Shown here: positions 1-64,000 of the stretch, in pieces
Numbering within the stretch: the first letter of the stretch is position 1
How the letters are laid out: the number at the start of each line of letters is the position of its first letter
Assembly: GCA_018819065.1 (NCBI GenBank)
Contig: JAHJQL010000075.1
Location: forward strand, 625-64,624
Direction of reading: 5' to 3'
From: Nanobdellota archaeon
GTDB taxonomy: Archaea > Nanobdellota > Nanobdellia > Woesearchaeales > GCA-2686295
Length of the DNA: 64,000 nucleotides
Position numbers and translations under genes: made by a program
Notes under the pieces: model-generated
The model's input: the letters and a program-made list of their open reading frames with translations, nothing else
What the model was told of the DNA's origin: nothing
Database searches by the model: none

Positions 1-1
1 T

Positions 2-2158
2 AACGAGCTGTATAAGACTAAGTGTAAGAAGTGTAAAAATGATGCGATAATTCTCGCTACTATCTGGGATAGAAAAAAGTCAGAATCTCTTGAAATAAGA
101 TATTATTGTGGGAATTGTAAAGCAAGAAATGCAAAAAAACCGGGAGATGAACACTTAAAATTGCTGAAGAAAATTGAAAAAATGAATATTCCTTATTGGT
201 ATCCAACACAAAGATTAGCTTACAATGGAGAAGATTTTAAAGAAGGAACACATTTAACTGATGCGGATTCTGTTGATAAATTGTTTACTAAAAGGAATTT
301 AATTTCACTTTCTATACTCATAAATCACATTGAAAAAGTTAAGGACCAAAAAACTAAAGAGATATTTCAATTTGCTTTTACATCAATGTCCCATTTAGCA
401 AGTAGAATGTGCCCTGTTGCTAAACCCGGAGGAAAAGGGCATTGGAGTAAATTCAGTGCAACATCATTTTGGTCGCAACATAGATATTATCTACCAATTA
501 TCTCGATGGAGTCCAATGTATGGATGCTTTTCAGAAGTGCTGTTGAAAACAAACAGGGGATTATTGAGGGGAAAACAGATTCAAATAACCAGATAAAATA
601 CTATAAAGAAGCTAAAAAATTTGATGATTTAAATGATGGAGCAAACATCTTCCTTAAAACACATAATGCTCTTGAATTAACTCAAATAATTCCAAAAGAC
701 TCTGTTGATTATGTATTTACTGATCCACCTTATGGTGGTGCAGTTCAATATTTTGAATTAAGCACCTTATGGGCTTCTTGGCTAAAGTTAGATTTAAACT
801 ATAAAGATGAAGTAACAATAAACAAACAACAAAATAAAGATTTTGAGTATTATCACAAAATGCTTACTGCCGCATTTAAACAAGTCTATGATGTTCTAAA
901 AAAAGGTAAATATATGACTGTAACTTTCCACAGCACAGATATTAAGGTTTGGACTTCCATTATTAAAGCAATAGTTCTTGCAGGTTTTGATTTAGAGAAA
1001 ATAGTCTATCAGCCTCCTGCAAGACCATCCGCAAAAGGATTATTGCAACCTTATGGCTCTGCTGTTGGAGATTATTATATGAGATTCAGAAAGCCAGAAG
1101 CTGATAGAAAATTAACCGAAGGGCAAGTTAGTGAAGAAAGATACGAAAGAGTAGTAGTTGAAGCCGCAAAAAGAATTCTGGCTGAAAGAGGAGAACCTAC
1201 TATTTACCAATTTATACTTAATGGAATTATTGTTGAACTAAAACAAGAAGGAGCTTTATTAAGTGGAAAAAAGAACCCTGATGAAGTAATGAAAGAACAT
1301 CTTAAAGATGAATTTACCCTCATAAATGTAAAAGATGAAAAGGGAAAATCAATCGGAAAAAAATGGTGGTTTAAAGATCCCAAATCAATTCCTTATTTGG
1401 ACTTAGTGCCATTAGGAGATAGAGTTGAAACTGCTATTGTTGATGTTCTGCGTAGCAAAGTCAAAGTATCTTTTGATGATATTTTACAAGAGATATTTAT
1501 TAAATTTCCAAATGCCCTAACACCAGATACCCAAGATGTAAGAGATATATTAAAAGAATACGCCGACACTACCCCAGATGGCAAATGGGTTTTAAAACCA
1601 ATTGTTAAGGTAAGAGAAAGCGAGCATAGTAAAATGGTTTATTTCTTAGGAATTTTAGGGCAAAAAGCAGGGTTTGATGTATGGATTGGTATTAGAGAAC
1701 AAGGGGATATTTATAATAAAGTGAAATTGTCTTCATTAATAAACAATAAGAAATTAACTTTTAGGTTTATACCTGTAACTAATCTAGACCGAGTTAAGCA
1801 GATTGATGTTATATGGCTTGATGAAGGTAGGATTAAGTATGAATTTGAAGTAGAAAATACAACTGCAATTACAGAAGCCATAGTTAGAGGTTCAAATATA
1901 CCTCATAATACTATTAAAAGACTGATAATAATTCCAAAAGAAAGGGAAAAATTGCTTTATAGGAAATTAGAAGAACCTATTCTAAAAGAAAGTCTTATTA
2001 GAGATAGTTGGCAATTTATTTTCTACAATGACCTAGAAAAATTCTATAATAACAATAATCGTAAAAAAGAAATTTCAACTGAAATTTTTGATAAAATATT
2101 TAGAATGCCTAAGAATGACCCAGAACATACACAAAATTCATTAAATGTATACTTATAA
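2..2158 (+). CDS. DNA (N6-adenine/N4-cytosine) methyltransferase with N-terminal Zn-ribbon and a C-terminal nuclease-like module; 5' end lies outside the window
   Basis: The frame is open from nt 2, so the ORF continues upstream of the TTG listed in the track. There are two CxxC pairs (KCKKCKN, YCGNCK) and amino-MTase motif IV FTDPPYGG. The C-terminal ~150 aa carries IDVIWLDEG...YEFEVEN, a D...ExE pattern typical of PD-(D/E)XK-like domains. Confidence 0.8.
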   Translation, partial: NELYKTKCKKCKNDAIILATIWDRKKSESLEIRYYCGNCKARNAKKPGDEHLKLLKKIEKMNIPYWYPTQRLAYNGEDFKEGTHLTDADSVDKLFTKRNLISLSILINHIEKVKDQKTKEIFQFAFTSMSHLASRMCPVAKPGGKGHWSKFSATSFWSQHRYYLPIISMESNVWMLFRSAVENKQGIIEGKTDSNNQIKYYKEAKKFDDLNDGANIFLKTHNALELTQIIPKDSVDYVFTDPPYGGAVQYFELSTLWASWLKLDLNYKDEVTINKQQNKDFEYYHKMLTAAFKQVYDVLKKGKYMTVTFHSTDIKVWTSIIKAIVLAGFDLEKIVYQPPARPSAKGLLQPYGSAVGDYYMRFRKPEADRKLTEGQVSEERYERVVVEAAKRILAERGEPTIYQFILNGIIVELKQEGALLSGKKNPDEVMKEHLKDEFTLINVKDEKGKSIGKKWWFKDPKSIPYLDLVPLGDRVETAIVDVLRSKVKVSFDDILQEIFIKFPNALTPDTQDVRDILKEYADTTPDGKWVLKPIVKVRESEHSKMVYFLGILGQKAGFDVWIGIREQGDIYNKVKLSSLINNKKLTFRFIPVTNLDRVKQIDVIWLDEGRIKYEFEVENTTAITEAIVRGSNIPHNTIKRLIIIPKEREKLLYRKLEEPILKESLIRDSWQFIFYNDLEKFYNNNNRKKEISTEIFDKIFRMPKNDPEHTQNSLNVYL

Positions 2159-2159
2159 T

Positions 2160-2467
2160 TTTAACGCCCACCCTAACGAACAAAACTACTAAAACGAAAT
2201 GTCCCCCTTGATACTTGTTCTGGATGTATCGCTTCGCTTATTTGATTGAACACGAGCCACTAAAAATTACTTTGCGGACGCAAGTTTCCAGAACTCCACT
2301 TCGCTACGCACCCCGCTGCGCTCTCACTCCATTTCGTTCTGTTCAGGTCACTTAACACGTATTATATTCAATCGTCGTGTAGATTAATTAAAAGGGGGTT
2401 GCCGCCTTAGTCTCTTCGAGACAGATAGGAAAAACTTCGTTTTTCAAATTTATTAAAGTATGGCTCC
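2160..2467 (+). repeat. GC-rich structured intergenic element, copy R1 (family R1/R2/R3)
   Basis: GC-rich island in an AT-rich genome between convergent gene ends. It shares the exact 20-mer attatattcaatcgtcgtgt (2361-2380) with 7414-7433, followed by an AT-rich spacer, gggggttgccgcc, hairpin gtctc-ttc-gagac (2410-2422) and hairpin gaaaaac-ttc-gtttttc. Confidence 0.55.
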
Positions 2468-2875
2468 TTACTTTTCCTCAATAAACATGTCTTGTGGCAT
2501 ATAAGCAGCTTGAATCATATACTCGTCAGGATCTCTGATAAATAGAGATTCACTTCCATCTCTGTGTTTTTTTCTCTCATAATGGATATTTTTTCCGTTT
2601 AATTGTTCAATCAAATACTCCAAATCAGCAGGATTATCAGTTGTAAAACCAAAGTGATCAACTCCTTCTCTTGAACCACTGTGGGCACTTCTTTTAAGCC
2701 CAATAGATGTTCCATTTAGACCTAACATCATGATATTTTCTCCCACACTCCTTCTCTCCACATACAATCCTAACACGCTGAATAATCCTTCATAAAATTC
2801 TGCTGACTTTTCTGGGTTTTTCACACATAATGCTATGTGATTTAATCTATAACTCATTTTAATCTCCTCCGACAA
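2468..2875 (-). CDS. VOC/glyoxalase-bleomycin resistance family protein
   Basis: 135-aa ORF. LNHIALCVKNPEKSAEFY and GVDHFGF resemble the paired beta-alpha-beta-beta-beta metal-binding modules of glyoxalase I-type proteins. It overlaps the upstream radical SAM gene by 17 nt, suggesting an operon. Confidence 0.7.
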   Translation of the reverse strand: MSEEIKMSYRLNHIALCVKNPEKSAEFYEGLFSVLGLYVERRSVGENIMMLGLNGTSIGLKRSAHSGSREGVDHFGFTTDNPADLEYLIEQLNGKNIHYERKKHRDGSESLFIRDPDEYMIQAAYMPQDMFIEEK

Positions 2876-4478
2876 CCAATGGTTTGTTTTCAGAAAACTT
2901 GATTCCTGAAACTCTATAAAATTCCCTTGTATCTATTTCATCTTTTCTTAATTTCTGATAAGCATTTCTAACTTCACCAATTCTTCTTTGAATTCTAGCA
3001 TCTGCAATCAGTCTTAAACTAGCTCCGTCATTAATTCCTTCTATTAGCGGCTCTTCGTAAGTATGCACTTCATTTACACTTCCATCTGGATTTAATTTTG
3101 GGATAAAATAAGTTACTCTGCTTCTTTCTCTGTCAATATCTTTTTCTGCTACAAAATTAGGTTTAGGATAAACATAAGAATTTCCTTGTTCGTGCAGGAT
3201 ATTATATGCTTGCCATCTTGCCATATCTGATGTATCAAAATGCCCATCTAAAAAAGTGATTGCCTCACTAACCCTTTCAATAGGAACTGTCAATTCTGGA
3301 TAAGAGGGAGAGTGCATATTTACAATTGCTTTATACGGAATTACTCCTATTTCATAAGCAGCTTCACTAATAGCTCTCATTTTCTCAGCTGATTTTTGAG
3401 GATCATCTCTGTAAAAATTAATCCCTTCTTGAAGAGGCATTTGTAAATGAATACTAACTCCTGCTTCTTGTAGTCTTTCAGTTGCAATTCTTGCTTCGGG
3501 AGTTAATAACTGGTGTTCATCTGTTACATGGCAATTAAAATACAATTGCTTTTTTGCTTTTCCATTTCTGCCATTATTTTTTCTTCTAAAATCAGATAAT
3601 CTGCTAACTAAATCATCATTTATCTTATAGAACAATCCCTGATACACGGCAGAAGTACAAATTCTAACAGCTTTCAAATGCTCTGCTTTTCCCAGATGAT
3701 CAAGTATTTTTCCCATTGTGTCCGGAGAATACATCAATGGCTCTCCACCACTAATAATAACAGTATTGACTTCTGGATGTTGATTTAACCAATCTGTCAA
3801 TAATCTTGTTTGTTCTACTGCTCTTTGTTCTTGTAGATTTAATTCTTTTTTTAATTCTGCATATTTTGGATCAATATCTGCCAATGCAGACATTCCTAAT
3901 CTTGTCAATACACCTTTATAACATTCAGCACAACCAACAGGACAAAATTCTGTTATATTCTCAAGAACAGCATAATCAAACTTTCTTGAACCAAGATATT
4001 TGCTACCTTCTCTAGTAATTGCTCTGATTTGGTCTTGGCCTCTAAAAATTCCATATGGATCGAGACTATGTTTTTCTTTACCAGAATATAATTTTGGTAA
4101 ACTTGGAACATATTTCTTCATTGTAGAGCCGCCAAATAATACATTAAGAGGAAGAATACTCATCTCTCTTCCAGTTTCCAAAGATGCGCTGACACTTTCA
4201 ACATCTACTTCTTCATTTAATGAAGTCAAAGATTTCAAATCAGTTACTCTAAAAGCCATATGAAAAGCAGGAGTTTGCCATAAATCATTCCTATCAACAC
4301 CTAAAAAAGAAGCTGTTCTAGATACTAACTCATCTAAAGTCTCTCCTTTATCTTCGGGAACTTCAGCAGTTTCAAATCCATTTTTCTGAAGATAATAATT
4401 TCTAGCATAGCTATAAAAATCTCTTATTCCAATTTCCAATGCTTCTTGTTTAATTTTATCCAATCTCATTTTAACCAC
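2859..4478 (-). CDS. Radical SAM protein, KamA (lysine 2,3-aminomutase)-like
   Basis: 539-aa ORF with CxxxCxxC cluster CPVGCAEC and ISGGEPLM downstream, as in KamA-family aminomutases. Confidence 0.7.
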   Translation of the reverse strand: MVKMRLDKIKQEALEIGIRDFYSYARNYYLQKNGFETAEVPEDKGETLDELVSRTASFLGVDRNDLWQTPAFHMAFRVTDLKSLTSLNEEVDVESVSASLETGREMSILPLNVLFGGSTMKKYVPSLPKLYSGKEKHSLDPYGIFRGQDQIRAITREGSKYLGSRKFDYAVLENITEFCPVGCAECYKGVLTRLGMSALADIDPKYAELKKELNLQEQRAVEQTRLLTDWLNQHPEVNTVIISGGEPLMYSPDTMGKILDHLGKAEHLKAVRICTSAVYQGLFYKINDDLVSRLSDFRRKNNGRNGKAKKQLYFNCHVTDEHQLLTPEARIATERLQEAGVSIHLQMPLQEGINFYRDDPQKSAEKMRAISEAAYEIGVIPYKAIVNMHSPSYPELTVPIERVSEAITFLDGHFDTSDMARWQAYNILHEQGNSYVYPKPNFVAEKDIDRERSRVTYFIPKLNPDGSVNEVHTYEEPLIEGINDGASLRLIADARIQRRIGEVRNAYQKLRKDEIDTREFYRVSGIKFSENKPLVVGGD

Positions 4479-4577
4479 TTAATAGTAATATCACATAGAA
4501 GTATATAAATAGTTGTAGTCTTAATTAAGATGACACAATAGAAAGATTTAAATAAGGCCTTTCATATAATTAATATA

Positions 4578-5315
4578 ATGGCAGAAATTGACATTTTAGA
4601 GGATTTAGGACTTTCAGAAGCAGAAGCTAAAGTATATTTAGCTCTATTAGAAACAGGCTCTACTTTGGCAGGCCCCATAATAAAGAAAACAGGCCTACAT
4701 AGAGGTACAACTTACCAAATATTACAGAGATTGATTGAGAAAGGATTAGTCAGTTATGTAATAAAAGCAGGAAAAAGATATTTTGAAGCAACTGATCCAA
4801 ATAGGTTTTTGGCAATTTTAAAAGAGAAAGAACAAAAAATACAAGAAATCTTACCTTCCTTAATTCAGAAAAGAGAACTTGGAAAAGAAAAACAAGAAGT
4901 TAATGTATATTCTGGATACAAAGGAATTAAAACTGTATGTGAAAATATGCTTGAAGAACTAAAGGAAAGGGGAGAATATCTTGATTTTGGAGTTTCAGGA
5001 TTATTCAGAGATGTGATGGGACCATATTGGGATTTATGGCAAACAAAAAAGAAAAAATACAAGATAAAAGCTAAATGTATCTTTGATGAAATCTTAAAAG
5101 AAAAAAATCCCAATCTTTTAAAAGATTATTTTGGAGAAGCAAAATTTCATTCTAGTGAATTTAAGAGTTTAACAGACACAATAATATACAACGATAAAGT
5201 TGTTTTATTTATTTGGACAGCAAAACCCCCTATTGCTGTTATAATTCAAAATAAAGAAAATGCAGAGTCTTATAGAAATCAATTTAATTTAATGTGGAAA
5301 CATTCTAAGAAATAA
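4578..5315 (+). CDS. TrmB-family transcriptional regulator
   Basis: N-terminal wHTH LGLSEAEAKVYLALLETGSTLAGPIIKKTGLHRGTTYQILQRLIEKGLVSY is typical of archaeal TrmB. Confidence 0.8.
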   Translation: MAEIDILEDLGLSEAEAKVYLALLETGSTLAGPIIKKTGLHRGTTYQILQRLIEKGLVSYVIKAGKRYFEATDPNRFLAILKEKEQKIQEILPSLIQKRELGKEKQEVNVYSGYKGIKTVCENMLEELKERGEYLDFGVSGLFRDVMGPYWDLWQTKKKKYKIKAKCIFDEILKEKNPNLLKDYFGEAKFHSSEFKSLTDTIIYNDKVVLFIWTAKPPIAVIIQNKENAESYRNQFNLMWKHSKK

Positions 5316-5480
5316 CGGAGCCCCACTAATCTTCTTTTTTAGGAAAAAAGAAGCAAAAAAGGCGGCGGCAACCCAAATAAAATATAGACACGACGACTTT
5401 GAGTTTTCCCTTCGGGACATTGCACTAAAATCTCATCCCTTCGGGGAATATAACAGCGGAAGCCGTCCCGTAATTATTTT
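5316..5480 (-). repeat. GC-rich structured intergenic element, copy R2 (core inverted relative to R1/R3)
   Basis: The reverse complement of 5361-5399 reads gtcgtcgtgt-ctatattttattt-gggttgccgccgcc, matching the R1/R3 core. A 10-bp-stem hairpin cttctttttt-agg-aaaaaagaag lies at 5331-5353. The adjacent module 5410-5470 (cccttcggg, ttgcactaaaatc, cccttcgggg, ataaca) matches 7360-7410 in R3. Confidence 0.55.
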
Positions 5481-5655
5481 TATTGATTGCATATTAAATT
5501 AACAATTCATAAAAAAAAGCATTATATTCTTTTTAGCAGCCATTAGCTGCTTTTAATCTCCAAATTATGTAGAAAGTTTATATTGATTAAAATTATCTTT
5601 AAAGACTTGAACCAGTTTTGAGATTTCCTCTTTTGCTTGCTCTTTGTCAAACATT

Positions 5656-6936
5656 TTATTTTCTCTCCTTATTGAGCACGTAATAAGCCCCCCTATAAGA
5701 GCCAACTTTTTTGACATATTTGAATTTCAACAACTCGTTAATATCTGCGATTGAAGTCCCAAAAGAAGTATTGTTGAGTTCCATATACTTTTTAGTTTTA
5801 ATGGATTTATGTTTTTTCAGAAATTCAATGACTTTCTTTTGTCGCTCGTTTAAATCAGCATAGTCTTCTATTGGTTTCTGTTTTCCTTTTTGATTGTATA
5901 GCACAATACGGAAAAAATGTTCATATATCCCAAATTCTGGATCTCTTAAACCTTGTTCGCGCATAGAATTAATCATTCTTGGAACTCCAGAGCCAAGACC
6001 TTCTACATAACCATAATCACGTAATAATCGGTAAATGATGGGATTTCTTCGTACCGATAATGTCCCAAACAATTCTCGTGGCAACCCTATCGGTAAAGAG
6101 CCAGGACTTGTTAATTCAATCCGATTGCTAAAAAGATAAATCTGGATAGAATCTTTACTAAAATAATCCCTATGAGCAACTGCATTGACAATGGCTTCAC
6201 GCACAACATCAATGGGATACTCGTGTTTTTCTTCTCTTTTGGCTTTATCAGTTATTTCTATGCTTTTGGAGAGGTTCTTTTTCACAAAAGAAAGCGATTT
6301 TTCTATTGAACTTACAGGGTCATCTTGAATCATCTGATGAGAGATGATTTTTACAGGCTCTGTACCATCAAATTGTGCAAGTTTAATCTCAACTTGTGGG
6401 AAAAATTCGGCTGGCTCTTTTCCAAAGAATAGGAGAGTTGCATTTTTAATCTTTAAACTTCCATTTTTAGAGGCAAGTTTTGAACTAATGAGAAAATTCT
6501 CTACTGAATTATGTTTCAAGAAATCTTCATGACCGCGAACTTTCAGATACTCTTTTATTTTTTCAATTTCAATATCTTTAATTGTGGCATCGCTAGCAAT
6601 TTCATCAAAACAGAGAATTTGTTTACTTCTCAAGAAATCTACTAACTGATTACCCTCTATCTTCTTGAGGGTGCTTCCAACCTTCACATAAACTACACCT
6701 TGAAATGTGTGGAATGTATTGTCAATGGCTTTCTGAACAATAACTGCAATAATCTTTTTTGCATCAATAGTATAAACCTGAATTTGTGGAATAAGTGGCG
6801 GTGAAATTGTTTGTGCGACAGCTGAAATTTTCTGCTGTACTTTATCAACGTCCTCTTTAATTCCAACAATATTCTTTTTTGCATCAACGCCAACAATAAC
6901 CATGCCCCCGTAAGTATTAGCAAACCCGCACATCAA
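5656..6936 (-). CDS. AlbA_2 (Schlafen-like) / HATPase_c_4 putative DNA-binding regulator (RecG-like annotation class)
   Basis: 426-aa ORF. It has FANTYGGMVIVGVD (AlbA_2 core), REAIVNAVAHRDY (ATPase-like domain) and a C-terminal wHTH. The frame stays open 33 more codons upstream (to 7035) and encodes LEVIESGETQEVELKQSF, the usual AlbA_2 N-terminus, but with no ATG/GTG/TTG. Confidence 0.75.
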   Translation of the reverse strand: MMCGFANTYGGMVIVGVDAKKNIVGIKEDVDKVQQKISAVAQTISPPLIPQIQVYTIDAKKIIAVIVQKAIDNTFHTFQGVVYVKVGSTLKKIEGNQLVDFLRSKQILCFDEIASDATIKDIEIEKIKEYLKVRGHEDFLKHNSVENFLISSKLASKNGSLKIKNATLLFFGKEPAEFFPQVEIKLAQFDGTEPVKIISHQMIQDDPVSSIEKSLSFVKKNLSKSIEITDKAKREEKHEYPIDVVREAIVNAVAHRDYFSKDSIQIYLFSNRIELTSPGSLPIGLPRELFGTLSVRRNPIIYRLLRDYGYVEGLGSGVPRMINSMREQGLRDPEFGIYEHFFRIVLYNQKGKQKPIEDYADLNERQKKVIEFLKKHKSIKTKKYMELNNTSFGTSIADINELLKFKYVKKVGSYRGAYYVLNKERK

Positions 6937-7060
6937 CTTTGAGAATTCTTGTGAACTGTGGAAAGATTGCTTTAGCTCAACTTCTTGTGTTTCTCCGCTT
7001 TCAATTACTTCTAAAGTCTGGTCTTTGTCTATTTTCTATCAGTTACTTTTGATAATTAAT

Positions 7061-7169
7061 TGATACTAAATTGATAGTAATATATAAAACTTTCTACTCC
7101 TAAAAAGAACCATTGATGAGGATACTATCAAAATAATCTGATACTAAATGATACTAAATGATAATAATT
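7061..7169. promoter_or_regulatory. Decamer repeat cluster GATACTAAAT (tandem x3 at 7140-7169, further copies at 7061-7081 and 7121-7130)
   Basis: tgatactaaat / tgatagtaat at 7061-7081, ggatactatc at 7120-7129, and gatactaaat-gatactaaat-gataataatt in tandem at 7140-7169. The cluster lies directly upstream of the AlbA_2 gene on the minus strand. Confidence 0.45.
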
Positions 7170-7179
7170 AATAGTGTTT

Positions 7180-7521
7180 TCTCCCCCCTTTCTTCTTGTT
7201 TTCAAAGTAACGCTAATGCTCAAAAGATAAAACGAAACTCCCCCTGACGTATTAACAAAAAGAGCCTTCAGCTTTGATGAAACGAACTCCCCCTCGTCCT
7301 TCGGACATATAGTCTGCTTCGCAGAATTTATAGAAACGGAAATTTTACTTTGATTTTTTGCCTTCGGAATCGTTGCACTAAAAATCAATCCCTATCGGGA
7401 GAGCATAACATCGATTATATTCAATCGTCGTGTGGAATTATATTAGGGAGTTGCCACCTTAGTCCCTCTGGGACAGCTAGTCTTCGGCTTTGCCTCAGAA
7501 ATTTTATAGATAGAGCTTTGG
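7180..7521 (+). repeat. GC-rich structured intergenic element, copy R3
   Basis: It contains two acgaa(a)ctccccct motifs (7232-7246, 7282-7295), UUCG/UAUC tetraloop hairpins, ttgcactaaaaatc, the 20-mer attatattcaatcgtcgtgt (7414-7433), gggagttgccacc, and hairpin gtccc-tct-gggac (7462-7474) that covaries with R1. Confidence 0.55.
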
Positions 7522-8001
7522 CTAGACATCTATCCCGTGTTGTTTAAACCACTCACGCGTTGAAGGTTGAATACCCTTTGTATTTCCTTCTGCAAACATT
7601 TGAGCTTTTATTTTATACCCGAATGACGAGAAATATTCTTCTAATACTCTATTTGGTAAACTTCTAAAATCCATGCTTCGACCAGAAACACCAATGGAAT
7701 CTCTTTCATCATTAACGCTAATATCCCCTCCACCGAGAATAAGACCTTCTACCTTACATTTTCCACATACCTGACCATGAGTATAGGCATTACCCAATGC
7801 CCATACCTGAATGGTATTTTCAAGTGCAGATAATACAAATTTTCCTGTGTGTTTAGTACTCCATTCATCTTGCTGAGTTAGAAAATAATCTACTCCTTTA
7901 TAGTCTTGTCCAAAATTCCTTATTACAGGTGTAGCGTAATTAAGTGCCATAGTTTTTGTTATTACTATAAAGTTTATAAACCTTCCGAGAAATATAACCA
8001 A
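7522..8001 (-). CDS. Hypothetical protein (likely start at ATG 7950)
   Basis: 159-aa ORF starting at TTG. An internal ATG gives MALNYATPVIRNF. No motif recognised. It lies co-directionally downstream of the ADP-ribosylglycohydrolase gene. Confidence 0.5.
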   Translation of the reverse strand: MVIFLGRFINFIVITKTMALNYATPVIRNFGQDYKGVDYFLTQQDEWSTKHTGKFVLSALENTIQVWALGNAYTHGQVCGKCKVEGLILGGGDISVNDERDSIGVSGRSMDFRSLPNRVLEEYFSSFGYKIKAQMFAEGNTKGIQPSTREWFKQHGIDV

Positions 8002-8052
8002 AGCCCCTTGATTCTTGTTCTTGATTTCTCACTTTGTTCGTTTGCCCCATCT

Positions 8053-9015
8053 TCAAATAATCTTTTTTTCAAAATCTTCTGCAATTCTTTCCAACCGGTT
8101 TTTATCTTCAATTTTATCTTGCATGTATTGAGGTATGCTTTCTAATCCATCTCTTCCCGCAGTTATTCCTACAGTGATTGCTGCAAGACTATCAACATCT
8201 CCACCATATTGAATTGATCTTTTTAATGCATCAAATGGATTTTCTGCATATTTTATTGTGTGAAGTGCAGCTCCTGCTGTTCTCATAGCATCGGTTGCAA
8301 GTCCGTAAAGATTTTTTATTGGAAAGTTAGATATTGGTTGTGGTCCGCATAACAGTTCGTAATCTTTCTCTGTTAACTCTCCTTTTAGAGAATCAATTGC
8401 TTTCAAATATTGATATGTCTCAGCATCTATTTCTTTTATAAACTCACCACAATATTTGATTAAATCTTTTTTATCGCCATTTTTTACAAGTATGTACTTT
8501 GCAGCTCTTGCAACAATTATACTCGCAGCTCTTGCTTTTGGATGTGGATGTGTTGCATCTGCGTTTATGATTGCATACTCTTCTAGTTTTTCGCCTGCAA
8601 AACCCAATGGTACTGCTCTCATAGGTGGAGCGTTTCCAGGATATTGTTTTGAGCCTTGAAGTTTTCTTATATCCTCTATGCTTGCTTCTTTATTATAATA
8701 CTCTTTAATTGAACCATGTCCGGGTCTTAGAATATTTTTATCTTCATAAAACCAGTCATACTCTGCTTTCCAGTGTTCAAGTAATAATTCTTCAGAAAAA
8801 ACTCTTTTATCCATCATTGCGTTCATAAGCCCAATGGTCATTTCTGTATCATCAGTGTAGCGACCTTCTTTATAATTTTCAGCCCACTTACTTTTGAGAT
8901 TGTTAACAAAGTGTGAAAAATCAACATTTTGAAGTATCCAGTCTCTTGAACTAAATTCAAGTCCGAAGCCATAAGAATCTCCAATAGCAATTCCAAGCAA
9001 AGTGTTTTTTATCAT
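8053..9015 (-). CDS. ADP-ribosylglycohydrolase (ARH/DraG family)
   Basis: GIAIGDSYGFGLEF, YTDDTEMT and GGDVDSLAAITVGI match the metal-binding signature segments of ARH-family enzymes. Confidence 0.8.
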   Translation of the reverse strand: MIKNTLLGIAIGDSYGFGLEFSSRDWILQNVDFSHFVNNLKSKWAENYKEGRYTDDTEMTIGLMNAMMDKRVFSEELLLEHWKAEYDWFYEDKNILRPGHGSIKEYYNKEASIEDIRKLQGSKQYPGNAPPMRAVPLGFAGEKLEEYAIINADATHPHPKARAASIIVARAAKYILVKNGDKKDLIKYCGEFIKEIDAETYQYLKAIDSLKGELTEKDYELLCGPQPISNFPIKNLYGLATDAMRTAGAALHTIKYAENPFDALKRSIQYGGDVDSLAAITVGITAGRDGLESIPQYMQDKIEDKNRLERIAEDFEKKII

Positions 9016-9027
9016 AGTTTATTTTTT

Positions 9028-9250
9028 TGTTTTATAGAAAATTGCAGACTGATAGAGATATACATTTTCTCCATTTCTTACAGGAAAGCCATTGTATAAT
9101 GCTATCGCATCAAATCCGCCTTGATGTGCTGTTTTTTTTAATTGCACAGTTGCCAAAACCATTCATCAATCCTATTGTTCCAACGGCAGGATTTGTTCTC
9201 TCCACTTTATCACTTCCTTTTTTTAAGAAATTATGGACTGATTATTGGGT
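9028..9250 (-). pseudogene. Frameshifted ORF remnant (unknown family)
   Basis: The minus strand reads ...KGSDKVERTNPAVGTIGLMNGFGNCAIKK in one frame. After the A8/T8 homopolymer at about 9135-9142 it continues in another frame as TAHQGGFDAIALYNGFPVRNGENVYLYQSAIFYKTKK*. There is no start codon for the joined reading. Confidence 0.3.
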
Positions 9251-9425
9251 TAAAAAATAACTGCGAATAACTTTATACAAATAAGTTTATAATCTTACAG
9301 CTATTATTTTTATCGCAGTTGATGATGAGGTTATTCTCGTCTGAATTCATGATGACTAAGAACTGTCTGAGACTGCGGCTGTAAAAATAGAATGATTTTT
9401 ATACTCTTTTTATTTTATTCTTCAC

Positions 9426-10037
9426 ATGCTAACCACAATTTTGATTGTGATTTTTGTCTTTGTTCTTCTTTTCTCATTTTTTTACAAGTTTTACTTCTTG
9501 CGGGATCCTGTCAGAAAGATTCCTGTTGGTGACAACATCTTAAGCCCTGCAGATGGAAAAATAATTTTGATAAGACCCTATAATTCTAACAATTTAAAAG
9601 TTGACAAGAGATTCTTTGGGGCAGTCAAAACATTTACTAGAGATGTTTCAAAAGAAGGATACATAGTCTCAATTTTCATGAACGTGTTTGACGTGCACAT
9701 AAACAGGGCGCCGATAACTGGGAAAGTCAAGTATGTCAAGCACACAAAAGGTAAGTTCTTAAACGCGGAGATTGAAGCATCAACTTTTGAGAATGAAAAT
9801 GTGCAGATACTCATACAAAAAGATGATTTTAAGGTTAAGATGATACAAATAGCTGGCTTAATTGCAAGGAGAATTGTTCCTTTTGTCAAGAAGAATGAGT
9901 CTGTCATAAGAGGACAAAGGATTGGTCTTATAAAGCTCGGAAGCCAAGTTACACTAATACTTCCAAAGACTGTGAATATAAAGGTCAAAGTCGGACAAAA
10001 AGTCTACGCAGGAGAAACTGTTATTGCGGAGAAATAA
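9426..10037 (+). CDS. psd: Archaetidylserine (phosphatidylserine) decarboxylase proenzyme
   Basis: N-terminal TM helix, FDVHINRAPITGKV and the self-cleavage-type LGSQV motif of small PSD-family enzymes. Confidence 0.8.
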   Translation: MLTTILIVIFVFVLLFSFFYKFYFLRDPVRKIPVGDNILSPADGKIILIRPYNSNNLKVDKRFFGAVKTFTRDVSKEGYIVSIFMNVFDVHINRAPITGKVKYVKHTKGKFLNAEIEASTFENENVQILIQKDDFKVKMIQIAGLIARRIVPFVKKNESVIRGQRIGLIKLGSQVTLILPKTVNIKVKVGQKVYAGETVIAEK

Positions 10038-10140
10038 TGGTGTGAGTTAAGCCCAATCTCATTTTCGACTTTTCTAAAGCCGACTTTCTCGTAGAAAGGA
10101 ATAAGTTTGTCTTTTTCTCTTGATGAAATGAGTGATTATT
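10006..10140 (-). pseudogene. C-terminal fragment of a GNAT acetyltransferase
   Basis: The minus strand reads SLISSREKDKLIPFYEKVGFRKVENEIGLNSHH... The FYEKxGF pattern is typical of GNAT C-termini. A stop precedes it, there is no N-terminal part, and it overlaps the psd 3' end. Confidence 0.3.
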
Positions 10141-10213
10141 CTATTTTTTTGGGTTTTTGGACTGCAAAACAGAAAACTTTATAAATAATTAACCACTAAA
10201 TAGTAGTATTAAA

Positions 10214-11905
10214 ATGACTGATTTATTCACATTAGGGGCTCCAATCAACCCAAACTCAAAAGCAAACGGATTGTTTCCAGCAAACTATGTCCAATCAAAT
10301 AACTTTCTTCTGAATAAATTCATGTTGAATCTTGCAGGAGGAGACCTTGAAATACACCTTCAAGAGTCAAGTGAGCTGCCAAGAAATGAGCAGGAATTTG
10401 AGCTCTTTGCAGATTTAGTCAGACTTGCACGAACAAACAATGTCGACCTTATGGGTCATATACCGTTTATAGAACCCCACAATCCGAAAAACAGACAGCC
10501 GTTCAAGTTTGATTTTTCATGGTTTGTAGTACCTTCAGAATATACATCAGGAGAACTATCCTTGCCAGCAGGCATTGGAATAAGAGAGCAACCAAAAGAA
10601 GTTGCCTATAGGTCAATTGAGCTGTTTCACAAACTTGAAGTAGATACGATGACAGTTCATGTCACAAAGCCAGGACTGTTCTTAAATGAAAATGATTGGA
10701 CAAAGTACCAATCATATATTGAAGACTTGTTGAGATATACAGAATTAAACAGTAAAGGTGTAAAGATTGCGGTTGAAACAGGTGGAGTTGAACCTGAAAG
10801 ATTGATTGGACTGCACAAAAACTATGGAGTTTTCATAAATGTTGATACAGCTCATGCATTCCTTGATTTCCAGAAGTTAAATCTTGAATTAAGTGATTAT
10901 GACATCAACAAGAAAGTTGTTGAGTTTGCAGAACGGACAAGAGACTTTACGGCGGTGTATCATTTCACCCAGACAACAAACAATATTGATGCTCACTGGG
11001 GTTTGTTTGACAAGGACGGTGTCTTGACATGCAATGAAGAAATCATAAGAATTGCAAAGGAAGAAAGAAATAGGGGTTTGCATCCTGTTCACTGCATGGT
11101 TGAGTCAAACCTCCACATAAAAAATTTTCTTCATGTGGATGATGTATTGAAAAATGTAAAGGCGGTAAAAAAAGAATATAACTATCTTACACTTTTCATC
11201 GGGCTTCCGGGAGTTGGGAAGTCTGAAGCGCTTGAAAATATACTTGTATATGAGGATGATAGCAAGCCAGACGGCAAGCCAATACAAATTTTAGAACCAG
11301 AGTTCTTCGGCCACATCATAAGAAGCAATAAATTCCGAGACGTTAAGAAAAAGAACAAAGACTCATTGATAGAATCCCCAGAAACTGAACTTATACCAAA
11401 AAATGTGAGAGAGAGCGAGATATACGAGAATAACATACACAAACTGCTGGAAAGAGACCTAAAACAAAAAGAGAATGTCACAGTTGATGCGACATACAAC
11501 ATTAAGGAGATCAGAAATAAACTTTTTGATATTATTAAGGATAACAGTCCTACAGAAGTGTACATATTTCACCTGACCTGTAATAATGACGATTTGCTGG
11601 CGCAAAGATTTGATGAAAGAAAAAAGATATCAGATAACAACAAGGTTACAGGCACATATCATATAGATGATATACGTAATATTGAGGTCTACAAAAAGAT
11701 GAAAGCAGAATCGCCGGGATTCTCTCATAAAGAATTAAAAAACCTGAAGAACGTTCACATAATTGAGTATGATACTGAAAAACAAAGAATAAAGCTGTAC
11801 AATCCTGACGCCAAATCAAAAGGTCTTGCATATGTTCTTAAGTCTGCTTCAGAAAAGAAGTATGATGTTGAGGTTAAGATAGTAAAAAGGTTTTTAACCC
11901 TTTAA
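10214..11905 (+). CDS. Fusion protein: xylose-isomerase-like TIM-barrel domain plus C-terminal P-loop kinase/ATPase domain
   Basis: 563-aa ORF. The N-terminal half has sugar-phosphate isomerase/AP-endonuclease-2-like segments (MTVHVTKPG, IAVETGG, DTAHAF). The C-terminal half has Walker A GLPGVGKSE. Confidence 0.6.
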   Translation: MTDLFTLGAPINPNSKANGLFPANYVQSNNFLLNKFMLNLAGGDLEIHLQESSELPRNEQEFELFADLVRLARTNNVDLMGHIPFIEPHNPKNRQPFKFDFSWFVVPSEYTSGELSLPAGIGIREQPKEVAYRSIELFHKLEVDTMTVHVTKPGLFLNENDWTKYQSYIEDLLRYTELNSKGVKIAVETGGVEPERLIGLHKNYGVFINVDTAHAFLDFQKLNLELSDYDINKKVVEFAERTRDFTAVYHFTQTTNNIDAHWGLFDKDGVLTCNEEIIRIAKEERNRGLHPVHCMVESNLHIKNFLHVDDVLKNVKAVKKEYNYLTLFIGLPGVGKSEALENILVYEDDSKPDGKPIQILEPEFFGHIIRSNKFRDVKKKNKDSLIESPETELIPKNVRESEIYENNIHKLLERDLKQKENVTVDATYNIKEIRNKLFDIIKDNSPTEVYIFHLTCNNDDLLAQRFDERKKISDNNKVTGTYHIDDIRNIEVYKKMKAESPGFSHKELKNLKNVHIIEYDTEKQRIKLYNPDAKSKGLAYVLKSASEKKYDVEVKIVKRFLTL

Positions 11906-12857
11906 CAAAAGACACCTGCTTGTAATCCTTGAACATCACTAGCAACTCATATGATTTTATCTCTGGAAAATCATTTCTTATCTTTTCAAGTAACTCTTGG
12001 AATCCTTCGTGGTCTTTGCTCATTATTTCCATTCTTATATTGTAGGAGCTAATATTTTTATCAACATAGAAAATGTTTGAATTCATATTACAGAAGCTTA
12101 TCATCTTGCTTTCAACTTCTTTGGTCAGGTTTCTGACTTCCAAAAGCAGCATGTGATGGAGGTAATCCAGTTTAGAGGTATCAATAAATGCCCTGAAGCT
12201 TCTGATGATATTTTTCTTTGTCAGGTTCTTGATCCTATGGCTTGTTGCTTCAGGAGTGAGTTTCACCTCTTTGGCGATGTCGATGATGTTTGTGCGGGCA
12301 TTCTTACTCATGACTTCAAGAATCACGATATCCTTCTCGTCGATTTTTGCGTCAACTTTTCTCTCTGGCTCTATATGTGATGAAATCTTTGCTTTGGGAT
12401 TCACGAACAGGAGGTCTGCATCCTTGTATATCTTCACTCTTTCAGATGTGTAATGATCGCGAAGATTGTTTCCCATGTATGTGAAAATCTCTGTGATTAT
12501 AGTGTCAAAGTGAAACTTGTCTTTTGACAGCACCGTGATAATCAGATCCCACTTCCCAGAGCAGGCAGCGATCCATTTAACAAACGGATGATTTTTGAGA
12601 TAGTCTATTATCTCTTGTTTTCTTTCACTTGTAAAATTCTGCAGAAGAAGATGGGTGTTGTAGGATGTGAACCCTAACTTATCAGTATCAACCAAAGTTA
12701 AATATCCTTTTACAAAACCATTGTCTTCCAGTTTTTTTATCCTGTAATCAACAACTTCTCTTGAAGCCCTAATCTTCCGTCCTATGCTGCTACTAGTCTG
12801 CCTGCAATCCTTCATAAGTTCGTACAAAATTTCCTTATTTCTTAGATCTAACTTCAT
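11874..12857 (-). CDS. Lrp/AsnC-family regulator with duplicated HTH-AsnC modules
   Basis: LRNKEILYELMKDCRQTSSSIGRKIRASREVVDYRIKKLEDNGFVKGY, with a second copy DEKDIVILEVMSKNARTNIIDIAKEVKLTPEATSHRIKNLTKKNII. Confidence 0.8.
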   Translation of the reverse strand: MKLDLRNKEILYELMKDCRQTSSSIGRKIRASREVVDYRIKKLEDNGFVKGYLTLVDTDKLGFTSYNTHLLLQNFTSERKQEIIDYLKNHPFVKWIAACSGKWDLIITVLSKDKFHFDTIITEIFTYMGNNLRDHYTSERVKIYKDADLLFVNPKAKISSHIEPERKVDAKIDEKDIVILEVMSKNARTNIIDIAKEVKLTPEATSHRIKNLTKKNIIRSFRAFIDTSKLDYLHHMLLLEVRNLTKEVESKMISFCNMNSNIFYVDKNISSYNIRMEIMSKDHEGFQELLEKIRNDFPEIKSYELLVMFKDYKQVSFVKGLKTFLLS

Positions 12858-12976
12858 TTTTAGCTTAATTTATTTATTTTAAACTAATTATATTATATAA
12901 ATTTTTTGTTTATGTAAATTTTTCTTCACAAATTTTTATATCCTTCTTTCGTTATGCTAGTAGTGGGTAATCAAAG

Positions 12977-13933
12977 ATGGAAATAAAACTTTATGGCGTT
13001 AGGGGATCAATACCAACACCTGCAACAAATGATTTTGATACGAGAATGTATGGTGGAAATACAACTTGTTTAGAGGTAATTGCGGATTCAGGCGATGAAT
13101 ACATACTTGATGCAGGCTCAGGAATAAGAGTGCTTGGAAACGAATTGATGAAGAAAGAGTTTGGAAAAGGCCAAGGCAAAGCAAAAGTCCTGTTAAGCCA
13201 CATTCACTGGGACCACATACACGGATGGCCTTTTTTTGTACCTGCCTACATACCAGGAAACGAGTTCGAGATATATGGAGGAAGAAAATCTGATGAAAAA
13301 CTGGAAGAGGCTCTTAAAGAGCAAGGAATATGCTCAATAACACAGGCTGCCTTTGAAAAACAACAGAGCAAGTACGTGTTTCCAATAAGACTGAACCAGA
13401 TGCCTTCAACAATAGAGTTCTACGACCTGGATGAAGGATACACAATAAACAATGGCTTGAGAGTTGGATACACAGAGCTCAACCATCCTGACGGAGTATA
13501 CTCATACAAGCTTGAAGAGAAAGAAAAAACATTCATTTATGCAACAGACACAGAGCACGATGGAGAAATAAAAGGAGAAAAATTCGGAAGCATGGACAAG
13601 AAACTGATTAAATGGATCAAGGGAGCAGACATACTCTATTACGACGGCCAATATGCACCTGAAGAGTACAACCCAGAACAATACGGATTAAAAGGAATGC
13701 CAAAGATTGGATGGGGACACAGCACATACGAAAAAGGCGTAGAGATAGCAATAGAAGCAAATGTTAAGACTCTTGTATTAGGGCACCACGACCCGGCGCA
13801 CGATGACAACTACCTTGACAACTTGGAAAAGCGAGCACAAACTTACATGAAGGAGAAGCTTAGGGAACTTGGAAGAGTTGAGAGTGAAATAGAGGTTATA
13901 CTTGCAAAGGAAGGGATGAGTTTGTCCCTTTAA
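12977..13933 (+). CDS. MBL-fold metallo-hydrolase
   Basis: HxHxDH motif SHIHWDHIHG, plus a later GHHDPAHDD metal ligand segment. Confidence 0.8.
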   Translation: MEIKLYGVRGSIPTPATNDFDTRMYGGNTTCLEVIADSGDEYILDAGSGIRVLGNELMKKEFGKGQGKAKVLLSHIHWDHIHGWPFFVPAYIPGNEFEIYGGRKSDEKLEEALKEQGICSITQAAFEKQQSKYVFPIRLNQMPSTIEFYDLDEGYTINNGLRVGYTELNHPDGVYSYKLEEKEKTFIYATDTEHDGEIKGEKFGSMDKKLIKWIKGADILYYDGQYAPEEYNPEQYGLKGMPKIGWGHSTYEKGVEIAIEANVKTLVLGHHDPAHDDNYLDNLEKRAQTYMKEKLRELGRVESEIEVILAKEGMSLSL

Positions 13934-13989
13934 TTTTTTTTATTTTTTAACAGGCAGAGAGAGCGAAAGCTAGTGAGAGCTATGTCAAA

Positions 13990-15657
13990 ATGAACAAATC
14001 AGATTTTATGAAGGAACAGGAAAAAGCCCACAAGAAAGAACTTGAACAGATAATAATAAGCTTGGAATGCTCAAAATTCTGGGATACAAAAGGGAGAGAT
14101 GACTTCAAAGTTGTTCTTGCACAGCCAGACAAACTAAAAACACTAAAGCTATCAGCAGGACTGCAGATAGTGGCAGATTATATTCATAAAACAACCAATG
14201 TTCAGGTTGATTTTGCATCTCTTTATGATGAGGAGTTGATGAATCTTTTTGGTCCGAATGACAACACAACCACTCTGTTCAATGAATGGAATGTAAGCGA
14301 TTCGGATATCATAGGAATAGGGATATCAAATCCTTGTGTTGTTGGAACTTTCTTCAACTTTCTTGACAAGTCAAAAGTACCAATACTAAAAGAGCAAAGG
14401 ATACTATATCATGACCCTTTTATAATTGCAGGAGGACTTGGAGTTACAAATTCTTCTCCATTGGAAAGTTTTATCGATGCATTTGTGATTGGAGAAGGAA
14501 GTATAGCTGCATCAGAGCTGGTGACAAAGTATCAACGCGCAAAAGAGAGAAATCTTTCAGAAAAAGAGTTGTACAAAAGCTTAACAGAAATTCCCGGGGT
14601 GTATGTGCCTGAATATTCTAAAAATAAAGTAAGGTTCCAAACAATAAATGATGTGAAAGGTGTAAGAAGAGCAAGTCTTCTGATGTCAAAAGACAAAGCC
14701 TTGATATTTGCCGATTATTCCTGCAAGTTCAAATGCTCTTTTTGCCAGATGAGCAATGTTAGAGGAAGCTATTCATTCCAAGGCTTAGACAACATAAAAG
14801 AATATCTGACAGAGTTTGATGGATTGGGAGTTGAAAATGCAACGATAGCAGGAGGGAGTGTTACAAACATCCAAACAGAGAAGCTGATAGAACTGTTTGC
14901 ATGGGCAAAAAAAAACTTGAGTAGAACAACGCCAGTCATAAGATCTGTCAGGATTGATGACTTTCCTAAAATATTTGATTATTTAGAGCAGGGCGAGATT
15001 CACATAGCTCCTGAAACTGGCTCTGATTACTTAAGGAAGAATGTGCTACTAAAGAATTTTTCTAATGAGCAGATATTAAAAAACCTTGAACTGGTTGCTT
15101 CAAAGGTTTCTCATGTCAGGATGTATCACATTGTTGGCATACCAACAGAAACAGAAGAACACAGAGAGATGTACTCTGAGTTGGTTGGAAACGTATCTGA
15201 AATTCTTTCAAAGTATCATTCTGAAAATGAAATTGAGATATATTCTTATCCTCTGCTTTCACAGCTAGGGACACCTTTAGAGAATTATGGGATCATAGGG
15301 CTTGAGAGATTTAAGCTATATGTACGTCAATTCAGAAATTCAGCAGCTACAAGGATTCATGACTCAACAACCCTTAACATTTATCCTTTAGATCCTTTGT
15401 GGCATCTGTTTCAGGGATTGGCCAATACAGGTGGAAAAGAGGTTGGAGCAGTTCTTCATGAAGGATATCTGAATGGTAATACTTTGGAGGCATACATGAA
15501 AGTTTGCGATGACCATGGGCTTAAATGGAGAGACTGGTTTGGTGCAAATCCAAATGCGTCATGCAATTTGATTCTTCTGCAAGACCAAGCAAGAATTGAC
15601 CGAAGAAAACAGTTCATCAACAAAAGCATTCTAAGAGGCGAAACATATGAAACTTGA
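13990..15657 (+). CDS. Radical SAM protein (B12-binding-domain-like N-terminus)
   Basis: CxxxCxxC cluster YSCKFKCSFCQ. The N-terminal Rossmann-like segment (IIGIGISNP...FVIGEG) is as in class B radical SAM enzymes. Confidence 0.75.
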   Translation: MNKSDFMKEQEKAHKKELEQIIISLECSKFWDTKGRDDFKVVLAQPDKLKTLKLSAGLQIVADYIHKTTNVQVDFASLYDEELMNLFGPNDNTTTLFNEWNVSDSDIIGIGISNPCVVGTFFNFLDKSKVPILKEQRILYHDPFIIAGGLGVTNSSPLESFIDAFVIGEGSIAASELVTKYQRAKERNLSEKELYKSLTEIPGVYVPEYSKNKVRFQTINDVKGVRRASLLMSKDKALIFADYSCKFKCSFCQMSNVRGSYSFQGLDNIKEYLTEFDGLGVENATIAGGSVTNIQTEKLIELFAWAKKNLSRTTPVIRSVRIDDFPKIFDYLEQGEIHIAPETGSDYLRKNVLLKNFSNEQILKNLELVASKVSHVRMYHIVGIPTETEEHREMYSELVGNVSEILSKYHSENEIEIYSYPLLSQLGTPLENYGIIGLERFKLYVRQFRNSAATRIHDSTTLNIYPLDPLWHLFQGLANTGGKEVGAVLHEGYLNGNTLEAYMKVCDDHGLKWRDWFGANPNASCNLILLQDQARIDRRKQFINKSILRGETYET

Positions 15658-16825
15658 ACAGGCAATAGATAATCTCATATATCTGGAGCGATATGTCAAC
15701 ACGAGAAAATACGCGGATTATGCGGCTTTTTCAGATGTTTCAAGAGAATACCATCCTGTGGAGGGTTCTGAAAGTTTCAACCTAGGATACATTGACCTTG
15801 ACCCTGATGAAATCACTGTCTTGAAAGCGAATCCTGATACTGAACTTAACATAAAGCCAAACCGATTCTATGTCCACCCAGATATGATTAATGAGTACAG
15901 CGAAATTCCTGAATTCAAAACTCTTGCAAGACAGAATGGAAACGTCAAAGTCACCCCTACTTCTTCAACAAGAACTGTTATGCCTATTGGTGAGAACTAC
16001 TACATAAAAGTCAACCTTAACAAAAGAATATCAAGATATATTCGAAGGCTGAGAAAAAACTCAGTTGAACACAGCATAAAGATATCAAATGAGATGGAAG
16101 AAGCATCAAGGAATGCTCCTGAAGAATTTGCTTATCTTCCTGAAAGCTACGGCATGATCTATAATGGAATTGGACAGATAATAAGAGAAGCAACTCCCAG
16201 GCCAATTGCTGAGGATGACAGATTTATGATACCTTATTTTTCTCTTCATTCAAGAGACCTTAAGAATCCAAAAGATGATCCTTTGCTTGTTCAGCTCATA
16301 AACCGAAGCGGAAGCAAACCAGCGGATTATTTCTTGGATAAGATAATCAATCCCCTGATAAGCTGCTGGAGCTGGATGGCGCAGGAAAGAGGAGTGTTGC
16401 TTGAAAGCCACAGCCAAAACACCCTTTTGGAGCTTGACTACAACTTTGAGCCAAGAAGAGTAGTTCATCGTGATTTTCAAAGCCTCATGGTGAATACTGA
16501 GCTGAGAAGGGAAAAAGGGCTTGAAAATTGCTTTAATAAGCATATTCTTGGGCAGGAAGATGGCATAGCAATAAAGCAAAACTACAGCTTTGTTTTTGAC
16601 TGGTTTATTGGGCATTATCTGCTTGACAAAATGGTGGGCTGTATGGATAGGCACTACAGTATTAATCCAGAGGATATCAAAGACGGTGTAAAGGATGTTT
16701 TCAACCACCACTTCAAGAACCAAAAGTTGTATTTTTCAAAAGAAGTGTATGGATTTGTAAAGAGCCCGCTGAAAGATAATATGACTGTTATTGAAGTGAA
16801 AAAAGAGTGTGCTGATTATCGCTGA
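15647..16825 (+). CDS. IucA/IucC-like (NIS-synthetase-like) ligase domain protein, tentative
   Basis: 392-aa ORF overlapping the radical SAM gene by 11 nt. ESHSQNTLLEL and VVHRDFQS resemble the HxQN and RD segments of IucA/IucC-family synthetases. The protein is shorter than canonical members. Confidence 0.5.
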   Translation: MKLEQAIDNLIYLERYVNTRKYADYAAFSDVSREYHPVEGSESFNLGYIDLDPDEITVLKANPDTELNIKPNRFYVHPDMINEYSEIPEFKTLARQNGNVKVTPTSSTRTVMPIGENYYIKVNLNKRISRYIRRLRKNSVEHSIKISNEMEEASRNAPEEFAYLPESYGMIYNGIGQIIREATPRPIAEDDRFMIPYFSLHSRDLKNPKDDPLLVQLINRSGSKPADYFLDKIINPLISCWSWMAQERGVLLESHSQNTLLELDYNFEPRRVVHRDFQSLMVNTELRREKGLENCFNKHILGQEDGIAIKQNYSFVFDWFIGHYLLDKMVGCMDRHYSINPEDIKDGVKDVFNHHFKNQKLYFSKEVYGFVKSPLKDNMTVIEVKKECADYR

Positions 16826-16955
16826 TTGAACCGTTTTTACTCTTTTTATTAAAAAGAATATATCAATATATTTTTACAATATACAATATTGTGGAAAAGT
16901 TTATATATATTCTTTATTTACTAGTAATATTGCTTAGAAAAAAATATTCTCCTAA

Positions 16956-17966
16956 GTGTGGGTGATTAGAATCAAAAGAAAGGTCATAAAACAAGGACAC
17001 AACACCTTAACAATAACCCTGCCTAAGCAATGGAATGAAAAACATCAGATAAAATCGGGAAATGAACTAGAAGTGATGGAAGAAGGTGATATTCTAACAA
17101 TATTTCCACACAAGAATGTTCAGTTGCCACAAATAACTCTTGATGTGAGAGGACTAAGTCCGATTGTCATCTGGCGATTTGTAGCCTCAGCATACAGGGT
17201 AGGATATGATGAGTTCAAAATATTATTTGACACAATTGAAACAAAGAACAGATACTCTGCATTCTCATATAATACAATGAACTTTCTTTATCCAGGTGTA
17301 AATGACCAAAACCCAGTATTAAGTCCAATTGAAGTAATACAATTAATAGTCAACAGGTGTATAGGAATAGAAATAATCGATCAGAAAAGAGACTGGTGTC
17401 TGATAAAAGAAATGGGCGAAACAACCAACAAAGAGTTTGACAATGCACTTCGAAGAATATTTTTGTTGTTGATGTCGTTTGCTGAGGAAATCTTTAAATC
17501 AATAGAGTGTGGAAACAACAAAGAAAGCTTAAAAAGCGTACATCTTATAGATACAAACATAGACAGATTCACAGATTTCTGCCTACGAGTACTCAACAAG
17601 AAAGGTTATGAGAAAGACTCAAGAAAAACACCTATAATGCACACGACAATCTTTCTCTTGGAAATGATAGGTGACGAGTTCAAAAAGATAAGTATTCACT
17701 TGCTTGAAGCTGAAAACACCACAAAAAAACTTGAGAACCTATTCAACATACAAAACCAACAGCTGAGAAGGTTCTACGAGTTATTCTATAATTTTTCTGA
17801 TAAAAAATGCTTGGAAATATACGAGGAAGACAACAAAGGACATCTTTACAACGTAGACCTTTTCGAATCATTGAGCACAGACGAAAAAGAAATGCTGCAC
17901 CATATGAAGAAAATAGGAGTCTACATCACAAGTTTAACAGAGCTAAGAATTGATTTAGAGCGGTAA
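16956..17966 (+). CDS. AbrB/SpoVT-type DNA-binding domain fused to PhoU-like domain
   Basis: N-terminal KRKVIKQGHNTLTITLPKQWNEKHQIKSGNELEV (AbrB swapped-hairpin type) followed by a helical PhoU-like region. Paralog of 46695..47621. Confidence 0.7.
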   Translation: MWVIRIKRKVIKQGHNTLTITLPKQWNEKHQIKSGNELEVMEEGDILTIFPHKNVQLPQITLDVRGLSPIVIWRFVASAYRVGYDEFKILFDTIETKNRYSAFSYNTMNFLYPGVNDQNPVLSPIEVIQLIVNRCIGIEIIDQKRDWCLIKEMGETTNKEFDNALRRIFLLLMSFAEEIFKSIECGNNKESLKSVHLIDTNIDRFTDFCLRVLNKKGYEKDSRKTPIMHTTIFLLEMIGDEFKKISIHLLEAENTTKKLENLFNIQNQQLRRFYELFYNFSDKKCLEIYEEDNKGHLYNVDLFESLSTDEKEMLHHMKKIGVYITSLTELRIDLER

Positions 17967-17970
17967 GAAT

Positions 17971-18360
17971 TCATTCTTCATAATTTTTTGAAGTTTCAAA
18001 AAACAACAAATCTTCTAGTTTTTTAGAATCACGAACTGTTCCATAAACTAATGCTCCACTTTGGGAGGAACCGCCAAAGCCAGAAAGAGCAATTAAAACC
18101 TGGTCGTTTTGCAGATTCATAGAAAAAGTTCTTGATGACTCAATATTATCTTTCACATTCTTTAATATCTCAACGTGACCAACTCTTTTTAAATCTTCAA
18201 GAGCTTTTTTAAACTCTTCAACAGCGAATGAGAAACAATAATTGTATATTCTATTGTCTTTTTGATCAAAATTATTATATTCATAAAATATGGTGTTGTC
18301 GTGCTGATAAAAACTTGATGTGTTCTGGCCGTATAACATTAAAACATTGAAAGAAAGCAC
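17971..18360 (-). CDS. Hypothetical protein
   Basis: 129-aa ORF with no recognised motif. Confidence 0.4.
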   Translation of the reverse strand: MLSFNVLMLYGQNTSSFYQHDNTIFYEYNNFDQKDNRIYNYCFSFAVEEFKKALEDLKRVGHVEILKNVKDNIESSRTFSMNLQNDQVLIALSGFGGSSQSGALVYGTVRDSKKLEDLLFFETSKNYEE

Positions 18361-18451
18361 AAAACTTAATCTTTTTCACTATTGAAACTATTGCTCACAT
18401 ATTTTTATATTGGAATCAATTAGAAGAATAGACAAATCAAAAACTTATTAA

Positions 18452-18973
18452 ATGCTTAAGAACAATAAATGTTTCATGACCCTTAAAAAAAACATTTCTG
18501 ATATCTTTACACTGTTAAATCTCACTTCTGGTTTTGTATCAATATTATTCGCTGTAAATGATAAATTCTTAATGGCATCAGTATTCATAATCTTATCGGT
18601 TGTACTAGACTTTTTCGACGGGCGAGTTGCTAGGTATCTAGGAACAGAGTCAGAACTAGGCGCACAGCTTGATTCATTATCAGACCTCGTGTCATTTGGT
18701 GTTGCTCCAGCAGTCTTGATGTACTTAGTATTTAACAATGATATTCTTGGCTTATTACTAGTGATTTTTGTTCTATGCGGAGCATTCAGACTTGCAAGGT
18801 TCAATATTTTAAGGAAAAAAGTCAAAGGATTCATCGGCATGCCAATAACAATTAACGGTGTAATATTTCCAGTGTTATACTTTGCTAATGCTGGCTTAGT
18901 AATAGTATCAATAGTTGTTGTTGCTTCTGCTGCTTTAATGGTGAGCACAATTCATTTTAACAAGGTGAAATAA
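18452..18973 (+). CDS. pssA: CDP-alcohol phosphatidyltransferase (archaetidylserine synthase-like)
   Basis: Signature D-x2-DG-x2-AR-x8-G-x3-D-x3-D is present as DFFDGRVARYLGTESELGAQLDSLSD. Multi-TM protein. Confidence 0.85.
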   Translation: MLKNNKCFMTLKKNISDIFTLLNLTSGFVSILFAVNDKFLMASVFIILSVVLDFFDGRVARYLGTESELGAQLDSLSDLVSFGVAPAVLMYLVFNNDILGLLLVIFVLCGAFRLARFNILRKKVKGFIGMPITINGVIFPVLYFANAGLVIVSIVVVASAALMVSTIHFNKVK

Positions 18974-19504
18974 ATGATACTAGAAGCACTGTATTACTTC
19001 TTGCCGGCATATTTCGCAAACGTAGTACCTCCACTTTTTAAATGGTTGCCAATACTTGACAAGCCAATAGATTTTGACAAGAAATTTAGAGGAAAACCCT
19101 TGTTTGGGCCTAATAAAACAATAAGGGGATTTTTAATAAGTTGCTTATTTGGAATGGTTATTTTTCACATCCAAAAACTACTTTATAATTATTCTTTTTT
19201 CCAAAAGATAAGCATAATAAACTATCAAGAGCAAACAATTTGGCTAGGTTTTCTATTGGGTTTTGGCGCTATATTTGGTGACTTGGTGAAATCATTCTTC
19301 AAAAGAAGAATAGCTATTCCTTCTGGAAAGCCATGGATTCCATTTGACCAACTAGACTTTGTAATTGGAGCATTTTTATTTTCATCAATCATATTCTTAC
19401 CAAGTATAGACATTATTCTGATAATAATTATTTTAAGCCCGTTTCTTCAACTAATTTTTCACTATCTTGGGTATGTTCTTGGGATAAATAAAGACAAAAT
19501 TTAA
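18974..19504 (+). CDS. carS: CDP-archaeol synthase (CarS, DUF46 family)
   Basis: Its start abuts the pssA stop. PILDKPIDFDKKFRGKPLFGPNKTIRGF and FGDLVKSFFKRR match the CarS family pattern. Membrane protein. Confidence 0.8.
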   Translation: MILEALYYFLPAYFANVVPPLFKWLPILDKPIDFDKKFRGKPLFGPNKTIRGFLISCLFGMVIFHIQKLLYNYSFFQKISIINYQEQTIWLGFLLGFGAIFGDLVKSFFKRRIAIPSGKPWIPFDQLDFVIGAFLFSSIIFLPSIDIILIIIILSPFLQLIFHYLGYVLGINKDKI

Positions 19505-19529
19505 AAAAAGCTGATTTTGAAACACTAAC

Positions 19530-20303
19530 ATGCGACTAATAACTTATAATGTTGAATACTGTGATGGAATAAACCGTGGCTGGAAATACCTTGACGTATT
19601 CAAATATTTTAAACTAGTTAAGAAGACATTGATGCAGATTACAGAGGAGCTTTCAAAGGTAAATCCTGACATCCTGGGATTAATAGAGATAGACTCAGGA
19701 TCTGTGCGTTTTGGTCGAAAATCAGGTTCAGAAATGTTTGCCCAAAAACTAGGAATGAATTACTGGGCTGAGAAAGTAAAATATTCTAGAAGATCAGTGT
19801 ATAGAGTGCTAAATTTTTTCCCAATTGTTAGAAAACAATCAAATGCAATTCTTTCAAAGTATAAAATTTATAGTACAAAATACTATTTTTTCTCCAAAGG
19901 AATGAAACGGCTGGTTATCCAGTCAGCAATCATGGTTCCACTAGGAGAAGAAAGTGTCGAATTAAACCTCTTTGCAGTGCACCTGTCTTTAAGAAGAAAA
20001 ACAAGGGAGAAACAACTACAAGAGCTAGGAGATATAGTGTCAGTTTGCAACGGTCCAAAAATAGTGTTTGGAGACTTTAACAACTTCAAAGGATTTGAGG
20101 AACTCCAAGAATTGATTCAAAAAACTGGTTTAAGAGATGCAAGTGATAATGACCCTTTTATAAGAACATATCCTTCCTGGAAGCCAAAGAAGCACATAGA
20201 CCACATACTTGTATCACCTGAAATTAAAATCAAGAACTACGAAGTTTTAGACATTAGACTTTCAGACCACTTACCTGTTATGATAGACTTTGAAATATCT
20301 TGA
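19530..20303 (+). CDS. Endonuclease/exonuclease/phosphatase (EEP) family protein
   Basis: Terminal LSDHLPVMIDFE and GDFNNF motifs of EEP hydrolases. Confidence 0.75.
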   Translation: MRLITYNVEYCDGINRGWKYLDVFKYFKLVKKTLMQITEELSKVNPDILGLIEIDSGSVRFGRKSGSEMFAQKLGMNYWAEKVKYSRRSVYRVLNFFPIVRKQSNAILSKYKIYSTKYYFFSKGMKRLVIQSAIMVPLGEESVELNLFAVHLSLRRKTREKQLQELGDIVSVCNGPKIVFGDFNNFKGFEELQELIQKTGLRDASDNDPFIRTYPSWKPKKHIDHILVSPEIKIKNYEVLDIRLSDHLPVMIDFEIS

Positions 20304-21407
20304 CTAATTCTTTAAGAGATTTCTTGAAAGCCTTAAGTGCATCGCTGACCAAAGCATTCCTTCATCAGTCATGTAAAATAGAGTTTTGAATGGTTTTCCA
20401 CTAGGCGTGTAAACCTCGAGGAACGTCTCGTTTTTCTCAATCACCTCAGAATATCTTTTGAGGTAAACTCTTGCAAGTTCCTTGTCAATGCTTGAGACTA
20501 ATTCAATATATGGATAACTCATCATTGGCCAGATATTTTGAAACTCATAACCCTTTGCAAAAAAACCATACCAAATAACCCTTGATTTTTTCATACTGTA
20601 TTTTAATGGGAATGGCTTATCAAGTCCTTCTTTTCTCACACTCTTAACAGCTGAATTAATCATGTTTCTAGAGTTAAAAACTCCTGTCCAAAAAGGAAAA
20701 ACGTTTGAGTCGCCAGTAATAAATTTTCTTCCAGACAAATCATCAAGGAAATAGCTTCCAGTCCAGAAATTGTCTTTTATAATTTTCTTAAAATTATAAT
20801 CACTCAAAGGATTTTCAAAACCCAAAGTTTTAAGATTCTTTGATAGCCAACCAACCATGACGTTGTCATAGCAAGATGACTTTCGGACAGCGTGGTCTTT
20901 CATGGAGCTAAAATGACTCTTTTTAACAAGTCCAGAATCTTTATCAACCACTATTTCAAAAAATTTTTTTGCTTCATTTTCAATAAAATCTTTGTACTCC
21001 ACGTTTATCTCTTTATTATTAGCAATTACTAGCGAATGAACTATGAATGCAAGCGAATCAGGAGCATAAGTTGGAAAGTTAAAGGGCTTGCCGACTGGCG
21101 AAATCGTTGTTGTTATACTTTTATTTTTACAAAACTTACCTAAAGCATATTTTAGAGTGTTCTCTATCTCTTTTTGATAACCAAGATATTTTAATGACCT
21201 CACACACAAGCCAAAATCTCTACTCCAAAACTCTGAGAAGTGACCAGTGCTAGCCATGAAATAGTTTTTTTCATGATTATAACAATCATTAACTATCGCT
21301 CTACAAACATGGTTAGCATCTCCAGAATATCTTCTAAAACCATTTTTGCTGACTTGTAGCTTCCTTCTAAACATGCGAAAGCCTTCATTTAAGAAGATAA
21401 ATTTCAT
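20304..21407 (-). CDS. Hypothetical protein (possibly glycosidase-like)
   Basis: 367-aa ORF overlapping the upstream membrane gene by 4 nt. W/F-rich segments, but no firm motif. Confidence 0.45.
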   Translation of the reverse strand: MKFIFLNEGFRMFRRKLQVSKNGFRRYSGDANHVCRAIVNDCYNHEKNYFMASTGHFSEFWSRDFGLCVRSLKYLGYQKEIENTLKYALGKFCKNKSITTTISPVGKPFNFPTYAPDSLAFIVHSLVIANNKEINVEYKDFIENEAKKFFEIVVDKDSGLVKKSHFSSMKDHAVRKSSCYDNVMVGWLSKNLKTLGFENPLSDYNFKKIIKDNFWTGSYFLDDLSGRKFITGDSNVFPFWTGVFNSRNMINSAVKSVRKEGLDKPFPLKYSMKKSRVIWYGFFAKGYEFQNIWPMMSYPYIELVSSIDKELARVYLKRYSEVIEKNETFLEVYTPSGKPFKTLFYMTDEGMLWSAMHLRLSRNLLKN

Positions 21408-22420
21408 TTTTCCATGTCATGATTAACATATGCTTTTTTTATAGTTTTCTTAGCGCTTAAACCATAATAGCTTAATAAGATCAGCCCAATTATACTCCAA
21501 ACAATATCTCTTGCTCTTGTAAGAAGGGCTAATGCTATTCCTGCAACGCTTTTCATCCCAATCATTGGGAAGACAAATACTTGGCTTGCTTCAACAGCGC
21601 CAAGACCAAGTGGTATTGGAAATAAGAATGCTGCTCCAAGAAAGCTTACAATCAAGAATATTGCTGTAAAAGAAACATCCTGCCCAAGCATTAACAATAC
21701 TAGTTTAAATTCAAGAAACATTAAAATCCAAGCAATTAGCGACATAAGCATCGCCATAAGGAAATACTTTTTGTCATGCTGAAAAAATTTTATTATGAGA
21801 CCCTCAAAGTTTTTTATTTTATACTCAGTTATTTTCAAACTTTTTATTCTGTCTATCTTTAGAAGATGAAATAACCCTAAGATAAATCCTTTTCCACTCG
21901 CAAGCCTGTGATAAATAAAAATCATTCCACCAAGAAGAATTGTTGATGACAATATCAACATGACACTTGTTTTACCTGGCAGGGCGAACTTGAAAACAAC
22001 TAAGATTGCCCCCATGAAGAAAAAAAGTGCAGATGAAGAAATCTCTATAGTCTTGTCTATTATCACAGATGATAACGCCTTTGGAAACTTTATGTCATGA
22101 TTTGATAACAGCAAAGCCCTGATGGGCTCACCGCCAATCTTTGCAGAAGGTGTTAAATAACTAATACCATAACCAACAATCATGTAGTTAAAGATGTTTA
22201 AAAAAGGAACTTTCAAATTCTGACTCTTTAATATAGTTTTCCAACGCCAAGCCAGTACAATCATGATGGAAACTGAAATAAGAAGGTAGCCGACAATGTT
22301 TTTGGTGTCTGCCGCCATGAACGAATCTAATACTTCCTTGAACGAAACAAACCTAAGAACAAAGAATAAAGCAACCAAACCTATGACTAATGATGCAATC
22401 AACCAAATCTTTTTTTTCAT
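21404..22420 (-). CDS. Flippase-like / lysyl-phosphatidylglycerol-synthase TM-region family membrane protein (UPF0104)
   Basis: 338 aa with about 8 predicted TM helices. PSAKIGGEPIRALLL is typical of UPF0104/TIGR00374 proteins. Confidence 0.65.
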   Translation of the reverse strand: MKKKIWLIASLVIGLVALFFVLRFVSFKEVLDSFMAADTKNIVGYLLISVSIMIVLAWRWKTILKSQNLKVPFLNIFNYMIVGYGISYLTPSAKIGGEPIRALLLSNHDIKFPKALSSVIIDKTIEISSSALFFFMGAILVVFKFALPGKTSVMLILSSTILLGGMIFIYHRLASGKGFILGLFHLLKIDRIKSLKITEYKIKNFEGLIIKFFQHDKKYFLMAMLMSLIAWILMFLEFKLVLLMLGQDVSFTAIFLIVSFLGAAFLFPIPLGLGAVEASQVFVFPMIGMKSVAGIALALLTRARDIVWSIIGLILLSYYGLSAKKTIKKAYVNHDMEK

Positions 22421-22518
22421 CGAGTTTAAAGAGAGATGATTCGTATTTAAATGTTTAGATGGTTGACGTTATTCGTTTTCTATTATGAAAAATTAACAGC
22501 TAATAAAATTATTTTTTT

Positions 22519-22770
22519 ATTAAAAATCTCGATAGAGATTTTGTTTGGGTTTAATACTCAGAAATAATTTGTGATTTCTGGTACTAGAAATGTTCCATTT
22601 CTCTGTACCCCAACCTTTAGGTCGAGATTTTTAATTCAGAGAAATGTTTTTGCATTTCTCGAACCAGCAACTTTGTTGCTGTGTTCCAAAAATTCAACTT
22701 TTAAGATAGTCGAGCGTAATACCCCAACCTTCAGGTTGGGGATAGCCGACTATCATCGAATTTTTGTTAT
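22519..22770. repeat. 252-bp direct repeat, copy A (3' flank of tRNA-Arg)
   Basis: It aligns without indels to 23161-23412 (offset 642 nt), and I count 9 substitutions. It consists of consecutive hairpins, for example aaaatctc-gata-gagatttt, ggtac..gtacc, cagcaac-ttt-gttgctg and ccccaacc-ttca-ggttgggg nested in gatagtcg..cgactatc. Confidence 0.85.
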
Positions 22771-22777
22771 AAACGTA

Positions 22778-23123
22778 CGGACCTGGGGGGACTTTCGTCA
22801 GAAACAACTCGTGTGGCTGAGCGAACTTGAAGTGAGCGAATGCCGCACTTCAGTGCCAGCGCCCTCAAAACAAATGTTTTGGGGTCCCAAAAATCTTTGA
22901 TTTTTGAGGAAATGAGTGTCGCTGTTTCGAACCCCCGACCTACAGCTTAGGAGGCTGTCGCGCTATTTGCCCACAACCCTTATCAGCGTTATCAAAAAGC
23001 TGCGCTTTTTGGAAACTCCCAAAAATCTACGATTTTTGATAGTTGATGGGGATTATGCTCCCTGTCAGTCGCGGTGCTTTGCACCAATGTGCTGAAGATT
23101 GTTCCAGGCTGCGCTACAGGTCC
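22778..23123 (-). tRNA. tRNA-Arg(CCT) with two long introns (D-loop, about 136 nt; T-loop 59/60, 134 nt)
   Basis: The minus strand reads GGACCTG-TA-GCGC-AGCCTGGAAC [intron about 23100..22965] A-GCGC-G-ACAGC-CTCCTAA-GCTGT-AGGTC-GGGGG-TTCGAA [intron 22925..22792] T-CCCCC-CAGGTCC-G. All four stems are perfectly paired, and the anticodon CCT lies at 22951..22949. Confidence 0.85.
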
Positions 23124-23160
23124 GTGTAATAATCAGAAAGTATCTCTTTTTTTAAATATT

Positions 23161-23412
23161 ATTAAAAATCTCAACAGAGATTTTGTTGGGGTTTAATACT
23201 CAGAAATAATTTGTGATTTCTGGTACTAGAAATGTTCCATTTCTCTGTACCCCGACCTTCAGGTTGAGATTTTTAATTCAGAGAAATGTTTTTGCATTTC
23301 TCGAACCAGCAACTTTGTTGCTGTGTTCCAAAAATTCGATTTTTAAGATAGTCGAGCGTAATACCCCAACCTTCAGGTTGGGGATAGCCGACTATCGTCG
23401 AATTTTTGTTAT
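23161..23412. repeat. 252-bp direct repeat, copy B (5' flank of tRNA-Arg)
   Basis: See copy A. The substitutions fall in hairpin loops (gata vs aaca) or improve or maintain pairing (caacc..ggtcg vs cgacc..ggttg). Confidence 0.85.
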
Positions 23413-23507
23413 CTTTATTTAAATTTTTCTGTAATTCCTAGGAATATTTGTATATCTTAATCTTTTTTTTCACAAAATATTAAAAACACCAAACAATTAA
23501 TGTTTTT

Positions 23508-24461
23508 ATGAAAATAAAGCAGCTTCCGGAAGATTTTATCGTCAGAGAAATTCCTGATTATGAGAAAGAAGACGGTCCTTATTCAGTGTTTATTTTGAAA
23601 AAAAGAAATTACACGACTGAGAGGGCCATACAAAGAATCTGTGAAGCATTGCACATAAAGAGAAACAGGGTTGGCTATGCAGGAATAAAAGATAAGGTTG
23701 CAGTGACTGAACAGTACATCTCTTTGTTTAAAATTTCAAAAAAAATCGTTGCATCATTAAAACTAAAAGACTTGGAGCTGGAATTTGTCTCGTTCTCAAA
23801 AAATCCTATTTCTCTTGGAATGCTTAAAGAGAATAGCTTTGAAATAATTGTTAGGGATCTTGAAAAAGATTTCAAAATAAGTGATTGTGGAAGAATAAAG
23901 AATTATTTTGACAGCCAAAGATTCTCGCACAATAACGCGGTTGTTGGGTTGGCATTGCTAAAGAGGGATTTTAAGAAGGCAGTGAACTTAATTTTGGAGA
24001 CTGAAGGAGATTATGAGTGTGAAATGAAAGAGTTTTTGAAGTCAAACCCAAACAACTATGTTGGTGCCCTTGGGAAAATTCCTCATAAGATACTGTTACT
24101 ATTTATCCACGCCTATCAAAGCGACTTATTCAATAAAACCATAGACTTGCTTGACAACAAAAAAAATGTTCTTGTACCAATAGTTGGTTTTGGGACGGAA
24201 TATGAAGATAAAAAGATGAAGAGTATAATTCAAGACTTTCTTTCACGCGATGGATTGACTGAAAGAGATTTTGTCATTCAACAGATAAAAGGGCTAAGCA
24301 GTTTTGGAGAGCAAAGACCTTTGTATGTCTCTTTAAAAAATCTTAGTGTTGGGAGTTTGAAAGCTGATGATTTGAATAAGGGCAAGTATAAATTAAAAGT
24401 TAGTTTTTCGCTTCCAAAAGGATCTTATGCAACTAATGTTTTGAAGAGTTTAGTGAGCTGA
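23508..24461 (+). CDS. truD: tRNA pseudouridine(13) synthase TruD/Pus7
   Basis: N-terminal MKIKQLPEDFIVREI and catalytic GYAGIKDKVAVTEQ (KD...T.Q) motif. Confidence 0.85.
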   Translation: MKIKQLPEDFIVREIPDYEKEDGPYSVFILKKRNYTTERAIQRICEALHIKRNRVGYAGIKDKVAVTEQYISLFKISKKIVASLKLKDLELEFVSFSKNPISLGMLKENSFEIIVRDLEKDFKISDCGRIKNYFDSQRFSHNNAVVGLALLKRDFKKAVNLILETEGDYECEMKEFLKSNPNNYVGALGKIPHKILLLFIHAYQSDLFNKTIDLLDNKKNVLVPIVGFGTEYEDKKMKSIIQDFLSRDGLTERDFVIQQIKGLSSFGEQRPLYVSLKNLSVGSLKADDLNKGKYKLKVSFSLPKGSYATNVLKSLVS

Positions 24462-25074
24462 TTATGTCTTTGAAGACCTTTTCTATGGGCTGGTCGCCGT
24501 TGATATTTATCAGCACACCTTTTTTTTGGTAGAAATCAAGCAACTGCTTTGTTTGATTATCATAAATGTTTAGTCTTTTTTCAATGGCTTTTGGCTTATC
24601 ATCATCTCTTTGAACTAGTGTTCCTTCGCATTCATCGCACAAACCTTGTTTTTTAGGTTTTATATATATTAAGTTGTAGTTGGCTTTGCAATCAGAACAA
24701 ACTCTCCGGTTAGAAATTCTCTTTATTAGCTCTTCTCTTGGAACATCTAAGTTTATGACACGGGTTATTTTTCGATGTAATTTGTCCAAAAATTCTACCT
24801 GGTGATAGTTTCTTGGGTAACCATCAAGTATGAATCCTTTGTCGCAATCTTTTTGAGCCAGTCTGTTTTCTACAATCTTATTTGTTATGTCGTCAGGCAC
24901 AAGGTTTCCCTTGTTGATTATTTCTTTTGCAATTCTTCCAAGCTCAGTTCCTTTACTAATGTTGTTTCTGAATATGTCACCAGTAGATATGTGGATTATC
25001 TGGTAGTTAGATGCTATTTTTTCTGCTTGTGTTCCTTTGCCTGATGCTTGTGGTCCAAAAATTATCAAGTTCAA
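24433..25074 (-). CDS. adk: Adenylate kinase (long form with Zn lid)
   Basis: P-loop GPQASGKGTQ, and a lid with CSDC...CDEC cysteine pairs. Confidence 0.9.
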   Translation of the reverse strand: MNLIIFGPQASGKGTQAEKIASNYQIIHISTGDIFRNNISKGTELGRIAKEIINKGNLVPDDITNKIVENRLAQKDCDKGFILDGYPRNYHQVEFLDKLHRKITRVINLDVPREELIKRISNRRVCSDCKANYNLIYIKPKKQGLCDECEGTLVQRDDDKPKAIEKRLNIYDNQTKQLLDFYQKKGVLININGDQPIEKVFKDIISSLNSSKH

Positions 25075-25089
25075 AATGTCACCTTTAAT

Positions 25090-25536
25090 CTATCCAAAGT
25101 AACCTAGTTCCAGCTTTATTTTTTTGTCTTTATTCCAAGAATTTCTTATCTTTATAATTATTTTTTTCAGTTCAAAAGTGATTGTTTCCCACTCGCTCAA
25201 AATCTCTTTTATGAATTGTGCCTGTTCATTTTCATCAGATGATATTTCAAGCAGCAAATACTGTTTGTTATAATATTGAAGCTTCCTGAACACTTTAAGA
25301 ATTTCTTTTTTCTCTTCTTCATTAAACATGCTTGATTCATGGGAACTGCTTAGAGTTTCAGGATTTAGGATGTCTTCTAATAATTCAGTGAACAAATAGA
25401 TTTTTTCATGAATCTTCTTAGTCATTTCTTTTAATAGAAATTTTTTCTCTTCTATGCTGCTGACCTGGAAATATTTGTCTAGCGATTCTATGGTTGGTAA
25501 ACTGTACTTTTTTTGAAGAGTGAGGTATTCTTTCAT
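25090..25536 (-). CDS. Hypothetical protein
   Basis: 148-aa helical ORF with no motif recognised. Confidence 0.45.
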   Translation of the reverse strand: MKEYLTLQKKYSLPTIESLDKYFQVSSIEEKKFLLKEMTKKIHEKIYLFTELLEDILNPETLSSSHESSMFNEEEKKEILKVFRKLQYYNKQYLLLEISSDENEQAQFIKEILSEWETITFELKKIIIKIRNSWNKDKKIKLELGYFG

Positions 25537-25663
25537 GCTACTTGTTAAGAATCAGAAAGTCTTATTTATACTTTGTGGAATGAAAAAAAGAAAAAAGGAG
25601 AGCTCCCGAAGAACTCGGGGAGGGTGGTTAGAGAAGAGGCTTTTGGGAGCTCATGAATGTGAT

Positions 25664-26083
25664 CTATTTGCTTTTTAGTGCGAATCTTATTGGGGGTTTT
25701 CTAAGTTCTTGTAGCCACATCAAGCCGACTCTCATCATGTTTTTGTTAAACTTCTCACTCAACTTGTATGTTTTTTTGTATAAGTCGTAATCAATAATGC
25801 CCATTGTTTTCATGGGTGTGAGTATTCTATCGTAAAATTGTCTTTTGTTATATGATAGCTTGGTGGTTTTCTTAGTTTTAAACATTCCTTCTTTTTCTGT
25901 TTCGAGGAGTGTTCCTTCGTGTAGCGCTGTTGCAAACATTGACATCTCTGTCTTTCCTATTTCTCCGTCTTTTAGCTTCATTTCTTCTATTAGTAATTTC
26001 GCGACGATGACTTGTTGGTTGGTTGAAAATATTATCTCGTAGACGTTATCTGGTAGGTTGTACTGATCGAATAGTATGACCAT
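25664..26083 (-). CDS. Hypothetical protein (possible wHTH)
   Basis: 139-aa ORF. The C-terminal FYDRILTPMKTMGIIDYD resembles a winged-helix segment. Confidence 0.45.
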   Translation of the reverse strand: MVILFDQYNLPDNVYEIIFSTNQQVIVAKLLIEEMKLKDGEIGKTEMSMFATALHEGTLLETEKEGMFKTKKTTKLSYNKRQFYDRILTPMKTMGIIDYDLYKKTYKLSEKFNKNMMRVGLMWLQELRKPPIRFALKSK

Positions 26084-26182
26084 GTTTATTCTCCTGAACT
26101 AATAACTTTTAATACCTAAAAGCAAAACTAATATATAAATATTTCGTTTTGTGTGGTATTTAGTATACCTGTGTATGTGTGT

Positions 26183-28051
26183 TTAGTTGTTTTTAGAAAA
26201 AAAGTTTTCAATCATCTTCTCATAAAGAAGAGTGGTTTTTATACTCCAAGAAACAGGGAAACACCGATGATAATTACTCCAAGAATAACGCTCATCAAGA
26301 AAAATAACAACACCCTTATCAGTCTCGCTACGAATACACCTGCCAGCACTCTGAAGCGTCTTGTTAAATGCTGGAAATAAATAGCCATAATCCCACCCTT
26401 TTGAGAACTTCTTATCATAATAATCAATCAACGCTTTTGATTCAAGATCAGGCTTTGTAAGAGGAAGACCAACAACAACGACACACTTTAAGTAGTCACC
26501 TGGAAGATCAATTCCTTCACCAAAGCTTCCAGAAATCACGCCAAGAAGAACAGCTCCAACACCCTTATAACTCTTAAACTTCTCAAGAAGCTCGTGCTTC
26601 TCGCTTTTTGAAAGGTTGGCATGCTCTACAAAGACTGTTTTTTTAGAAAGAGTGTAGAATTCTTTGTAGACAACATCCCTTAAGTGGTAGCTTGGAAAAA
26701 AGAGCGCTGAATTTCCAGGAACAGCGTTGACTATCTTTGCTAATATTTGCGCAATCTCTCTAAACTGCTTTTGATTCCTCAACTCGTACTTTGTCGATGT
26801 CTTAGGAATTATTATGTTGAGGCGGTTCTCTTCAGGAAAAGGACTAGAATAAGTCTTCTCTTCAGCCTCTTCAAAGCCAAGCAGCTCCTTGTACATGTAT
26901 GTGGGTGTAAGAGTGCCAGACATCATAATGGTTGAATGAGTAGAATTAATAATTTTTTTAGTCGACAAGCTTGGATCAAGGCACCTGTAGCTTAAAACAA
27001 TAATTTTATCCCTTAGACCATCTTGCTTTGAGATTATCCTTGTAAAACCTTCATCATCGCCAAGCCATGATTCTAAGAAAGATGAGACAGAACCTATATA
27101 TGATTGCTTTTGTTCTTCTCTAACAGCGTCAGCGACAAAAGACAAATCATTGATGAGCTGCTGGTAATCACCAATAACATTTATTTTTTCAACAAACTCC
27201 TCTTTTTTCACATAACGCTCATCATCAGAGAAATCAGACATATCATTTAGCACGCTTCCAATATCAAAAAGGATCTGAGCAGTTTCTTCATACTTAAACT
27301 TCTTAGCTTCAGAAACAGCCCTTTTTATCATGATATTAGAAACCCTGACAGTGAATAAATCCTTAACCCTACCAGGAAGATTATGAGCCTCATCAACGAT
27401 TATGATTGCGTCTTTTAACTCTTTATCAATCTTCTTGAAGAGAATGTGGCTTATATCAGGGTTAAAAACGTAATAGTAATCACCAACGATTATTTTTGCA
27501 TTCTTAGACATGAGCATTGAAAGCTCATAAGGGCACAAACCATACTTTCCAGCCACCTTAAAAGATTCATCAGTTGTGACTAGTTTAATGCTTGACAATT
27601 CTGATATTGCAGACTTGGTCTCTGTGGACAGCTTATCCTTCTTCTTAAGGCGCTCATAAAACTCACACTTCTTATCTTCCCTCATCGCTCTGCAGTACTC
27701 GTTAAACTCCGAGGTGTACAGTTTACTGACCCCTGGCTGCAAGCACAAACCCTTTTTTCCAACAATACTAACAGCGACGAAATTCTTATCAAAACGCTTC
27801 ATTATATCTGAGAGTGTGCTCATAGCAATCTTATGCTGAGTATGCCTTGAAGTCAAGAAAAAGACAACTTTGTCATTTTCAATAGCATACTTTAAGCAAG
27901 GAGCAATTGACGCTGCAGTTTTACCAAGACCAGTAGGTGCATGAACTATGAGATTTTTTCCTCCTCTAACCACTTCATCAATTTTTAGAACGAGCTTATC
28001 TTGTATTTCCCTAACATTTTCATGAGGAAACAATAAACTATCAAAATTCAT
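26183..28051 (-). CDS. XPD/Rad3-type (DinG family) Fe-S DNA helicase
   Basis: Walker A HAPTGLGKT, DEAH box VDEAHNL, and four cysteines between them (CLQP..., EYCRAM, KKCEFY, GLCPYE) as in the XPD 4Fe-4S domain. Confidence 0.85.
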   Translation of the reverse strand: MNFDSLLFPHENVREIQDKLVLKIDEVVRGGKNLIVHAPTGLGKTAASIAPCLKYAIENDKVVFFLTSRHTQHKIAMSTLSDIMKRFDKNFVAVSIVGKKGLCLQPGVSKLYTSEFNEYCRAMREDKKCEFYERLKKKDKLSTETKSAISELSSIKLVTTDESFKVAGKYGLCPYELSMLMSKNAKIIVGDYYYVFNPDISHILFKKIDKELKDAIIIVDEAHNLPGRVKDLFTVRVSNIMIKRAVSEAKKFKYEETAQILFDIGSVLNDMSDFSDDERYVKKEEFVEKINVIGDYQQLINDLSFVADAVREEQKQSYIGSVSSFLESWLGDDEGFTRIISKQDGLRDKIIVLSYRCLDPSLSTKKIINSTHSTIMMSGTLTPTYMYKELLGFEEAEEKTYSSPFPEENRLNIIIPKTSTKYELRNQKQFREIAQILAKIVNAVPGNSALFFPSYHLRDVVYKEFYTLSKKTVFVEHANLSKSEKHELLEKFKSYKGVGAVLLGVISGSFGEGIDLPGDYLKCVVVVGLPLTKPDLESKALIDYYDKKFSKGWDYGYLFPAFNKTLQSAGRCIRSETDKGVVIFLDERYSWSNYHRCFPVSWSIKTTLLYEKMIENFFSKNN

Positions 28052-28110
28052 AAAATAAGAAGATGCATAAAGCTTTTAAAAACTTTATCAGGAAAAAATC
28101 GGATAAAAAT

Positions 28111-28845
28111 TTATTTTTTGAAAAAACGCCTAACCTTTGGATGCTCCTTAGTCTTCTTCCACGCTTCCTTTAAGCGCTTATGAACTCTCTTTAAGCCCCT
28201 CTCACTAACTTCCTGAACCTTTTCAGCCTGTTTTTCCCAGTGAACACTATAATCTTTAAACAATAAGTGCAAGTCTTTTATCTTCATCTTGTAACGGTTA
28301 AAATAAGTTACTGATTCTAAGTTCTTACGGTCACTAACAGGTTTTTCATCAGGGTAACCAAGAGTAATTATTGCTTGAGGACGAGCATTATCAGGTATTC
28401 CAAAAACAGTGCTAATTTTGTCCTCGTCAAACGCTCCAATCCAACAAGCGCCAAGACCAAGTTCGTTTGCAGCAAGAAGCATATTTTGAATTGCACAAGC
28501 ACAGTTTTGAACAGTATAAAGCCTTTTTCCTCTCAAGCCATAAAGCATCTCTGCCTTGTCAGTAACACCACAGACGATAATAGCTATTTGAGCATTATAA
28601 ACAGCTTCTTGATGAAGACAATGCTGATATATCTCTTTAAGAAGGTTTTTTTCAGTAACAACAATAAAACGCCAATTCTGCATGTTACCTGCGCTTGGAG
28701 CATGAATGCCAGCCTCTATTATCTGAGCAATCTTGTCAAACTCGACTGGTTGTTGAGTATACTTCCTAATAGACCTACGAGTTTTTATGCACTCAAAAGT
28801 GTTCATATCCACTCTTAAGAATTTATATTTTAAAAATTTATCCAT
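28111..28845 (-). CDS. Nitroreductase family protein
   Basis: TRRSIRKYTQQPV and PSAGNMQNWRF motifs. The probable true start is the internal MNTFECIK. Confidence 0.8.
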   Translation of the reverse strand: MDKFLKYKFLRVDMNTFECIKTRRSIRKYTQQPVEFDKIAQIIEAGIHAPSAGNMQNWRFIVVTEKNLLKEIYQHCLHQEAVYNAQIAIIVCGVTDKAEMLYGLRGKRLYTVQNCACAIQNMLLAANELGLGACWIGAFDEDKISTVFGIPDNARPQAIITLGYPDEKPVSDRKNLESVTYFNRYKMKIKDLHLLFKDYSVHWEKQAEKVQEVSERGLKRVHKRLKEAWKKTKEHPKVRRFFKK

Positions 28846-28867
28846 TCAAAAAAGAGTGTTTTTGTCT

Positions 28868-29617
28868 TTACTCTAATAAAGTCAATGCCAACATCACCAG
28901 AATTCCAAGCGTGAAAAATAACAACTGGATAACTGATTTTTTTAATGTAGTCTCCTTGTGCATCTCAGGGATTAAGTCAGAACTAGCAATGTAAATAAAT
29001 CCTCCGGCAGTAAATGGGATTAAAAAGTGAGTTATATCCATTACTCTAGAACCAATAATCAGCGTTATTATTACACCAACAACAGATGTTAGCGCAAATA
29101 AGAAATTGAAAAACAAAGCTTTCTTCTTTGTAAAACCCCCATGGATAAGCACACCAAAATCAGCAATCTCCTGAGGAATCTCGTGTAGAAGAACAGCAAT
29201 TGTTGTTGCAATACCAACAGGGATGCTTGCCAAGTAACTAGCACCAATAATTATTCCATCCATCAAGTTATGAACTCCATCACCAATCAAGTTCATTATA
29301 GCAACGGGGTGCTTGTGATTCTTAGTAATTGGCATGTGACAATGCCTCCAATGAATCACTTTTTCAATGACGAAAAAACAACCAATTCCAACTAACACAT
29401 AAATAGAAACATTCAGGCCAAAGCCAGCCTCTTTGACTGCTTCTGGCAAGAGGTGTATAAACGTGTCTCCAAGAAGCGCACCAGCAGAGAAGCTAATCAT
29501 ATAAATCAAGGTGTTCTTAAGTTTTTTATCACTCAAAGAAATGCTTATAACACCAATAAGGGAAATTAAACTAACAATGACAACACTTATTAATGAATAA
29601 AGCCACACCTTTAACAT
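28868..29617 (-). CDS. ZIP-family divalent metal transporter (ZupT-like)
   Basis: HNLMDGIIIG and HEIPQEIADF signature helices. Multi-TM protein. Confidence 0.85.
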   Translation of the reverse strand: MLKVWLYSLISVVIVSLISLIGVISISLSDKKLKNTLIYMISFSAGALLGDTFIHLLPEAVKEAGFGLNVSIYVLVGIGCFFVIEKVIHWRHCHMPITKNHKHPVAIMNLIGDGVHNLMDGIIIGASYLASIPVGIATTIAVLLHEIPQEIADFGVLIHGGFTKKKALFFNFLFALTSVVGVIITLIIGSRVMDITHFLIPFTAGGFIYIASSDLIPEMHKETTLKKSVIQLLFFTLGILVMLALTLLE

Positions 29618-29648
29618 TTTTTAAGAGATTGAAGAATAATATATAAAT

Positions 29649-31502
29649 CTATTTAGAACTTTTCAACTCAAGATTCTCCTTGTACTTGACAGCGTCAATA
29701 ATAACTTTTCCAATCTGGTTGTTCTTGCTAATCTTTATAATGGCTTTTTTGCTGGAGCGAGCCGTCAATATGTATTCACCATCCAAAAACAAATCTACAT
29801 CTACATTTGAGTACTCTGCTGCAAGCATGAAAGTTAAGTTGCTCTTATGAATCTTCACTGTGAAATTAATAGGCTCAGAAGAACTAACCTTTGAAGCCTC
29901 ACCCCTGTGTTCGCCTTTTGATTCTTGCAAGTCACGAATGTCGATGCTTAAGCCAAGTTTTTTCTCAATCTTTTCAATGTTTGAACCATTCTTCCCAATA
30001 ATTGCAGACCTGTGTTTATCAGGCACGTAAACAACGCATTTGTTGTTTGAAACAACATCAACATTAACATTGTCAGAATATCTAAGGAACTCGCGCTTAA
30101 TAGAATCAGCTGCCAGCGAATGAGTGGGTGCCTTTGTCTCAGAAGAAACCGGAATAACCACTGTTTGCTCTCCATAAGTGTAAATTTCAAACTCGAGCCT
30201 TCCAGTATTAAAATCATGGATGACAACGACAGGCCTTGCAAGGTCCTGCTCAAACATTCCAGAAGGAACCTTAACTTCCATGCTCAAAGAGAAAACATTA
30301 CTAATCTGACCATCTCTAATAAAAATAACAGTGTCAACGATGTGAGGAATTACTCCAAGCTCGATTCGACCAATGAACCTCTGGATTGCATCAATGGACT
30401 TTGTAGCGTGCATAACACCAATCATTCCAACACCAGAAAGCCTAAGATCAGCAAACAACCTAAAATCCTCAGTGTTTCTCATCTCATCAAAAATAGTGTA
30501 ATCAGGTCTAGACAAAAGCAAGATGTCATGAATCTCCTGACTACTACCATGACTTATTGAGTATTGTGTGACCTCGGGCGGAAGAATTAAATCACGCGGA
30601 GCCTCAATAGTCTTAATGACTTTATCAGACAAAGCGTAAAACTCTGCAAGTGCTTGAGCAAAAGTAGATTTTCCATGACCAGGCGCACCAGAAATAAGAA
30701 TTCCTTCAGCCTGCACTGAAATCCTCTTCATCAATTTTTCAGGAATATTATAATCCTTAAGAGTCAATCGCTTAACAGGCCTAACAGCAGTAATCTCATA
30801 ACCATCAGCAAACGGAGGTCTCGTAATAACTATTCTGTAATTGGATAATTGGATGATAGTGGAACCGCGTCTGTCAATCTCAATAAAACTGTCCTTTCGA
30901 AGACCAGTTTCCTCAGTAATTTGCTTAGCAAGCTCTTTTACATCATCACCAGTCATAACAACATCAGAAATAGTGACATACTGCCAATCACCAGGCCGAC
31001 CCTTCTTAGCTTTTGGAACGCAATCCTCCTTTAAGTGAATACTCATGGTGTTTGCGTCAAAAAACTTAGCTAACACGGGTTCTTTGGCAAGTTCTTCTTT
31101 TGGAAACTCATACAAAATAACATCAACACCCTTAGACTCTGCAACAATAGCCTGAACCTTATCAGCAGTAATCAAAGTACCTTTTTCAACAAGTGCAAGC
31201 TCCCTAATAATAGAGTCAATCTCACCGCTTTTTGCACGCCTAATCTCAAAATCACCAGGTCTCACACCCTTAAACTCAATAGTGAACTTGTACTTCTTGC
31301 TAATATCACGAAGTTTTTTAATCTCCTCAAGACCAAGATGACCAGTCTCCCTACCCTTATTAGCCTGAGCCTCAAGCTCAGAAATAACCGCTTCATGAAT
31401 AATAATTATTTTAGGATTTAACTCCTTGTTTTCAATCCGTTTAGAAAGAATACCTTCAATAATAATACTTGTGTCTGGAATAATTTTTTCCACTTTTTTC
31501 AT
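29649..31502 (-). CDS. PIN-domain / PilT-type ATPase / KH-domain protein (archaeal COG1855 type)
   Basis: N-terminal PIN-like IIPDTSIIIEG, Walker A GAPGHGKST, and a C-terminal KH-like segment IIGKNGSNIEKIEKKLG. Confidence 0.8.
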   Translation of the reverse strand: MKKVEKIIPDTSIIIEGILSKRIENKELNPKIIIIHEAVISELEAQANKGRETGHLGLEEIKKLRDISKKYKFTIEFKGVRPGDFEIRRAKSGEIDSIIRELALVEKGTLITADKVQAIVAESKGVDVILYEFPKEELAKEPVLAKFFDANTMSIHLKEDCVPKAKKGRPGDWQYVTISDVVMTGDDVKELAKQITEETGLRKDSFIEIDRRGSTIIQLSNYRIVITRPPFADGYEITAVRPVKRLTLKDYNIPEKLMKRISVQAEGILISGAPGHGKSTFAQALAEFYALSDKVIKTIEAPRDLILPPEVTQYSISHGSSQEIHDILLLSRPDYTIFDEMRNTEDFRLFADLRLSGVGMIGVMHATKSIDAIQRFIGRIELGVIPHIVDTVIFIRDGQISNVFSLSMEVKVPSGMFEQDLARPVVVIHDFNTGRLEFEIYTYGEQTVVIPVSSETKAPTHSLAADSIKREFLRYSDNVNVDVVSNNKCVVYVPDKHRSAIIGKNGSNIEKIEKKLGLSIDIRDLQESKGEHRGEASKVSSSEPINFTVKIHKSNLTFMLAAEYSNVDVDLFLDGEYILTARSSKKAIIKISKNNQIGKVIIDAVKYKENLELKSSK

Positions 31503-31625
31503 ATAAAAAAGAATAATGTTTGTCTTTTTTAAATGTTGCTATGAGACAAAACAATTATTTCATACTATTTCTGCACAGGACATTTATCCGTATAGCTTTT
31601 AAACTCATATTCTGTTTGTTAATTT

Positions 31626-32291
31626 ATGATTTCCAAAAGCATGAGTATGAAATTAAAATTAACACCAGAACTTTCAGAGTTTATAGGTATGCATATAGGA
31701 GACGGAACCCTCTATAAGACAAACCGTGCTCTTGTTTGGGAAATGCGAGGTGATTTAAAAGAACAATCTTTCTACGACAACCATGTTATACCTTTATTAA
31801 AAATACTATTCAATGATGATTTCAAAGGCAAAATCAGAACTGGTGGAAAAAGAGGAGTTTATGGCGTTCAAACGACAAACAAATCATTAATTCAAACAAT
31901 TATATCTTTTGGTATTAATCCGGGCAGAAAGTCAAATATATCAATACCTGAAGATATATTAAATTCAAACTTTTTGATTCAAACAAGGTTCTTAAGAGGC
32001 TATTTTGACACTGATGGATGTGTCCGGTTTGACAAGCCCAATAAACATAAAATAGCTTATTATCCTAAGATAGAATTTGCATCTTCTTCAAAAAAATTAC
32101 GAGACGACTTGAAATTATTGTTAAGAAGAGTTGGACTTGAATCCTACACTTGGGATGTGAAAAATAAGTTGGAGTTCAAACTCTGTTTAGCGGGAAAAAT
32201 TAAGACTTTGTTCTGGATAAAAAATATTTGTTCTAAGAATCCAAAACATTTAGATAAATTTTTAAAGTGGCTAAAACTACAAATTAATTAA
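31626..32291 (+). CDS. LAGLIDADG homing endonuclease (two-motif, free-standing)
   Basis: Two LAGLIDADG motifs, LSEFIGMHIGDGTL and FLRGYFDTDGCV, about 100 aa apart. The ORF is not embedded in any recognisable intron or intein and ends 8 nt before a tRNA-Ser 5' module. Confidence 0.8.
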   Translation: MISKSMSMKLKLTPELSEFIGMHIGDGTLYKTNRALVWEMRGDLKEQSFYDNHVIPLLKILFNDDFKGKIRTGGKRGVYGVQTTNKSLIQTIISFGINPGRKSNISIPEDILNSNFLIQTRFLRGYFDTDGCVRFDKPNKHKIAYYPKIEFASSSKKLRDDLKLLLRRVGLESYTWDVKNKLEFKLCLAGKIKTLFWIKNICSKNPKHLDKFLKWLKLQIN

Positions 32292-32295
32292 TGTT

Positions 32296-32316
32296 TCACG
32301 CCGAGGTCGCACAACG
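32296..32316 (+). other. Duplicated tRNA-Ser 5' module (leader + acceptor 5' strand + D-stem), copy A
   Basis: tcacGCCGAGGTCGCAcAAC at 32296-32315 matches tcacGCCGAGGTCGCAtAAC at 32456-32475: 16 exact nt, one mismatch, then 3 more. No matching 3' acceptor strand or T-arm lies between the copies. Confidence 0.6.
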
Positions 32317-32459
32317 GGTTATGCTCCGTTGATGCGCAAAGTGCGGCACAAGACCGCACAAATAAAAAAATCACATTCACGCAGAGGTTGCATTAGTCAA
32401 AAAACAAAAAAGTTTTTTGGAAATGCTTCTCGTCGTTCGCTTCATTACATTACACTCAC

Positions 32460-32676
32460 GCCGAGGTCGCATAACCTGGTATTGCGCAGACAAGAAAAGA
32501 AATACTCTTTTTTGGCGTAAGATTGCTAAGGACTTGTTTGTCTTTATGAAACCAGCAGTACCGCACAGATCCTGTTCCTTCGGGAATTGTGGGTTCAAAC
32601 GACGATTTCGCTCGTCGGCAACGAGGGACAGCGTAAAGCTGTCCGAAGAAACGTTTTGAAAATCCCACCCTCGGCG
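32460..32676 (+). tRNA. tRNA-Ser-like gene with a T-loop (59/60) intron and an interrupted, unresolved anticodon arm (GCT candidate)
   Basis: GCCGAGG-TC-GCA-TAACCTGGTAT-TGC-G ... GTGGG-TTCAAA [intron 32600..32662] T-CCCAC-CCTCGGC-G. The acceptor and T stems are perfect. G73, a 3-bp D-stem with a long D-loop and a possible extra arm (GTTCC-TTCG-GGAAT) suggest class II Ser. The only Ser-compatible loop is TTGCTAA at 32523-32529. No contiguous 5-bp/7-nt anticodon arm exists. Confidence 0.6.
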
Positions 32677-32865
32677 TTTTCTCTTATTTTTGACGATTTT
32701 ATCGTCGATAAACTATTGTCAAAGTTCAACACAGTAGTTAGGTGTTGGCGTAATCTACATATAGCCGACATTAAAAAACAGGTCACTTTATGATCCTCTG
32801 AATTTTTTAATGAAATGGCGTTTTTTCGTAAAATACATAATAATAATACTCCAATAATATTACGC

Positions 32866-33000
32866 ATGATATACAATCACGTCATAAGGGTAAAACTAAC
32901 AAGAAGTCAACTTGAAAAAGTAAAGCAGGATGCAGAGCGAATGTGATTTCGATATCCGCCACAATATATACGATGGTTCGTACTTAACAAATCAACAGAA
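32866..33000 (+). pseudogene. Disrupted ribbon-helix-helix (CopG-like) gene remnant
   Basis: ATG at 32866 gives MIYNHVIRVKLTRSQLEKVKQDAERM* (RHH beta-strand plus helix 1 pattern). A shifted frame continues NVISISATIY..., resembling the usual G-S-S-YIR helix 2. Confidence 0.3.
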
Positions 33001-33105
33001 GAAAAAATAAATCTTATCTATTGGATGTTAAAACGGATAGAAAATCCTAATGCATGGAAAGAAGAAATAATAGAAGAATACAAAAGTAAAAACCTAAAGA
33101 TTTAA

Positions 33106-34848
33106 TTACCGAATTAAGTATTTACTATTCTCATAGTTTTGAAACTTATTTTTAATGTATTCTGTACTCATGACATCCATATGTGGTACCAAAAAAGTAA
33201 TATCTGGGAAAAAATAATGATCACCACTATAAATATAATTGTCACCGGTACGCCAAAAGTTGACTCCAAGGGCATTGAAGAAACAACCAGTGTTTGTTTT
33301 ACATGAGGTTCCAAGATTACAGTCCCTCAAATATATTCCTAATTCATTATATATTTTAGAATTTATAGACATAAAACAATTATCCCACGAATTTTGGTCA
33401 TCATCTTGAATATTAGTTGTACACGACTTCCATTGCATATAATAAGGGTAGCAAGGTTCAGCGGTATTGAGAGTGCCATTACACCACTTTGGGCATCCTT
33501 CTTTATCAATGTTGGGAGCTATAGAAACCGAATCATCATAAATAAGGGGTGTTGTACGGGTATATTCATCCGCTATACCTAATAAATGACCGTATTCGTG
33601 AGCAAATGCATACGGACTATCTAAATTCATAAGTTTACCGCCAGTATTTACTCCTGATTTTATGTAAACCGCTTGATCCATATCAGTCTTAGATAAATCA
33701 ATCCCACAAATTTCTTTTGTTAAATATATAAAAGTTTCAGTAGCATCTCCTGGTGCCTGAGTTTCTGAATCAGCTATTTGAAACGTTTTAGGTGTTGGCC
33801 AAATATAATATACATCAAAAATATTAGAATATGATTTATAAGGCTCAACAAAAAACAGACCGACTTTTTCATAAGTTGGTAAGTCAGGAGCAAGTCCTAT
33901 GGCGATTTGTATAGTTTTATTTAACTCTGATTCAATTGCTGATAGCCTAGCTGCCATAAATACAATATTAATTTTTTTATTGGCTGAACCTGAATAAACA
34001 TTTTTACAGGAATAATCAGTCTTATCCAATAACTCAATGTTTGTTGTTGTATAATAAGTATTTCCAGATATATCCTTAATTTCAATCTTAAACTTCGCGT
34101 TTCCTTTAGACAATGTAGATACGAGAATGTTCCCACTAAAATCTGTGGTCATAAAGTATTTACCGTTATAAGATGATACGCCGACAGCTCCGAGTTGAAT
34201 ACTAACACTTTCAACATTACCTTGTTCATCCTCAACAGATAGAGTGTATTCATTCAGAATATTAAACTTATCATAATCATAACTTAACCTTAAATAAACA
34301 GGCGTTTCAGTATTCAAAAAAGCAATATTTGTATAAGTTCCTCTAAATCTTAAACTACACTCATCATTGTTACACGCTATTGATTTAGTACTACAAGGAT
34401 TTTTCGGTTGCGTTAATTGAGTAGTGCACCAATCCGTATTCCAATGCAATCCAATTGGTAAAATATCTCTACTATCTATAATGCCATCTGCATTAGTGTC
34501 CAAAGAAGGATTATACAATAAAGAACCACAAGTAGCACCATAAGATGAAGATATCCCATATCGAAGCTTTTGACACGCTTCAATATTTGTTTGTTCGTTT
34601 GATTGTACTGCGCCACCAACAGTATCTCGAGACACCAAGGTTTGCGAAGACACATTTATTACAACCGTATGTGAATTTAAAAACGTTAAAGAAACCATAA
34701 TGATAATAGCTATGACCGCTACGATACCTACAACAATAAATCCTTTTTCTTCACGCATATAATCACCATCTAACAAATAAATAATGCCTAAAGATATAAT
34801 TGCTATATGAAGCATAAGTAGTTTATAAATATGTTGTTTTTGAATCAT
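33106..34848 (-). CDS. Secreted/membrane-anchored zinc metallopeptidase, M64 (IgA-peptidase)-like, with dockerin/EF-hand-like loop
   Basis: N-terminal TM helices, DTNADGIIDSRD calcium-loop-like motif, and HExxH embedded in FAHEYGHLLGIADEY (M64-type HExGHxxxxLxDEY). Confidence 0.7.
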   Translation of the reverse strand: MIQKQHIYKLLMLHIAIISLGIIYLLDGDYMREEKGFIVVGIVAVIAIIIMVSLTFLNSHTVVINVSSQTLVSRDTVGGAVQSNEQTNIEACQKLRYGISSSYGATCGSLLYNPSLDTNADGIIDSRDILPIGLHWNTDWCTTQLTQPKNPCSTKSIACNNDECSLRFRGTYTNIAFLNTETPVYLRLSYDYDKFNILNEYTLSVEDEQGNVESVSIQLGAVGVSSYNGKYFMTTDFSGNILVSTLSKGNAKFKIEIKDISGNTYYTTTNIELLDKTDYSCKNVYSGSANKKINIVFMAARLSAIESELNKTIQIAIGLAPDLPTYEKVGLFFVEPYKSYSNIFDVYYIWPTPKTFQIADSETQAPGDATETFIYLTKEICGIDLSKTDMDQAVYIKSGVNTGGKLMNLDSPYAFAHEYGHLLGIADEYTRTTPLIYDDSVSIAPNIDKEGCPKWCNGTLNTAEPCYPYYMQWKSCTTNIQDDDQNSWDNCFMSINSKIYNELGIYLRDCNLGTSCKTNTGCFFNALGVNFWRTGDNYIYSGDHYFFPDITFLVPHMDVMSTEYIKNKFQNYENSKYLIR

Positions 34849-35187
34849 AATAGGAAGCTATATCGACTGTAAGTAATTAACAAATAAATTACATTTTTTA
34901 TACTGAAACCTTTGTAGCTTTTTTTACTAGACATTATTTAAACTCTAATATCTCTTATTCATTAAAAGTTATTGTCCTCCCCCTCGAGAAAAAGCTACAT
35001 TTAAATAGGAAAATGCTTTATCTAGATGAAAGAATGTCAAGAATTGTAAATCGAAAATATACAAATAGTTCTTGATCATGTTCAGAAATTGCGTCAAAAC
35101 AATTTCTGACATATAAAAATTATAGAGAATGTCAGATAAACACAGGTACTAAACCCGGCATGCACCCTCGGCGTATTTTTTTTTAAA

Positions 35188-35634
35188 ATGATATCTATCA
35201 ATGCAACGATAAAAAAAGGTTTTGAAGATTTAGGACTGCCAGTCTACAAGACAGAAGGTTCTGGAGCAGCGGACTTAAAAGCGGCAATAGAAAAAGCAAT
35301 TACTATTGCTCCTGGTGAGACTGCATTAATTCCAACAGGGATATTTGTCGAGATACCTGAGGGTCACATAATGCACATCACTCCTAGAAGTGGATTTGCA
35401 CTAAAAAACAGCATAAGCATCGTTAATTCTCCTGGAATTATAGATTCAGACTACCGTGGAGAAGTAGGTGTCATATTGATTAATCACGGAAAAGAGCCAT
35501 TCACCGTTAATCGTGGAGATAGGATAGCGCAGATGACTATACTGCAGATAAAAACCGCTAATTTTATGCTGATAAAAGAGCTTTCAGAAACACCAAGAGG
35601 TGCAGGTGGTTATGGGCATACTGGACACAAATAA
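35188..35634 (+). CDS. dut: dUTP diphosphatase (trimeric dUTPase)
   Basis: Motifs PRSG, GIIDSDYRGE and the C-terminal RGAGGYGHTG. Confidence 0.9.
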   Translation: MISINATIKKGFEDLGLPVYKTEGSGAADLKAAIEKAITIAPGETALIPTGIFVEIPEGHIMHITPRSGFALKNSISIVNSPGIIDSDYRGEVGVILINHGKEPFTVNRGDRIAQMTILQIKTANFMLIKELSETPRGAGGYGHTGHK

Positions 35635-35640
35635 CTTTTT

Positions 35641-36402
35641 CTAAATAGGAAGTTTTGGCAGGTTCTTTAATAATTGTTGTGTGAAGTTTGCATTGTCTAC
35701 TTCATCAAATGAAATTATGTATTTGTAAACTCCTGATTTTATCTGTGAGACTTCAATTAAACTCTCTCTTTTAATAATTCCACTAAAAGAGTGGTTTTCA
35801 CCTCTTATTTTTCTCATAAGTTGGTTTTGCGCATCAAAAGAACTTTTGCTTCTGGCTGTGCTGAAATCGTTTGAGTTCACTTCTCCAACCACATATATTT
35901 TTCCTTTATACTCAAAAACACCATACTCTTTTATTTTGCTGTTTAAATCACTCCTTACATCGCGCCACAACTCTAAAAGTTCTTTTCTTAATTCGCTATC
36001 ACCAACATATTCAGCGACTCTCATATATAATTCTAGTAATCTTTCTGCATCTTCATAATTATGCTTATCCAAGTCATCTTTCACTTCTTTATCAATGTCT
36101 TTCATAATAATCCTAAATCTGTTTATGGCATCTTCTTGTGTCATTTGTTCAGTTTTTGTAGCTTCAATAAATTTTTTAACGTCAGGATATATGTCTTTAG
36201 TTCCAGCTTTAATATTTCCAGAAAGGGCTAATACTACTAGCAAACCCATTAGAAACTTTTTTCCTCCACGCACAAGTCTATCTTTAAATTTAGTTATTAA
36301 TCTTCCATGAGACAGCAGTCCACCTTCAGATTCGTGTTTTACTACTTTGAAATCTTTAGAAATCTTTTTTTCTTTAGTAATTTCCTCTTTGGCGAGATTC
36401 AT
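35641..36402 (-). CDS. Hypothetical membrane-anchored protein
   Basis: 253-aa ORF with one TM segment (FLMGLLVVLALSG). No motif recognised. Confidence 0.5.
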   Translation of the reverse strand: MNLAKEEITKEKKISKDFKVVKHESEGGLLSHGRLITKFKDRLVRGGKKFLMGLLVVLALSGNIKAGTKDIYPDVKKFIEATKTEQMTQEDAINRFRIIMKDIDKEVKDDLDKHNYEDAERLLELYMRVAEYVGDSELRKELLELWRDVRSDLNSKIKEYGVFEYKGKIYVVGEVNSNDFSTARSKSSFDAQNQLMRKIRGENHSFSGIIKRESLIEVSQIKSGVYKYIISFDEVDNANFTQQLLKNLPKLPI

Positions 36403-36502
36403 AGTTTATCACCTATTACTGTGTTCATATTTTTATTAGTTTATAAATTTTTTTTTATCTCTTAGTTAATTTTATAAATGGTGGTCTTTTACTTCTCTAA
36501 GC

Positions 36503-36643
36503 AGCGGGGTAGGGCAGTCAGGAACGACAAGACTAATTGTTGCTGTAAGTGCCCGTCGGGCTCATATCAAAACTTCGTTTTGGACCTCCAAAACAAGTTT
36601 GTAGGTAACCCGAAGGTCGATGGTTCAAATCCATCCCCCGCTA
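36503..36643 (+). tRNA. Initiator tRNA-Met(CAT) with two introns (D-loop about 25 nt; canonical 37/38, about 41 nt)
   Basis: AGCGGGG-TA-GGGC-AGTCAGGAAC[..]-GCCC-G-TCGGG-CTCATA [36567..36607] A-CCCGA-AGGTC-GATGG-TTCAAAT-CCATC-CCCCGCT-A. The A1:U72 pair and the three G:C pairs closing the anticodon stem are archaeal initiator hallmarks. 35 nt between the D-stem strands implies an insertion. Confidence 0.85.
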
Positions 36644-36852
36644 TCCTTTACAAAAGGATAGGACCCAAAGTGTGCGACATTTCGCTTCGCTTCAGTCCCA
36701 CGAAATTCTTGAAAATATTGATGTTCAGAGATTCCTGTTAAGACTTTGCTATTTCTTTTATGATTGTTGTTTTTTAAATTCGGAATGTTTGTAAATCTTC
36801 CGGAAAATCTTTGTAAACACTTATTAAGAACATTCACTCAACATCTTTTATC

Positions 36853-37335
36853 ATGATAAAAGACCTTAAAAAAGATGTCTCCAGAAGAGCAGTTGTTTTT
36901 GAAGAACTGGCAAGGATGCTTATTAGAAAAGAGGAGAATAATAATTTTATTTTTTCAACCAGGAGCTTTGATTCATTCAACGATTTATGTTCAAGATATA
37001 AGTTAGATATATCTTTGTTAGATATAGAATTAATTGATTTTTTGATGAACCACCTTCATTCTGTCGATCTCGTAGGTTTTTATCTTAAAGACAACGATTC
37101 TAGGCTGATAGAATCTGTGAAGATGTTTGAAGTCAAAACAAAAAACCACACAAATAAGTCAGGGTTTGACTTGTGCTTTTCATCATACGACGCTTACGCG
37201 TTTTTGAAGAGAAAAGGTGTTGATGTTAAACTCTTATCATTTGTTTTGTTTGATGACTGGCACTATTCGTTCAACATCTACGACATTAACTTAGAGAGCT
37301 TCAAAAAATACAGCCGATACAAGTCAACTGATTAA
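36853..37335 (+). CDS. PD-(D/E)XK-fold nuclease-like protein (hypothetical)
   Basis: E...D...ExK arrangement: VFEELARML, SVDLVGFY, MFEVKTKNH. Confidence 0.5.
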   Translation: MIKDLKKDVSRRAVVFEELARMLIRKEENNNFIFSTRSFDSFNDLCSRYKLDISLLDIELIDFLMNHLHSVDLVGFYLKDNDSRLIESVKMFEVKTKNHTNKSGFDLCFSSYDAYAFLKRKGVDVKLLSFVLFDDWHYSFNIYDINLESFKKYSRYKSTD

Positions 37336-37790
37336 ATATCCTCTTTTAGCGTCGTTGTAGCCACCATTGTTATTGTTTTCTTGACGCCTGTCTTTTTTCT
37401 AAAGTTTAAAATGTACTTGTTAAAGTCTTCTATGTCTTTGAATTTGAGCTTGAATAATAGGTCGTATTCTCCTGTTATGCCAAAAACTTCTTTTATATGA
37501 TTGTCTTTGAAAATTGCTGCTTCAAGGTCTTGCTCTGTTGACACAAACATGAACACTATGAAATTTTCTCCTGAGAGTTTGTTGTTTACTTTTATTGTAA
37601 ATTTTTCTATTAAGCCTGATTCTTTTAGTTTTGTTATTCTTTGATGAACTGTGCTTGGTCTAATGTTTGTCGCTTTAGCAATGTCTCTAATGCTATCTCT
37701 GCTGTTTCTCTTTAGTTGTTCAATTATCTTGATATCTTTTGCATCCATTTTTTTTTTGAAAATTGGCTCTCTGTAGAGAATCAAAGGCAT
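37332..37790 (-). CDS. Lrp/AsnC-family transcriptional regulator
   Basis: DAKDIKIIEQLKRNSRDSIRDIAKATNIRPSTVHQRITKLKESGLIEKF plus a C-terminal RAM-like domain. Confidence 0.85.
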   Translation of the reverse strand: MPLILYREPIFKKKMDAKDIKIIEQLKRNSRDSIRDIAKATNIRPSTVHQRITKLKESGLIEKFTIKVNNKLSGENFIVFMFVSTEQDLEAAIFKDNHIKEVFGITGEYDLLFKLKFKDIEDFNKYILNFRKKTGVKKTITMVATTTLKEDI

Positions 37791-37972
37791 TGAATTCTTT
37801 GGGGGATTTCAATCATGATCCAGAGAGCCAATTATCATTCACAATTTCATTAGTTTGTCTATTATTTATTTAAATATTTCTATTTCTGTCCAATAAAAAT
37901 ATTGAAAGTTGGACAAACAACTCTATTTATTCATAAAAATATATAAATAATCTATAACTGCTTATTAGAAAG

Positions 37973-39394
37973 GTGATAATTATGGATGAACCGCAAAACT
38001 ACAAAGTTGCAGATATTTCTCTTGCAGAATTTGGAAGAAAAGAATTAGATATGGCAGAAAAAGAGATGCCGGGATTAATGGCTCTAAGAGAAAAGTATGG
38101 TGCTAAAAAACCATTGAAAGGCGCTAAAATAACAGGAAGCTTACATATGACAGTGCAAACAGCAGTTCTAATCGAAACATTAGTTGAACTAGGAGCAAAT
38201 GTTCGGTGGGCTAGTTGTAATATATATTCAACACAAGACCACGCAGCAGCAGCGATTGCAAAGAAAGGAATACCTGTCTTTGCTTGGAAAGGAGAAACAC
38301 TAAAAGATTACTGGTGGTGTACAGAAAAAGCTCTTGACTTTGGAGATGGAGCAGGTCCAGATTTAATTGTTGATGATGGTGGAGATGCAACGATGATAGT
38401 ACATAAAGGTGTTGAAGTAGAGAAAAATCCTGCGTTGCTAGAAAAAGATTATTCATCAGAATCAGAAGAAGTTCAAGAACTCATGAGCCTTCTAAAAAAA
38501 GTTTACAAACAAAAACCCACTAGATGGACGCAAGTGGCTAAAAAAATAAAAGGTGTAAGCGAAGAAACAACAACAGGTGTTCACAGATTATATCAAATGC
38601 TAGAGAAAAAAGAACTACTATTTCCAGCCATAAACGTTAATGACTCTGTCACAAAAAGCAAGTTTGATAATTTGTATGGATGCAGGGAAAGCTTAGCGGA
38701 TGGAATAAAACGAGGAACAGACATAATGATTGCTGGAAAAAGAGTTTTAGTCTGCGGATATGGAGATGTGGGAAAGGGATGTGCACAAAGTATGAAAGGA
38801 TTTGGAGCAAATGTAACAGTAACAGAAATTGATCCTATATGCGCATTGCAAGCAGCAATGGAAGGATACGAAGTGAAGAGAACAGAAGACGTCGTTGAAA
38901 ACATAGATATATTTGTGACTGCGACAGGAAATAAGGATATAATAACAATAGAGCACATGGAAAAAATGAAAGATGGTGCAATAGTCTGTAACATTGGACA
39001 CTTTGACAACGAGATACAAGTTTCAAAACTGGAAAAGTATCCTGGAATAAAAGAACTAAACATAAAACCACAAGTAGACAAATTCATTTTTCCAGATGGA
39101 CACTCAATCATACTCTTATCAAGAGGTAGACTCGTGAATCTTGGAAATGCAACAGGACACCCAAGTTTTGTCATGAGTAATTCATTTACAAACCAAGTGT
39201 TAGCCCAGATGGAGCTTTGGAATAAAAACCATGAACTTGGCGTCTACATGTTACCAAAAGAACTTGACGAAGAAGTAGCAAGACTACACCTTAAAAAATT
39301 AGGAATTCGCCTGACAAAATTAACCAAGGAACAAGCAGAGTACATAAGCGTTAAAGCAGAAGGTCCATACAAGCCAGACTATTATAGATATTAA
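37973..39394 (+). CDS. ahcY: Adenosylhomocysteinase
   Basis: [27 protein letters not shown], the NAD-binding [10 protein letters not shown], and the C-terminal YRY. The probable true start is ATG 37982. Confidence 0.9.
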
Positions 39395-39451
39395 CATTTT
39401 TTTTCTTTTTTTCAAAAAAATTTTTAAACTTCCTTCATTATTCTTTATTAT

Positions 39452-40108
39452 ATGTACATTGCGGGGGTAGATGAGGCAGGTAGAGGGCCGGTTTTGGGAC
39501 CTATGGTTATGGCTATTGCTTCTATAAAAAAAGAGGATGAGTTTAAGCTTAGGGCGATTGGTGTGAAGGATTCAAAGCTTCTAACACCACATAGACGCTA
39601 TGAGCTCTTCAATGTGATAAAAGACCTCTGTGAGACTAATGTTGTAATAGTTTCTCCTCAAGAGATAGATGAAGCACTAACAACACCAACAGACAATCTT
39701 AACTGGCTTGAGGCAAGAACAGCTGCAAAGCTAATAGACAAAATCTCTGCTAAGAAAGTAATCCTTGACTGTCCAAGCACCAACTTAGAAGGATATAAGA
39801 ACTACATAAAAAAACACTTGAAGAATAAAAAGATAGAAATCGTTGTGGAACATAAGGCAGACCTAAACCACTTAATAGTCTCTGCAGCAAGCATAATAGC
39901 AAAAGTCGTTAGAGATGAAGAGATAGAAAAAATAAGGGTTAAGACTGGAAAAGAAATCGGTTCAGGCTACTCATCAGACCCAACAACCCAAAAATTCATA
40001 GATGAAAACTGGAGTAAGAAAGAATACTCAAAATTTATCCGAAAATCATGGGATACTTGGCAGAGGAGACACCACCAAAACGCACAGAAAAAACTAGGCG
40101 AATTCTAA
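39452..40108 (+). CDS. rnhB: Ribonuclease HII
   Basis: IAGVDEAGRGPVLGPMV catalytic N-terminus, DSKLLT, and SAASIIAKV. Confidence 0.9.
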   Translation: MYIAGVDEAGRGPVLGPMVMAIASIKKEDEFKLRAIGVKDSKLLTPHRRYELFNVIKDLCETNVVIVSPQEIDEALTTPTDNLNWLEARTAAKLIDKISAKKVILDCPSTNLEGYKNYIKKHLKNKKIEIVVEHKADLNHLIVSAASIIAKVVRDEEIEKIRVKTGKEIGSGYSSDPTTQKFIDENWSKKEYSKFIRKSWDTWQRRHHQNAQKKLGEF

Positions 40109-40912
40109 ATGAGAATTGAAGACTTAAAAAAACTTGAAAGCAAGAGATTTTATTTTGTAGAAAAAAAGTCTGAGTATGAACTTGCAAGGATGAAAGGACC
40201 ATGCACAGTAGTTCTTTACACAACCGGTAAAGTAATTTTTCAAGGAAAAGAAGATGTGATATCTGATATAAAATCAGAGCTTGGACTAGAAACAAAAAGA
40301 GAACCACAAAACCAAGCAGCGTTGTATGGAATAATTGTTGGCAGCGATGAAACACTCAAAGGAGACACTTTTGGAGGCTTGGTTGTGGCTGGCTTTAGAG
40401 CTGATGAGGAAGACAGGGATGAATTAAAAAAACTTGGTGTTAGAGATTCAAAAACAATTGATGACTCTGTAATATTATCCTTAGCTCGAAAGATTAGAGA
40501 CTCGTTTCAAAACAGTTATTATGTAATTGAGCTAGAGCCTTTAGAATACAATAAAGAACTTGTGATGAATAACATAACCGAATTGCTAAACAGACTACAT
40601 AAAAAAATTAATGAGAAACTAAAGATAGGAAACTCTTTGCACATAGTTGACAAATACCCTGGTTGCGGAGTTGGAGATGTTTGTGAAGAGAAAGCAGAAT
40701 CAAAACACTTAGAAGTCGCTGCTGCATCAATAATTGCCAGGGAACACGCGATAAAACAAATAAACAGGCTGAGTGAAAAAGCAGGCTTTGCAATCCCAAA
40801 AGGCAGCACACATGTGCGCGAAGCATTACAGGCACTTAAGAAGAAAAACCTAAAGCCAGAAGAATTTGTAAAGATGGACTTTAGCAATGTTAAAAAATAT
40901 TTGGTCAATTAA
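40109..40912 (+). CDS. Ribonuclease HIII-like (type 2 RNase H with N-terminal TBP-like domain)
   Basis: Its start abuts the rnhB stop (taaatg). The N-terminal domain ends in YTTGKVIFQG, followed by GSDETLKGDTFGGLVVAG, RDSKTI and EVAAASIIAR. Confidence 0.75.
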   Translation: MRIEDLKKLESKRFYFVEKKSEYELARMKGPCTVVLYTTGKVIFQGKEDVISDIKSELGLETKREPQNQAALYGIIVGSDETLKGDTFGGLVVAGFRADEEDRDELKKLGVRDSKTIDDSVILSLARKIRDSFQNSYYVIELEPLEYNKELVMNNITELLNRLHKKINEKLKIGNSLHIVDKYPGCGVGDVCEEKAESKHLEVAAASIIAREHAIKQINRLSEKAGFAIPKGSTHVREALQALKKKNLKPEEFVKMDFSNVKKYLVN

Positions 40913-40963
40913 CAACAATCTTTATTAAGAACTTTTTTTTACTAAGAAAGATAGTGATTATTC

Positions 40964-42403
40964 ATGAATGGAAAAATAAAGGTTGCACTAACTTTTGACG
41001 ATGTTCTTTTAGTGCCTAAAAAAACAGAAGTAGCCTCAAGAAGAGAAATAACTCTTTCTACAAACCTAACAAGAAACATAAAGTTAAACATCCCATTGGT
41101 AAGCGCCAACATGGACACGGTTACAGAGTCAGAAATGGCAATCGCACTCGCACGAGAAGGAGGTATTGGAATAATACACCGATTTATGAGTGTAGAAGAC
41201 CAAGTGTTAGAAGTTAGAAAAGTCAAAAGGTCAGAGAGTTTCATCGTTGAAGACCCATACACGCTAACCAAAGACAAAACTGTTGGGTTTGCCAGAGAAT
41301 TTATGAAGCAGAAAAGCGTTGGTGGTTTGCTAATAGTTGATGTAAATAATAAATTAGAAGGCATACTCTCAAGAAGAGATATATTGTTTGCAGATGATGA
41401 ACTATTAGTAAGCCAAGTCATGACCAAGAACAGTCACATCATATCTGTACAAAAAAAGATAAGTTTTGAAGAAGCAAGGAAAATACTCCACGAACACCGA
41501 ATAGAAAAACTACCAATAGTTAATAAAAACAATGAGGTGAAAGGCTTAATTACAAGTAAAGACTTGCGAAAATTTGAAAAGCACCCACTAGCATTAAAAG
41601 ATGATAAAGGACGGTTGATGGTTGGTGCAGCTGTTGGAGTGAAAACTGAAGACTTTGAAAGAGCAAATGAACTAGTAAAAGCAGGCACAGATGTCCTCGT
41701 ATTAGACATTGCTCACGGACACTCTAAACAAGCAATCAAAGTCATCAAGGAACTCAAGAAAAAATTTCCAAAAATAGATTTAATTGCTGGAAACGTCGCA
41801 ACAGCGCAAGGAACAAAAGACTTAATAGTCGCTGGTGCAGACGCTGTAAAGGTAGGAGTAGGACCTGGCTCTATATGTATAACAAGAATAGTTGCAGGGA
41901 CAGGCGTTCCACAACTATCAGCAATAATTAACTGTTCAAAAGAAGCAAAGAGATTAGGTGTGCCAATAATTGCAGATGGAGGAGTTAAGAATTCTGGTGA
42001 CTTGACAAAAGCTCTGGCTGCAGGCGCCTCATCAGTTATGTGCGGCAACTTATTTGCAGGAACAGACGAAGCACCAGGCATAACACAATTAAGAAACGGC
42101 ACGAAATACAAAGTCACAAGAGGAATGGCATCATTTGGCGCAACACTTGGAAGAACTGCTCGAGAAAATGGAACAATAAAAGACGATGACTTCTCAGATG
42201 TTGTTCCAGAAGGTGTTGAAGCAATGGTTCCATACAAAGGAAAAGCTCAAGACGTAATCAAACAATTAACTGGTGGCTTAAGATCAGGCATAAGCTACTG
42301 CGGAGCAAGAAACATAAAAGAGATGCAGAAGAACGCTGAATTTATACGAATAACAGCTGCAGGTGTTAGGGAAAGTAAGCCGCACGATGTTGAACTAGTG
42401 TAA
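40964..42403 (+). CDS. guaB: IMP dehydrogenase (with CBS pair)
   Basis: LTFDDVLLVP, the catalytic loop VGVGPGSICITR, and GGVKNSGD. Confidence 0.9.
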   Translation: MNGKIKVALTFDDVLLVPKKTEVASRREITLSTNLTRNIKLNIPLVSANMDTVTESEMAIALAREGGIGIIHRFMSVEDQVLEVRKVKRSESFIVEDPYTLTKDKTVGFAREFMKQKSVGGLLIVDVNNKLEGILSRRDILFADDELLVSQVMTKNSHIISVQKKISFEEARKILHEHRIEKLPIVNKNNEVKGLITSKDLRKFEKHPLALKDDKGRLMVGAAVGVKTEDFERANELVKAGTDVLVLDIAHGHSKQAIKVIKELKKKFPKIDLIAGNVATAQGTKDLIVAGADAVKVGVGPGSICITRIVAGTGVPQLSAIINCSKEAKRLGVPIIADGGVKNSGDLTKALAAGASSVMCGNLFAGTDEAPGITQLRNGTKYKVTRGMASFGATLGRTARENGTIKDDDFSDVVPEGVEAMVPYKGKAQDVIKQLTGGLRSGISYCGARNIKEMQKNAEFIRITAAGVRESKPHDVELV

Positions 42404-42480
42404 CTTCTTTATGAAATTGTGGATGGATTTTATTGTGTAAATAAAAATATTTATATAGATGTTTTATAAGTAATGGATGA

Positions 42481-43494
42481 GTGGTAGATATAAAAAAAGA
42501 TTTTGGTGATAGCTTTAATTTGTTGATGCATCATAAAAAAATCATAATTCCCATCTTATGCTCAATTGTTCTTCCATTAATATTAATTTTTTTGTTCTTA
42601 AATCTCTCCGGTCTGAATCCGCTATTAAAAGAGCTTGTTTCTGCTAGTGAAGAATTTGACCAGCAAAAAACTAATTACTTATTGAATAAGGAGAATATTG
42701 GTGGGGAAAACTATACTATAGAATTAGTTAATTATTTAGGTAAAGATTCGGAAAGCTCAACTTATAATGCAGAATTTGACAAATATCTTGAAGAAAAAGG
42801 TTATGATTGGAATAGATATGAACAATTATTAAATGTTAAAAATGTGCTGATGTTAATTATCTTCCTTTTAATCGGAATAATTGGCTCGTTTTATTTTTCT
42901 TGTATGTCTTATGCAATAATTGCTTTAACAATAAAAAACGAAGATATACATTTTGATAATTTGTTAAGAGTCACAAACAGATTTCTTTTGAAATTTTTAT
43001 CTTTGAGAATATTACTTGGTTTTATTATAATTGCACCCATAATAATTTTTGTTGGGATAATTGTATCCCTCTTTTTCCTTAATGCTATCTTAGGTGTTTT
43101 ATCTATATTCATATTTCTAATCTTATTCTTTGTCTACATAATAATAGTTGGTTTAAGATTGTTTTTTGCTGCACCTTCAATGTATATGGAAGAAGAAGGA
43201 GCTGTAAAATCTATTGAACACAGTTTTAATTTAACAAAAGGCCATTTAAAACAAGTTTTAATTATTTTCTTTATGATATATGGAATTACAATTTTTATGA
43301 ACAGTTTTATTGGCCAACCACTATATGACACTTATTCAAGTTTTTTATTTGGAGCTAATTTGATAAAAACTTCAATAAATCTAATTATAGTTTTATTATT
43401 AATTATTATAGAGTCATTCGTGTTAACTTTTGAACACATATTCTTTTTTTACTCATACATTGATTTTAAAGAAATAAGAGAAATAACAAAATAA
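42481..43494 (+). CDS. Polytopic membrane protein, unknown function
   Basis: 337 aa with several long hydrophobic helices. Confidence 0.55.
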   Translation: MVDIKKDFGDSFNLLMHHKKIIIPILCSIVLPLILIFLFLNLSGLNPLLKELVSASEEFDQQKTNYLLNKENIGGENYTIELVNYLGKDSESSTYNAEFDKYLEEKGYDWNRYEQLLNVKNVLMLIIFLLIGIIGSFYFSCMSYAIIALTIKNEDIHFDNLLRVTNRFLLKFLSLRILLGFIIIAPIIIFVGIIVSLFFLNAILGVLSIFIFLILFFVYIIIVGLRLFFAAPSMYMEEEGAVKSIEHSFNLTKGHLKQVLIIFFMIYGITIFMNSFIGQPLYDTYSSFLFGANLIKTSINLIIVLLLIIIESFVLTFEHIFFFYSYIDFKEIREITK

Positions 43495-43552
43495 TAGACC
43501 AAAATCTGGTAAATGACATAAAATTACAAAAAATAAATTTGGAGGTAGTAAA

Positions 43553-43954
43553 ATGGTGGATATGTCAAACCCTGAGTATAAAGGATTTTGGATAAGATTT
43601 GTGGCATCAATGTTGGATGGAATAATAATTGGTCTGCCTGCATTCTTATTGCAGATGGGACTAATTTTTGTAGTAGGAATGCCTTCATTGATATATTTAG
43701 TTTCATTAGCCTCTGTAATTCTAGTAATTTATCTAGATGGAATCAAAGGTGGAACGCCAGGTAAATTAATATTAGGTATAAGGATTGTTAATGAAAAAGG
43801 TGAATACATAGGAATTCCTATGGCGATATTAAGATATATTGGAAAAATCTTATCAGCAATAATATTAGGAATAGGATATTTGATGATAGCGTGGGATGGT
43901 AAAAAGCGAGGATTACATGATAAGATTGCTAAAACTTATGTTGTCAAAGCTTAA
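43553..43954 (+). CDS. RDD-family membrane protein
   Basis: FWIRFVASMLDGIIIG ... KRGLHDKIAKTYVV, giving the R-D-D residue pattern. Confidence 0.75.
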   Translation: MVDMSNPEYKGFWIRFVASMLDGIIIGLPAFLLQMGLIFVVGMPSLIYLVSLASVILVIYLDGIKGGTPGKLILGIRIVNEKGEYIGIPMAILRYIGKILSAIILGIGYLMIAWDGKKRGLHDKIAKTYVVKA

Positions 43955-44087
43955 TTTTTTTCTTTTTCTTCTTTATTCACCACCAACCCTGATGAAATAA
44001 ACAACTAGATGGAAACAAACAAGTGGTGAAATGGACAAAAAAACAAAATAGAAAACTTTATTATACTTTCAATTTATTAATTAGGGT

Positions 44088-45509
44088 GTGATGAACTTAT
44101 TAAAAAGCCCTTATGTGTTAGCAATTATCTCTGGAATTCTTTGTGTGCTTTCATTTCCACCTTATAATTTCTCATTTCTGATTTGGTTTGCATTAGTGCC
44201 TTTTTTATATGCTATTTTGAGTACACCACATGATAAGAAAAAGAGATTTGACATTTCTTACTATCAAGCTCCATTAATCGGTCTTGTTTTTGGCATGGTT
44301 TTTTACTTTGGAACACTTCATTAGATATACAATGTTTTTGGATTGTTTGGTTTGTTCTTAATTCTTATTTTGTGTATCTACCCCTACATATTTGCATATT
44401 GTCTAAGCTACGTTTATAATAAACTGAAATCATCGTGGATAATACTTTTATTTCCACCAATTTTATGGACTGCAATTGAATTCATAAAATCAGAAGGCTG
44501 GTGGCTAAAATTCTCATGGATGAATATTGGTTATAGTCAGCATAACTTTTTACCAGTGCTTCAATTTTCGAGTATTCTTGGACAGTATGGTCTTACAACA
44601 CTTATTCTATTAGTAAATTCATACATTGTTTATATTTATTTGAATAGAAAAAATATCAAACAACTCCTCATAGTTAGCGGTGTGTTATTAGTATTTTTTG
44701 TGTCAATACTGTCTTTTGGAACATACAAGTTAAATAAAGATTATTCTTCAAAAATAAAAGTTGCCCTCATCCAAGACGAATCTTCTGAATTTCAAAATTA
44801 TAAGAATTTGATAAATAAACTGCAAACAGATGTTGATTTTATTTTACTGCCAGAATATGCATTGCCCACATTTTTGGATGAAGATACTATTTTATTAGCT
44901 GAAATTCAAAATATAACTAATCACTATTCAGCACATTTAATTACGGGTAGCAAAGATAAGAATGACGATGGTGGTAAATTTGGATATTACAACACTGCAT
45001 ACTTGTTTGATCCATCAGGAGAAATATCTGGAAAATACTACAAAATGAATCCAATTCAATTTTTTAATGATGGTGATCCTGGCAAAGAATACTCTGTTTT
45101 TTCAACACAACACGGTAAAATCGGGATTTTTATATGTTACGACATGGACTATAGTTATGTGGCAAGAAACATAGTTAAGAACGGAGCAGAAATGTTGTTT
45201 ATTCCAACTTATGACGCTATGAGCTGGAGTGAATTACAGCATTTGCAACACTCAGCGATGACTTCTATGCGGGCTGTTGAAAATGGCAGATTTATAGCAA
45301 GAACGGCGACATCAGGCATCTCCCAAATAATTGATCCAAACGGCAGAATAACTAAAACAATACCAATAGGTGTAAGTGATATTACAGTTGGTACCATTAC
45401 ATCTATTAAAGAAAACACATTTTACACTAATTATGGATTCATACTTCCATATTTGACAATAATTTTTACATTAGCAACGTTGCTAGTTGCTTTTTTTAGA
45501 AAACCTTGA
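44088..45509 (+). pseudogene. Apolipoprotein N-acyltransferase (Lnt)-like gene interrupted by one in-frame TAG (44322-44324)
   Basis: ORFs 44088..44324 and 44343..45509 are in the same frame. The N-terminal part is multi-TM. The C-terminal part is a CN-hydrolase domain (LPEYA, ICYD, catalytic E/K/C pattern). The stop falls in ...FGTLH*IYNVF, where Lnt proteins usually carry W (TGG to TAG is a one-step change). Confidence 0.65.
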
Positions 45510-45678
45510 CGTCCCACTCTCTAATTGAGAATTAAACGACCAGTGTCTCTTTATGTTTGTTATTTACAGTTCACGATGTTTGTTTGATGGAAAACAGCCA
45601 GAAATTAGAATGACGACTTTTTGATGTATTTATATATATCTGTATTAGTTTTTTTGGAAGTTTGTTATATTTAGCATT

Positions 45679-46311
45679 TCACAAATATTCTCTTATCTCA
45701 TAAAGCGAATTTATGGTGTGTGGATTTTTTGTGCTGTTGTTTCTGTTTAGGTGAAGTCCGTTTATCCCTATTTCTTTTGGCATCTCAAAGTCTTTTTGCT
45801 TGTTATCACCTATCATTATAGTTTCTTCTGGCTTTAATCCGAGATTCTCAAGCGTTATCTTGTATATTTCTTTTTGTGGCTTCCAATAGCCAACATCGCA
45901 AGAAAAACACACATAATCAAAATACTTGTCAAGTCCAAACTTGTAAAGTGGATCTTTGTGAAATGTTGCAGCGTTTGAGATTAATGCTATTTTTACATTG
46001 TTATCTTTCAAGTATTCAAGTGTCTTTATAGTGTCATCGTATAACTCAATCATGTTTTTGTCTTTTTCAATTCTTTCTTCTAACTCTTGAAATTGTTTTT
46101 TGTTAACATTATTTTTTCCAAATGCTTGAGTTATATAGTTTACAATTTCTTCTGTGCTGTTTAGTGGAGTGGTCATAACTCCTCTTTTGACGTGTTTTCT
46201 GTGAAATTCATCTGAAAAACCATACATTTCCTTTATCAGTTTTATTGTGTGGTCGTCATAGGTTGGCTTGATTAGTGTGTTCCAAAGGTCAAAGATAACT
46301 GCTTTTATCAT
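45679..46311 (-). CDS. HAD-superfamily hydrolase
   Basis: Motif I IFDLWNTL (DxD-type variant), LISNA, and IGDNKQKD. Confidence 0.8.
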   Translation of the reverse strand: MIKAVIFDLWNTLIKPTYDDHTIKLIKEMYGFSDEFHRKHVKRGVMTTPLNSTEEIVNYITQAFGKNNVNKKQFQELEERIEKDKNMIELYDDTIKTLEYLKDNNVKIALISNAATFHKDPLYKFGLDKYFDYVCFSCDVGYWKPQKEIYKITLENLGLKPEETIMIGDNKQKDFEMPKEIGINGLHLNRNNSTKNPHTINSLYEIREYL

Positions 46312-46631
46312 CTTTCAACCTCCTCAAACTCTTCTTTGTAAAGCCTAATTCCATACTCGCTTTTGCATATCCTATCATAGGTTTTCTTGTTAACGTCTAT
46401 TGGGACTGGCAATCCGATTGGTCTTGAATATTCATCAGGCACCTCATCAGGCATGCTGTCCCAGTACTTTTTCACGTAGAGGTCGCGGTCTTTGACGTTC
46501 TTGTGCAGAGAATACCCGTCAGGTCTAATCCCCCATCCTTTCTCAGATTCTATCCATTCTTGTTTTACGACTGTTTCAAGATTCTCTTTGTTTCTTGTCA
46601 TTTTATCACCTATTAGGATGGCAGATATCAA
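46308..46631 (-). CDS. Hypothetical protein
   Basis: 107-aa ORF overlapping the HAD gene by 4 nt. Confidence 0.5.
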   Translation of the reverse strand: MISAILIGDKMTRNKENLETVVKQEWIESEKGWGIRPDGYSLHKNVKDRDLYVKKYWDSMPDEVPDEYSRPIGLPVPIDVNKKTYDRICKSEYGIRLYKEEFEEVER

Positions 46632-46694
46632 GAAATATATTCTTTTTTCTTATTCTATATATTTAGAATATACTTATTTTTATTTTATATTCTA

Positions 46695-47621
46695 TTGAAA
46701 AAATTTATATACTTAAACGACTATCTTTATTCTGTGAAAAGAAGAGTAATAAAACAAGGAACAGCAACACTAACAATATCCTTGCCATCTGTCTGGACAA
46801 AAAAGTTTGACATAAAACCAGGCGATGAGATTGAAGTGGATGAACGCGGAAAAGAACTTTGCATATCTTCAGATAGCTATTTCTCACCTAAGAAAACACA
46901 ACTAGACATCTCAGGTTTTAGTATACCTATGATAAGACACTGTATCAACGGCATGTACATTAGAGGCGATGATGAGCTAAGAATAATCTTTGACAAACCA
47001 GAACTAATAGACATAATACAAAACTGCATAGACTTCAACATAGGATTTGCAATGATAAAACAAGAGAAGAACTCCTGCACGGTAAAAGACATATCAGGAA
47101 GCACCGATTCAGAGTTTGATAACATGCTAAAGAGAATATTCTATATGATAATATCATTTGGAGAAGACGGGCTAGAAATCATAAAAAAAGGCGAGCCGAT
47201 AAAAGACTTCTGGAAACGAGACTTAGCCATAGACAAGTACATCTATTACACACTGAGAATGTTAAACAAGAAAGGCCATCCACAATTTGAAAAAACAAAG
47301 TTTTACTATGATATACTGTTATTACTAGAACACTTGGCTGATGAGTACAATCGTTTATACAAGAACACAGAAAACACAAAACTTAGCAAAGAAGCAATAA
47401 AGACTTTTGAAGATGTCAATCACATGTTTAGAGATTTTTTTGATAATTTTTACAAATTTGAACAAAAAAAATCAAACGAGTTGATATTGAAAAGAAACGA
47501 GATAAGAAACAAGCTCTTGAAAGCCAAAAGCAATGATGATATAATAGTAATTTATTATTTGAGAAAAATAGCTGAGATGATAATAAATATATTGCAGGTC
47601 CAATTGCAACTAGTACTATAG
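46695..47621 (+). CDS. AbrB/SpoVT domain - PhoU-like domain protein (paralog of 16956..17966)
   Basis: KRRVIKQGTATLTISLPSVWTKKFDIKPGDEIEV, with a helical C-terminal region. Confidence 0.7.
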   Translation: MKKFIYLNDYLYSVKRRVIKQGTATLTISLPSVWTKKFDIKPGDEIEVDERGKELCISSDSYFSPKKTQLDISGFSIPMIRHCINGMYIRGDDELRIIFDKPELIDIIQNCIDFNIGFAMIKQEKNSCTVKDISGSTDSEFDNMLKRIFYMIISFGEDGLEIIKKGEPIKDFWKRDLAIDKYIYYTLRMLNKKGHPQFEKTKFYYDILLLLEHLADEYNRLYKNTENTKLSKEAIKTFEDVNHMFRDFFDNFYKFEQKKSNELILKRNEIRNKLLKAKSNDDIIVIYYLRKIAEMIINILQVQLQLVL

Positions 47622-47674
47622 AAAAGCTTTTATATACTTAATGAAACAAAAAATAATCGAAGAAGAGGAAGACG

Positions 47675-50600
47675 ATGACTAGGATACTAAAGTTGGAAAT
47701 GAAAGGATTTAAGTCATTTGCTTTCAAAACTGAAATACCGTTTGGTAATAAGTTTAACGTCATACTAGGTCCTAATGGGTGTGGAAAAAGCAACGTCTTA
47801 GACGCGCTGTGCTTTGTTCTTGGAAAATCATCAGCCAAAAGCTTGAGAGCTGAGAAATCTGCAAACCTCATATATAACGGAGGAAAATCAAAGAATCCAG
47901 CGAAAAAAGCAGAGGTGTCCATATACTTTGACAACTCAAAAAAAATATTTCCACTCAACACCCCGTCTGTGAAGTTAACAAGGACTATAAAGCCGTCAGG
48001 ACAGTCAAAATATGAGATAAATGATGAAACAAGGACGAGACAGCAGATACTAGATTTTCTAAGCATAGCAAACATAGACCCTGGTGGTTACAACATAATA
48101 TTGCAAGGAGATATAACACACCTAGTGGAGATGTCCACGATTGAAAGAAGGGGAATAATAGAAGAAATAGCAGGAATATCAGTGTATGAAAGCAAGAAAG
48201 AAAAAGCACTCAGAGAACTCTCAAGGATAGAGCAGAAACTAAACGAGGCAGAGATAATACTTGCTGAGAGAAAAGGATTCTTAAGAGAACTAAAAAAAGA
48301 GAAAGACCAGGCATTAAAATTCAAAGAACTAGACATTAACATTAAAAGAAACAGGGCAACAACACTTAACAAACAGATAACTGATAAAAAGACGAGACAA
48401 ACAGAGTTTGAAAAAGCCATAGACAAGAATACAAAAGAAATTAACACCATACAAAAAGCAGTTGACGAATTCAAAAAAAAGATTTCTCAAAAGAAAGAAG
48501 AGATAGGCAAGATAAACAAGGAAGTTGAAGAGAAAGGAGAAAAAGAACAAATAGAACTCAACAGAAACATTGAACACATGAAAGTTGCCCTCGCCCTAAA
48601 CAAGCAAAGAGTTGAGACTGTAACACAGGAATTGCAGAAAATAAACAACAGGAAAAAAGAGCTTGAAGAAAACAAAAAAGAACTTCAAAGAAAAATAACA
48701 GCAGCAGAACAAAACAAGAAAGACGCTGAAAAAACAATTAATCAAAAAGATTCTGAACTAAAAAAAATAGACGCAAAGATAGATGAATTTAAGAAAAAGA
48801 ATAATCTTGGAAACGCTCAGGAACTAGACAAACAAGTTGAAGAGATAGACTCAAAAGCAGAAGGAATACAAGGAGAGATAAACAAGCTTCGAGAAGAACA
48901 ACAAAACCTGTTCAGAGAGAAAGACAAGTATGAGATACTCCTGCAAAACATTGATGCAAAAATAGACAAAGTCCTCTCAGTAGAAAAAGAGAACAAAGAA
49001 GGAATCGCCAAGTTAAAGAATGACAAGAACAAATTCAAAGCAGCGACGACAGAATTAAACACTGGATTAGAAGACGAAGCGTCTATATCAGCACAACTAG
49101 ACAACGCGAGATCAAAATTATTATTAAGAAGAGAAGAGTTATCAAGACTAAACATCCGATCATCAGGCTTAAAAGAACAAATTGCCGGTGATAGAGCCAT
49201 AAAAGAAATTCTTCATTCTCCAATAACAGGCATACACGGGCTTGTAAGCCAGCTAGGAACAGTCAGCACAAATTATTCTCTGGCGCTTGGAATTGCTGCT
49301 GGAGGAAGAATAAAAAACATAGTTGTAGACAGCGACGCAATAGCCTCGGAATGCATTAAGTATCTGCGTGAGAAAAGATTTGGAACAGCAACATTCTTGC
49401 CACTAAACAAACTAAAACCACAACTAATCAATACAGAGATAAGAACGCTAAAAGGACCAGGAATAATAGGCCTTGCAATAGACCTAGTTAAATTCGAACC
49501 AGAATATGAAAGAGTATTCCAATACGTCTTTGGAAACACACTAGTTGTAGACAATCTTGATGTTGCAAGAAAGATAGGTGTTGGAAAAGTTCGAATGGTT
49601 ACAAAAACAGGAGACTTAGTAGAGACTAGTGGAGCAATGCAAGGAGGGTATAGAGAAAAATCAGCAGTAATGAGTTTTGCAGAAGAAGAAGTGTCAAGGC
49701 AGATAAAAATACTTGAATCAGAGATAAGAGATTTAGAAAGCGTCATAGGAAAACTTGAGAAGAAAAAGAAAGACAACGACCAAAGAATATCAATTCTTAG
49801 AAGCGAGAAAGCAGAACTAGAATCAGAGATACTAAAAGCGGAAAAGACTCTTCACATCGAATCAGGAGATTTTGACGCGACAAAAGAAGAGAAGAAAAAA
49901 ATATCTACAGAGATAAAAGTTTTAGAAGAAAAGACTCAGAAGATAACATCAAACATATCAAAGAAAAACGTTGAACTAGCAAACTTTAAGTCTGGAAAGC
50001 AAGAGTTAAGAGACCAAATAACTGCTCTTAGAAACCCTGCACTGCTTGCAGAGATGAACACGTTTGAACAGAAAAAACAAGAATTAAAAGAAGAACTATC
50101 TGACTTGAGAGGAGATGTCAAGAATGCAGATTCTGAACTGACAAACATATTAAAACCAGAAAAAGATAATATAGACAAGATATTAACACAACAACTAATA
50201 AAAGAAAAAGACAACTTCGAAGCCGAGAAGAAAAGACTGGATGAGGAAATAAAGACTCAGACAAAAAACTTATCAGACAAAGAGAAAAAACAAAAAGAGT
50301 TCTACTCACAATACACTGGACTATTCAACCAGAGATCAAAACTAGAAAAAGAGATATCAGCGTCTGAAAACACCACAAACAACAAGTCTGAAGAGATAAG
50401 AAGGATTGAGAACAAAAACAACGCACTATCTTTGGAAAGAGCAAAGCTGATAGGTGAGCTTGAAGGGCTTGAAGAAGAATTCAAGAAATACAAAGATGTT
50501 GAGCTATTCAAGAATAAGTCAGAAGAAGACATAGCAAAAGAGATACAGCAATTCGAAAGAATGGTCCAAGAGCTTGGAGCAGTCAACATGAAAGCACTTG

Positions 50601-51166
50601 AACTATACGAGAAAGCTGAGAAAGACTATGATTCATTGATGGTGAAGAAGGATAAGCTTTCAAGCGAAAGACAAGACATACTAGTAATGATAAACGAGAT
50701 TGACAGCAAGAAAAAAGACTTGTTCATGAAGACATTCGATGTTATTAACAAGAACTTTCAAAAAATATTTTTAACACTTTCAACTAAAGGACGCGCATAC
50801 ATACATCTGGAGAATCCAAAAGACCCGTTTGAAGCAGGGGTTGAGATAAAAGTAAAACTAACAACTAAGAAGTTCATGGACATAAGAAGCTTAAGTGGTG
50901 GAGAAAAAACGATGACTGCACTAGCATTCCTATTCGCAGTGCAAGAACACGAGCCAGCATCATTTTACATACTTGACGAAGTAGACGCATCCCTTGACAA
51001 GAAAAACTCTGAGAAACTAGCAGAGCTAATAACTGAATACTCCAAGAGAGCACAGTATGTAATAATCAGCCACAACGATGGAATAATAACACATGCAGAG
51101 AACTTATTTGGCGTAAGCATGAACCACCAGCAGGGAATAAGCAAGGTGACTAGCTTAAAGATATGA
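47675..51166 (+). CDS. smc: Chromosome segregation protein SMC
   Basis: Walker A GPNGCGKSN, long coiled coils, a hinge (GTATFLPLNK), signature LSGGEKT, and Walker B ILDEVDASLD. Confidence 0.95.
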   Translation: MTRILKLEMKGFKSFAFKTEIPFGNKFNVILGPNGCGKSNVLDALCFVLGKSSAKSLRAEKSANLIYNGGKSKNPAKKAEVSIYFDNSKKIFPLNTPSVKLTRTIKPSGQSKYEINDETRTRQQILDFLSIANIDPGGYNIILQGDITHLVEMSTIERRGIIEEIAGISVYESKKEKALRELSRIEQKLNEAEIILAERKGFLRELKKEKDQALKFKELDINIKRNRATTLNKQITDKKTRQTEFEKAIDKNTKEINTIQKAVDEFKKKISQKKEEIGKINKEVEEKGEKEQIELNRNIEHMKVALALNKQRVETVTQELQKINNRKKELEENKKELQRKITAAEQNKKDAEKTINQKDSELKKIDAKIDEFKKKNNLGNAQELDKQVEEIDSKAEGIQGEINKLREEQQNLFREKDKYEILLQNIDAKIDKVLSVEKENKEGIAKLKNDKNKFKAATTELNTGLEDEASISAQLDNARSKLLLRREELSRLNIRSSGLKEQIAGDRAIKEILHSPITGIHGLVSQLGTVSTNYSLALGIAAGGRIKNIVVDSDAIASECIKYLREKRFGTATFLPLNKLKPQLINTEIRTLKGPGIIGLAIDLVKFEPEYERVFQYVFGNTLVVDNLDVARKIGVGKVRMVTKTGDLVETSGAMQGGYREKSAVMSFAEEEVSRQIKILESEIRDLESVIGKLEKKKKDNDQRISILRSEKAELESEILKAEKTLHIESGDFDATKEEKKKISTEIKVLEEKTQKITSNISKKNVELANFKSGKQELRDQITALRNPALLAEMNTFEQKKQELKEELSDLRGDVKNADSELTNILKPEKDNIDKILTQQLIKEKDNFEAEKKRLDEEIKTQTKNLSDKEKKQKEFYSQYTGLFNQRSKLEKEISASENTTNNKSEEIRRIENKNNALSLERAKLIGELEGLEEEFKKYKDVELFKNKSEEDIAKEIQQFERMVQELGAVNMKALELYEKAEKDYDSLMVKKDKLSSERQDILVMINEIDSKKKDLFMKTFDVINKNFQKIFLTLSTKGRAYIHLENPKDPFEAGVEIKVKLTTKKFMDIRSLSGGEKTMTALAFLFAVQEHEPASFYILDEVDASLDKKNSEKLAELITEYSKRAQYVIISHNDGIITHAENLFGVSMNHQQGISKVTSLKI

Positions 51167-51169
51167 TTA

Positions 51170-52306
51170 TTAGCCTTTCTTTTTCTTATCTATTACTTCG
51201 TTTATTAACTTCATTATATTTTCAGAGGTTGTGTTCCAGTTAAAATTTTTAATAACTGTTTTTCTAGCATTATGACCAATTCTTGTTCTGAGACTAGAAT
51301 CATTTATGAGGATCTCTATTTTCTTTGCTAGGTCGTAGGGGTGGTGTTTTTCAAAAAAGAATCCGTTCTCACCTTCTTCTAAGTAGTCGTTTACAAACCC
51401 GACCTTTGTAGATATCACAGGGACTTCGCATGACATTGCTTCAAGTGTTGAAAGGGAGGTGGTCTCTGTGAGTGATGGTAAGACGTATATATCCATTGCT
51501 TGAACCCATGGAATCACGTCGTCTTGCTGGCCTGCGAATAATATGTCTACTTTGTCCTTGAAAATGTTTTCGATGTCTCTTTGTCCAGAGCCAACAATCA
51601 ACAACTTAGCGTTATCATTTATTGATCTTATCCTAATAAATGCTCTAAGAAGTGTTTTTAAGTCTTTCTCACGGCCAATCCTTCCATGGTACCCTATGAC
51701 TATGTCTTCGTGTTTAAAACCAGCTTTTTTCTTTGCTTCATTCTTGTCTCCTTTAACGAATTTGTCAGTGTTTACGCCTAGGTGAACGATGTCTTTTTTT
51801 GTCTTTATATTCTGCCATGAAAGCATGTCTGCAACGTTGTCTGCGGGTACAATTAAGAGGTCTGCTTTGTTGTAGAGGAACCTGACAAGCTTTTTTGTTA
51901 ATGGATAAACTGGTTTTTTTATGAAAGACATAGTTATTGCTTTTGGAAACAATTCCCACTCGATGTTGTGGATGAATGATATTAGTGGCTTGAAATTGTT
52001 TTTAGCGGCTAGTATAGATGCAATTCCTATAGGTCCAATTGTTTGTGTGAAGACTGCGTCAGCGTCTTTTATTATCTTTTTTATCTTGAAGTATTGAAAC
52101 TTTGCTATTCTAAAATCTCCAAATGTTATCTTAGTTAGCGGTATCTTTATCACTTTAACATTTTTCATCTCTGGAGAATTCCCAAAGTCTGGTGCGATGA
52201 CTATTATTTCATACTCTTTTGAAATCCTTGGAATTATCTCTGATAAAAATCTTGCAATGCCATCCCATCTTGGCAGGTAGTTGTCTGTTGCGATTACAAT
52301 TTTCAT
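51170..52306 (-). CDS. Glycosyltransferase family 4 (GT-B)
   Basis: The C-terminal EGLGSxxLEAM-type segment is present as ETTSLSTLEAMSCEVPVI. Confidence 0.8.
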   Translation of the reverse strand: MKIVIATDNYLPRWDGIARFLSEIIPRISKEYEIIVIAPDFGNSPEMKNVKVIKIPLTKITFGDFRIAKFQYFKIKKIIKDADAVFTQTIGPIGIASILAAKNNFKPLISFIHNIEWELFPKAITMSFIKKPVYPLTKKLVRFLYNKADLLIVPADNVADMLSWQNIKTKKDIVHLGVNTDKFVKGDKNEAKKKAGFKHEDIVIGYHGRIGREKDLKTLLRAFIRIRSINDNAKLLIVGSGQRDIENIFKDKVDILFAGQQDDVIPWVQAMDIYVLPSLTETTSLSTLEAMSCEVPVISTKVGFVNDYLEEGENGFFFEKHHPYDLAKKIEILINDSSLRTRIGHNARKTVIKNFNWNTTSENIMKLINEVIDKKKKG

Positions 52307-52956
52307 CTTAGTTTATAGAAAACCTCTGCGTATTTCATCTTATATTTTCTTCCGTTCAAAAAATCCTTCACATACATTAATATGAGTGCGAATAGGTTGA
52401 TGAATCCATAAAATCCAAACTGGCTTTTAAAAGTTTTCAATGCTTTTGTCTTGATGGAGAATGTTTCGGATGTGTCGACTAGTAATCTTGGGTGCTTCTT
52501 CTTATCCCACCTAAACGGGTTCCAGATGTCAAAAGCGTAAACTTCAATCTTTTCATCCATTTTGTCAACTGTTTCTAAGACTAGATTGCTAATCTTTCTA
52601 TGACCTGGATGTGCATCTTTTGGAGAATGGGTGAATATCTTTTCAGGCTTAAACTCAATTATTACTTTTTCAAGGTTTTTCTTTGCTTCTTTGTAATAAC
52701 TCTTCTTAAAGCTCTTCTCAATGTAATTGAAGAAGTTAACGCCTTTTCCTCCAATGATTTTGTCAGCTTTTAAGGATTCATCCATTCTCGTGCTTACAAT
52801 TATTTCTTCTTTAAAATGAGGGTGGGTCTCTTCTCCGCTGAAAAAAATTATAGTCTTTACAGTGCTTCCTTCCTTTGCATACTTTGCAGTCGTGCCCCCT
52901 GCGCCTAATATTTGGTCATCGGAGTGTGCTGCAATGATTAATATGTTATCAGCCAT
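52303..52956 (-). CDS. PIG-L/LmbE-family N-acetylglucosaminyl deacetylase
   Basis: AHSDDQILGAGGT and HPGH motifs. It overlaps the GT4 gene by 4 nt. Confidence 0.8.
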   Translation of the reverse strand: MADNILIIAAHSDDQILGAGGTTAKYAKEGSTVKTIIFFSGEETHPHFKEEIIVSTRMDESLKADKIIGGKGVNFFNYIEKSFKKSYYKEAKKNLEKVIIEFKPEKIFTHSPKDAHPGHRKISNLVLETVDKMDEKIEVYAFDIWNPFRWDKKKHPRLLVDTSETFSIKTKALKTFKSQFGFYGFINLFALILMYVKDFLNGRKYKMKYAEVFYKLR

Positions 52957-53044
52957 TATTATATTGATTAAATTCGTAATTTATTAAAGTTTGTGTTAAC
53001 AAACGTTTTTTTTAAGAAATTTTATAAATTTAACAATTTACGTT

Positions 53045-53398
53045 ATGTTTATGGCTGATAAGATTAAGACTATGAAGGATGCTCAAAAGTTGGTTAAGAA
53101 TTTTTCTGAGAGGAATAAGTGGAAGGATGTTCCAAATATAGACAAGTTTGACCATTTGCATGAGGAATTGATTGAGATGTCTCAGCACTTAAGATATAAA
53201 TCTGAAGAGGAGCGGGTCGCGTTTGTGAATGAGCATAAAGAGATTTTTGTTGATGGTGTTGGTGATTTGTTCTTCGCGCTTTGCAGGCTTGCAAACCAGC
53301 TAGGAGTTGATGTTGAAGAGGCTTTTAATATTGTTCAAAAAGAAATATTGACTAAGTATAATCATGAGAATTCAGAGAATAATATTGTAAAAAAATAG
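53045..53398 (+). CDS. MazG-like nucleotide pyrophosphohydrolase
   Basis: EELIEM...E...GDLFF helical EExxE/D pattern in a small all-alpha protein. Confidence 0.65.
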   Translation: MFMADKIKTMKDAQKLVKNFSERNKWKDVPNIDKFDHLHEELIEMSQHLRYKSEEERVAFVNEHKEIFVDGVGDLFFALCRLANQLGVDVEEAFNIVQKEILTKYNHENSENNIVKK

Positions 53399-53452
53399 GG
53401 TGTTGATATTTGTTTAAACAAATCCGCATTCGTTAATTTTAAGCTGTTTTTT

Positions 53453-54592
53453 ATGAAAACCTTTTTAAGTATGTTTGTTTTTCTACTGGCGGGTGATACC
53501 ATGGGAATTAATATTTTTAAGATGGACAAAAATCTGATAATATCGTTTAACAGAGTTAAACGCGATGTCTTTTCATTATTAAAAGCCAAGGAAGAACATT
53601 CAAATCTATTAGAACAAATTAACTCCAAACAGCACAACTTCTCAGTAAGAATTGATGAGTTATATGACATGATTAAAAGATTAAGTGATGTGAGCATAGA
53701 TATTATTGAATTAAACAACAGAGTATCGTCCTATGAATTAACACTCAAAAATGTAGATGAAAAAAAATATGTTTATTTTGAAAAAGAAATGTCTAAGATA
53801 AAAGAAAATCTGGCTGTGCATAACGAATTGTTAAATGCTCTAAGAACAAATCAAAAACAGATCTTGGATAAATTAACAGACAACAACAAGAGAATGAATG
53901 ATTTATCAGCTTACACTGAATCGATAAAAGCCAGCACGTCAACAATAACTAACAATTTTAAAAAAATAACTGTTTCTCAGAATAGCTTTATGAAATCTTC
54001 TGCTTCAAAAGAGAAAAAGTTAGAAAAGAGTTATTCAAGTCTGCTTCGCAAGATTGTAGCGAATAAAGAGGCTTTAGACAAGTTAAAAGAGAATCAGAAA
54101 AACTTAAAAAGCAAAGTCAAAAAATCATCGCAAACAACTTTGGTCGCTAAAAAAATTGTGAGTAGAAAGAATTTGTTTGGCTCTTTAAGGTCTAATCTGG
54201 AACTAGTTGAGGGGATAGGCCCAGAATACGCAAAAAGACTAATTGGAATTGGAGTCAAGACGACAAAACAGCTTCTTAAACAAGGCGCAACCAATGATGG
54301 CCGAGAACTAATATCAAACAGGTCTGGTTTTAGCAAATCAACAATACTTGAATGGGTGAATCGTGTTGATCTTATGAGAGTTAGCGGTGTTGGAGAGGAA
54401 TACTCTGATCTTTTAGAAGAAGCAGGTGTTGATACAGTGCCTGAGCTTGCACAAAGAAATACTGAGAATCTCTATGAGAAAATGATTGAGATTAATAAAG
54501 AGAAAAACCTTGTTAGAAACACTCCTTCTTTGAAAAGTGTTAAGAACTGGGTGTCTCAAGCGAAGAAACTACCAAAAATTATTGAGTATTAG
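53453..54592 (+). CDS. Coiled-coil protein with C-terminal DUF4332-type helix-hairpin-helix repeats
   Basis: EGIGPEYAKRLIGIGVKT and VSGVGEEYSDLLEEAGVDT HhH-like repeats follow a long coiled region. Confidence 0.6.
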   Translation: MKTFLSMFVFLLAGDTMGINIFKMDKNLIISFNRVKRDVFSLLKAKEEHSNLLEQINSKQHNFSVRIDELYDMIKRLSDVSIDIIELNNRVSSYELTLKNVDEKKYVYFEKEMSKIKENLAVHNELLNALRTNQKQILDKLTDNNKRMNDLSAYTESIKASTSTITNNFKKITVSQNSFMKSSASKEKKLEKSYSSLLRKIVANKEALDKLKENQKNLKSKVKKSSQTTLVAKKIVSRKNLFGSLRSNLELVEGIGPEYAKRLIGIGVKTTKQLLKQGATNDGRELISNRSGFSKSTILEWVNRVDLMRVSGVGEEYSDLLEEAGVDTVPELAQRNTENLYEKMIEINKEKNLVRNTPSLKSVKNWVSQAKKLPKIIEY

Positions 54593-54611
54593 ATTTAAAA
54601 AAAATAAAAAA

Positions 54612-54815
54612 TTATTTTAATTTACTTAAAACTTTATTTTTGTCTAGATACTTGTAGAACTCTGTTCGGCAGTCATCTTTACTTGCCTTTTTAAATTGTT
54701 CACAAGTTTTCTTCATAGCACTAATATTTTCTTTTGTTTGTTTTTTTCCAAACTTTCTCAAAATATATTTCATCTCATGTTCTTGATCGCATGAGACTTG
54801 TTCTCTGTCGTTCAT
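54612..54815 (-). CDS. Small hypothetical protein
   Basis: 67-aa ORF with no motif. Confidence 0.35.
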   Translation of the reverse strand: MNDREQVSCDQEHEMKYILRKFGKKQTKENISAMKKTCEQFKKASKDDCRTEFYKYLDKNKVLSKLK

Positions 54816-54861
54816 TCTTACACCCCCTGTTTTTTTTTAAACTTGAAAAATAAAAATAATT

Positions 54862-55167
54862 TTATTTCTTCGTAATCTTGTCTTCTTTTAAGACTTTCTT
54901 TGCAATCACAAATACAACCCATGCGATTATCACAAAGTTTATTACTGCGCCTAAGAATGCCCCCCAACTAATTACTATTGGACCTAAGCTAAAGGTTGCA
55001 GTCTGCCACGCTCCGCCTGGTATAAATGGTGTTATTATTGGCATTATTACGTTGTTTACTAGCGATTGTACTAGCGCTGTTGCAGCGACTCCTATAATAA
55101 ATGCAACTGCTAAACCAATAATTTTGTACTCTTTCAAGAAGTCCTTAAATTCTTTCATCATACCCAT
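54862..55167 (-). CDS. mscL: Large-conductance mechanosensitive channel
   Basis: FKDFLKEYKIIGLAVAFIIGVA...LVNNVIMPII matches the conserved MscL TM1 region. Two TM helices. Confidence 0.85.
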   Translation of the reverse strand: MGMMKEFKDFLKEYKIIGLAVAFIIGVAATALVQSLVNNVIMPIITPFIPGGAWQTATFSLGPIVISWGAFLGAVINFVIIAWVVFVIAKKVLKEDKITKK

Positions 55168-55277
55168 GTTGGTTACCCCCTAAATAATATTAGATTTTTT
55201 CTTACATTTATAAAGTTTTTTTTAAACAAAAGCTTTTTTAACTTTGAATGGTTGTTTTACCTTTTGAGATGACTAAG

Positions 55278-55452
55278 ATGAACTGGCTTGTTTATTCGTT
55301 ACTAGCACTTTTGATGTGGAGTTTTTGGGCTTTTTCTTGAAAGTTTTCGATTAAGCATGGCTCCTAAGAGTGTGCTTTTATGAGAGATTGTTGGTGCTGC
55401 AGTCGTTGGAATTCTTTTAGCTTTGGTTTCCATAATTCTTCTCTCTATGTAG
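55278..55452 (+). pseudogene. Decayed small DMT/EamA-like membrane protein gene
   Basis: MNWLVYSLLALLMWSFWAFS* is followed, in a shifted frame, by MAPKSVLL*EIVGAAVVGILLALVSIILLSM*. There is one frameshift and two internal TGA stops. Confidence 0.5.
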
Positions 55453-55512
55453 TTACTAATTAGTAGTTAAAAATAGAAAAGTTTATAAATGATGAGGATA
55501 TAATATTCTCTA

Positions 55513-56145
55513 ATGAACTCAAACTTTTTTGCTGAACTAAAAGAACTACAAGCAAAATCAATAGAATCAATACTGAAAGCAAGAACTAAAAACGAATTTG
55601 AACCAAACTATCAATTCCCATACCACATCGGTGTAATAAACGATTTCTACCTCTTAGAAGCAATATACCATGCTACTAAAGGTTTTGATGGGACACAAAA
55701 CTTCATAGACCCATGCTGCGCAGATGGATTTTCACTAATACTAGCAAACAAAGCAGGTTGTAATGCTTACGGCTTAGAAATTGAGAGTGCACTAGTAGAT
55801 GTAGCAAAGAAAAATATTAAAACAGCGCAAGAAAAAGACTTGATAGATGAGAGCTATGAGATGAAAGTAGCACAAGGAGACATGTTTAACCTTGGCGCAT
55901 ACAAAAAACTAGGCAAAAAATTTGACGAATACGACTTGTTTTATCTTTATGCTTTGAAAAGCAACGAGACACCATTCCTAAAACAATTCTCAGAAAGTGC
56001 AAAAGACGGTGCAAAGATAATAATCGTTCCAGAGATAAAAGAAAGAAAAGAAGGTTATATATTAAACGAACTAAGAAACTTGCAGCCACTGTCAGAAGAA
56101 AAGCAAGGAGTAAGAAGATTTTACAAGATATATGAGAAGAGATAG
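55513..56145 (+). CDS. Class I SAM-dependent methyltransferase-like protein
   Basis: FIDPCCADGFSLILANKAGCNAYGLEIE resembles motif I plus the acidic loop. Confidence 0.55.
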   Translation: MNSNFFAELKELQAKSIESILKARTKNEFEPNYQFPYHIGVINDFYLLEAIYHATKGFDGTQNFIDPCCADGFSLILANKAGCNAYGLEIESALVDVAKKNIKTAQEKDLIDESYEMKVAQGDMFNLGAYKKLGKKFDEYDLFYLYALKSNETPFLKQFSESAKDGAKIIIVPEIKERKEGYILNELRNLQPLSEEKQGVRRFYKIYEKR

Positions 56146-56223
56146 ATTCTTAAGTTAACTTTGAGAATAACAGAATAAATCTTTCAAGAAGATATTAATA
56201 TTTATTTCCTAAACAATCCTTAC

Positions 56224-56262
56224 GGGCACATTTTAGCGAAAGATTTAAATAGTTATGTGCCC
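56224..56262. promoter_or_regulatory. Inverted repeat GGGCACAT-N23-ATGTGCCC spanning a TATA-like tttaaata upstream of the first Fic gene
   Basis: 8-bp perfect arms at 56224-56231 and 56255-56262, with the start codon at 56274. GGGCACA recurs at 57196 and 57229. Confidence 0.45.
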
Positions 56263-56273
56263 ATATAAATTAT

Positions 56274-57218
56274 ATGACTTATGTTGAGACTATTAAAAAA
56301 GGGAAAAAAGAATATTATTATCTTACTAAAAATCTTAGAATTGGCATCAATAAGTGGAAGAAGATAAGGGTTTATATCGGCGACAAGAAACCAACAAAAT
56401 CAGATATAAAGAAATTTGTAGAGGAGATTGATAGAAAAATAGAAAGTGAAGGATTAAAAAAATCTAACTATTCTTTTTTATCTGTTAAAGATGCCAAAAC
56501 TCTTCAAGACTTAAAAGAGAGTTATGAGGATTGGCTAAAACAAACTTCTGAAAGTTTAAGACGAAAATTATATGATGATTTTGTGATTAGATTTACTTAT
56601 AATACCAATGCTATTGAAGGCAACAGACTCACATTGCGGCAAACAGCTTTGATACTAAAAGACAAAGTAATCCCATCAGGCATAAGAGCATCTGATTATC
56701 ACGAAGCAATTAATGGAAAGGAATGTTTAGAATTCTTAAAATCTTACAAAGGAGGACTCAATGATAAATTGTTGGAGAAAGTAAATGGTGTCTTGACTAA
56801 GAACACAGATGTTGTTCATAGTGGAAGAATAAGATTTTTTGACGTAAAAATTGAAGGTTCTACTCATATTCCTCCAAAACATGATGAAGTTAGAAAACAT
56901 TTGTTGAATATGTATAAATGGTACAGTGCCAATAAAAATAGTCTTCATCCATTTGAGTTAGCTACAATGATTCATGCAAAACTAACTTGGATACACCCAT
57001 TTGAAGATGGAAATGGAAGAACTGCTCGTGCAATCATGAATTGGATTCTTATAAACAATGATTATCCTATGTTTTTCATCCCATTTGAGAAAAGGGAAGA
57101 ATATTACTTAGTACTAGAAGAAGCTGATAAAAGTGATTACAAGAATTATGTTGCTAAAATGCTCCAGTTAATCATAGAGCAAATCAGAAGTTACGGGCAC
57201 AAAGAAAAGAAAGAATGA
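56274..57218 (+). CDS. Fic/DOC-family protein (AMPylase-type) with N-terminal wHTH-like region
   Basis: Fic motif HPFEDGNGRTARAIMN. Confidence 0.85.
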   Translation: MTYVETIKKGKKEYYYLTKNLRIGINKWKKIRVYIGDKKPTKSDIKKFVEEIDRKIESEGLKKSNYSFLSVKDAKTLQDLKESYEDWLKQTSESLRRKLYDDFVIRFTYNTNAIEGNRLTLRQTALILKDKVIPSGIRASDYHEAINGKECLEFLKSYKGGLNDKLLEKVNGVLTKNTDVVHSGRIRFFDVKIEGSTHIPPKHDEVRKHLLNMYKWYSANKNSLHPFELATMIHAKLTWIHPFEDGNGRTARAIMNWILINNDYPMFFIPFEKREEYYLVLEEADKSDYKNYVAKMLQLIIEQIRSYGHKEKKE

Positions 57219-57257
57219 ACTTTGTATGGGCACAAGTTTCATACTTGCTCCGAGTAC

Positions 57258-57298
57258 TTACCCTTTAAACAACAGTTTTTTTAAATAAAGGGTAAGAT
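57258..57298. terminator. 11-bp-stem hairpin between the two Fic genes
   Basis: cttacccttta ... taaagggtaag with a T-rich loop, lying between the stop of Fic-1 and the start of Fic-2. Confidence 0.4.
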
Positions 57299-57329
57299 TT
57301 ATATATTAGTTCTTCTTTTTTAGTTTGTA

Positions 57330-58334
57330 ATGGTTTATATTTATAAGAAAAGGATTGGAGAAAAGGATTATTATTATCTTAGAATATCGGTTAAAAATAA
57401 TAATAAGATTGTTACAAAAGATCTTGCTTATTTGGGGAGTGACTTAAGTAAAATAAGTGAAAAATTAGATTCTTTATCTTCTTACCAAAAAGAAATTCGA
57501 AAAGCTTACAAAACAATCAATAGTTTTATACAAACTAATCGCTATATCGAGAATGTTCAGTCTCAAAAGATTAAAACTAACTCTTTTTTGTCTAAAAAAG
57601 ACTTATATGAAGTTGAAGCGTGTAAACTTCATTGGAATCAAAAAATTCAGAAAATGGATGAACTGACAAAATCAGAGATATTAAAGAACTTCATCATAGA
57701 ATTTGCTTTTAACACTGCATCTATTGAAGGTAATACGATAACCTTAAAGCAAGCACAAAACTTGTTAATGGAGAATCTGACACCAAAAAATAAGACTTTA
57801 AAAGAAATATATGATCTTCAAAACACACAAAAAGTATTTTTAAGTCTGTATGATAATTTAAAACAAGAATTAAATCACAAACTAATATCAAAAGTTCATG
57901 ATTCATTGCTTGAGAATATTGATAATAGAACAGGATACAGAACAGATGATGTTAGAGTTTTTAAGATGAACTTTAAATCAACACCTGCAAAATATGTAAA
58001 AATTGACATGGATATTTTATTAGATTGGTATGAAAAAAACAAACGAAAACTACACCCATTAGTGTTAGCAACGCTTTTTCATCATAAATTTGAGAAGATT
58101 CATCCGTTTATGGATGGAAACGGTCGAACCGGAAGAATGCTTATGAATTTTATATTATTAAAAAATAATTATCCGCCAATAATAATCAGAAAGAAAAATC
58201 GAACGGAATACTTGAACAAATTAAACAAAGCAGATGGATGTGACCTGGATAAGACTGAAAATAAATATTATGATGATTTAATTGAGTTTACAAGTTTTGA
58301 ATTAAAAGATAATTATTGGAACTTATTTTTGTAA
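57330..58334 (+). CDS. Fic/DOC-family protein, paralog
   Basis: Fic motif HPFMDGNGRTGRMLMN. The N-terminus (YIYKKRIGEKDYYYLR) parallels the first copy (YVETIKKGKKEYYYLT). Confidence 0.85.
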   Translation: MVYIYKKRIGEKDYYYLRISVKNNNKIVTKDLAYLGSDLSKISEKLDSLSSYQKEIRKAYKTINSFIQTNRYIENVQSQKIKTNSFLSKKDLYEVEACKLHWNQKIQKMDELTKSEILKNFIIEFAFNTASIEGNTITLKQAQNLLMENLTPKNKTLKEIYDLQNTQKVFLSLYDNLKQELNHKLISKVHDSLLENIDNRTGYRTDDVRVFKMNFKSTPAKYVKIDMDILLDWYEKNKRKLHPLVLATLFHHKFEKIHPFMDGNGRTGRMLMNFILLKNNYPPIIIRKKNRTEYLNKLNKADGCDLDKTENKYYDDLIEFTSFELKDNYWNLFL

Positions 58335-58400
58335 AATAAGTTCAAAACTTTTTGTTTTGATTATATCTTTCTTTGAAAGATATTCAGAAATATTATGTAA

Positions 58401-58865
58401 TTAATCATTAATAGTTATTTTTTTAATAACTACTTTATCTAATGGTCTATCTTGTGTGTCTGTCTTTACTTTACCAATATCTGCTAATACGCTTTTTCCT
58501 TCTATTACTTTTCCGAAGATTGCATGTTTATTATCAAGCCACTGACAAGGAGCAAGTGTTATGAAGAATTGGCTTCCTCCACTGTTAGGACCAGAATTAG
58601 ACATAGACAAGAAACCTTTGTTACTATGCTTTAAATCTTTATGAAACTCATCTTTAATCTTATAACCAGGACCACCTGTTCCATTACCCTTTGGACAACC
58701 GGCTTGAACCATAAAATCCTTGATAATTCTATGGAAAGATAGATTATTGTAAAAACCTTTCTTAGACAAATCGATGAAGTTCTTAGTCGTAATTGGAGCT
58801 TTATCTTCGAAAAGCTCAATTGTCATGTTACCTAAAGACGTTTCAATCGTTGCAGTACGGTTCAT
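58401..58865 (-). CDS. ppiB: Peptidyl-prolyl cis-trans isomerase, cyclophilin type
   Basis: FHRIIKDFMVQAG, GGPGYKIKDEF, SMSNSGPNSGGSQFFIT. I prefer the start at MNRTATIETS (58865) because a TATA-like tttaaata lies about 25 nt upstream. The track ORF extends to 58916. Confidence 0.85.
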   Translation of the reverse strand: MNRTATIETSLGNMTIELFEDKAPITTKNFIDLSKKGFYNNLSFHRIIKDFMVQAGCPKGNGTGGPGYKIKDEFHKDLKHSNKGFLSMSNSGPNSGGSQFFITLAPCQWLDNKHAIFGKVIEGKSVLADIGKVKTDTQDRPLDKVVIKKITIND

Positions 58866-58973
58866 AAAGAAAAGAGAAAAGGGGAAGGTATTTAAAGGTG
58901 ATGGGGGGATGAACATAGTTTAATTGCAAATATTTAAATAAATTCAAATTAATGTATATCATAGGGAGATGCA

Positions 58974-59579
58974 ATGAATTACTGTACTATTTGTAAAAAA
59001 GAAATAACTGAAGCTGAACAGATTTATTCTACAAAGAAATATGGTAAAGCTTTATGCAGATCACATCAGAATACTACTAATAATGGATTATCAAAAAAAG
59101 AAGGTAGATACAAAGAAGGTATGATTAAAGGTCGAATTGCGGAAACCTTAATAGAAGAGTTATTTTTATCCTTAGGTTATAATGTATTTAGATATGGAAT
59201 GGAAAATACAGTCCCTGCAATTACAAAACTTCTTCAAGATGTTAACAGTGAGGTTGCAGATACTATTAGAAGAATGCCTGATTTTGTAGTTCAACATCCA
59301 ATAAGAAAAGATGTGTATTTTATAGAAGTTAAATTTAGAAAAAGTGGTCAATTTGATATTAGTGATAAATCTTTATATAAATATCCTTATGGGAATGCAT
59401 ATTTTGTTATCGTTTCAAAAAGTCATATTAAATGTATTACTTATTCAGAATTGAAGGAAGGTAAAAAAGTAACTTCAAAATCAATGAATTATCTTGGAAA
59501 CAGGAAAGAGTTTGATTTAGACAAAGAAACAATCAAGCAGTTTTGTGATTTCGCGGTTAAGTTTTTTAGTGAAGTATAA
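58974..59579 (+). CDS. Zn-ribbon plus PD-(D/E)XK nuclease-fold protein (Hjc/Mrr-like core)
   Basis: CTICKK...CRSHQ, then GRIAETLIEELFLSLGYNVFRYG ... MPDFVV ... YFIEVKFR (E...PD...ExK). Confidence 0.6.
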   Translation: MNYCTICKKEITEAEQIYSTKKYGKALCRSHQNTTNNGLSKKEGRYKEGMIKGRIAETLIEELFLSLGYNVFRYGMENTVPAITKLLQDVNSEVADTIRRMPDFVVQHPIRKDVYFIEVKFRKSGQFDISDKSLYKYPYGNAYFVIVSKSHIKCITYSELKEGKKVTSKSMNYLGNRKEFDLDKETIKQFCDFAVKFFSEV

Positions 59580-59644
59580 TATCTTTTCACCCAATTAATT
59601 TGAATATATAACAAAGAGACGAAGTCCCCCTCTCAAACCACTCC

Positions 59645-59887
59645 TTAACTCATAATCCTTTCTTCTTCACACATCTCTTCCGCTTCCCCCACTTCCACAA
59701 CCACCCCCTCTTCCCTCCCTGTTACGAGTTCATAGCACGTCTGTTTGTCAAACATTGTTTCTCTTTGCTGTGCTACTTCTTTTTCTAAGATTATTATTCT
59801 AATCGTTGCAATCATTAATATTATTGCTATTATTACTGCAATTATTACTATTATTTTTTTACTTACCTTTTCAGAAGCTTTCGTCAT
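59645..59887 (-). CDS. Small membrane protein with acidic C-terminus
   Basis: 80-aa ORF with one TM helix (IIVIIAVIIAIILMIATIRIIIL). Confidence 0.4.
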   Translation of the reverse strand: MTKASEKVSKKIIVIIAVIIAIILMIATIRIIILEKEVAQQRETMFDKQTCYELVTGREEGVVVEVGEAEEMCEEERIMS

Positions 59888-60000
59888 GAAAAAGTAGTGT
59901 CCAGAATGGTTTATATTTGTTTTTTAGAAAAAAGCGGAATATTTGCGGATGTTAAATATAAAGCAAACATTAAAAAAGAAATACTAATCTTTAAATTTTC

Positions 60001-60177
60001 ATGGGCGGAACAGGAAGAAAGTTACCTAAGAGACACACATACAAAAAAGAGTCTAAAGTTGTTGAAAAAACAAGTAAGTTTCCAGATTGTATAGGACAAT
60101 TTCCTGACTGTGCATCTTATACTGCTGATATGGTTATAGAAAATAGACCTGAATGTCGTTCTTGTCCGTTCAAATAA
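60001..60177 (+). CDS. Small basic/cysteine-rich ORF (58 aa), not in the supplied track
   Basis: MGGTGRKLPKRHTYKKESKVVEKTSKFPDCIGQFPDCASYTADMVIENRPECRSCPFK*. It has four Cys in a C-x6-C ... C-x2-C arrangement and ends 60 nt upstream of the Dam-like gene. Confidence 0.3.
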   Translation: MGGTGRKLPKRHTYKKESKVVEKTSKFPDCIGQFPDCASYTADMVIENRPECRSCPFK

Positions 60178-60237
60178 TCTTTTTCTAGATATTAAAAAAG
60201 GTCAAAATTTATATAACTAATCATTATTTATTATTAT

Positions 60238-61068
60238 ATGAACTTGAACATTCCTAAGTTTGTCAAATGGGCTGGTGGAAAAACTCAGTTAATAGAACAG
60301 TTTAAACCTCTTTTTCCTTCAAAAATTGATAGATATTTTGAACCTTTTGTAGGTGGTGGAGCTGTATTATTTTACGTAATTGAGATTTATTCTCCTAAAA
60401 AAGTGTTTATTTCAGATATAAATGAAGAATTAATTAATTCATATAAGATTGTCAAAGAAGATGTTGAGAATCTCATATCATTATTGAAAAAACATGCTAA
60501 AGAATACAGTAAAGAAGAAAAAGAATATTATTATAAAATAAGAGCTTTAGATGTTGAAAACTTCACTGACTTGGAGCGTGCTGCAAGATTTATCTTTCTT
60601 AACAGAACTTGCTTTAATGGTTTATACAGGGTTAATTCAAAAGGAAAGTTCAATGTACCAATAGGCAGATATGTTAATCCTGATATTGTCAGAGAAGATG
60701 TTCTTAGAAGAATAAATAAGTTGTTGCAAAAAGTAGAATTAAGAGTTATGTCATTTGAAAAAATAGTTGGTTTAGTTCAACAAGATGATTTTGTATATTT
60801 TGACCCTCCATATTGGCCAATAAACGGAACAAGTTTTACTAGTTATACTCATTTAGACTTCAAAAAAGAAGACCAAGAAAAATTAGCAGAAGTTTTCAAA
60901 GAATTAGATAAAAAAGGTTGTAAAATAATGTTAAGCAACAGCGACACCAAACTAATAAATGATTTATATAAAAACTACAAGATTAAAATAGTAAAAGCCA
61001 CAAGGATGATTAACTCTAAAGTTGAAGGAAGAGGAGAAATTAACGAAGTTGTTATAACTAATTATTAA
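60238..61068 (+). CDS. Dam-type (alpha-class, D12) N6-adenine DNA methyltransferase
   Basis: N-terminal KWAGGKTQL, FEPFVGGGAV (AdoMet motif), and catalytic FDPPYWP. Confidence 0.85.
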   Translation: MNLNIPKFVKWAGGKTQLIEQFKPLFPSKIDRYFEPFVGGGAVLFYVIEIYSPKKVFISDINEELINSYKIVKEDVENLISLLKKHAKEYSKEEKEYYYKIRALDVENFTDLERAARFIFLNRTCFNGLYRVNSKGKFNVPIGRYVNPDIVREDVLRRINKLLQKVELRVMSFEKIVGLVQQDDFVYFDPPYWPINGTSFTSYTHLDFKKEDQEKLAEVFKELDKKGCKIMLSNSDTKLINDLYKNYKIKIVKATRMINSKVEGRGEINEVVITNY

Positions 61069-61081
61069 ACTCTAACTTAGC

Positions 61082-61591
61082 TTACAAACCTAGAAATTCT
61101 AAAGGTAACACATTAAAGAAATAATAACAATTGACAGAACTTATATAATTTAACACATCTGAATATTCTTTCTTTTTGAACCAATCATTAAGAACATATA
61201 CATATTTTGCTTTAATTCCAAGATTTGATAATAATTTGTTGTACTGTTTGTTCTTAAAATCACATGTCTGAAGCTTTTCATCTACAGAACCTGCAACTTC
61301 TTGAAATTTCATCTCAACAATAAACATAGTTTTAGTCTTGAAAACATATATTGCTTCGTCAGGAAGTAATTTTTTTGAAATAAAATCAGAATAGTTTATT
61401 TTAGACTCGAGAAAATTTTTGTATAGCTTATGTTTTTGGAATAGTTGAGCAACCTTCTTATCTTTAAAATAGATGATGTCTTCTTTAACATCAAAATCAG
61501 GTAGAGATAAAAAAATATCTTTTAAAGATACTCTTGATTCAAATTTTAATCCAGTTAAAGTTTTCGCTCCTCCTTTTCCGTCTTTTATCAT
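61082..61591 (-). CDS. Putative type II restriction endonuclease (PD-(D/E)XK)
   Basis: 169 aa, with LLPDEAIYV ... FIVEMKFQ (PD...ExK). It is convergent with and 13 nt from the Dam-like gene. Confidence 0.55.
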   Translation of the reverse strand: MIKDGKGGAKTLTGLKFESRVSLKDIFLSLPDFDVKEDIIYFKDKKVAQLFQKHKLYKNFLESKINYSDFISKKLLPDEAIYVFKTKTMFIVEMKFQEVAGSVDEKLQTCDFKNKQYNKLLSNLGIKAKYVYVLNDWFKKKEYSDVLNYISSVNCYYFFNVLPLEFLGL

Positions 61592-61618
61592 TTTATAATA
61601 TAATCTATTTAATCTATG

Positions 61619-62233
61619 TCATTCTAAATACCACAAAGGTTTCAAATTTGTTTCATATTCTTTATGTTTTTTATTCTCTTTACTAGTATATTGTGTTTTT
61701 GGCGGTTGAAATCGACAAACACTCATACACATGTTATCAATTTCTTTTGGACTGTCAATAAATTCCCTTATCCAACCTTGAAAAAATAAGTTTTTTGGGT
61801 CAAAGTTGCTTTCTTTCGTATAATTTAATTCTTGCTCAATAAGAAATAATTGTGATAAGTTAGCTATAATTCTTAGTGTATTTAGATAATGTTTAAATTC
61901 TTCTTTCTCTAAAAGTTTTATTTCTTCATCAGGGTCTTTACCATAAAATATATTGTCAAAAATAGTTAGTAGTTTTTCTTTTGAATTTGGGTTTGAGCGT
62001 GTTCGAAGATTTAAGTCTATTATTAATCTTAAATGATTTGGTTTAAACACTCTCTCACCTTCTTTTAACCATATTTGAAAATTCTTTTTTAAGTCATAAG
62101 TATTTCTTAAAGAAGCAGGCATAACGGAAGGTCTGATAATAAATAATTCAACATTTTCTTTATCTGTAAGAATTATTTTTTTCTTATCAAATTCTAATTG
62201 TTCAATGAGTTTAAACATTTCCGAGTATCTCAT
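61619..62233 (-). CDS. Hypothetical protein in R-M context (possible second nuclease or specificity factor)
   Basis: 204-aa ORF lying between the nuclease candidate and the divergent beta-class methyltransferase. No clear catalytic motif. Confidence 0.45.
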   Translation of the reverse strand: MRYSEMFKLIEQLEFDKKKIILTDKENVELFIIRPSVMPASLRNTYDLKKNFQIWLKEGERVFKPNHLRLIIDLNLRTRSNPNSKEKLLTIFDNIFYGKDPDEEIKLLEKEEFKHYLNTLRIIANLSQLFLIEQELNYTKESNFDPKNLFFQGWIREFIDSPKEIDNMCMSVCRFQPPKTQYTSKENKKHKEYETNLKPLWYLE

Positions 62234-62359
62234 TAGTTAACATGATAGAAATCATAATATAAATAATTTACGACTTAATTGAATAATTTTCGGGTTTGCA
62301 GTGTTTTCACTGGACAAAGCCTAGTAAACTATATAAAGGATAAATAGCTTTTGTAACAC

Positions 62360-63118
62360 ATGATTTTTTATGAGGATAAAAGTGTTAAACTCTTAGAAGG
62401 TGATTGTCTTAAAATTCTTCCACAACTAGAGGAAGAATCTGTTACAACTATATTTGCTGACCCACCTTATAATTTATCAAATGGTGGAATTTCTTGCAAA
62501 GCAGGAAAAATGGTTTCAGTAAATAAAGCAGATTGGGATAAATCAAATGGTTTTGAGAAAGACTTCGAGTTTACTTATAATTGGTTGAAAGAATGCAAAC
62601 GAGTTCTAAAACCTAATGGAACAATATGGATTTCTGGGACACCACATAATATTTATCAAGTTGGTTATGCACTTCAAAAGTTAGGTTTTCAAATTCTTAA
62701 TGAGATTTCTTGGTTTAAACCAAACGCTCCCCCAAACTTGTCTTGCAGATACTTTGCTCATTCTCACGAAACAATTCTTTGGGCTAAAAAAGACAAGAAC
62801 GCCAAACATAAATTTAATTATAAAGAAATGAAAGAATGGAATGATAAAATAAGTCCATCAGGAAAACAAATGCGAAGTGTTTGGCACATACCATTAACGT
62901 CCATAAGTGAAAAAACTAACGGTAAACACCCAACTCAAAAACCAATTGAAGTTCTAAAAAGAGTAATACTTTCTAGTTCTGATAAAGGAGATTTAGTATT
63001 AGACCCTTTCAATGGTTCAGGAACAACTGGAGTTGTGGCGAAACAGTATAATAGAAAATATATTGGCATTGATAAAGAGCAAGAATACTTAATTTTGACT
63101 AAGAAAAGACTTTTTTAA
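62360..63118 (+). CDS. Beta-class N4/N6 DNA methyltransferase
   Basis: Catalytic FADPPYN near the N-terminus and AdoMet motif LDPFNGSGTTG near the C-terminus, which is the beta-class order. Confidence 0.85.
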   Translation: MIFYEDKSVKLLEGDCLKILPQLEEESVTTIFADPPYNLSNGGISCKAGKMVSVNKADWDKSNGFEKDFEFTYNWLKECKRVLKPNGTIWISGTPHNIYQVGYALQKLGFQILNEISWFKPNAPPNLSCRYFAHSHETILWAKKDKNAKHKFNYKEMKEWNDKISPSGKQMRSVWHIPLTSISEKTNGKHPTQKPIEVLKRVILSSSDKGDLVLDPFNGSGTTGVVAKQYNRKYIGIDKEQEYLILTKKRLF

Positions 63119-63243
63119 AAGAAATATTTTTATAAACAGACATTATCATAGTTTATTTATAAACATTAGTAAATTGTAATTAACATATTCTTTCAAATGA
63201 TAAATCAAAACATTTATATATTTTTATCTATATACAACAGTTT

Positions 63244-64000
63244 ATGAAAGAAAGAAACTCTCCAAATGATATTATTCCTGCAATACTTAATCATTTAAGA
63301 AATGGTTCAACAACTTTATCTGAGTTAAGTAAAGACACAAAAATTAACAGAGTCACTTTATCTTTATATTTAGACGCTTTTAAAAAAGCAAACTTAATTA
63401 AAAAAAGAAAAAATGGACGAGAACAAATAATTTTTCTAAATCATTATGATGATTCATACTTTGATCTGCCAATAAGACAATCAGATAAGAAAGAGATGAA
63501 AACCATATATGCAATAATAAGAAGATATTGTCAATTGGAATATAAAAAAGAACCAACAAAAACTCATGTCTACAAAATATTATATGAATTGGCTCAAGAG
63601 GAAAATTTGAAAGTGCCTGTAGGCTGGTATCAACACGGTCATTGTTCAGTCTTAATATATTCTGGGAATGAATCAGAACTAATGAAACTCCCTTATGAGA
63701 ATAAAATAAAAGAAAAAGTTCAGGAATTTTGTAAGTTAGAACCTGTTGAGCTGCAAAAACAAATTTATAAAAAATATAAAAACAAATTATACCAGTTTAA
63801 AGAGGATATTAGATCTGTGGAACAAGAACAGATAAATGATTTTCTAATGCAATTATTAAAATTAACCCCTCAAGAAACCATAGATGTTACGACTGATTTT
63901 ATACGTGCAACAATGCTTCTTGGCTGGGACCAGACAAAAGATATTTTCTTCAAACACTTATGGAAGTATATTGCAACAATAGAGTATAAAGAATCCCTAA
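63244..64000 (+). CDS. wHTH-containing hypothetical protein, 3' end outside the window
   Basis: The frame starting at ATG 63244 stays open to the window end (252 codons). N-terminal IIPAILNHLRNGSTTLSELSKDTKINRVTLSLYLDAFKKANLI is winged-helix-like. It is absent from the track because no stop is reached. Confidence 0.6.
   Translation, partial: MKERNSPNDIIPAILNHLRNGSTTLSELSKDTKINRVTLSLYLDAFKKANLIKKRKNGREQIIFLNHYDDSYFDLPIRQSDKKEMKTIYAIIRRYCQLEYKKEPTKTHVYKILYELAQEENLKVPVGWYQHGHCSVLIYSGNESELMKLPYENKIKEKVQEFCKLEPVELQKQIYKKYKNKLYQFKEDIRSVEQEQINDFLMQLLKLTPQETIDVTTDFIRATMLLGWDQTKDIFFKHLWKYIATIEYKESL

Follow-up and report, generated by a model that had tools for sequence, protein, structure and literature searches.

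Probable ends of mobile gene cassettes, with dif-like sites, in a DPANN archaeon

The window analysed here, 64 kb of a Nanobdellota archaeon contig, contains a 5.8-kb island between a DNA methylase gene and an ADP-ribosylglycohydrolase gene (Table 1). Three intergenic elements in it, R1, R2 and R3, had been singled out in a first-pass annotation as GC-rich islands without convincing ORFs. Both observations hold: GC content is 0.42–0.52 (100–150 nt windows) against a window mean of 0.338, and in the ORF list of the window nothing covers R1 or R2, while only two short TTG-start ORFs of 86 and 65 aa touch R3. By blastn, R1 aligns with R3 (2353–2428 vs 7406–7480; 76 nt, 79%, E 2.6e-12) and R2 with R3 (5396–5458 vs 7347–7413; 67 nt, 78%, E 5e-7). 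A gapped R1–R3 alignment spans about 300 nt (z = 16.5 vs shuffles). The common core reported earlier is real, the pattern TCGTCGTGT-N-GGGNGTTGCC occurring twice in the window vs 0.00 expected, and the exact 20-mer ATTATATTCAATCGTCGTGT at 2361–2380 and 7414–7433 was confirmed. Likewise, the compensatory change from GTCTC/GAGAC to GTCCC/GGGAC is borne out across the family described below, and the core of R2 is indeed inverted, with a shorter G run, beside a module in R3 orientation. Some details needed correction. The cores lie about 40–45 nt from the stop codons rather than at or a few nucleotides beyond them, and their spacers measure 12–13 nt in the window instead of 13–17 nt. A fourth related piece, module C at 8004–8045, matches 2204–2250, and these two copies mark the limits of the island. 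In L145, L160, L176 and L177 the module likewise precedes type I ends by 100–200 nt.

Table 1. Features of the island in the 64-kb window.
Feature	Position	Strand	Evidence and details
Module C copy 1	2204–2250	+	begins CCCCCTTGATACTTGTTCTGGATG; nhmmer E 6e-10; 78% identical to 8004–8044; outer part of the structured 'pad' preceding the type I end
dif-like site of R1	2345–2372	+	AGGTCACTTAA / CACGTA / TTATATTCAAT: 6-nt spacer between variable arm and conserved arm X'
Type I core of R1	2372–2406	+	nhmmer E 1.8e-19; box L TCGTCGTGT 2372–2380, AT-rich spacer 2381–2393, box R GGGGGTTGCCGCC 2394–2406
Hairpin P1 of R1	2410–2428	+	GTCTC-TTC-GAGAC plus AGATAG; inner limit of conserved end
Cassette 1 cargo	2433–5356	.	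interval between convergent ends; Pfam; gene calls in L122
VOC/glyoxalase gene	2468–2857	-	Pfam; cassette 1 cargo
Radical-SAM gene	2859–4469	-	Pfam; cassette 1 cargo
TrmB regulator	4578–5315	+	Pfam; cassette 1 cargo
Type II core of R2, inverted	5361–5396	-	type II nhmmer E 3e-25 for 5357–5458; box R GGCGGCGGCAACCC 5361–5374, AT-rich spacer, box L ACACGACGA 5388–5396
Module B of R2	5397–5445	-	three nested or adjacent hairpins; the 'second module' of the first-pass annotation
dif-like site of R2	5443–5470	-	conserved arm GGGGAATATAA 5443–5453, spacer CAGCGG 5454–5459, degenerate outer arm
AlbA_2/HATPase_c_4 gene	5656–6933	-	Pfam; between R2 and R3 junctions, without intact bounding ends
Weak module C-like stretch, left of R3	7184–7214	+	blastn to 2203–2233: 31 nt, 74%, E ~1
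Type II end remnant in R3	7327–7397	-	type II nhmmer E 8e-14 (7347–7417); alignment to R2; decayed box L and spacer 7327–7347, module B 7348–7397
dif-like site of R3	7398–7425	+	GGAGAGCATAA / CATCGA / TTATATTCAAT: pair of inverted arms around a 6-nt spacer
Type I core of R3	7425–7458	+	E 2.5e-16; TCGTCGTGT 7425–7433, AT-rich spacer, GGGAGTTGCCACC 7446–7458
Hairpin P1 of R3	7462–7480	+	GTCCC-TCT-GGGAC plus AGCTAG
142-aa ORF	7522–7950	-	no Pfam match; cargo after R3 type I end
Module C copy 2	8004–8045	+	direct repeat of 2204–2250; nhmmer E 7e-9; blastn E 4e-4

Relatives of R1, R2 and R3 were found in 57 metagenome loci, all of low GC and alike far beyond the search pattern, for which a rough information-content estimate gives about 0.1 expected matches. 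Judged from the NCBI names on homologs, some of whose records say Nanoarchaeota, the family appears to be specific to Woesearchaeota/Pacearchaeota-like DPANN archaea. A cassette consists of 1–4 genes between two inverted ends. From the outside in, each end comprises a dif-like site, box L TCGTCGTGT, 12–14 AT-rich nucleotides and box R GGGGGTTGCCGCC; the dif-like site itself is built from a variable arm, a 6–8 nt spacer and a conserved arm TTATATTCAA facing the cargo. Type I ends (R1, R3) carry in addition the hairpin P1, the stems of which covary across the family, and type II ends (R2) an extra 58-nt three-hairpin module with strong covariation. In alignment A1 of module B (25 copies) 97% of the cells are paired and 11 of 15 pairs changed on both sides; none of 500 shuffles paired as highly.

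In 34 sources, a type I end and an inverted type II end face each other at a distance of less than 4 kb (0.45–3.2 kb), and type II-plus-type I junctions occur in 10 sources. Between the paired ends about 31 unrelated cargo families were found, in either orientation and with no recombinase among them. The inverted pair R1/R2 around the VOC, radical-SAM and TrmB genes, already recognized in the first-pass annotation, is thus one instance of a recurrent arrangement, and we call it cassette 1. At its left end, the 3' flank of the VOC gene is homologous to contig L129 as far as 2425, and R1/R3 similarity ends at 2428; at its right end, the flank of the R2 dif-like site, AGCGGA.GCCGTCCC, recurs in L169. 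R3 is a junction in which an old type II end, a dif-like site and a type I end lead into the 142-aa ORF, and minimal junctions of this kind recur in L160, L172 and L185. R2 and R3 bracket the AlbA_2 gene only loosely; the gene sits in a spacer region with a junction on either side.

That the elements are small-RNA genes with their own promoter (transcript start GGGGGUUGCC), or 3'-UTR/terminator modules of their neighbours, had also been proposed, and is exceedingly improbable. TATA-like AT-rich stretches upstream of box R, cTTCGg loops on one strand, covarying hairpins and the position of all three cores of the window behind stop codons would fit such a role. Across the family, however, the adjacent gene presents its start as often as its stop, on either strand, and in 20 of 34 cassettes a gene start abuts the type I end. 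The supposed promoter equals the 'RNA' in conservation and has the reverse orientation at the opposite end, a transcript of R2 would end 14 nt past its 'start', and an Rfam scan of the islands gave no family match. The description 'hairpin-rich' stands for specific short conserved hairpins and not for whole elements, whose folding energies are unremarkable (z -1.6 to +0.7, both strands, none significant). The conserved stems are almost purely Watson-Crick without strand bias, G-T pairs (5) being no commoner than C-A (7) among 367 cells.

Evidence for movement comes from the flanks. The same cassette (83–90% identity) was observed in unrelated flanks, and similar ends also carry different cargo. 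In seven homologous pairs identity amounts to 0.84–1.00 across conserved arms and boxes; in six of them it drops to 0.13–0.50 within about 6–36 nt outside, with the spacer as the break on both sides, whereas in the seventh (L145/L163), with a common pad, the outside identity is still 0.77. In L162 a 16-nt direct repeat spans both junctions. An empty site (L193) and an occupied one (L138) have XerA proteins that are 78% identical; between xerA and the spacer CTACAGA the two agree at about 90%, and past that spacer their sequences are unrelated. Together with the 34 inverted-pair sources, the recurrence of cassettes in unrelated flanks strongly supports the earlier suggestion of recombination or boundary sites of mobile cassettes, and we consider R1, R2 and R3 to be probably the ends and junctions of such cassettes.

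Two readings without Xer recombination have to be weighed against these breakpoints. The ends could be fixed chromosomal architecture, that is, insulator or boundary sequences as around archaeal dif, with cassettes exchanged only by homologous recombination. Conserved inverted repeats do flank archaeal dif sites (PMC2958812), dif-surrounding sequences of T. kodakarensis form domain boundaries (PMC11840125), and the conserved ends could act as short homology. We regard this as highly improbable, since homology per side is only about 45–110 nt, the breaks are sharp and sit in the spacer instead of being scattered over the ends, exactly so in the empty/occupied pair, and three copies lie within 5.3 kb. 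Alternatively, the cassettes might be non-autonomous transposons with long terminal inverted repeats, boxes L and R being bound by a transposase encoded elsewhere and the likeness to dif being incidental. Inverted ends of 45–110 nt around cargo without a recombinase are in line with this, and boxes L and R, as the most conserved parts, might in fact be where another enzyme acts. It is nevertheless unlikely: no target-site duplication flanks the ends, the breaks fall outside the boxes in the spacer of the dif-like site, and xerA is strongly enriched nearby. No transposase was noticed either, in searches that covered only a tyrosine-recombinase motif and XerA homologs, with a minority of the flanking ORFs annotated.

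The arms of the family sites resemble archaeal dif, given for T. kodakarensis as TTTTGATATAA TGTACC TTATATGACAA (PMC11840125). Of 51 type I ends, 26 (51%) have TAA-N6-8-TTA beside the conserved arm, and the motif is present in 20 of 23 type II ends (87%), compared with 9% background. XerA homologs were detected in 10 of the 57 loci (9 distinct), within 298 kb; with one xerA assumed per roughly 1-Mb genome about 0.3 would be expected, corresponding to a ~30-fold enrichment near the ends. In eight of nine loci xerA is located outside the type I end and diverges from it; in three distinct contexts (L136/L171, L138, L153) the two are immediate neighbours. A XerA-seeded search added L197, where a cassette array stands directly upstream of xerA. 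Several observations count against a Xer reading: half of the type I ends have no clear TAA in the outer arm, only one of five XerA-seeded contexts contains family elements, and no xerA was found in the 64-kb window. The spacers of 7–8 nt that occur in some dif-like sites exceed the canonical 6, which counts in the same direction.

The adjoining recombinases also bear on an integron-like reading, in which a junction would fold in its entirety (box R/box L ... box L/box R) as a single-stranded giant attC acted upon by an integron-type integrase. Similar to integron cassettes, including archaeal ones (PMC9668308), the family comprises small units whose accessory functions differ widely and which adjoin a divergent tyrosine recombinase gene, as with intI. 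From the cargo outward both sides read R box, unpaired AT-rich spacer, L box, recalling the R/L boxes and unpaired central spacer of attC, while the one-sided extra module and variable tip recall its extrahelical bases and variable terminal structure; the covarying stems with almost no wobble pairs fit as well. This reading is still very unlikely. The consensus RYYYAAC/GTTRRRY is absent, and the junctions of about 130–300 nt are far larger than attC sites, which measure 57–141 nt. The recombinases near the ends pass the XerA equivalog cut-off, but their matches to the integron-integrase model are confined to two split stretches under its cut-off, so that the IntI-specific insert is missing. 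Cargo often comprises several genes, has its own promoters and lies in both orientations, and archaeal integrons described so far have canonical attC (PMC9668308).

The cassettes thus appear, from sequence comparison, to move by borrowing host XerA, the catalysis of which we infer. XerA, normally the resolver of chromosome dimers at dif, would exchange strands in the 6–8 nt spacer; a cassette with two conserved arms, boxes and hairpin module could then be excised, integrated into a further site of this kind, among them the dif-like one immediately upstream of xerA, or exchanged between genomes. Since the sites flanking a cassette are inverted, simple recombination would invert rather than excise it, which counts against Xer; the same puzzle is posed by the dif modules of Acinetobacter. 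The boxes and hairpins probably form an accessory architecture that may serve, for instance, synapsis, a partner protein or cassette insulation. To our knowledge, nothing equivalent to boxes L and R is present in known Xer sites, a further point against Xer.

The closest analogues of the family are the pdif modules of Acinetobacter and IMEX. As described in the pdif literature (PMC6449649; PMC13141974), pdif modules are likewise discrete sets of genes that lack a recombinase and lie between two inverted Xer-type sites with one conserved and one variable arm each; a given module occurs in various contexts, and like ends are found on different modules. Regions with the variable arms inward (the 'pads') alternate with conserved-arms-inward regions, like the pdif C and D modules. 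In contrast, the archaeal family occupies chromosome-like contigs instead of Rep_3 plasmids, would use a single XerA instead of XerC/XerD, has 6–8 nt spacers, and backs each site with strongly conserved boxes and covarying hairpins that pdif lacks; in place of antibiotic resistance genes it carries metabolic, defence and surface genes. IMEX (integrative mobile elements exploiting Xer, such as CTX/TLC phages and the gonococcal genetic island) also have no recombinase of their own and use a dif-like site to integrate at host dif, comparable to the empty and occupied xerA-adjacent sites that break at the spacer. They are, however, phages or large islands with one site each, not 0.5–3 kb cassettes with two inverted ends in arrays. 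A keyword search in two reviews gave no mention of archaeal IMEX. With archaeal dif the family shares the arms and the TAA-N6-TTA core, the conserved flanking inverted repeats noted in Thermococcales and M. stadtmanae, and the neighbourhood of xerA, which lies next to dif in some archaea. It differs by many copies per genome region versus a single site identified per chromosome, by one variable arm, and by bounding mobile cargo. In the literature we found no archaeal description of such Xer-type cassettes, and gene shuffling by a borrowed chromosome-resolving recombinase only for bacteria.

R1, R2 and R3, the three GC-rich islands of the window, belong to a family of elements with two end types that are paired in inverted orientation around diverse cargo and carry covarying hairpins. 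As the first-pass annotation had claimed, the islands stand out by their GC content (0.42–0.52 against a mean of 0.338, i.e. 34%, for the window) and no convincing ORF was found in them; the exact 20-mer common to R1 and R3, the inverted core in R2 and the compensatory hairpin change were likewise present as described. Blastn aligned R1 2353–2428 with R3 7406–7480 (79% over 76 nt, E 2.6e-12) and R2 5396–5458 with R3 7347–7413 (78% over 67 nt, E 5e-7), and an additional match connected 2204–2244 with 8004–8044 (78% over 41 nt, E 4e-4). The full-length gapped alignment of R1 with R3 reached z = 16.5. The contig L129, whose VOC gene is 76% identical, matches the window for the first 46 nt past the stop codon, A/T hairpin included, and diverges at 2425. 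Since the similarity of R1 to R3 ends at about the same position, the R1 element is distinct from the VOC gene's own 3′ flank. Contigs with more distant VOC homologs show ordinary terminators, the element being absent.

The three copies were condensed into a search pattern (TCGTCGTGT, two unconstrained bases, eight A/T, GGG..TTGCCRCC; about 44 bits by our own estimate), which matched 57 stretches in JGI metagenome contigs, many of them from groundwater, including Hainich groundwater assemblies ('01um' in the contig names). All 57 are low in GC and alike far beyond the pattern itself. Scans of viral contigs returned nothing related, a loose pattern run over genome contigs gave only chance matches in GC-rich bacteria, and the core sequence had no match in the searched literature text. 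With a core profile, most loci, and the window too, showed a second core copy in inverted orientation, 0.45–3.2 kb downstream of the first. The consensus of the type I end is ...TTAATCGCGATG TTATATTCAA TCGTCGTGT AGATTTATTAAAA GGGGGTTGCCGCC TTAG-hairpin-AGATAG. The type II ends, which score E 1e-20 to 1e-35 with a profile of their own, read toward the cargo as TTAATCGCTG TTATATTC [TCCC-GTTA-GGGA] [TTGAGTTTT AGTGCAACG TCCC-GAA-GGGA AAACTCAA] AG TCGTCGTGT CTATAGTTTTTTCT GGGGGTTGCCGCC. The 'second module' described earlier for R2 corresponds to this type II hairpin module (module B) read on the opposite strand.

In 25 copies of module B, 97% of the cells pair and both partners have changed in 11 of 15 pairs, a result reached by none of 500 shuffles; the signal collapses when the partner is slid by one column. 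Pairing is nearly all Watson–Crick (351 pairs, with 5 G–T and 7 C–A) and does not point to an RNA-specific strand. The type I hairpin covaries as well (GTCC/GGAC, GTGC/GCAC, GTCAC/GTGAC, GTCTC/GAGAC, ATCC/GGAT). The description of the islands as hairpin-rich was not supported for the elements as a whole, which on both strands fold no better than shuffles (z −1.6 to +0.7). In the Rfam check suggested there, no match at gathering score was obtained in the window (Rfam 15), ARAGORN found none on R1–R3, and Rfam at E up to 10 over 1900–8200 gave chance-level matches only.

Convergent pairs of a type I and a type II end within 4 kb were found in 34 sources, and in 10 sources a type II end abuts a type I end, forming a junction between two cassettes. 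Pads, the stretches between cassettes, are common, bounded by variable arms, and carry variable hairpins and module C, an outer pad piece. Those outside type II ends (L138 1100–1290, L145 2593–2700, L183 2430–2560) are small palindromic units of the form TTGAATATAAC-ATCGCG-ATTAAGAGAAGT ... ACTTCTCTTAAT-CGCGAT-GTTATATTCAA with variable hairpins within; pads may be the alternate type of module, or a miniature element that targets sites. The corresponding features of the window are collected in the table.

Features of the cassette region in the window
Feature	Position	Remark
R1 pad, module C	2204–2250	
R1 dif-like site	2345–2372	
R1 type I core	2372–2406	
R1 hairpin	2410–2428	
Cargo of the R1–R2 cassette		VOC, radical SAM, TrmB
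R2 type II core	5361–5396	inverted
R2 module B	5397–5445	
R2 conserved arm	5443–5453	
AlbA_2 gene		in the spacer region after R2
R3 decayed type II core	7327–7347	
R3 module B	7348–7397	
R3 dif-like site	7398–7425	
R3 type I core (followed by its hairpin)	7425–7458	
Module C, second copy	8004–8045	

R3 is a junction and leads into a 142-aa ORF. The outer arm of R2 is degenerate, its flank being the same as that in L169. With the recurrence of module C, direct repeats enclose a 5.8-kb island that lies between the DNA methylase and the ADP-ribosylglycohydrolase genes. Synteny around the phosphatidylserine decarboxylase homolog revealed no empty site for this island. The window sequence was found 99.9% identical in three NCBI MAG contigs, one ENA and one Logan assembly; owing to this identity, the loci with the same genes (L121–L127) are uninformative on variation.

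Outside each box pair lies a site resembling archaeal dif. In minimal junctions (R3, L160, L172, L185) the arm TTATATTCAA(T) and its partner (A)TTGAATATAA are separated by 6 nt, as in GGAGAGCATAA CATCGA TTATATTCAAT in R3 and GAGAATATAA CAGCGA TTATATTCAA in L185. The conserved arm TTATATTCAA faces the cargo at both cassette ends, and the spacer comprises 6–8 nt, not strictly 6. TAA-N6-8-TTA occurs at 26 of 51 type I ends and 20 of 23 type II ends, compared with 9% of random positions. From the arm layout and these counts it follows that both cassette ends bear a dif-like site with the conserved arm inward and the variable arm outward. The dif site of T. kodakarensis reads TTTTGATATAA TGTACC TTATATGACAA, with TAA-N6-8-TTA as its most conserved feature (PMC11840125); the layout of archaeal dif has been described (PMC2958812). 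The similarity to chromosomal dif thus covers the sequence, the inverted arms of about 11 bp, the 6-bp spacer and, in minimal junctions, TAA-N6-TTA. However, dif is single per chromosome, whereas three copies are present here within 5.3 kb and several per locus elsewhere.

All-against-all blastn revealed six sets in which the same cassette, at 83–90% identity, lies amid unrelated flanks: APH in L162/L169/L183, deaminase in L138/L150, methyltransferase in L146/L176/L191, and three others. Like ends with unlike cargo were also found (L143 or L145 versus L183). Across the shared-cassette sets the conserved arm with box L is 0.84–1.00 identical and the opposite arm 0.91–1.00, while identity in the outer 30 nt falls to 0.13–0.50 in six of seven pairs; the seventh, L145/L163, shares a pad and retains 0.77. 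On both sides, divergence starts in or beside the 6–8 nt spacer. As judged from these alignments, cassettes have been exchanged between contexts, with the breaks lying at the spacers. A MITE or other TIR transposon would likewise have inverted ends, but no target-site duplication was found outside them; the only direct repeat, 16 nt spanning the two junctions of L162 (GATTCAACTCAATCGT), overlaps the recombinase arm. One further difference, between L136 4674–4876 and L171 8040–8487 on contigs otherwise 99.9% identical, replaces the sequence from inside the 5′ end of xerA to 10 nt before the type I core. Because it starts inside a gene and may be an assembly chimera rather than a real rearrangement, it was not used as evidence.

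Genes for XerA-like tyrosine recombinases are enriched near the ends and hold a recurrent position there. A motif screen, Pfam and phmmer revealed such proteins (PF00589 with PF13495, 270–300 aa) in 10 of the 57 loci, 9 of them distinct, within 298 kb, where about 0.3 would be expected assuming one per ~1-Mb genome. Five of seven proteins reached the cut-off of the NCBIfam XerA_Arch equivalog (220 bits). In eight of nine loci the gene is found outside the type I end, in divergent orientation, and in three distinct contexts (L136/L171, L138, L153) it directly adjoins this end; in L141, L162, L182 and L184 the sequence separating the two shows no clear decayed junctions. No xerA is present in the 64-kb window, and the known contig continues to the left by only ~620 nt. 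A XerA-seeded search led to close homologs named Nanoarchaeota or Pacearchaeota. In the five genomic contexts thus found, housekeeping genes (topoisomerase I, Dus, RNase H) follow xerA and small accessory genes precede it; in L197 xerA is directly preceded by an array that combines type I and type II ends with a DpnII restriction-modification system and an acetyltransferase. Three independent assemblies (L198 1–333, L199 1–168, L200 1–111) end 110–330 nt upstream of xerA, at or just past the dif-like site, which suggests repeats or population heterogeneity at this point.

L193 and L138, whose XerA proteins are 78% identical, form a pair of an empty and an occupied site. The stretch that starts with the spacer CTACAGA, includes TTATACGATATAAA and leads up to xerA matches at ~90% between them. 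Left of CTACAGA, L193 reads GGGAGCGCGCGATTTCATTTAA and L138 ACACGACGATTGAATATAA, the latter preceded by box R and the deaminase cassette. This pattern is what an insertion by strand exchange in the spacer would be expected to leave. The insertion point is the dif-like site beside xerA; the window copies are not beside xerA. We infer that XerA catalyses cassette recombination, that strand exchange takes place within the dif-like spacer, and that the boxes and hairpins may play a role in it.

The closest parallels are found in bacteria. Like the pdif modules of Acinetobacter, the cassettes have inverted Xer-type sites with one conserved and one variable arm, lack an internal recombinase, occur as one module in several contexts and alternate in module type. 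Those sites, however, serve the XerC/XerD heterodimer on bacterial plasmids, whereas here the host is archaeal, the enzyme a single XerA type and the spacer 6–8 nt. As with IMEX, which integrate at the chromosomal dif site, the enzyme would be a resident Xer recombinase, and in L138 the point of entry would be the xerA-adjacent site, a possible dif. The chief difference from both lies in the strongly conserved L/R boxes and covarying hairpins behind each site. Integron gene cassettes were considered as well and lack agreement in core sites, integrase type and array form. An attC site is an imperfect palindrome of 57–141 nt with RYYYAAC ... GTTRRRY core sites; here, the boxes are GGCGGCAACCCCC / GGGGGTTGCCGCC, the junctions measure ~130–300 nt and attC core sites are absent. 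The integron-integrase model TIGR02249 gave 178–216 bits in two split stretches, under its 265-bit cut-off, which indicates that the IntI-specific extra domain is absent. Integron arrays are tandem short ORFs mostly in the same orientation, in contrast to the 1–4 genes in both orientations and mostly single cassettes seen here, and archaeal integrons have canonical attC (PMC9668308). Five further candidates were rejected because the motifs or partner genes that define them are missing: split-tRNA halves, tRNA-derived att sites, origin recognition boxes, DGR template/variable repeats, and IS200/IS605 ends with omega RNA.

The intervals between ends hold 1–4 ORFs on either strand from ~31 unrelated families, and most loci carry one cassette only. 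Among the cargo are SAM methyltransferases, a DNA methylase with an adjoining ORF without Pfam match, Asp/Glu racemase, APH-type phosphotransferase, glycosyltransferase, cytidine deaminase, nucleotidyltransferase, phosphodiesterase, Orn/DAP decarboxylase, B12-radical SAM, Lrp/AsnC, cystathionine lyase with a PLP enzyme, an AsnA-like protein and several membrane or secreted proteins without assigned function. A Pfam scan of 29 representative cargo proteins found no recombinase or transposase. The proposal that the core follows a stop codon holds in the window but is not general, because in 20 of 34 cassettes (our own count) it is a gene start that lies near the type I end, at 21–98 nt. Restriction-modification genes together with the AlbA_2/Schlafen gene suggest that cassette regions double as defence islands. 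At the window edge, 161–2158 (+) encodes an N6_N4 methylase with an NmeDI_C domain beside the cassette region, and L197 1368–3954 carries DpnII and two methylases within one.

The window host is an archaeon, as seen from TrmB, Lrp/AsnC regulators, a C/D-box sRNA and an intron-bearing tRNA. Among named homologs of its phosphatidylserine decarboxylase, the closest come from Candidatus Woesearchaeota and Nanoarchaeota, and homologs bear Woesearchaeota, Nanoarchaeota or Pacearchaeota names.

Further noncoding features were noted along the window. A canonical archaeal C/D-box sRNA at 9314–9377 (+), with stem CGCAGT/ACTGCG and C, D′, C′ and D boxes, stays below Rfam gathering thresholds (best 32 bits against snoR38, E 0.33). 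tRNA-Tyr(GTA) with a 54-nt intron at 36503–36643 (+) was found only by relaxed ARAGORN; it escapes both ARAGORN as normally run and the Rfam tRNA model, and default settings find no tRNA in 64 kb. By eye, a tRNA-like gene with a T-loop insert of ~65 nt (GTGGGTTCAAAC[...]CCCACCCTCGGCG) was recognized in 32293–32360, 32452–32680 and 35130–35176, its 5′ part duplicated 160 nt upstream and a matching 3′ end (CACCCTCGGCG with a T-run) 2.5 kb downstream; these pieces may be multi-intron or split tRNA genes. Two 254-nt direct repeats (22517–22770 and 23159–23412, 96% identical) surround a 390-nt GC-rich island (≤56% GC) with a minus-strand tRNA-like anticodon and T arm and the closing stem GTACGGACCTG/CAGGTCCGTG. 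A noncoding, C-rich island of 53% GC at 59606–59790 contains the motif TCCCCCT common to R1 and R3.

How DPANN archaea, with their tiny genomes and dependence on hosts, acquire and swap accessory genes is poorly understood. If the role of resident XerA is as inferred, the cassettes would offer cheap gene exchange without a recombinase gene of their own, with restriction-modification systems, methyltransferases, aminoglycoside-type phosphotransferases, nucleotidyltransferases, surface proteins and amino-acid metabolism as exchangeable cargo. Xer-exploiting elements, and dif-module-type shuffling in particular, would thereby be extended from bacteria to archaea, for which no description was found in the searchable literature, nor a mention by keyword search in reviews on Xer systems and archaeal tyrosine recombinases. 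The tags TCGTCGTGT-N13-GGGGGTTGCCGCC and TTATATTCAA can be used to mine such cassettes from metagenomes. The conserved boxes and covarying hairpins beside each site hint at an accessory mechanism. A tentative and rather doubtful extension is that the region upstream of xerA in Woesearchaeota/Pacearchaeota-like archaea might act as an integron-like acquisition platform of the housekeeping XerA. Cassettes would be captured at the dif-like site beside xerA and pass from there to secondary sites, and the L/R boxes and hairpin module would form a folded-DNA or partner-protein structure that licenses XerA beyond chromosome-dimer resolution. Were this true, both the class of archaeal mobile element and the mode of Xer control would be new.

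Follow-up and report, generated by a model that had tools for sequence, protein, structure and literature searches.

Two long direct repeats bracket a tRNA gene in the 64-kb stretch of Nanobdellota DNA analyzed here (the window), and the locus raises the question of whether they form a device specific to the tRNA or are mobile DNA that happens to lie beside it. A repeat search placed copy A at 22517–22770 and copy B at 23159–23412, a pair of 254-nt direct repeats with an offset of 642 nt and 96% identity and the only long repeat within the window; a MAFFT alignment gave nine substitutions and no indels. The earlier note on this DNA had described 252-bp repeats with this same offset and alignment, and only the left edge needs revision, as it lies 2 nt further out. 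Its description of the repeats as bracketing a tRNA-Arg gene is correct: an intact tRNA-Arg(CCT) lies between A and B on the minus strand.

Neither ARAGORN nor Rfam called a tRNA in the window, and as ARAGORN reported none, the gene had to be set up by hand. It spans 22778–23123 on the minus strand, with exons at 23123–23103, 22966–22926, and 22791–22778, intron 1 (23102–22967, boundaries ±2 nt) in the D-loop and intron 2 (22925–22792) in the T-loop. The minimum free energy fold of the ~345-nt precursor combines a cloverleaf with bulge–helix–bulge (BHB) motifs: intron 2 shows the canonical helix–bulge–helix–bulge–helix arrangement, with a 4-bp helix UUCG/CGAA and 3-nt bulges AAA and AGU, and intron 1 a relaxed version. 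The spliced T-loop, UUCGAAU, is the same as in an intron-less homologue, and the exons match a relative's intron-less tRNA-Arg(CCT) at the syntenic site. The predicted fold and the homology identify a real tRNA-Arg(CCT) with two predicted BHB introns. A TATA-like box, TATTTAAAAAAA (23147–23158, minus strand), lies ~25–35 nt upstream of the tRNA 5′ end and resembles the promoter region of the relatives' tRNA, and it probably serves as the promoter. This box adjoins the left end of copy B, and copy A begins 7 nt beyond the tRNA 3′ end. Both repeats thus lie outside the tRNA, and the intervening 388 nt consist of promoter and tRNA only. As the repeats are not pieces of the tRNA and nothing else lies between them, we ruled out the att repeats of an integrative element.

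Both copies fold far more stably than shuffled sequences on either strand, with z = −10.8 to −12.5 as RNA and z = −13.0 for the repeat unit as single-stranded DNA. The sole ORFs in the units (22571–22900 and 23213–23422) run over element and tRNA boundaries, for which reason we dropped a protein-coding reading. The claim that substitutions between the copies are stem-compatible held in part. One compensatory change is real, 22531 G>A with 22623 C>T inside a 15-bp long-range stem, but it is not in the caacc/ggtcg hairpin that had been singled out; that hairpin has an A·C mismatch in copy A and a G·T pair in copy B. Two to three of the nine differences (22696, 22755) loosen stems in copy A. Rfam searches of the whole window at gathering thresholds, and of 22300–23600 at E ≤ 10, returned nothing beyond chance-level matches (SmY and miRNA models), which speaks against SRP RNA, RNase P, omega-RNA, any ribozyme of known type, and a self-cleaving repeat of the retrozyme kind. 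A scan for bacterial promoters and terminators was uninformative.

Copies elsewhere answer the question. A right-end pattern search of one metagenome found 15 further copies on 15 contigs with 15 different right flanks. Each ends in ...GTTAT followed by unrelated sequence, their lengths vary from 152 to 254 nt, and no detectable tRNA lies beside any of them; of all the copies outside the window, copy C alone can be assigned to the window's own species. The variants include a compact copy of 152 nt (L121), one with an extra module (L131), one from which the left hairpin is gone (L124), and one with a fusion of left and right hairpins (L133). Elements of the same architecture, ~115–180 nt long, are present in at least eight Woesearchaeota or Nanoarchaeota MAGs and in some Methanosarcinales MAGs, with at least seven copies in the Woesearchaeote MAG PCYA01; these family counts come from a scan of genome contigs and are lower bounds, the window's own species being absent among the matches listed. 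The same hairpin core, single, was also seen in some bacterial MAGs. The earlier note had entertained a tRNA-associated element and, as its opposite, a common dispersed MITE with no association to tRNA genes. Dispersal without such association is what we found, with at least 17 distinct right-flank junctions. A and B are the only copies in the 64 kb and both lie beside the sole tRNA found there, which we judge, by a rough estimate, to be compatible with chance.

Because the element is scattered through the genome, we read the arrangement as an ordinary pair of mobile-element insertions and not as a new tRNA-specific device. The explanation that we favor, with good confidence, is that each 254-nt repeat is a non-autonomous element of the IS200/IS605 family (PATE), that A and B are separate insertions, and that the tRNA is a bystander. 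The PATE class was defined in haloarchaea (PMC3119063), and its mobilization in trans by TnpA has been described (PMC10055086). The idea of an undescribed element is thus not borne out, while the suggestion of a mobile element gains from the dispersed copies at unrelated sites, the end motifs, and the IS200-related hairpins. We recovered no empty site and no filled/empty polymorphism: same-species contigs carry copies or break inside them, contigs of three to four assemblies of the same population end inside repeat copies, and the closest genomes without the element have only ~60% protein identity. When the context of copy C was followed through the neighboring PGI gene, every other assembly broke inside the repeat and again gave no empty site. 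The evidence for mobility accordingly comes from copy number, flanks, and variants. The empty-site sequences expected at the locus are ...ATTATTTTTTTAT joined to AAACGTACGG... and ...TTTAAATATTAT joined to CTTTATTTAAAT....

The anatomy of the unit is that of a PATE. Copy A (nhmmer E-values 3e-15 and 5e-9) runs on the plus strand from a target-like TTAT at 22517–22520 to the terminal TTAT at 22767–22770, and copy B has the same orientation. In the left-end domain of A (22519–22635), a stem P1 (22519–22532 with 22622–22635) surrounds GGGTTTAATAC, a conserved sequence that looks like the TATA box of archaea, together with the left subterminal hairpin CCCCAACCTTTAGGTCGAG (22608–22626); the corresponding P1 arms of B are at 23161–23175 and 23263–23277 and its left hairpin at 23250–23268. 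The right-end domain of A (22687–22770) is built on a stem P3 (22687–22698 with 22755–22766), which encloses an inner stem GATAGTCG.../...CGACTATC and the right subterminal hairpin CCCCAACCTTCAGGTTGGGG (22722–22741); in B, this hairpin is at 23364–23383 and the domain ends at 23412. Two insertions of ~50 nt, each with two hairpins, complete the unit. Ins1 (22558–22608 in A, 23200–23250 in B), TCAGAAAT...CTCTGTAC, sits between AATAC and CCC, and Ins2 (22636–22685 and 23278–23327) separates the left from the right domain; compact 152-nt copies have neither. Insertions between AATAC and CCC, with an apparent duplication of TAC, were observed independently in several lineages.

The two subterminal hairpins have the same orientation and the pattern AATAC-CCCC..CC-TTYA-GG..GGGG, the left one being a same-strand variant of the right, and in the window copies they are 114 nt apart. 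Each is housed in its own domain, and the long stem closing that domain includes the extreme end of the element. All copies are preceded by TTAT (TCAT once) and terminate in TTAT, and the outer sequences on the two sides are unrelated. There is no target duplication beyond the common TTAT, and the ends share only an A-run/T-run, with no true terminal inverted repeat; a T5 run stands shortly ahead of the right end. At 254 nt, or 152 nt in the compact copies, the unit is too short for a transposase and contains no real gene.

IS200 copies with a Y1_Tnp gene have, at their left end, a hairpin matching the right hairpin of the unit, TACCCCAACCTTCAGGTTGGGG. In complete IS200 elements of Methanothrix and Methanosarcina, it lies 27 nt inside the boundary between TTAT and TAC... 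and ~130 nt upstream of the gene, whose assignment to Y1_Tnp is clear (Pfam 2.6e-37) and whose product is named "IS200/IS605 family transposase" by the sources. The gene is intact at at least seven such loci. A second hairpin following it, ATACCCCATCCTTTAGGGTGGGG, is a close variant, and similarity between the copies ends directly past ...TTTGAT. We found no TnpA with two tblastn queries in the window, in ~130 kb of same-population contigs, or in the Woesearchaeota loci examined, and Pfam searches of 19 window ORFs revealed neither TnpA nor TnpB. The window showed no TnpB or IscB gene, and neither did the regions upstream of family members, whose ORFs are ordinary host genes. When TnpA homologues were searched for a DPANN transposase, all the named ones among the best 120 were from methanogens, and we found no paper with the subterminal hairpin sequence in the searchable literature. 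A transposase-binding hairpin is thus common to the DPANN family and to complete IS200 elements of Methanothrix and Methanosarcina, and with no transposase found in the DPANN sequences examined, one may ask who mobilizes the family.

By analogy with the IS200/IS605 family, the PATE would presumably move in trans as single-stranded DNA. A Y1 TnpA supplied in trans would bind both hairpins on one single-stranded DNA strand and cut on the 3′ side of both the left and the terminal TTAT; a single-stranded circle would be released and re-inserted 3′ of another TTAT without target duplication. The strand specificity of such transposition would account for the shared orientation of A and B. The left half of copy B is 98–99% identical to copies on other contigs (L131 and L130), against 93.5% to A, and copy C is 99.3% identical to A. 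Copy A is the more diverged of the window pair, with approximately eight of the nine differences departing from the family consensus in A. As A and B have closer relatives elsewhere than in one another, we infer two independent insertions at TTAT sites, most likely in the AT-rich spacers on either side of tRNA-Arg(CCT), with the tRNA itself most likely a bystander.

The same identities bear on the possibility that one inserted copy was duplicated locally, with or around the tRNA, giving the 642-nt period and leaving the repeats mainly as substrates of homologous recombination through which the tRNA could be deleted. A constant offset and 96% identity agree with this, and one MAG connects the left part of copy A with the right flank of copy C, the would-be product of recombination between repeats. 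However, the left half of B is far closer to copies elsewhere than to A, and the join is peculiar to a single assembly. In three others, the contigs end within the repeat at this place, so an assembly mis-join is as likely a cause as recombination, and we consider local duplication quite unlikely. A composite transposon, in which the left end of A and the right end of B let TnpA move the 896-nt A–tRNA–B block with its promoter, seems to us unlikely as well. The two copies have one orientation and intact ends on each, and transposases of this family generally move any DNA enclosed by a left and a right end (PMC10055086); in addition, the tRNA and its promoter are inverted in comparison with syntenic relatives, so the segment has been rearranged. 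Yet these relatives have the same tRNA-Arg(CCT) between the same genes, without the repeat element, and because its position is syntenic the tRNA was not imported. Nor is there a second A–tRNA–B block in the window or an A- or B-type junction among the metagenome matches.

Independent insertion of two PATEs leaves the strength of the structural conservation to be considered. Of the 14 pairs of P1, 13–14 are retained in 11 of the 12 lineages compared, and all 12 retain 11–12 of the 12 pairs of P3, despite different sequences, and RNAalifold identified 13 pairs with compensatory changes. Structure-preserving covariation across lineages is strong, and substitutions of this kind in homologs had been set beforehand as a test. 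Together with the ORFs straddling the element boundaries, it bears out the view that selection acts on secondary structure rather than on the predicted 69–109-aa ORFs. Both stems are conserved well past the known requirements of hairpin recognition by TnpA, which may leave room for an extra role, for example at the RNA level. The unit could accordingly be imagined as a transcribed functional RNA, either an omega-RNA-like guide or scaffold or a processing or terminator module for the neighboring tRNA. Covariation reaching past the transposase hairpins is in favor of this, as are the TATA-like GGGTTTAATAC, the T5 run ahead of the element end, and the fact that PATEs often encode omega-RNAs (PMC10055086); since 7 nt separate the tRNA 3′ end from copy A, read-through from the tRNA into A is possible. 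We nevertheless regard a functional RNA as improbable: even at E ≤ 10 there is no Rfam match, neither the window nor the region upstream of any family member revealed a TnpB/IscB gene, the autonomous relative is of the IS200 type with tnpA only, both strands fold equally well, as DNA palindromes should, and the tRNA has, between itself and copy B, a probable promoter of its own.

The tRNA introns carry hairpins that had been linked to the repeats. Intron 2 contains CAAAAATCTTTGATTTTTG (22888–22906) and intron 1 a pair at 22993–23038, CAAAAAGCTGCGCTTTTTG (22993–23011) and CAAAAATCTACGATTTTTG (23020–23038). An A5/T5 hairpin had been counted six times across 900 nt, which is true for a loose motif only; the strict short-loop form, CAAAAATY-N3-14-RATTTTTG, occurs twice in the window, both times in introns, against an expectation of 0.05. 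The repeat copies have instead a local A4/T4 hairpin and a long-range CAAAAATTCGA/TCGAATTTTTG stem. The likeness between repeats and introns is real, though it lends little weight to a common module: in the window, the family HMM matched copies A and B only, with nothing significant in the introns, which also goes against an intron-derived element. That the repeats and both introns share a mobile hairpin module, one having come from the other, is thus very improbable, although several observations point toward it. Besides the intronic excess of the strict hairpin, its arms match those of P3, the intron-2 19-mer is identical to one in an insertion within a PATE of another Woesearchaeote (L061), and a 30-nt match of 93% was found in an intergenic region (L123). 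Against these, one intron hairpin is a copy of the other, so that the two count as approximately one event, the shared arms are only 8–9 nt long and A/T-rich, CCAAAAATY occurs 8 times in the window when 5 are expected, the module is rare (5 occurrences in 334 kb), and the D-loop intron of one relative is already present without the CAAAAATY hairpin. Another reading, distinctly improbable in our view, is that the A5/T5 hairpins, along with the ~50-nt two-hairpin modules, constitute a distinct kind of very small insertion, targeting the feet or loops of hairpins in single-stranded DNA (PATE palindromes and tRNA D- and T-arms) and, in tRNA genes, surviving as, or enlarging, BHB introns, with the A–tRNA–B block possibly mobile as a composite. 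If true, IS200/IS605-related debris would be a source from which DPANN archaea acquire and expand non-canonical tRNA introns.

With the repeats read as PATEs, the chief value of the locus is a lesson for annotation: hairpin-rich units give spurious ORFs and can pass for exotic RNA genes. They also break MAG assemblies, and one assembly of this population probably mis-joins two loci. The biological interest is modest. A PATE family widespread in Woesearchaeota and Nanoarchaeota has apparently not yet been described, and its covarying, end-locking stems offer a clean natural data set on the structural needs of single-strand transposition.

Among known systems, classical MITEs are likewise miniature, non-coding, multicopy, structured, and assembly-breaking, but the repeat unit has neither true terminal inverted repeats nor a target-site duplication and we rejected that assignment. 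REP/REPIN sequences with RAYT (PMC3116915, PMC2817692) are also short extragenic palindromes served by a TnpA-like Y1 enzyme. A REPIN, however, consists of two inverted REPs with a short spacer, whereas the hairpins here are direct and at least 100 nt apart (114 nt in the window copies), with TTAT ends, which excludes a REPIN/RAYT system. PATEs encoding omega-RNAs, the guide RNAs of TnpB/IscB (Meers et al. 2023, PMC10055086), resemble the unit as short, highly structured, non-autonomous IS200/IS605 derivatives with the right end embedded in a conserved fold. In contrast to them, the unit has a T5 run just inside that end, a search of the window and of the DNA upstream of family members brought up no TnpB/IscB partner, Rfam gave no omega-RNA or HEARO match, and the autonomous relative has tnpA only; we thus rejected a TnpB/IscB omega-RNA. 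With the IS200 group (Y1/HUH TnpA, single-strand "peel and paste"), the unit shares the subterminal hairpin core with AATAC before it, the left boundary after TTAT, a right terminus of the type T(T/G)AT, and the lack of target duplication, although it has no tnpA and the sequence identity covers only the ~25 nt of the hairpin. The haloarchaeal PATEs (HqIRS of Haloquadratum walsbyi; Dyall-Smith et al. 2011, PMC3119063) differ in their hosts, the present family belonging to other phyla (DPANN, Methanosarcinales), and in hairpin sequence; here, each end is locked in a 12- to 15-bp covarying stem, nested inserts take the form of ~50-nt modules with two hairpins in place of the ~110-bp SMR-A elements, and no strain-specific insertion or empty site came to light. 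In both, the elements are non-coding and 50–250 nt long, with IS200/IS605-like palindromes near the ends, a conserved terminal oligonucleotide, and no target duplication, and both form families of many copies at unrelated sites, with core-deletion and hairpin-fusion variants and small nested insertions at palindromes.

The repeat unit that flanks the tRNA-Arg(CCT) gene is, in its anatomy, dispersal and homology, an ordinary dispersed non-autonomous transposon of the IS200/IS605 type, a palindrome-associated transposable element (PATE). The two direct repeats, copy A at 22517-22770 and copy B at 23159-23412, are 96% identical, and their MAFFT alignment confirmed the 642-nt offset, the 9 substitutions and the lack of indels described in the earlier note, whose observation held as a whole; each copy spans 254 nt, not the 252 nt given there. 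A repeat search of the 64-kb window returned no further long repeats. Compared with shuffled sequence, the RNA fold of each copy reaches z values of -10.8 to -12.5 on either strand, and the single-stranded DNA fold -13.0. The unit folds into two domains, with two extra hairpin modules within and between them: stem P1 (22519-22532 with 22622-22635, 14-15 bp) closes the left domain and stem P3 (12 bp, CAAAAATTCGA... pairing with ...TCGAATTTTTG) the right.

Over window positions 1-64000, neither ARAGORN nor Rfam (gathering thresholds) reported any RNA gene, tRNAs included, yet one intron-rich tRNA-Arg(CCT) is present on the minus strand (23123-22778), and standard finders therefore probably undercount the tRNAs of this lineage. 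The fold of the complete 345-nt precursor shows the acceptor, D, anticodon and T arms and, besides these, two long extensions. Intron 2 (22925-22792, minus strand) has a textbook helix-bulge-helix-bulge-helix motif, with a 4-bp helix UUCG/CGAA flanked by the 3-nt bulges AAA and AGU; a cut behind the second base of the bulge leaves UUCGAAU as the T-loop, identical to that of the intron-less homologue at locus L003. Intron 1, in the D-loop (about 23102-22967, minus strand), has a relaxed form of the motif. Given the cloverleaf fold, the intron motifs and a TATA-like box 25-35 nt upstream (23147-23158), the gene appears to be functional. The end of copy A lies 7 nt past the tRNA 3' end, and copy B starts next to the TATA box.

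A CDP-archaeol synthase gene and the best matches of neighbouring genes place the window among DPANN archaea (Woesearchaeota/Nanoarchaeota). Relatives with a ~60% identical TruD have the same order of LPG-synthase-like gene, tRNA-Arg(CCT) and truD, and their spacer of 170-240 nt lacks the repeat unit, so the repeats were gained in the window's lineage. The relatives' tRNA points to truD, ending 7-10 nt ahead of its start codon, on the strand opposite to that in the window, where tRNA and promoter are inverted. The gene has no intron in L003 (5915-5991), a D-loop intron only in the related locus L001 (5860-5995), and both D-loop and T-loop introns, of ~135 nt each, in the window (22778-23123). 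Elsewhere in the window, a free-standing 221-aa ORF (31626-32291, plus strand) is annotated as LAGLIDADG_3 in an identical public contig (L004/L005), and the ~800 nt that follow (32292-33105) hold no ORF above 93 aa and no Rfam match. We also noted a Schlafen/AlbA_2 + HATPase_c_4 protein (5656-6936, minus strand), a Fic/DOC-domain protein (57330-58334, plus strand) and a G+C content of 27-30% at the 3' end (56-64 kb) vs about 34-37% in the rest.

Searching with the right-end sequence added 15 copies on 15 contigs of one metagenome sample, all ending in ...GTTAT followed by unrelated DNA; one is copy C, which neighbours a PGI gene. ARAGORN, which misses intron-bearing tRNAs, detected no tRNA beside any of the 15, and the suggestion that the unit is specific to tRNAs is refuted by this dispersal. 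A composite transposon with the tRNA as cargo would make A and B its two ends; like the three other alternatives weighed here, it finds some support but is outweighed by contrary evidence, and we consider each of them very unlikely. If ~17 copies are restricted to ~100 kb of intergenic sequence, we roughly estimate that on the order of 0.3-0.8 pairs should share a ~0.5-kb spacer, so that two copies within one spacer seem to require no special explanation; adjacent or tandem copies occur in other lineages too (loci L097 and L115). Local duplication of one copy, a reading suited to neighbouring direct repeats, is countered by the left half of B, which is 98-99% identical to copies elsewhere vs 93.5% to A. 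Copy C, in turn, shares 99.3% identity with A; B lies nearer to distant copies and C nearer to A, and this comparison argues that A and B are not products of local duplication.

Same-species contigs from other assemblies terminate inside units (L005, L006, L009 and L010). In contig L008 (GCA_018819945.1 JAHJPC010000058.1, 5034-5289), a single unit links the left, LPG-synthase side of A to the PGI-side flank of C. Three other assemblies, in which contig ends cut copy C, break within the repeat at each of the two places, so a chimeric assembly artefact is the probable source of the join; a real recombinant between A and C is less likely. The family also varies internally: the compact form is 152 nt (L121), other variants add one 50-nt module to it (L131), lack the left hairpin (L124) or fuse the left and right hairpins (L133), and the 254-nt window form is the compact form with two ~50-nt modules.

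Scanning species-representative genomes with the hairpin TACCCCRRCCTTYAGGTYGRG, we found more than 110 loci among the matches listed vs roughly 10 expected by our own estimate from information content. The compact class, ~115-180 nt, has the architecture of the window unit and occurs in many Woesearchaeota/Nanoarchaeota and some Methanosarcinales MAGs. Between its boundaries, after T(T/C)AT and after the closing TTAT, it reads TGAAAAT-armX ... GGGTTTAATAC-[left hairpin]-armX'-ATTTTCAAT - CCAAAAA-armY ... TAATAC-[CCCCRACC TTYA GGTYGGGG]-AT ... armY'-TTTTTG-TTAT. A second class comprises complete IS of Methanothrix and Methanosarcina. They carry the same hairpin 27 nt inward from a conserved boundary between TTAT and TAC..., and ~130 nt past the hairpin lies the gene for a Y1_Tnp protein of 157 aa (Pfam E = 2.6e-37; 'IS200/IS605 family transposase' in public sources). 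Downstream of the gene is a second hairpin, ATACCCCATCCTTTAGGGTGGGG, within a 10-bp stem, and similarity between copies stops directly after ...TTTGAT. This IS200 of roughly 750 bp is intact at at least 7 loci, and deletion derivatives occur at others. The literature search returned no paper with the hairpin sequence.

The hairpin core TACCCC(R)(R)CCTTYAGGTYGGGG also occurs singly, without the archaeal flanking architecture, in bacterial MAGs of Bacteroidales, Marinimicrobia, Methylobacter and others (L013, L016, L019, L020, L031, L043, L048, L051, L059, L082, L086, L087 and further loci), where it may mark REP-like sites or the termini of other IS200/IS605 elements. A second element family carries the hairpin in another frame, ...GACATCCTTTCGA-TACCCC..GGGG-AGGATGTCAT, with its boundary directly after the last block (L022, L027, L065, L076, L078, L070, L112, L117 and L033); in L070 a Y1 transposase fragment, 30% identical, adjoins it.

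In the IS200/IS605 family, the Y1 transposase TnpA acts on DNA that is single-stranded, where it binds both the left and the right hairpin of one strand. One cut falls 3' of the flanking tetranucleotide and another at the right terminus; the freed strand is closed into a circle and then re-inserted, again 3' of that tetranucleotide. For the window unit, we infer this chemistry as well as where the transposase comes from; the unit would be moved by TnpA in trans as single-stranded DNA. Such a mechanism would explain why TTAT stands on both sides, why there is no duplication and why nearby copies share an orientation. No TnpA was found in the DPANN sequences (window, same-population contigs and fetched Woesearchaeota loci), and no empty insertion site in same-species contigs of other assemblies. 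TnpA supplied in trans mobilises PATEs (PMC10055086). Their defining features are the lack of a gene, subterminal same-strand IS200/IS605-like hairpins, insertion beside a fixed tetranucleotide with no duplication of the target, numerous copies and variants with a deleted core (PMC3119063).

Secondary structure is a target of selection in the element family, as the earlier note had proposed from the repeats. In 11 of the 12 lineages represented, the first 14 nt after TTAT have a partner immediately 3' of the left hairpin, with 13-14 of the 14 bases paired, a pairing equalled by 0 of 2,000 arm shuffles in 7 lineages and by at most 16 of 2,000 in the other 4. Of the 12 nt preceding the terminal TTAT, 11-12 are paired in every one of the 12 lineages. 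The arm sequences vary between lineages, and RNAalifold, run on these 12 representatives, gave 28 pairs, 13 with compensatory double changes. A functional RNA, either omega-RNA-like or a tRNA-processing module, is another reading of a structured unit, and one that we hold to be improbable. The claim that the A/B substitutions themselves are compatible with the stems stood in part: in P1, 22531 G>A and 22623 C>T genuinely compensate each other; 22533 T>C replaces a G.T pair by G-C, and the difference at 22618 falls within a loop, whereas the P3 stem of copy A is weakened by 22696 and 22755. Judged against other copies, about 8 of the 9 changes fall on A.

A hairpin module common to repeats and introns, also proposed earlier, was borne out only in part. 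The window has two occurrences of CAAAAATY-N3-14-RATTTTTG (0.05 expected), both within the tRNA introns, and its arms there resemble those of P3, but the family HMM has no significant match in the introns. In L061, from another Woesearchaeote, a PATE contains an insertion with an identical 19-mer, and an intergenic region of L123 holds a 30-mer that matches at 93%. As the intron hairpins are duplicates of each other, the shared arms are short and A/T-rich and the HMM is blank, the link is a weak lead, and an intron-derived element, which would draw on these resemblances, has little to recommend it. Most likely, small hairpin debris gathers in introns as it does in spacers, both being neutral sites. 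The ~50-nt two-hairpin modules (22558-22608 and 22636-22685, and at +642; L061 ~2700-2750; also PATEs at L071, L084, L042/L080 and L012) are present or absent among near-identical PATE copies and were not found outside PATEs in the available sequence. In several independent lineages a module sits at the same spot, between AATAC and CCC, where the transposase hairpin has its foot, and TAC appears to be repeated there. In this they recall the SMR-A repeats of Haloquadratum, which target PATE palindromes (PMC3119063).

Follow-up and report, generated by a model that had tools for sequence, protein, structure and literature searches.

Does the minus-strand locus at 23123-22778 hold a working tRNA gene divided by introns, or the remains of one? 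In the raw 64-kb window (the whole 64,000-nucleotide stretch of DNA analysed here), no tRNA is reported by ARAGORN, also with -i, or by an Rfam scan at gathering score. The locus starts with GGACCTG-TA-GCGC-AGCCTGG and ends with TCCCCC-CAGGTCC-G, and the earlier note had proposed that these parts make a perfect cloverleaf only after two insertions are removed. The proposal holds: removal of 23103-22967 (137 nt) and 22925-22792 (134 nt) joins three exons of 20, 41 and 14 nt into a 75-nt product that ARAGORN calls tRNA-Arg(cct), with 21 of 21 stem pairs being Watson-Crick and the usual conserved tRNA positions present, and a control of 3000 shuffled joins, each of three pieces with these lengths, produced no tRNA call. 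Additionally, a motif-only intron search, which looks for a 4-bp central helix, flanking helices and 3-nt bulges and was given no boundaries beforehand, recovered both introns, after gene positions 20 (137 nt) and 198 (134 nt); the second, claimed before as a 134-nt insertion at 59/60, is recovered by spliced alignment as well.

The three exons, on the minus strand like all features of the gene, divide the tRNA outside its anticodon loop, which is uninterrupted as had been stated. Specifically, exon 1 (23104..23123) supplies the 5' strand of the acceptor stem, U8-A9, the 5' strand of the D-stem and the D-loop up to G19 (GGACCTGTAGCGCAGCCTGG); it is based on spliced alignment and ARAGORN, with its boundary set by intron-less orthologues. 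Exon 2 (22926..22966) runs from A20-U20a-A21 through the 3' strand of the D-stem, the anticodon arm with the anticodon CCT at 22951-22949, the variable loop and the 5' strand of the T-stem to T-loop positions 54-59. Exon 3 (22778..22791) contributes U60, the 3' strands of the T-stem and acceptor stem and the discriminator G73, and CCA is not encoded at its end. The G+C content is 59-79% in the exons, 44-47% in the introns and 34% in the window. Upstream, an AT-rich TATA-like stretch (AATATTTAAAAAAAG; 23146..23160, minus strand), noticed by eye, lies 23-37 nt from the mature 5' end and is a candidate archaeal promoter. The open reading frames that overlap the locus (22571-22900, 22916-23095 and 23213-23422) have no Pfam match.

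Intron 1 (22967..23103, 137 nt) interrupts the D-loop between positions 19 and 20. The earlier note had placed an intron of about 136 nt here, with exon 1 ending at AGCCTGGAAC; the D-loop intron itself stands, and its limits need correction, since exon 1 ends 3 nt earlier, at AGCCTGG, and the intron measures 137 nt. This end follows from the intron-less orthologues, which read AG(C/T)CTGGATA followed by the D-stem, and from the cuts that the motif predicts, GG|a and aa|A. The mature D-loop thus reads AGCCUGGAUA. An alternative register one base to the right (20/20a) gives the same spliced product.

At this junction, the 5' half of the bulge-helix-bulge motif (23096..23109) consists of GCCU (23109-23106), the bulge GG|a (23105-23103) and the h' strand ACAAUCU (23102-23096), and the 3' half (22966..22979) consists of the h' strand GGGUUGU (22979-22973), GGGC (22972-22969) and the bulge aa|A (22968-22966). 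The central helix GCCU/GGGC is therefore framed by the bulges G18-G19-a and a-a-A20 and continued by the h' helix ACAAUCU/GGGUUGU. In an unconstrained fold of the full precursor, the pairs of the central helix have probabilities of 0.95-0.97; the canonical conformer is less stable by 0.7 kcal/mol than the minimum-free-energy fold, which has a slightly different register, and the outer helix is interrupted, as A14, U20a and A21 are not cleanly paired. Across 15 related junctions, 93.8% of the cells are paired in this structure and the central helix is paired in 100%. The central helix shows a C-G to U-A exchange in 6 of these 15 sequences, and double changes occur at 8 pairs of the motif, including all five h' pairs. 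None of 500 shuffles reached the covariation score, and controls in which the structure was slid along were only 24-46% paired.

Intron 2 (22792..22925, 134 nt) separates T-loop positions 59 and 60. Its motif has a 5' half (22922..22936) made of the T-stem strand GGGGG (22936-22932), UUCG (22931-22928), the bulge AA|a (22927-22925) and h' CAG (22924-22922), and a 3' half (22786..22801) made of h' CUG (22801-22799), an unpaired A (22798), CGAA (22797-22794), the bulge ag|U (22793-22791) and CCCCC (22790-22786). The T-stem GGGGG/CCCCC thus runs directly into UUCG/cgaa, the bulges A58-A59-a and a-g-U60 follow, and CAG/CUG with further pairs continues the helix. This arrangement is exactly the unconstrained minimum-free-energy fold of the 346-nt precursor, with pair probabilities of 0.87-0.99, so the pairing of TTCG with cgaa and the two bulges described earlier are borne out; to these the fold adds one imperfection, the extra unpaired A (22798) between h' and the central helix, opposite the 5' bulge. 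The same geometry is kept in a set of 27 junctions, for which the T-loop pairing was a search criterion in genes of this genome (G000) and was not one in its relatives; there, TTCG/CGAA and TTCA/TGAA alternate and the additional unpaired base turns up again. In the unconstrained precursor fold, the central helices of the two motifs have pair probabilities between 0.87 and 0.98. When the introns were shuffled, both central helices, in the D-loop and in the T-loop, came into register at a frequency of 3e-4. Each junction therefore has two 3-nt bulges around a 4-bp helix with the cuts after the second bulge nucleotide.

From these features the following course of processing can be proposed. A precursor of about 346 nt would be transcribed from the AT-rich promoter candidate just upstream. 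Its exons would fold into the stems of the cloverleaf and, judging from the sequence, the intron ends would pair with the adjacent exon loop to form the two bulge-helix-bulge motifs, of which the T-loop motif would stack on the T-stem and mimic the anticodon arm that carries a canonical 37/38 intron. An alpha-type EndA would cut each bulge behind its second nucleotide, and RtcB would then connect the three exons, giving a 75-nt tRNA with A20 exactly at the joint between exons 1 and 2. In other systems, A20 is an established identity element for arginyl-tRNA synthetase. The gene is a genuine and probably functional two-intron tRNA-Arg(CCU), with its splicing predicted from the motifs.

Other routes to a mature tRNA, namely self-splicing, trans-splicing of separately transcribed pieces or excision at the DNA level (or insertions that are simply tolerated), would explain the same exons and are very improbable. 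Introns of 134-137 nt are too short for self-splicing introns, and no group I or group II intron or other family is found in them by Rfam at E<=10. A scan at that threshold over both introns and their surroundings (22450-23480) returned only noise (SmY and plant miRNA models, every one of them well under its gathering score); the best match, SmY, scored 19.8 bits where 39 is the gathering score. The three exons are collinear within 346 nt behind one promoter-like stretch, so that the locus is not a split, trans-spliced tRNA gene, and the junctions carry an EndA motif with covariation. A box C/D guide RNA within the introns was considered and rejected, since they contain no RUGAUGA box C (no TGATGA) and have no Rfam match.

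The enzymes required by processing through EndA and RtcB are encoded in the genome (1.52 Mb in 93 contigs, 34% GC, 95.5% complete). There is one gene for EndA (C39:188-826, 212 aa; PF01974 at 102 bits, PF02778 at 66.5 bits), and a second subunit or paralogue was found neither by a Pfam PF01974 search of the genome nor by tblastn with the alpha protein; an RtcB ligase gene lies on C55 (570 bits). This EndA has one N-terminal and one catalytic domain. Its best PDB match is NEQ205, the catalytic subunit of N. equitans, and it aligns almost without gaps to the alpha4 EndA of M. jannaschii. Missing from it are the 6 additional residues of NEQ205 and the about 10 by which the crenarchaeal enzyme is longer, where the assignment of these residues to named loops goes by alignment position only, and it bears a 45-aa Lys/Glu-rich N-terminal extension. 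A check for a broad-specificity epsilon2 or heterotetrameric endonuclease had been suggested; what is found is a single alpha-type EndA with no beta subunit, no three-unit fusion and no specificity-loop insert. The absence of inserts of the kind that published work connects with the cutting of relaxed motifs counts against the proposed processing; since both motifs are close to canonical, a plain alpha-type EndA may suffice.

Multi-intron tRNA genes with introns at non-canonical positions, 59/60 included, are known from Thermoproteales such as Pyrobaculum, Caldivirga and Thermofilum (PMC4090602, PMC4033280, PMC8450103). The present case resembles them in its EndA-type introns outside the anticodon loop, in numbers of up to three introns per gene with many tRNA genes affected, and in a T-arm that mimics the anticodon arm at 59/60. 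It differs in that the host is a DPANN woesearchaeote with a 1.5-Mb, 34% GC genome, in that the single EndA is of the alpha type whereas the crenarchaeal enzyme has two subunits with a specific loop, and in that the introns reach 134-137 nt through repeat modules. Closer in phylogeny, Kaneta et al. 2018 (PMC5829648) linked the alpha4-type EndA of Woesearchaeota and Pacearchaeota to many disrupted tRNA genes, took incomplete predicted tRNA sets as a sign of undetected disrupted genes, and connected loop inserts in EndA with efficient cleavage of relaxed motifs. The same phenomenon in the same superphylum is met here, where standard finders return 12-16 tRNAs; the EndA, however, has no insert where NEQ205 has its extra residues, and that study gives genome-level counts and does not describe this gene, its orthologue series or the contents of its introns. 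The epsilon2 system of ARMAN-2 (PMC3239211) also belongs to this superphylum, and the enzyme here is not epsilon2.

A further comparison comes from the same site in related genomes. The gene is flanked by genes for an LPG_synthase_TM membrane protein and for TruD (the closest named relatives of this TruD are from 'Candidatus Woesearchaeota archaeon' and 'Nanobdellati archaeon' MAGs), and both flanking genes are the same in 8 relatives, whose syntenic orthologues match the exons at 65-72 of 75 positions. By spliced alignment, the orthologues of G008 (same genus) and G009 (same family) have no intron: they are contiguous, 68/75 identical, with the D-loop AGTCTGGATA, and score 71.5 and 63 bits on the Rfam tRNA model. 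The same alignments give a D-loop intron only (60-85 nt) in G007, G006 and G002, D-loop and canonical introns (79 and 45 nt) in G004, and D-loop, canonical and T-loop introns (127, 45 and 218 nt; 390 nt in total) in the congener G003, next to the D-loop and T-loop introns (137 and 134 nt) of the present genome. More distant genera (G054, G033, G023 and G034) also combine a D-loop intron with a 59/60 intron. Taken together, the cloverleaf, the syntenic orthologues with and without introns, the D-loop covariation and the presence of EndA and RtcB sustain the central claim of the earlier note, two bulge-helix-bulge introns of about 135 nt in the D-loop and at 59/60. In addition, a syntenic locus with 0, 1, 2 or 3 introns, and with unrelated introns at the same site within a genus, allows the gain, loss and replacement of introns to be compared directly.

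The same synteny bears on the quality of the assembly, which the surroundings of the gene put in question. Two copies of a 254-bp repeat, 96% identical to each other, enclose the gene, one downstream (22517..22770), beginning 8 nt past the tRNA's 3' end, and one upstream (23159..23412), stopping 35 nt before its 5' end; the repeat belongs to a multi-copy modular repeat present on >30 contigs, often at contig ends. The intergenic space measures 1087 nt here against 171 nt in G008, the extra length consisting of the two introns, the two 254-bp repeats and other sequence. A repeat-rich mis-join could have brought together exon pieces that are not contiguous in the real chromosome, and the hairpin modules inside the introns, which like the 254-bp repeat are multi-copy and often stand at contig ends, would lend themselves to it. 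We regard such a mis-join as highly unlikely, because exon order, orientation and both flanking genes agree with the syntenic locus in 8 relatives, the non-repeat parts of both introns have either no further copy or just one paralogue, and introns occupy these two positions also in orthologues that were assembled independently.

Another question is whether the cell still needs the gene. No second tRNA-Arg(CCU) gene is found in the assembly, and AGG makes up 22% of the Arg codons. A tRNA-Arg(UCU) is present, with a 62-nt D-loop intron of its own; it could read AGG by wobble, so the Arg-CCU gene may be dispensable. The locus could accordingly be a decayed pseudo-tRNA, disabled by two repeat-bearing insertions, with AGG now read by tRNA-Arg(UCU), and the repeats that surround and invade the locus and the T5 runs within both introns would fit such decay. 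This reading is unlikely, however, as none of the 21 stem pairs or the conserved tRNA positions is disrupted and no other Arg-CCU copy exists in the assembly. Moreover, the exons of one congener are 72/75 identical while its introns are unalignable, and the insertions sit at recurrent splice positions with bulge-helix-bulge motifs in register. Finally, introns and hairpin modules of these kinds also occur in candidate genes that resemble tRNA-Phe and initiator tRNA-Met. We therefore favour, with high confidence for a reading drawn from sequence, that the locus is the single functional tRNA-Arg(CCU) of a woesearchaeote (DPANN), with two protein-spliced archaeal introns that were lengthened by repeat modules.

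A rough census of the other tRNA genes, from which no genome total is claimed, places this functional two-intron gene among many of its kind. Over the whole genome, ARAGORN reports 16 tRNAs (some mis-called) and Rfam 12 above threshold, and a search for paired acceptor and T-arm strands yields 34 candidate genes with G+C-rich acceptor stems. At least 18 of these 34 carry a T-loop insertion of 46-142 nt at 59/60, and four are 331-346 nt long; for these reasons the Arg-CCU gene is typical of the genome and not exceptional. The view that introns of this length are uncommon thus has to be given up, the more so as the G003 orthologue has three introns. Motif-based splicing of the 34 candidates is cited here only for Arg-CCU and Lys(UUU), because it gave implausible anticodons for several genes (such as 'Stop' and 'SeC'). 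The Arg-CCU gene represents a class already described and is ordinary within it, and gene sets of Woesearchaeota, together with inferences on codon capacity drawn from them, will be wrong unless split-aware tRNA searches are used.

On sequence similarity, both introns belong to intron families that are common to tRNA genes of this genome. Intron 1 is identical at 77 of 83 positions (92.8%), outside a 54-nt insert, to the intron that tRNA-Lys(UUU) on contig C82 has in its D-loop, so that near-identical introns occur within one genome in tRNA genes of different identity. It is unrelated to the introns at the same site in the congeners G007 and G006; theirs match the D-loop intron of Arg-UCU in the present genome at 85% identity. 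Introns have thus been exchanged among tRNA genes. For intron 2, BLAST of its non-repeat part against 40 relatives matched nothing but its own locus and no close paralogue was found, and the T-loop introns of several candidate genes have 5' hairpins and 3' ends in common. Transposition of tRNA introns has been described for Thermoproteales, in 2010 work as cited in PMC4033280 and PMC4090602. As far as those citations go, the Arg-CCU/Lys-UUU pair resembles these cases in having near-identical introns at the same position of different tRNA species, and differs from them in the unrelated same-site introns that Arg-CCU carries across species of one genus and in the discrete 54-nt insert that distinguishes one paralogous copy. 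Another long intron, that of tRNA-Trp in Haloferax volcanii, encodes a box C/D guide RNA (as cited in PMC12558985). By that account it is similar in its length of about 100 nt or more and in excision at a bulge-helix-bulge motif, which is predicted here, whereas the Arg-CCU introns have no box C or Rfam match and no guide function is indicated.

Both Arg-CCU introns are long mainly because each received a two-hairpin repeat element of about 50 nt. In intron 1, the 54-nt insert (22988..23041, minus strand) is an A5/T5 palindromic module of two inverted hairpin units (TATCAAAAATCGTAGATTTTTGG / CCAAAAAGCGCAGCTTTTTGATA) with A5/T5 stems and a 2-nt AC boundary repeat, and it is missing from the otherwise 92.8%-identical Lys(UUU) intron. 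In intron 2, a related two-hairpin module of about 48 nt (22862..22909, minus strand) lies in the loop of the 5' hairpin CAGCG...CGCTG; its boundaries are approximate, as no empty-site copy was found. Without its module each intron would measure about 85 nt, the size of its relatives. Small palindromic repeat insertion is thus one concrete way in which archaeal tRNA introns lengthen. An alternative reading of the intron 1 module as a nested intron (twintron) was rejected on inspection: its terminal repeats pair, but the flanks form a 2 x 4 internal loop in place of a 4-bp helix set between staggered 3-nt bulges.

Genome-wide, the two-hairpin pattern occurs at 17 loci, about 10 of them in tRNA introns, whereas shuffled genomes have 0. 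As single units, perfect CAAAA...TTTTG hairpins occur 77 times, compared with 3-9 times in simulations, and 17 of the 77 fall inside the 34 candidate tRNA genes, which make up 0.43% of the genome. A similar block separates T-loop intron paralogues of 142 nt (C46) and 88 nt (C81:2693). Three pairs of filled and empty sites were found in all, as expected of a multi-copy short palindromic unit that inserts; the third is situated upstream of two Y1 transposase genes of IS200-like type, filled in C31 and empty in C49, and the intron 1 module is identical to the C31 copy at 47 of 54 positions. Y1_Tnp genes are present in the genome, two of them full-length, and one module copy stands 28 nt upstream of such a gene but represents inserted sequence when set against the other copy. 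In 4/4 placeable cases, the position of the module is immediately 5' of the host stem's 3' arm. The boundary repeats differ (AC, CC and G; 2, 2 and 1 nt), and for this reason no firm target-site duplication can be assigned.

In its length of about 50 nt, its copy number, its two inverted hairpin units and its filled and empty sites, the module resembles REP/REPIN and MITE repeats, and the Y1 transposase genes recall repeats mobilised by Y1 enzymes (IS200/IS605-family or RAYT), the link to a transposase being putative. Unlike REP and MITE repeats, it has inconsistent boundary repeats (2, 2 and 1 nt) and a strong concentration in tRNA genes that is not a known trait of either. One tentative and on balance doubtful reading is that the module is a mobile REP/MITE-like element, maybe moved in trans by Y1 enzymes, that prefers tRNA genes and possibly becomes new canonical introns. 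Inside an existing bulge-helix-bulge intron, the module would be removed along with the intron, and introns could then serve as safe havens and grow; after landing in an anticodon loop, it might be spliced out on its own as a new canonical intron. This latter idea comes from the 41-nt canonical intron of the initiator tRNA and the 45-nt canonical Arg-CCU intron of G003/G004, which are identical at 37 of 46 positions and consist almost wholly of the module, the 45-nt intron being present in only two congeners. In the literature searched, no paper links small palindromic repeats to archaeal tRNA introns, and a 2026 preprint on Asgard archaea treats the arrival of tRNA introns as still an open question. 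If the doubtful reading were true, the module would offer a concrete DNA-level route for both gain and growth of archaeal tRNA introns. The tie of the hairpin element to tRNA introns is a lead worth following. As a point against the functional reading of the gene, the sense strand carries T5 or T4 runs inside each Arg-CCU intron, at which archaeal RNA polymerase could to some extent terminate early.

The approximately 50-nt two-hairpin A5/T5 palindromic module is carried once by each intron of the tRNA-Arg(CCU) gene (window 22988-23041 in intron 1 and 22862-22909 in intron 2). Additional copies lie at C31:4877-4929, C46:17263-17315, C70:399-451, C84:48441-48494 and C49:47112-47168 on other contigs of the same genome; these coordinates represent part of the family, with further copies elsewhere in the genome. 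The modules are strongly concentrated in tRNA genes. Specifically, 17 of the 77 perfect hairpin units fall within the candidate tRNA genes, which make up 0.43% of the genome. Three pairs of related sites, one filled with the module and one empty, were found, and in every case in which its position could be placed (n = 4) the module sits immediately 5' of the 3' arm of the host stem.

The tRNA-Lys(UUU) gene (C82:27614-27800, minus strand), the spliced form of which was confirmed by ARAGORN, contains an 85-nt D-loop intron and a 28-nt canonical intron, and intron 1 of tRNA-Arg(CCU), once its insert is removed, is 93% identical to this D-loop intron. In the congener G003, the tRNA-Arg(CCU) orthologue L032 (C163, 215-679, minus strand) spans approximately 465 nt with three introns of 127, 45 and 218 nt, and A5/T5 hairpin modules also reside inside its T-loop intron. 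Additionally, the initiator tRNA-Met gene (window ~36503-36643) has a canonical intron of 41 nt that matches the 45-nt canonical tRNA-Arg(CCU) intron of G003 and a second congener, G004 (loci L032 and L034), at 37 of 46 positions; one two-hairpin module makes up essentially all of both introns, and the central helix of both splice motifs contains a C34-A mismatch.

The genome also encodes IS200/IS605-type Y1 transposases, with genes at C31:4957-5408 and C49:8566-8970 and three fragments elsewhere. In the C31 copy, a hairpin module is inserted 28 nt upstream of the start codon and splits a hairpin that the C49 copy has intact. The C31 gene may have a disrupted reading frame close to its 5' end.

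Most tRNA genes of the genome harbour non-canonical introns, yet the sole splicing endonuclease (C39:188-826) lacks the loop inserts that have been linked to a broad substrate range. Its N-terminal extension comprises 45 residues and is rich in Lys and Glu. On the sense (minus) strand, each tRNA-Arg(CCU) intron contains T5 or T4 runs (GATTTTTGGG, GCTTTTTGAT and TTTGTTTTGAGG, window 22862-23041), which are potential weak archaeal terminators within the precursor.

Between the same two neighbours, the LPG_synthase_TM protein and TruD genes, the tRNA-Arg(CCU) gene differs in orientation among species of the genus and family (window 22420-23508 versus relatives' loci), with L001, L006, L027, L034 and L036 in one orientation and L003 and L022 in the opposite one; the short tRNA segment has undergone at least one inversion between these genes. 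The 254-bp repeats on either side of the tRNA (window 22517-22770 and 23159-23412) belong to a modular multi-copy repeat present on more than 30 other contigs, the shorter form of which (~140 nt) occurs at many contig ends and probably breaks up the assembly. A second multi-copy repeat, GTGAAATAAACAGGGGGTGAAAC...GGAGATACTG with the internal hairpin TCAAAAATCAAAGATTTTT, occupies the first ~137 nt of C36, C42, C29 and C23 and the ends of C60, C39, C41 and C30; different unique sequences adjoin it, and a TTTATATA-like box follows each of these sequences.
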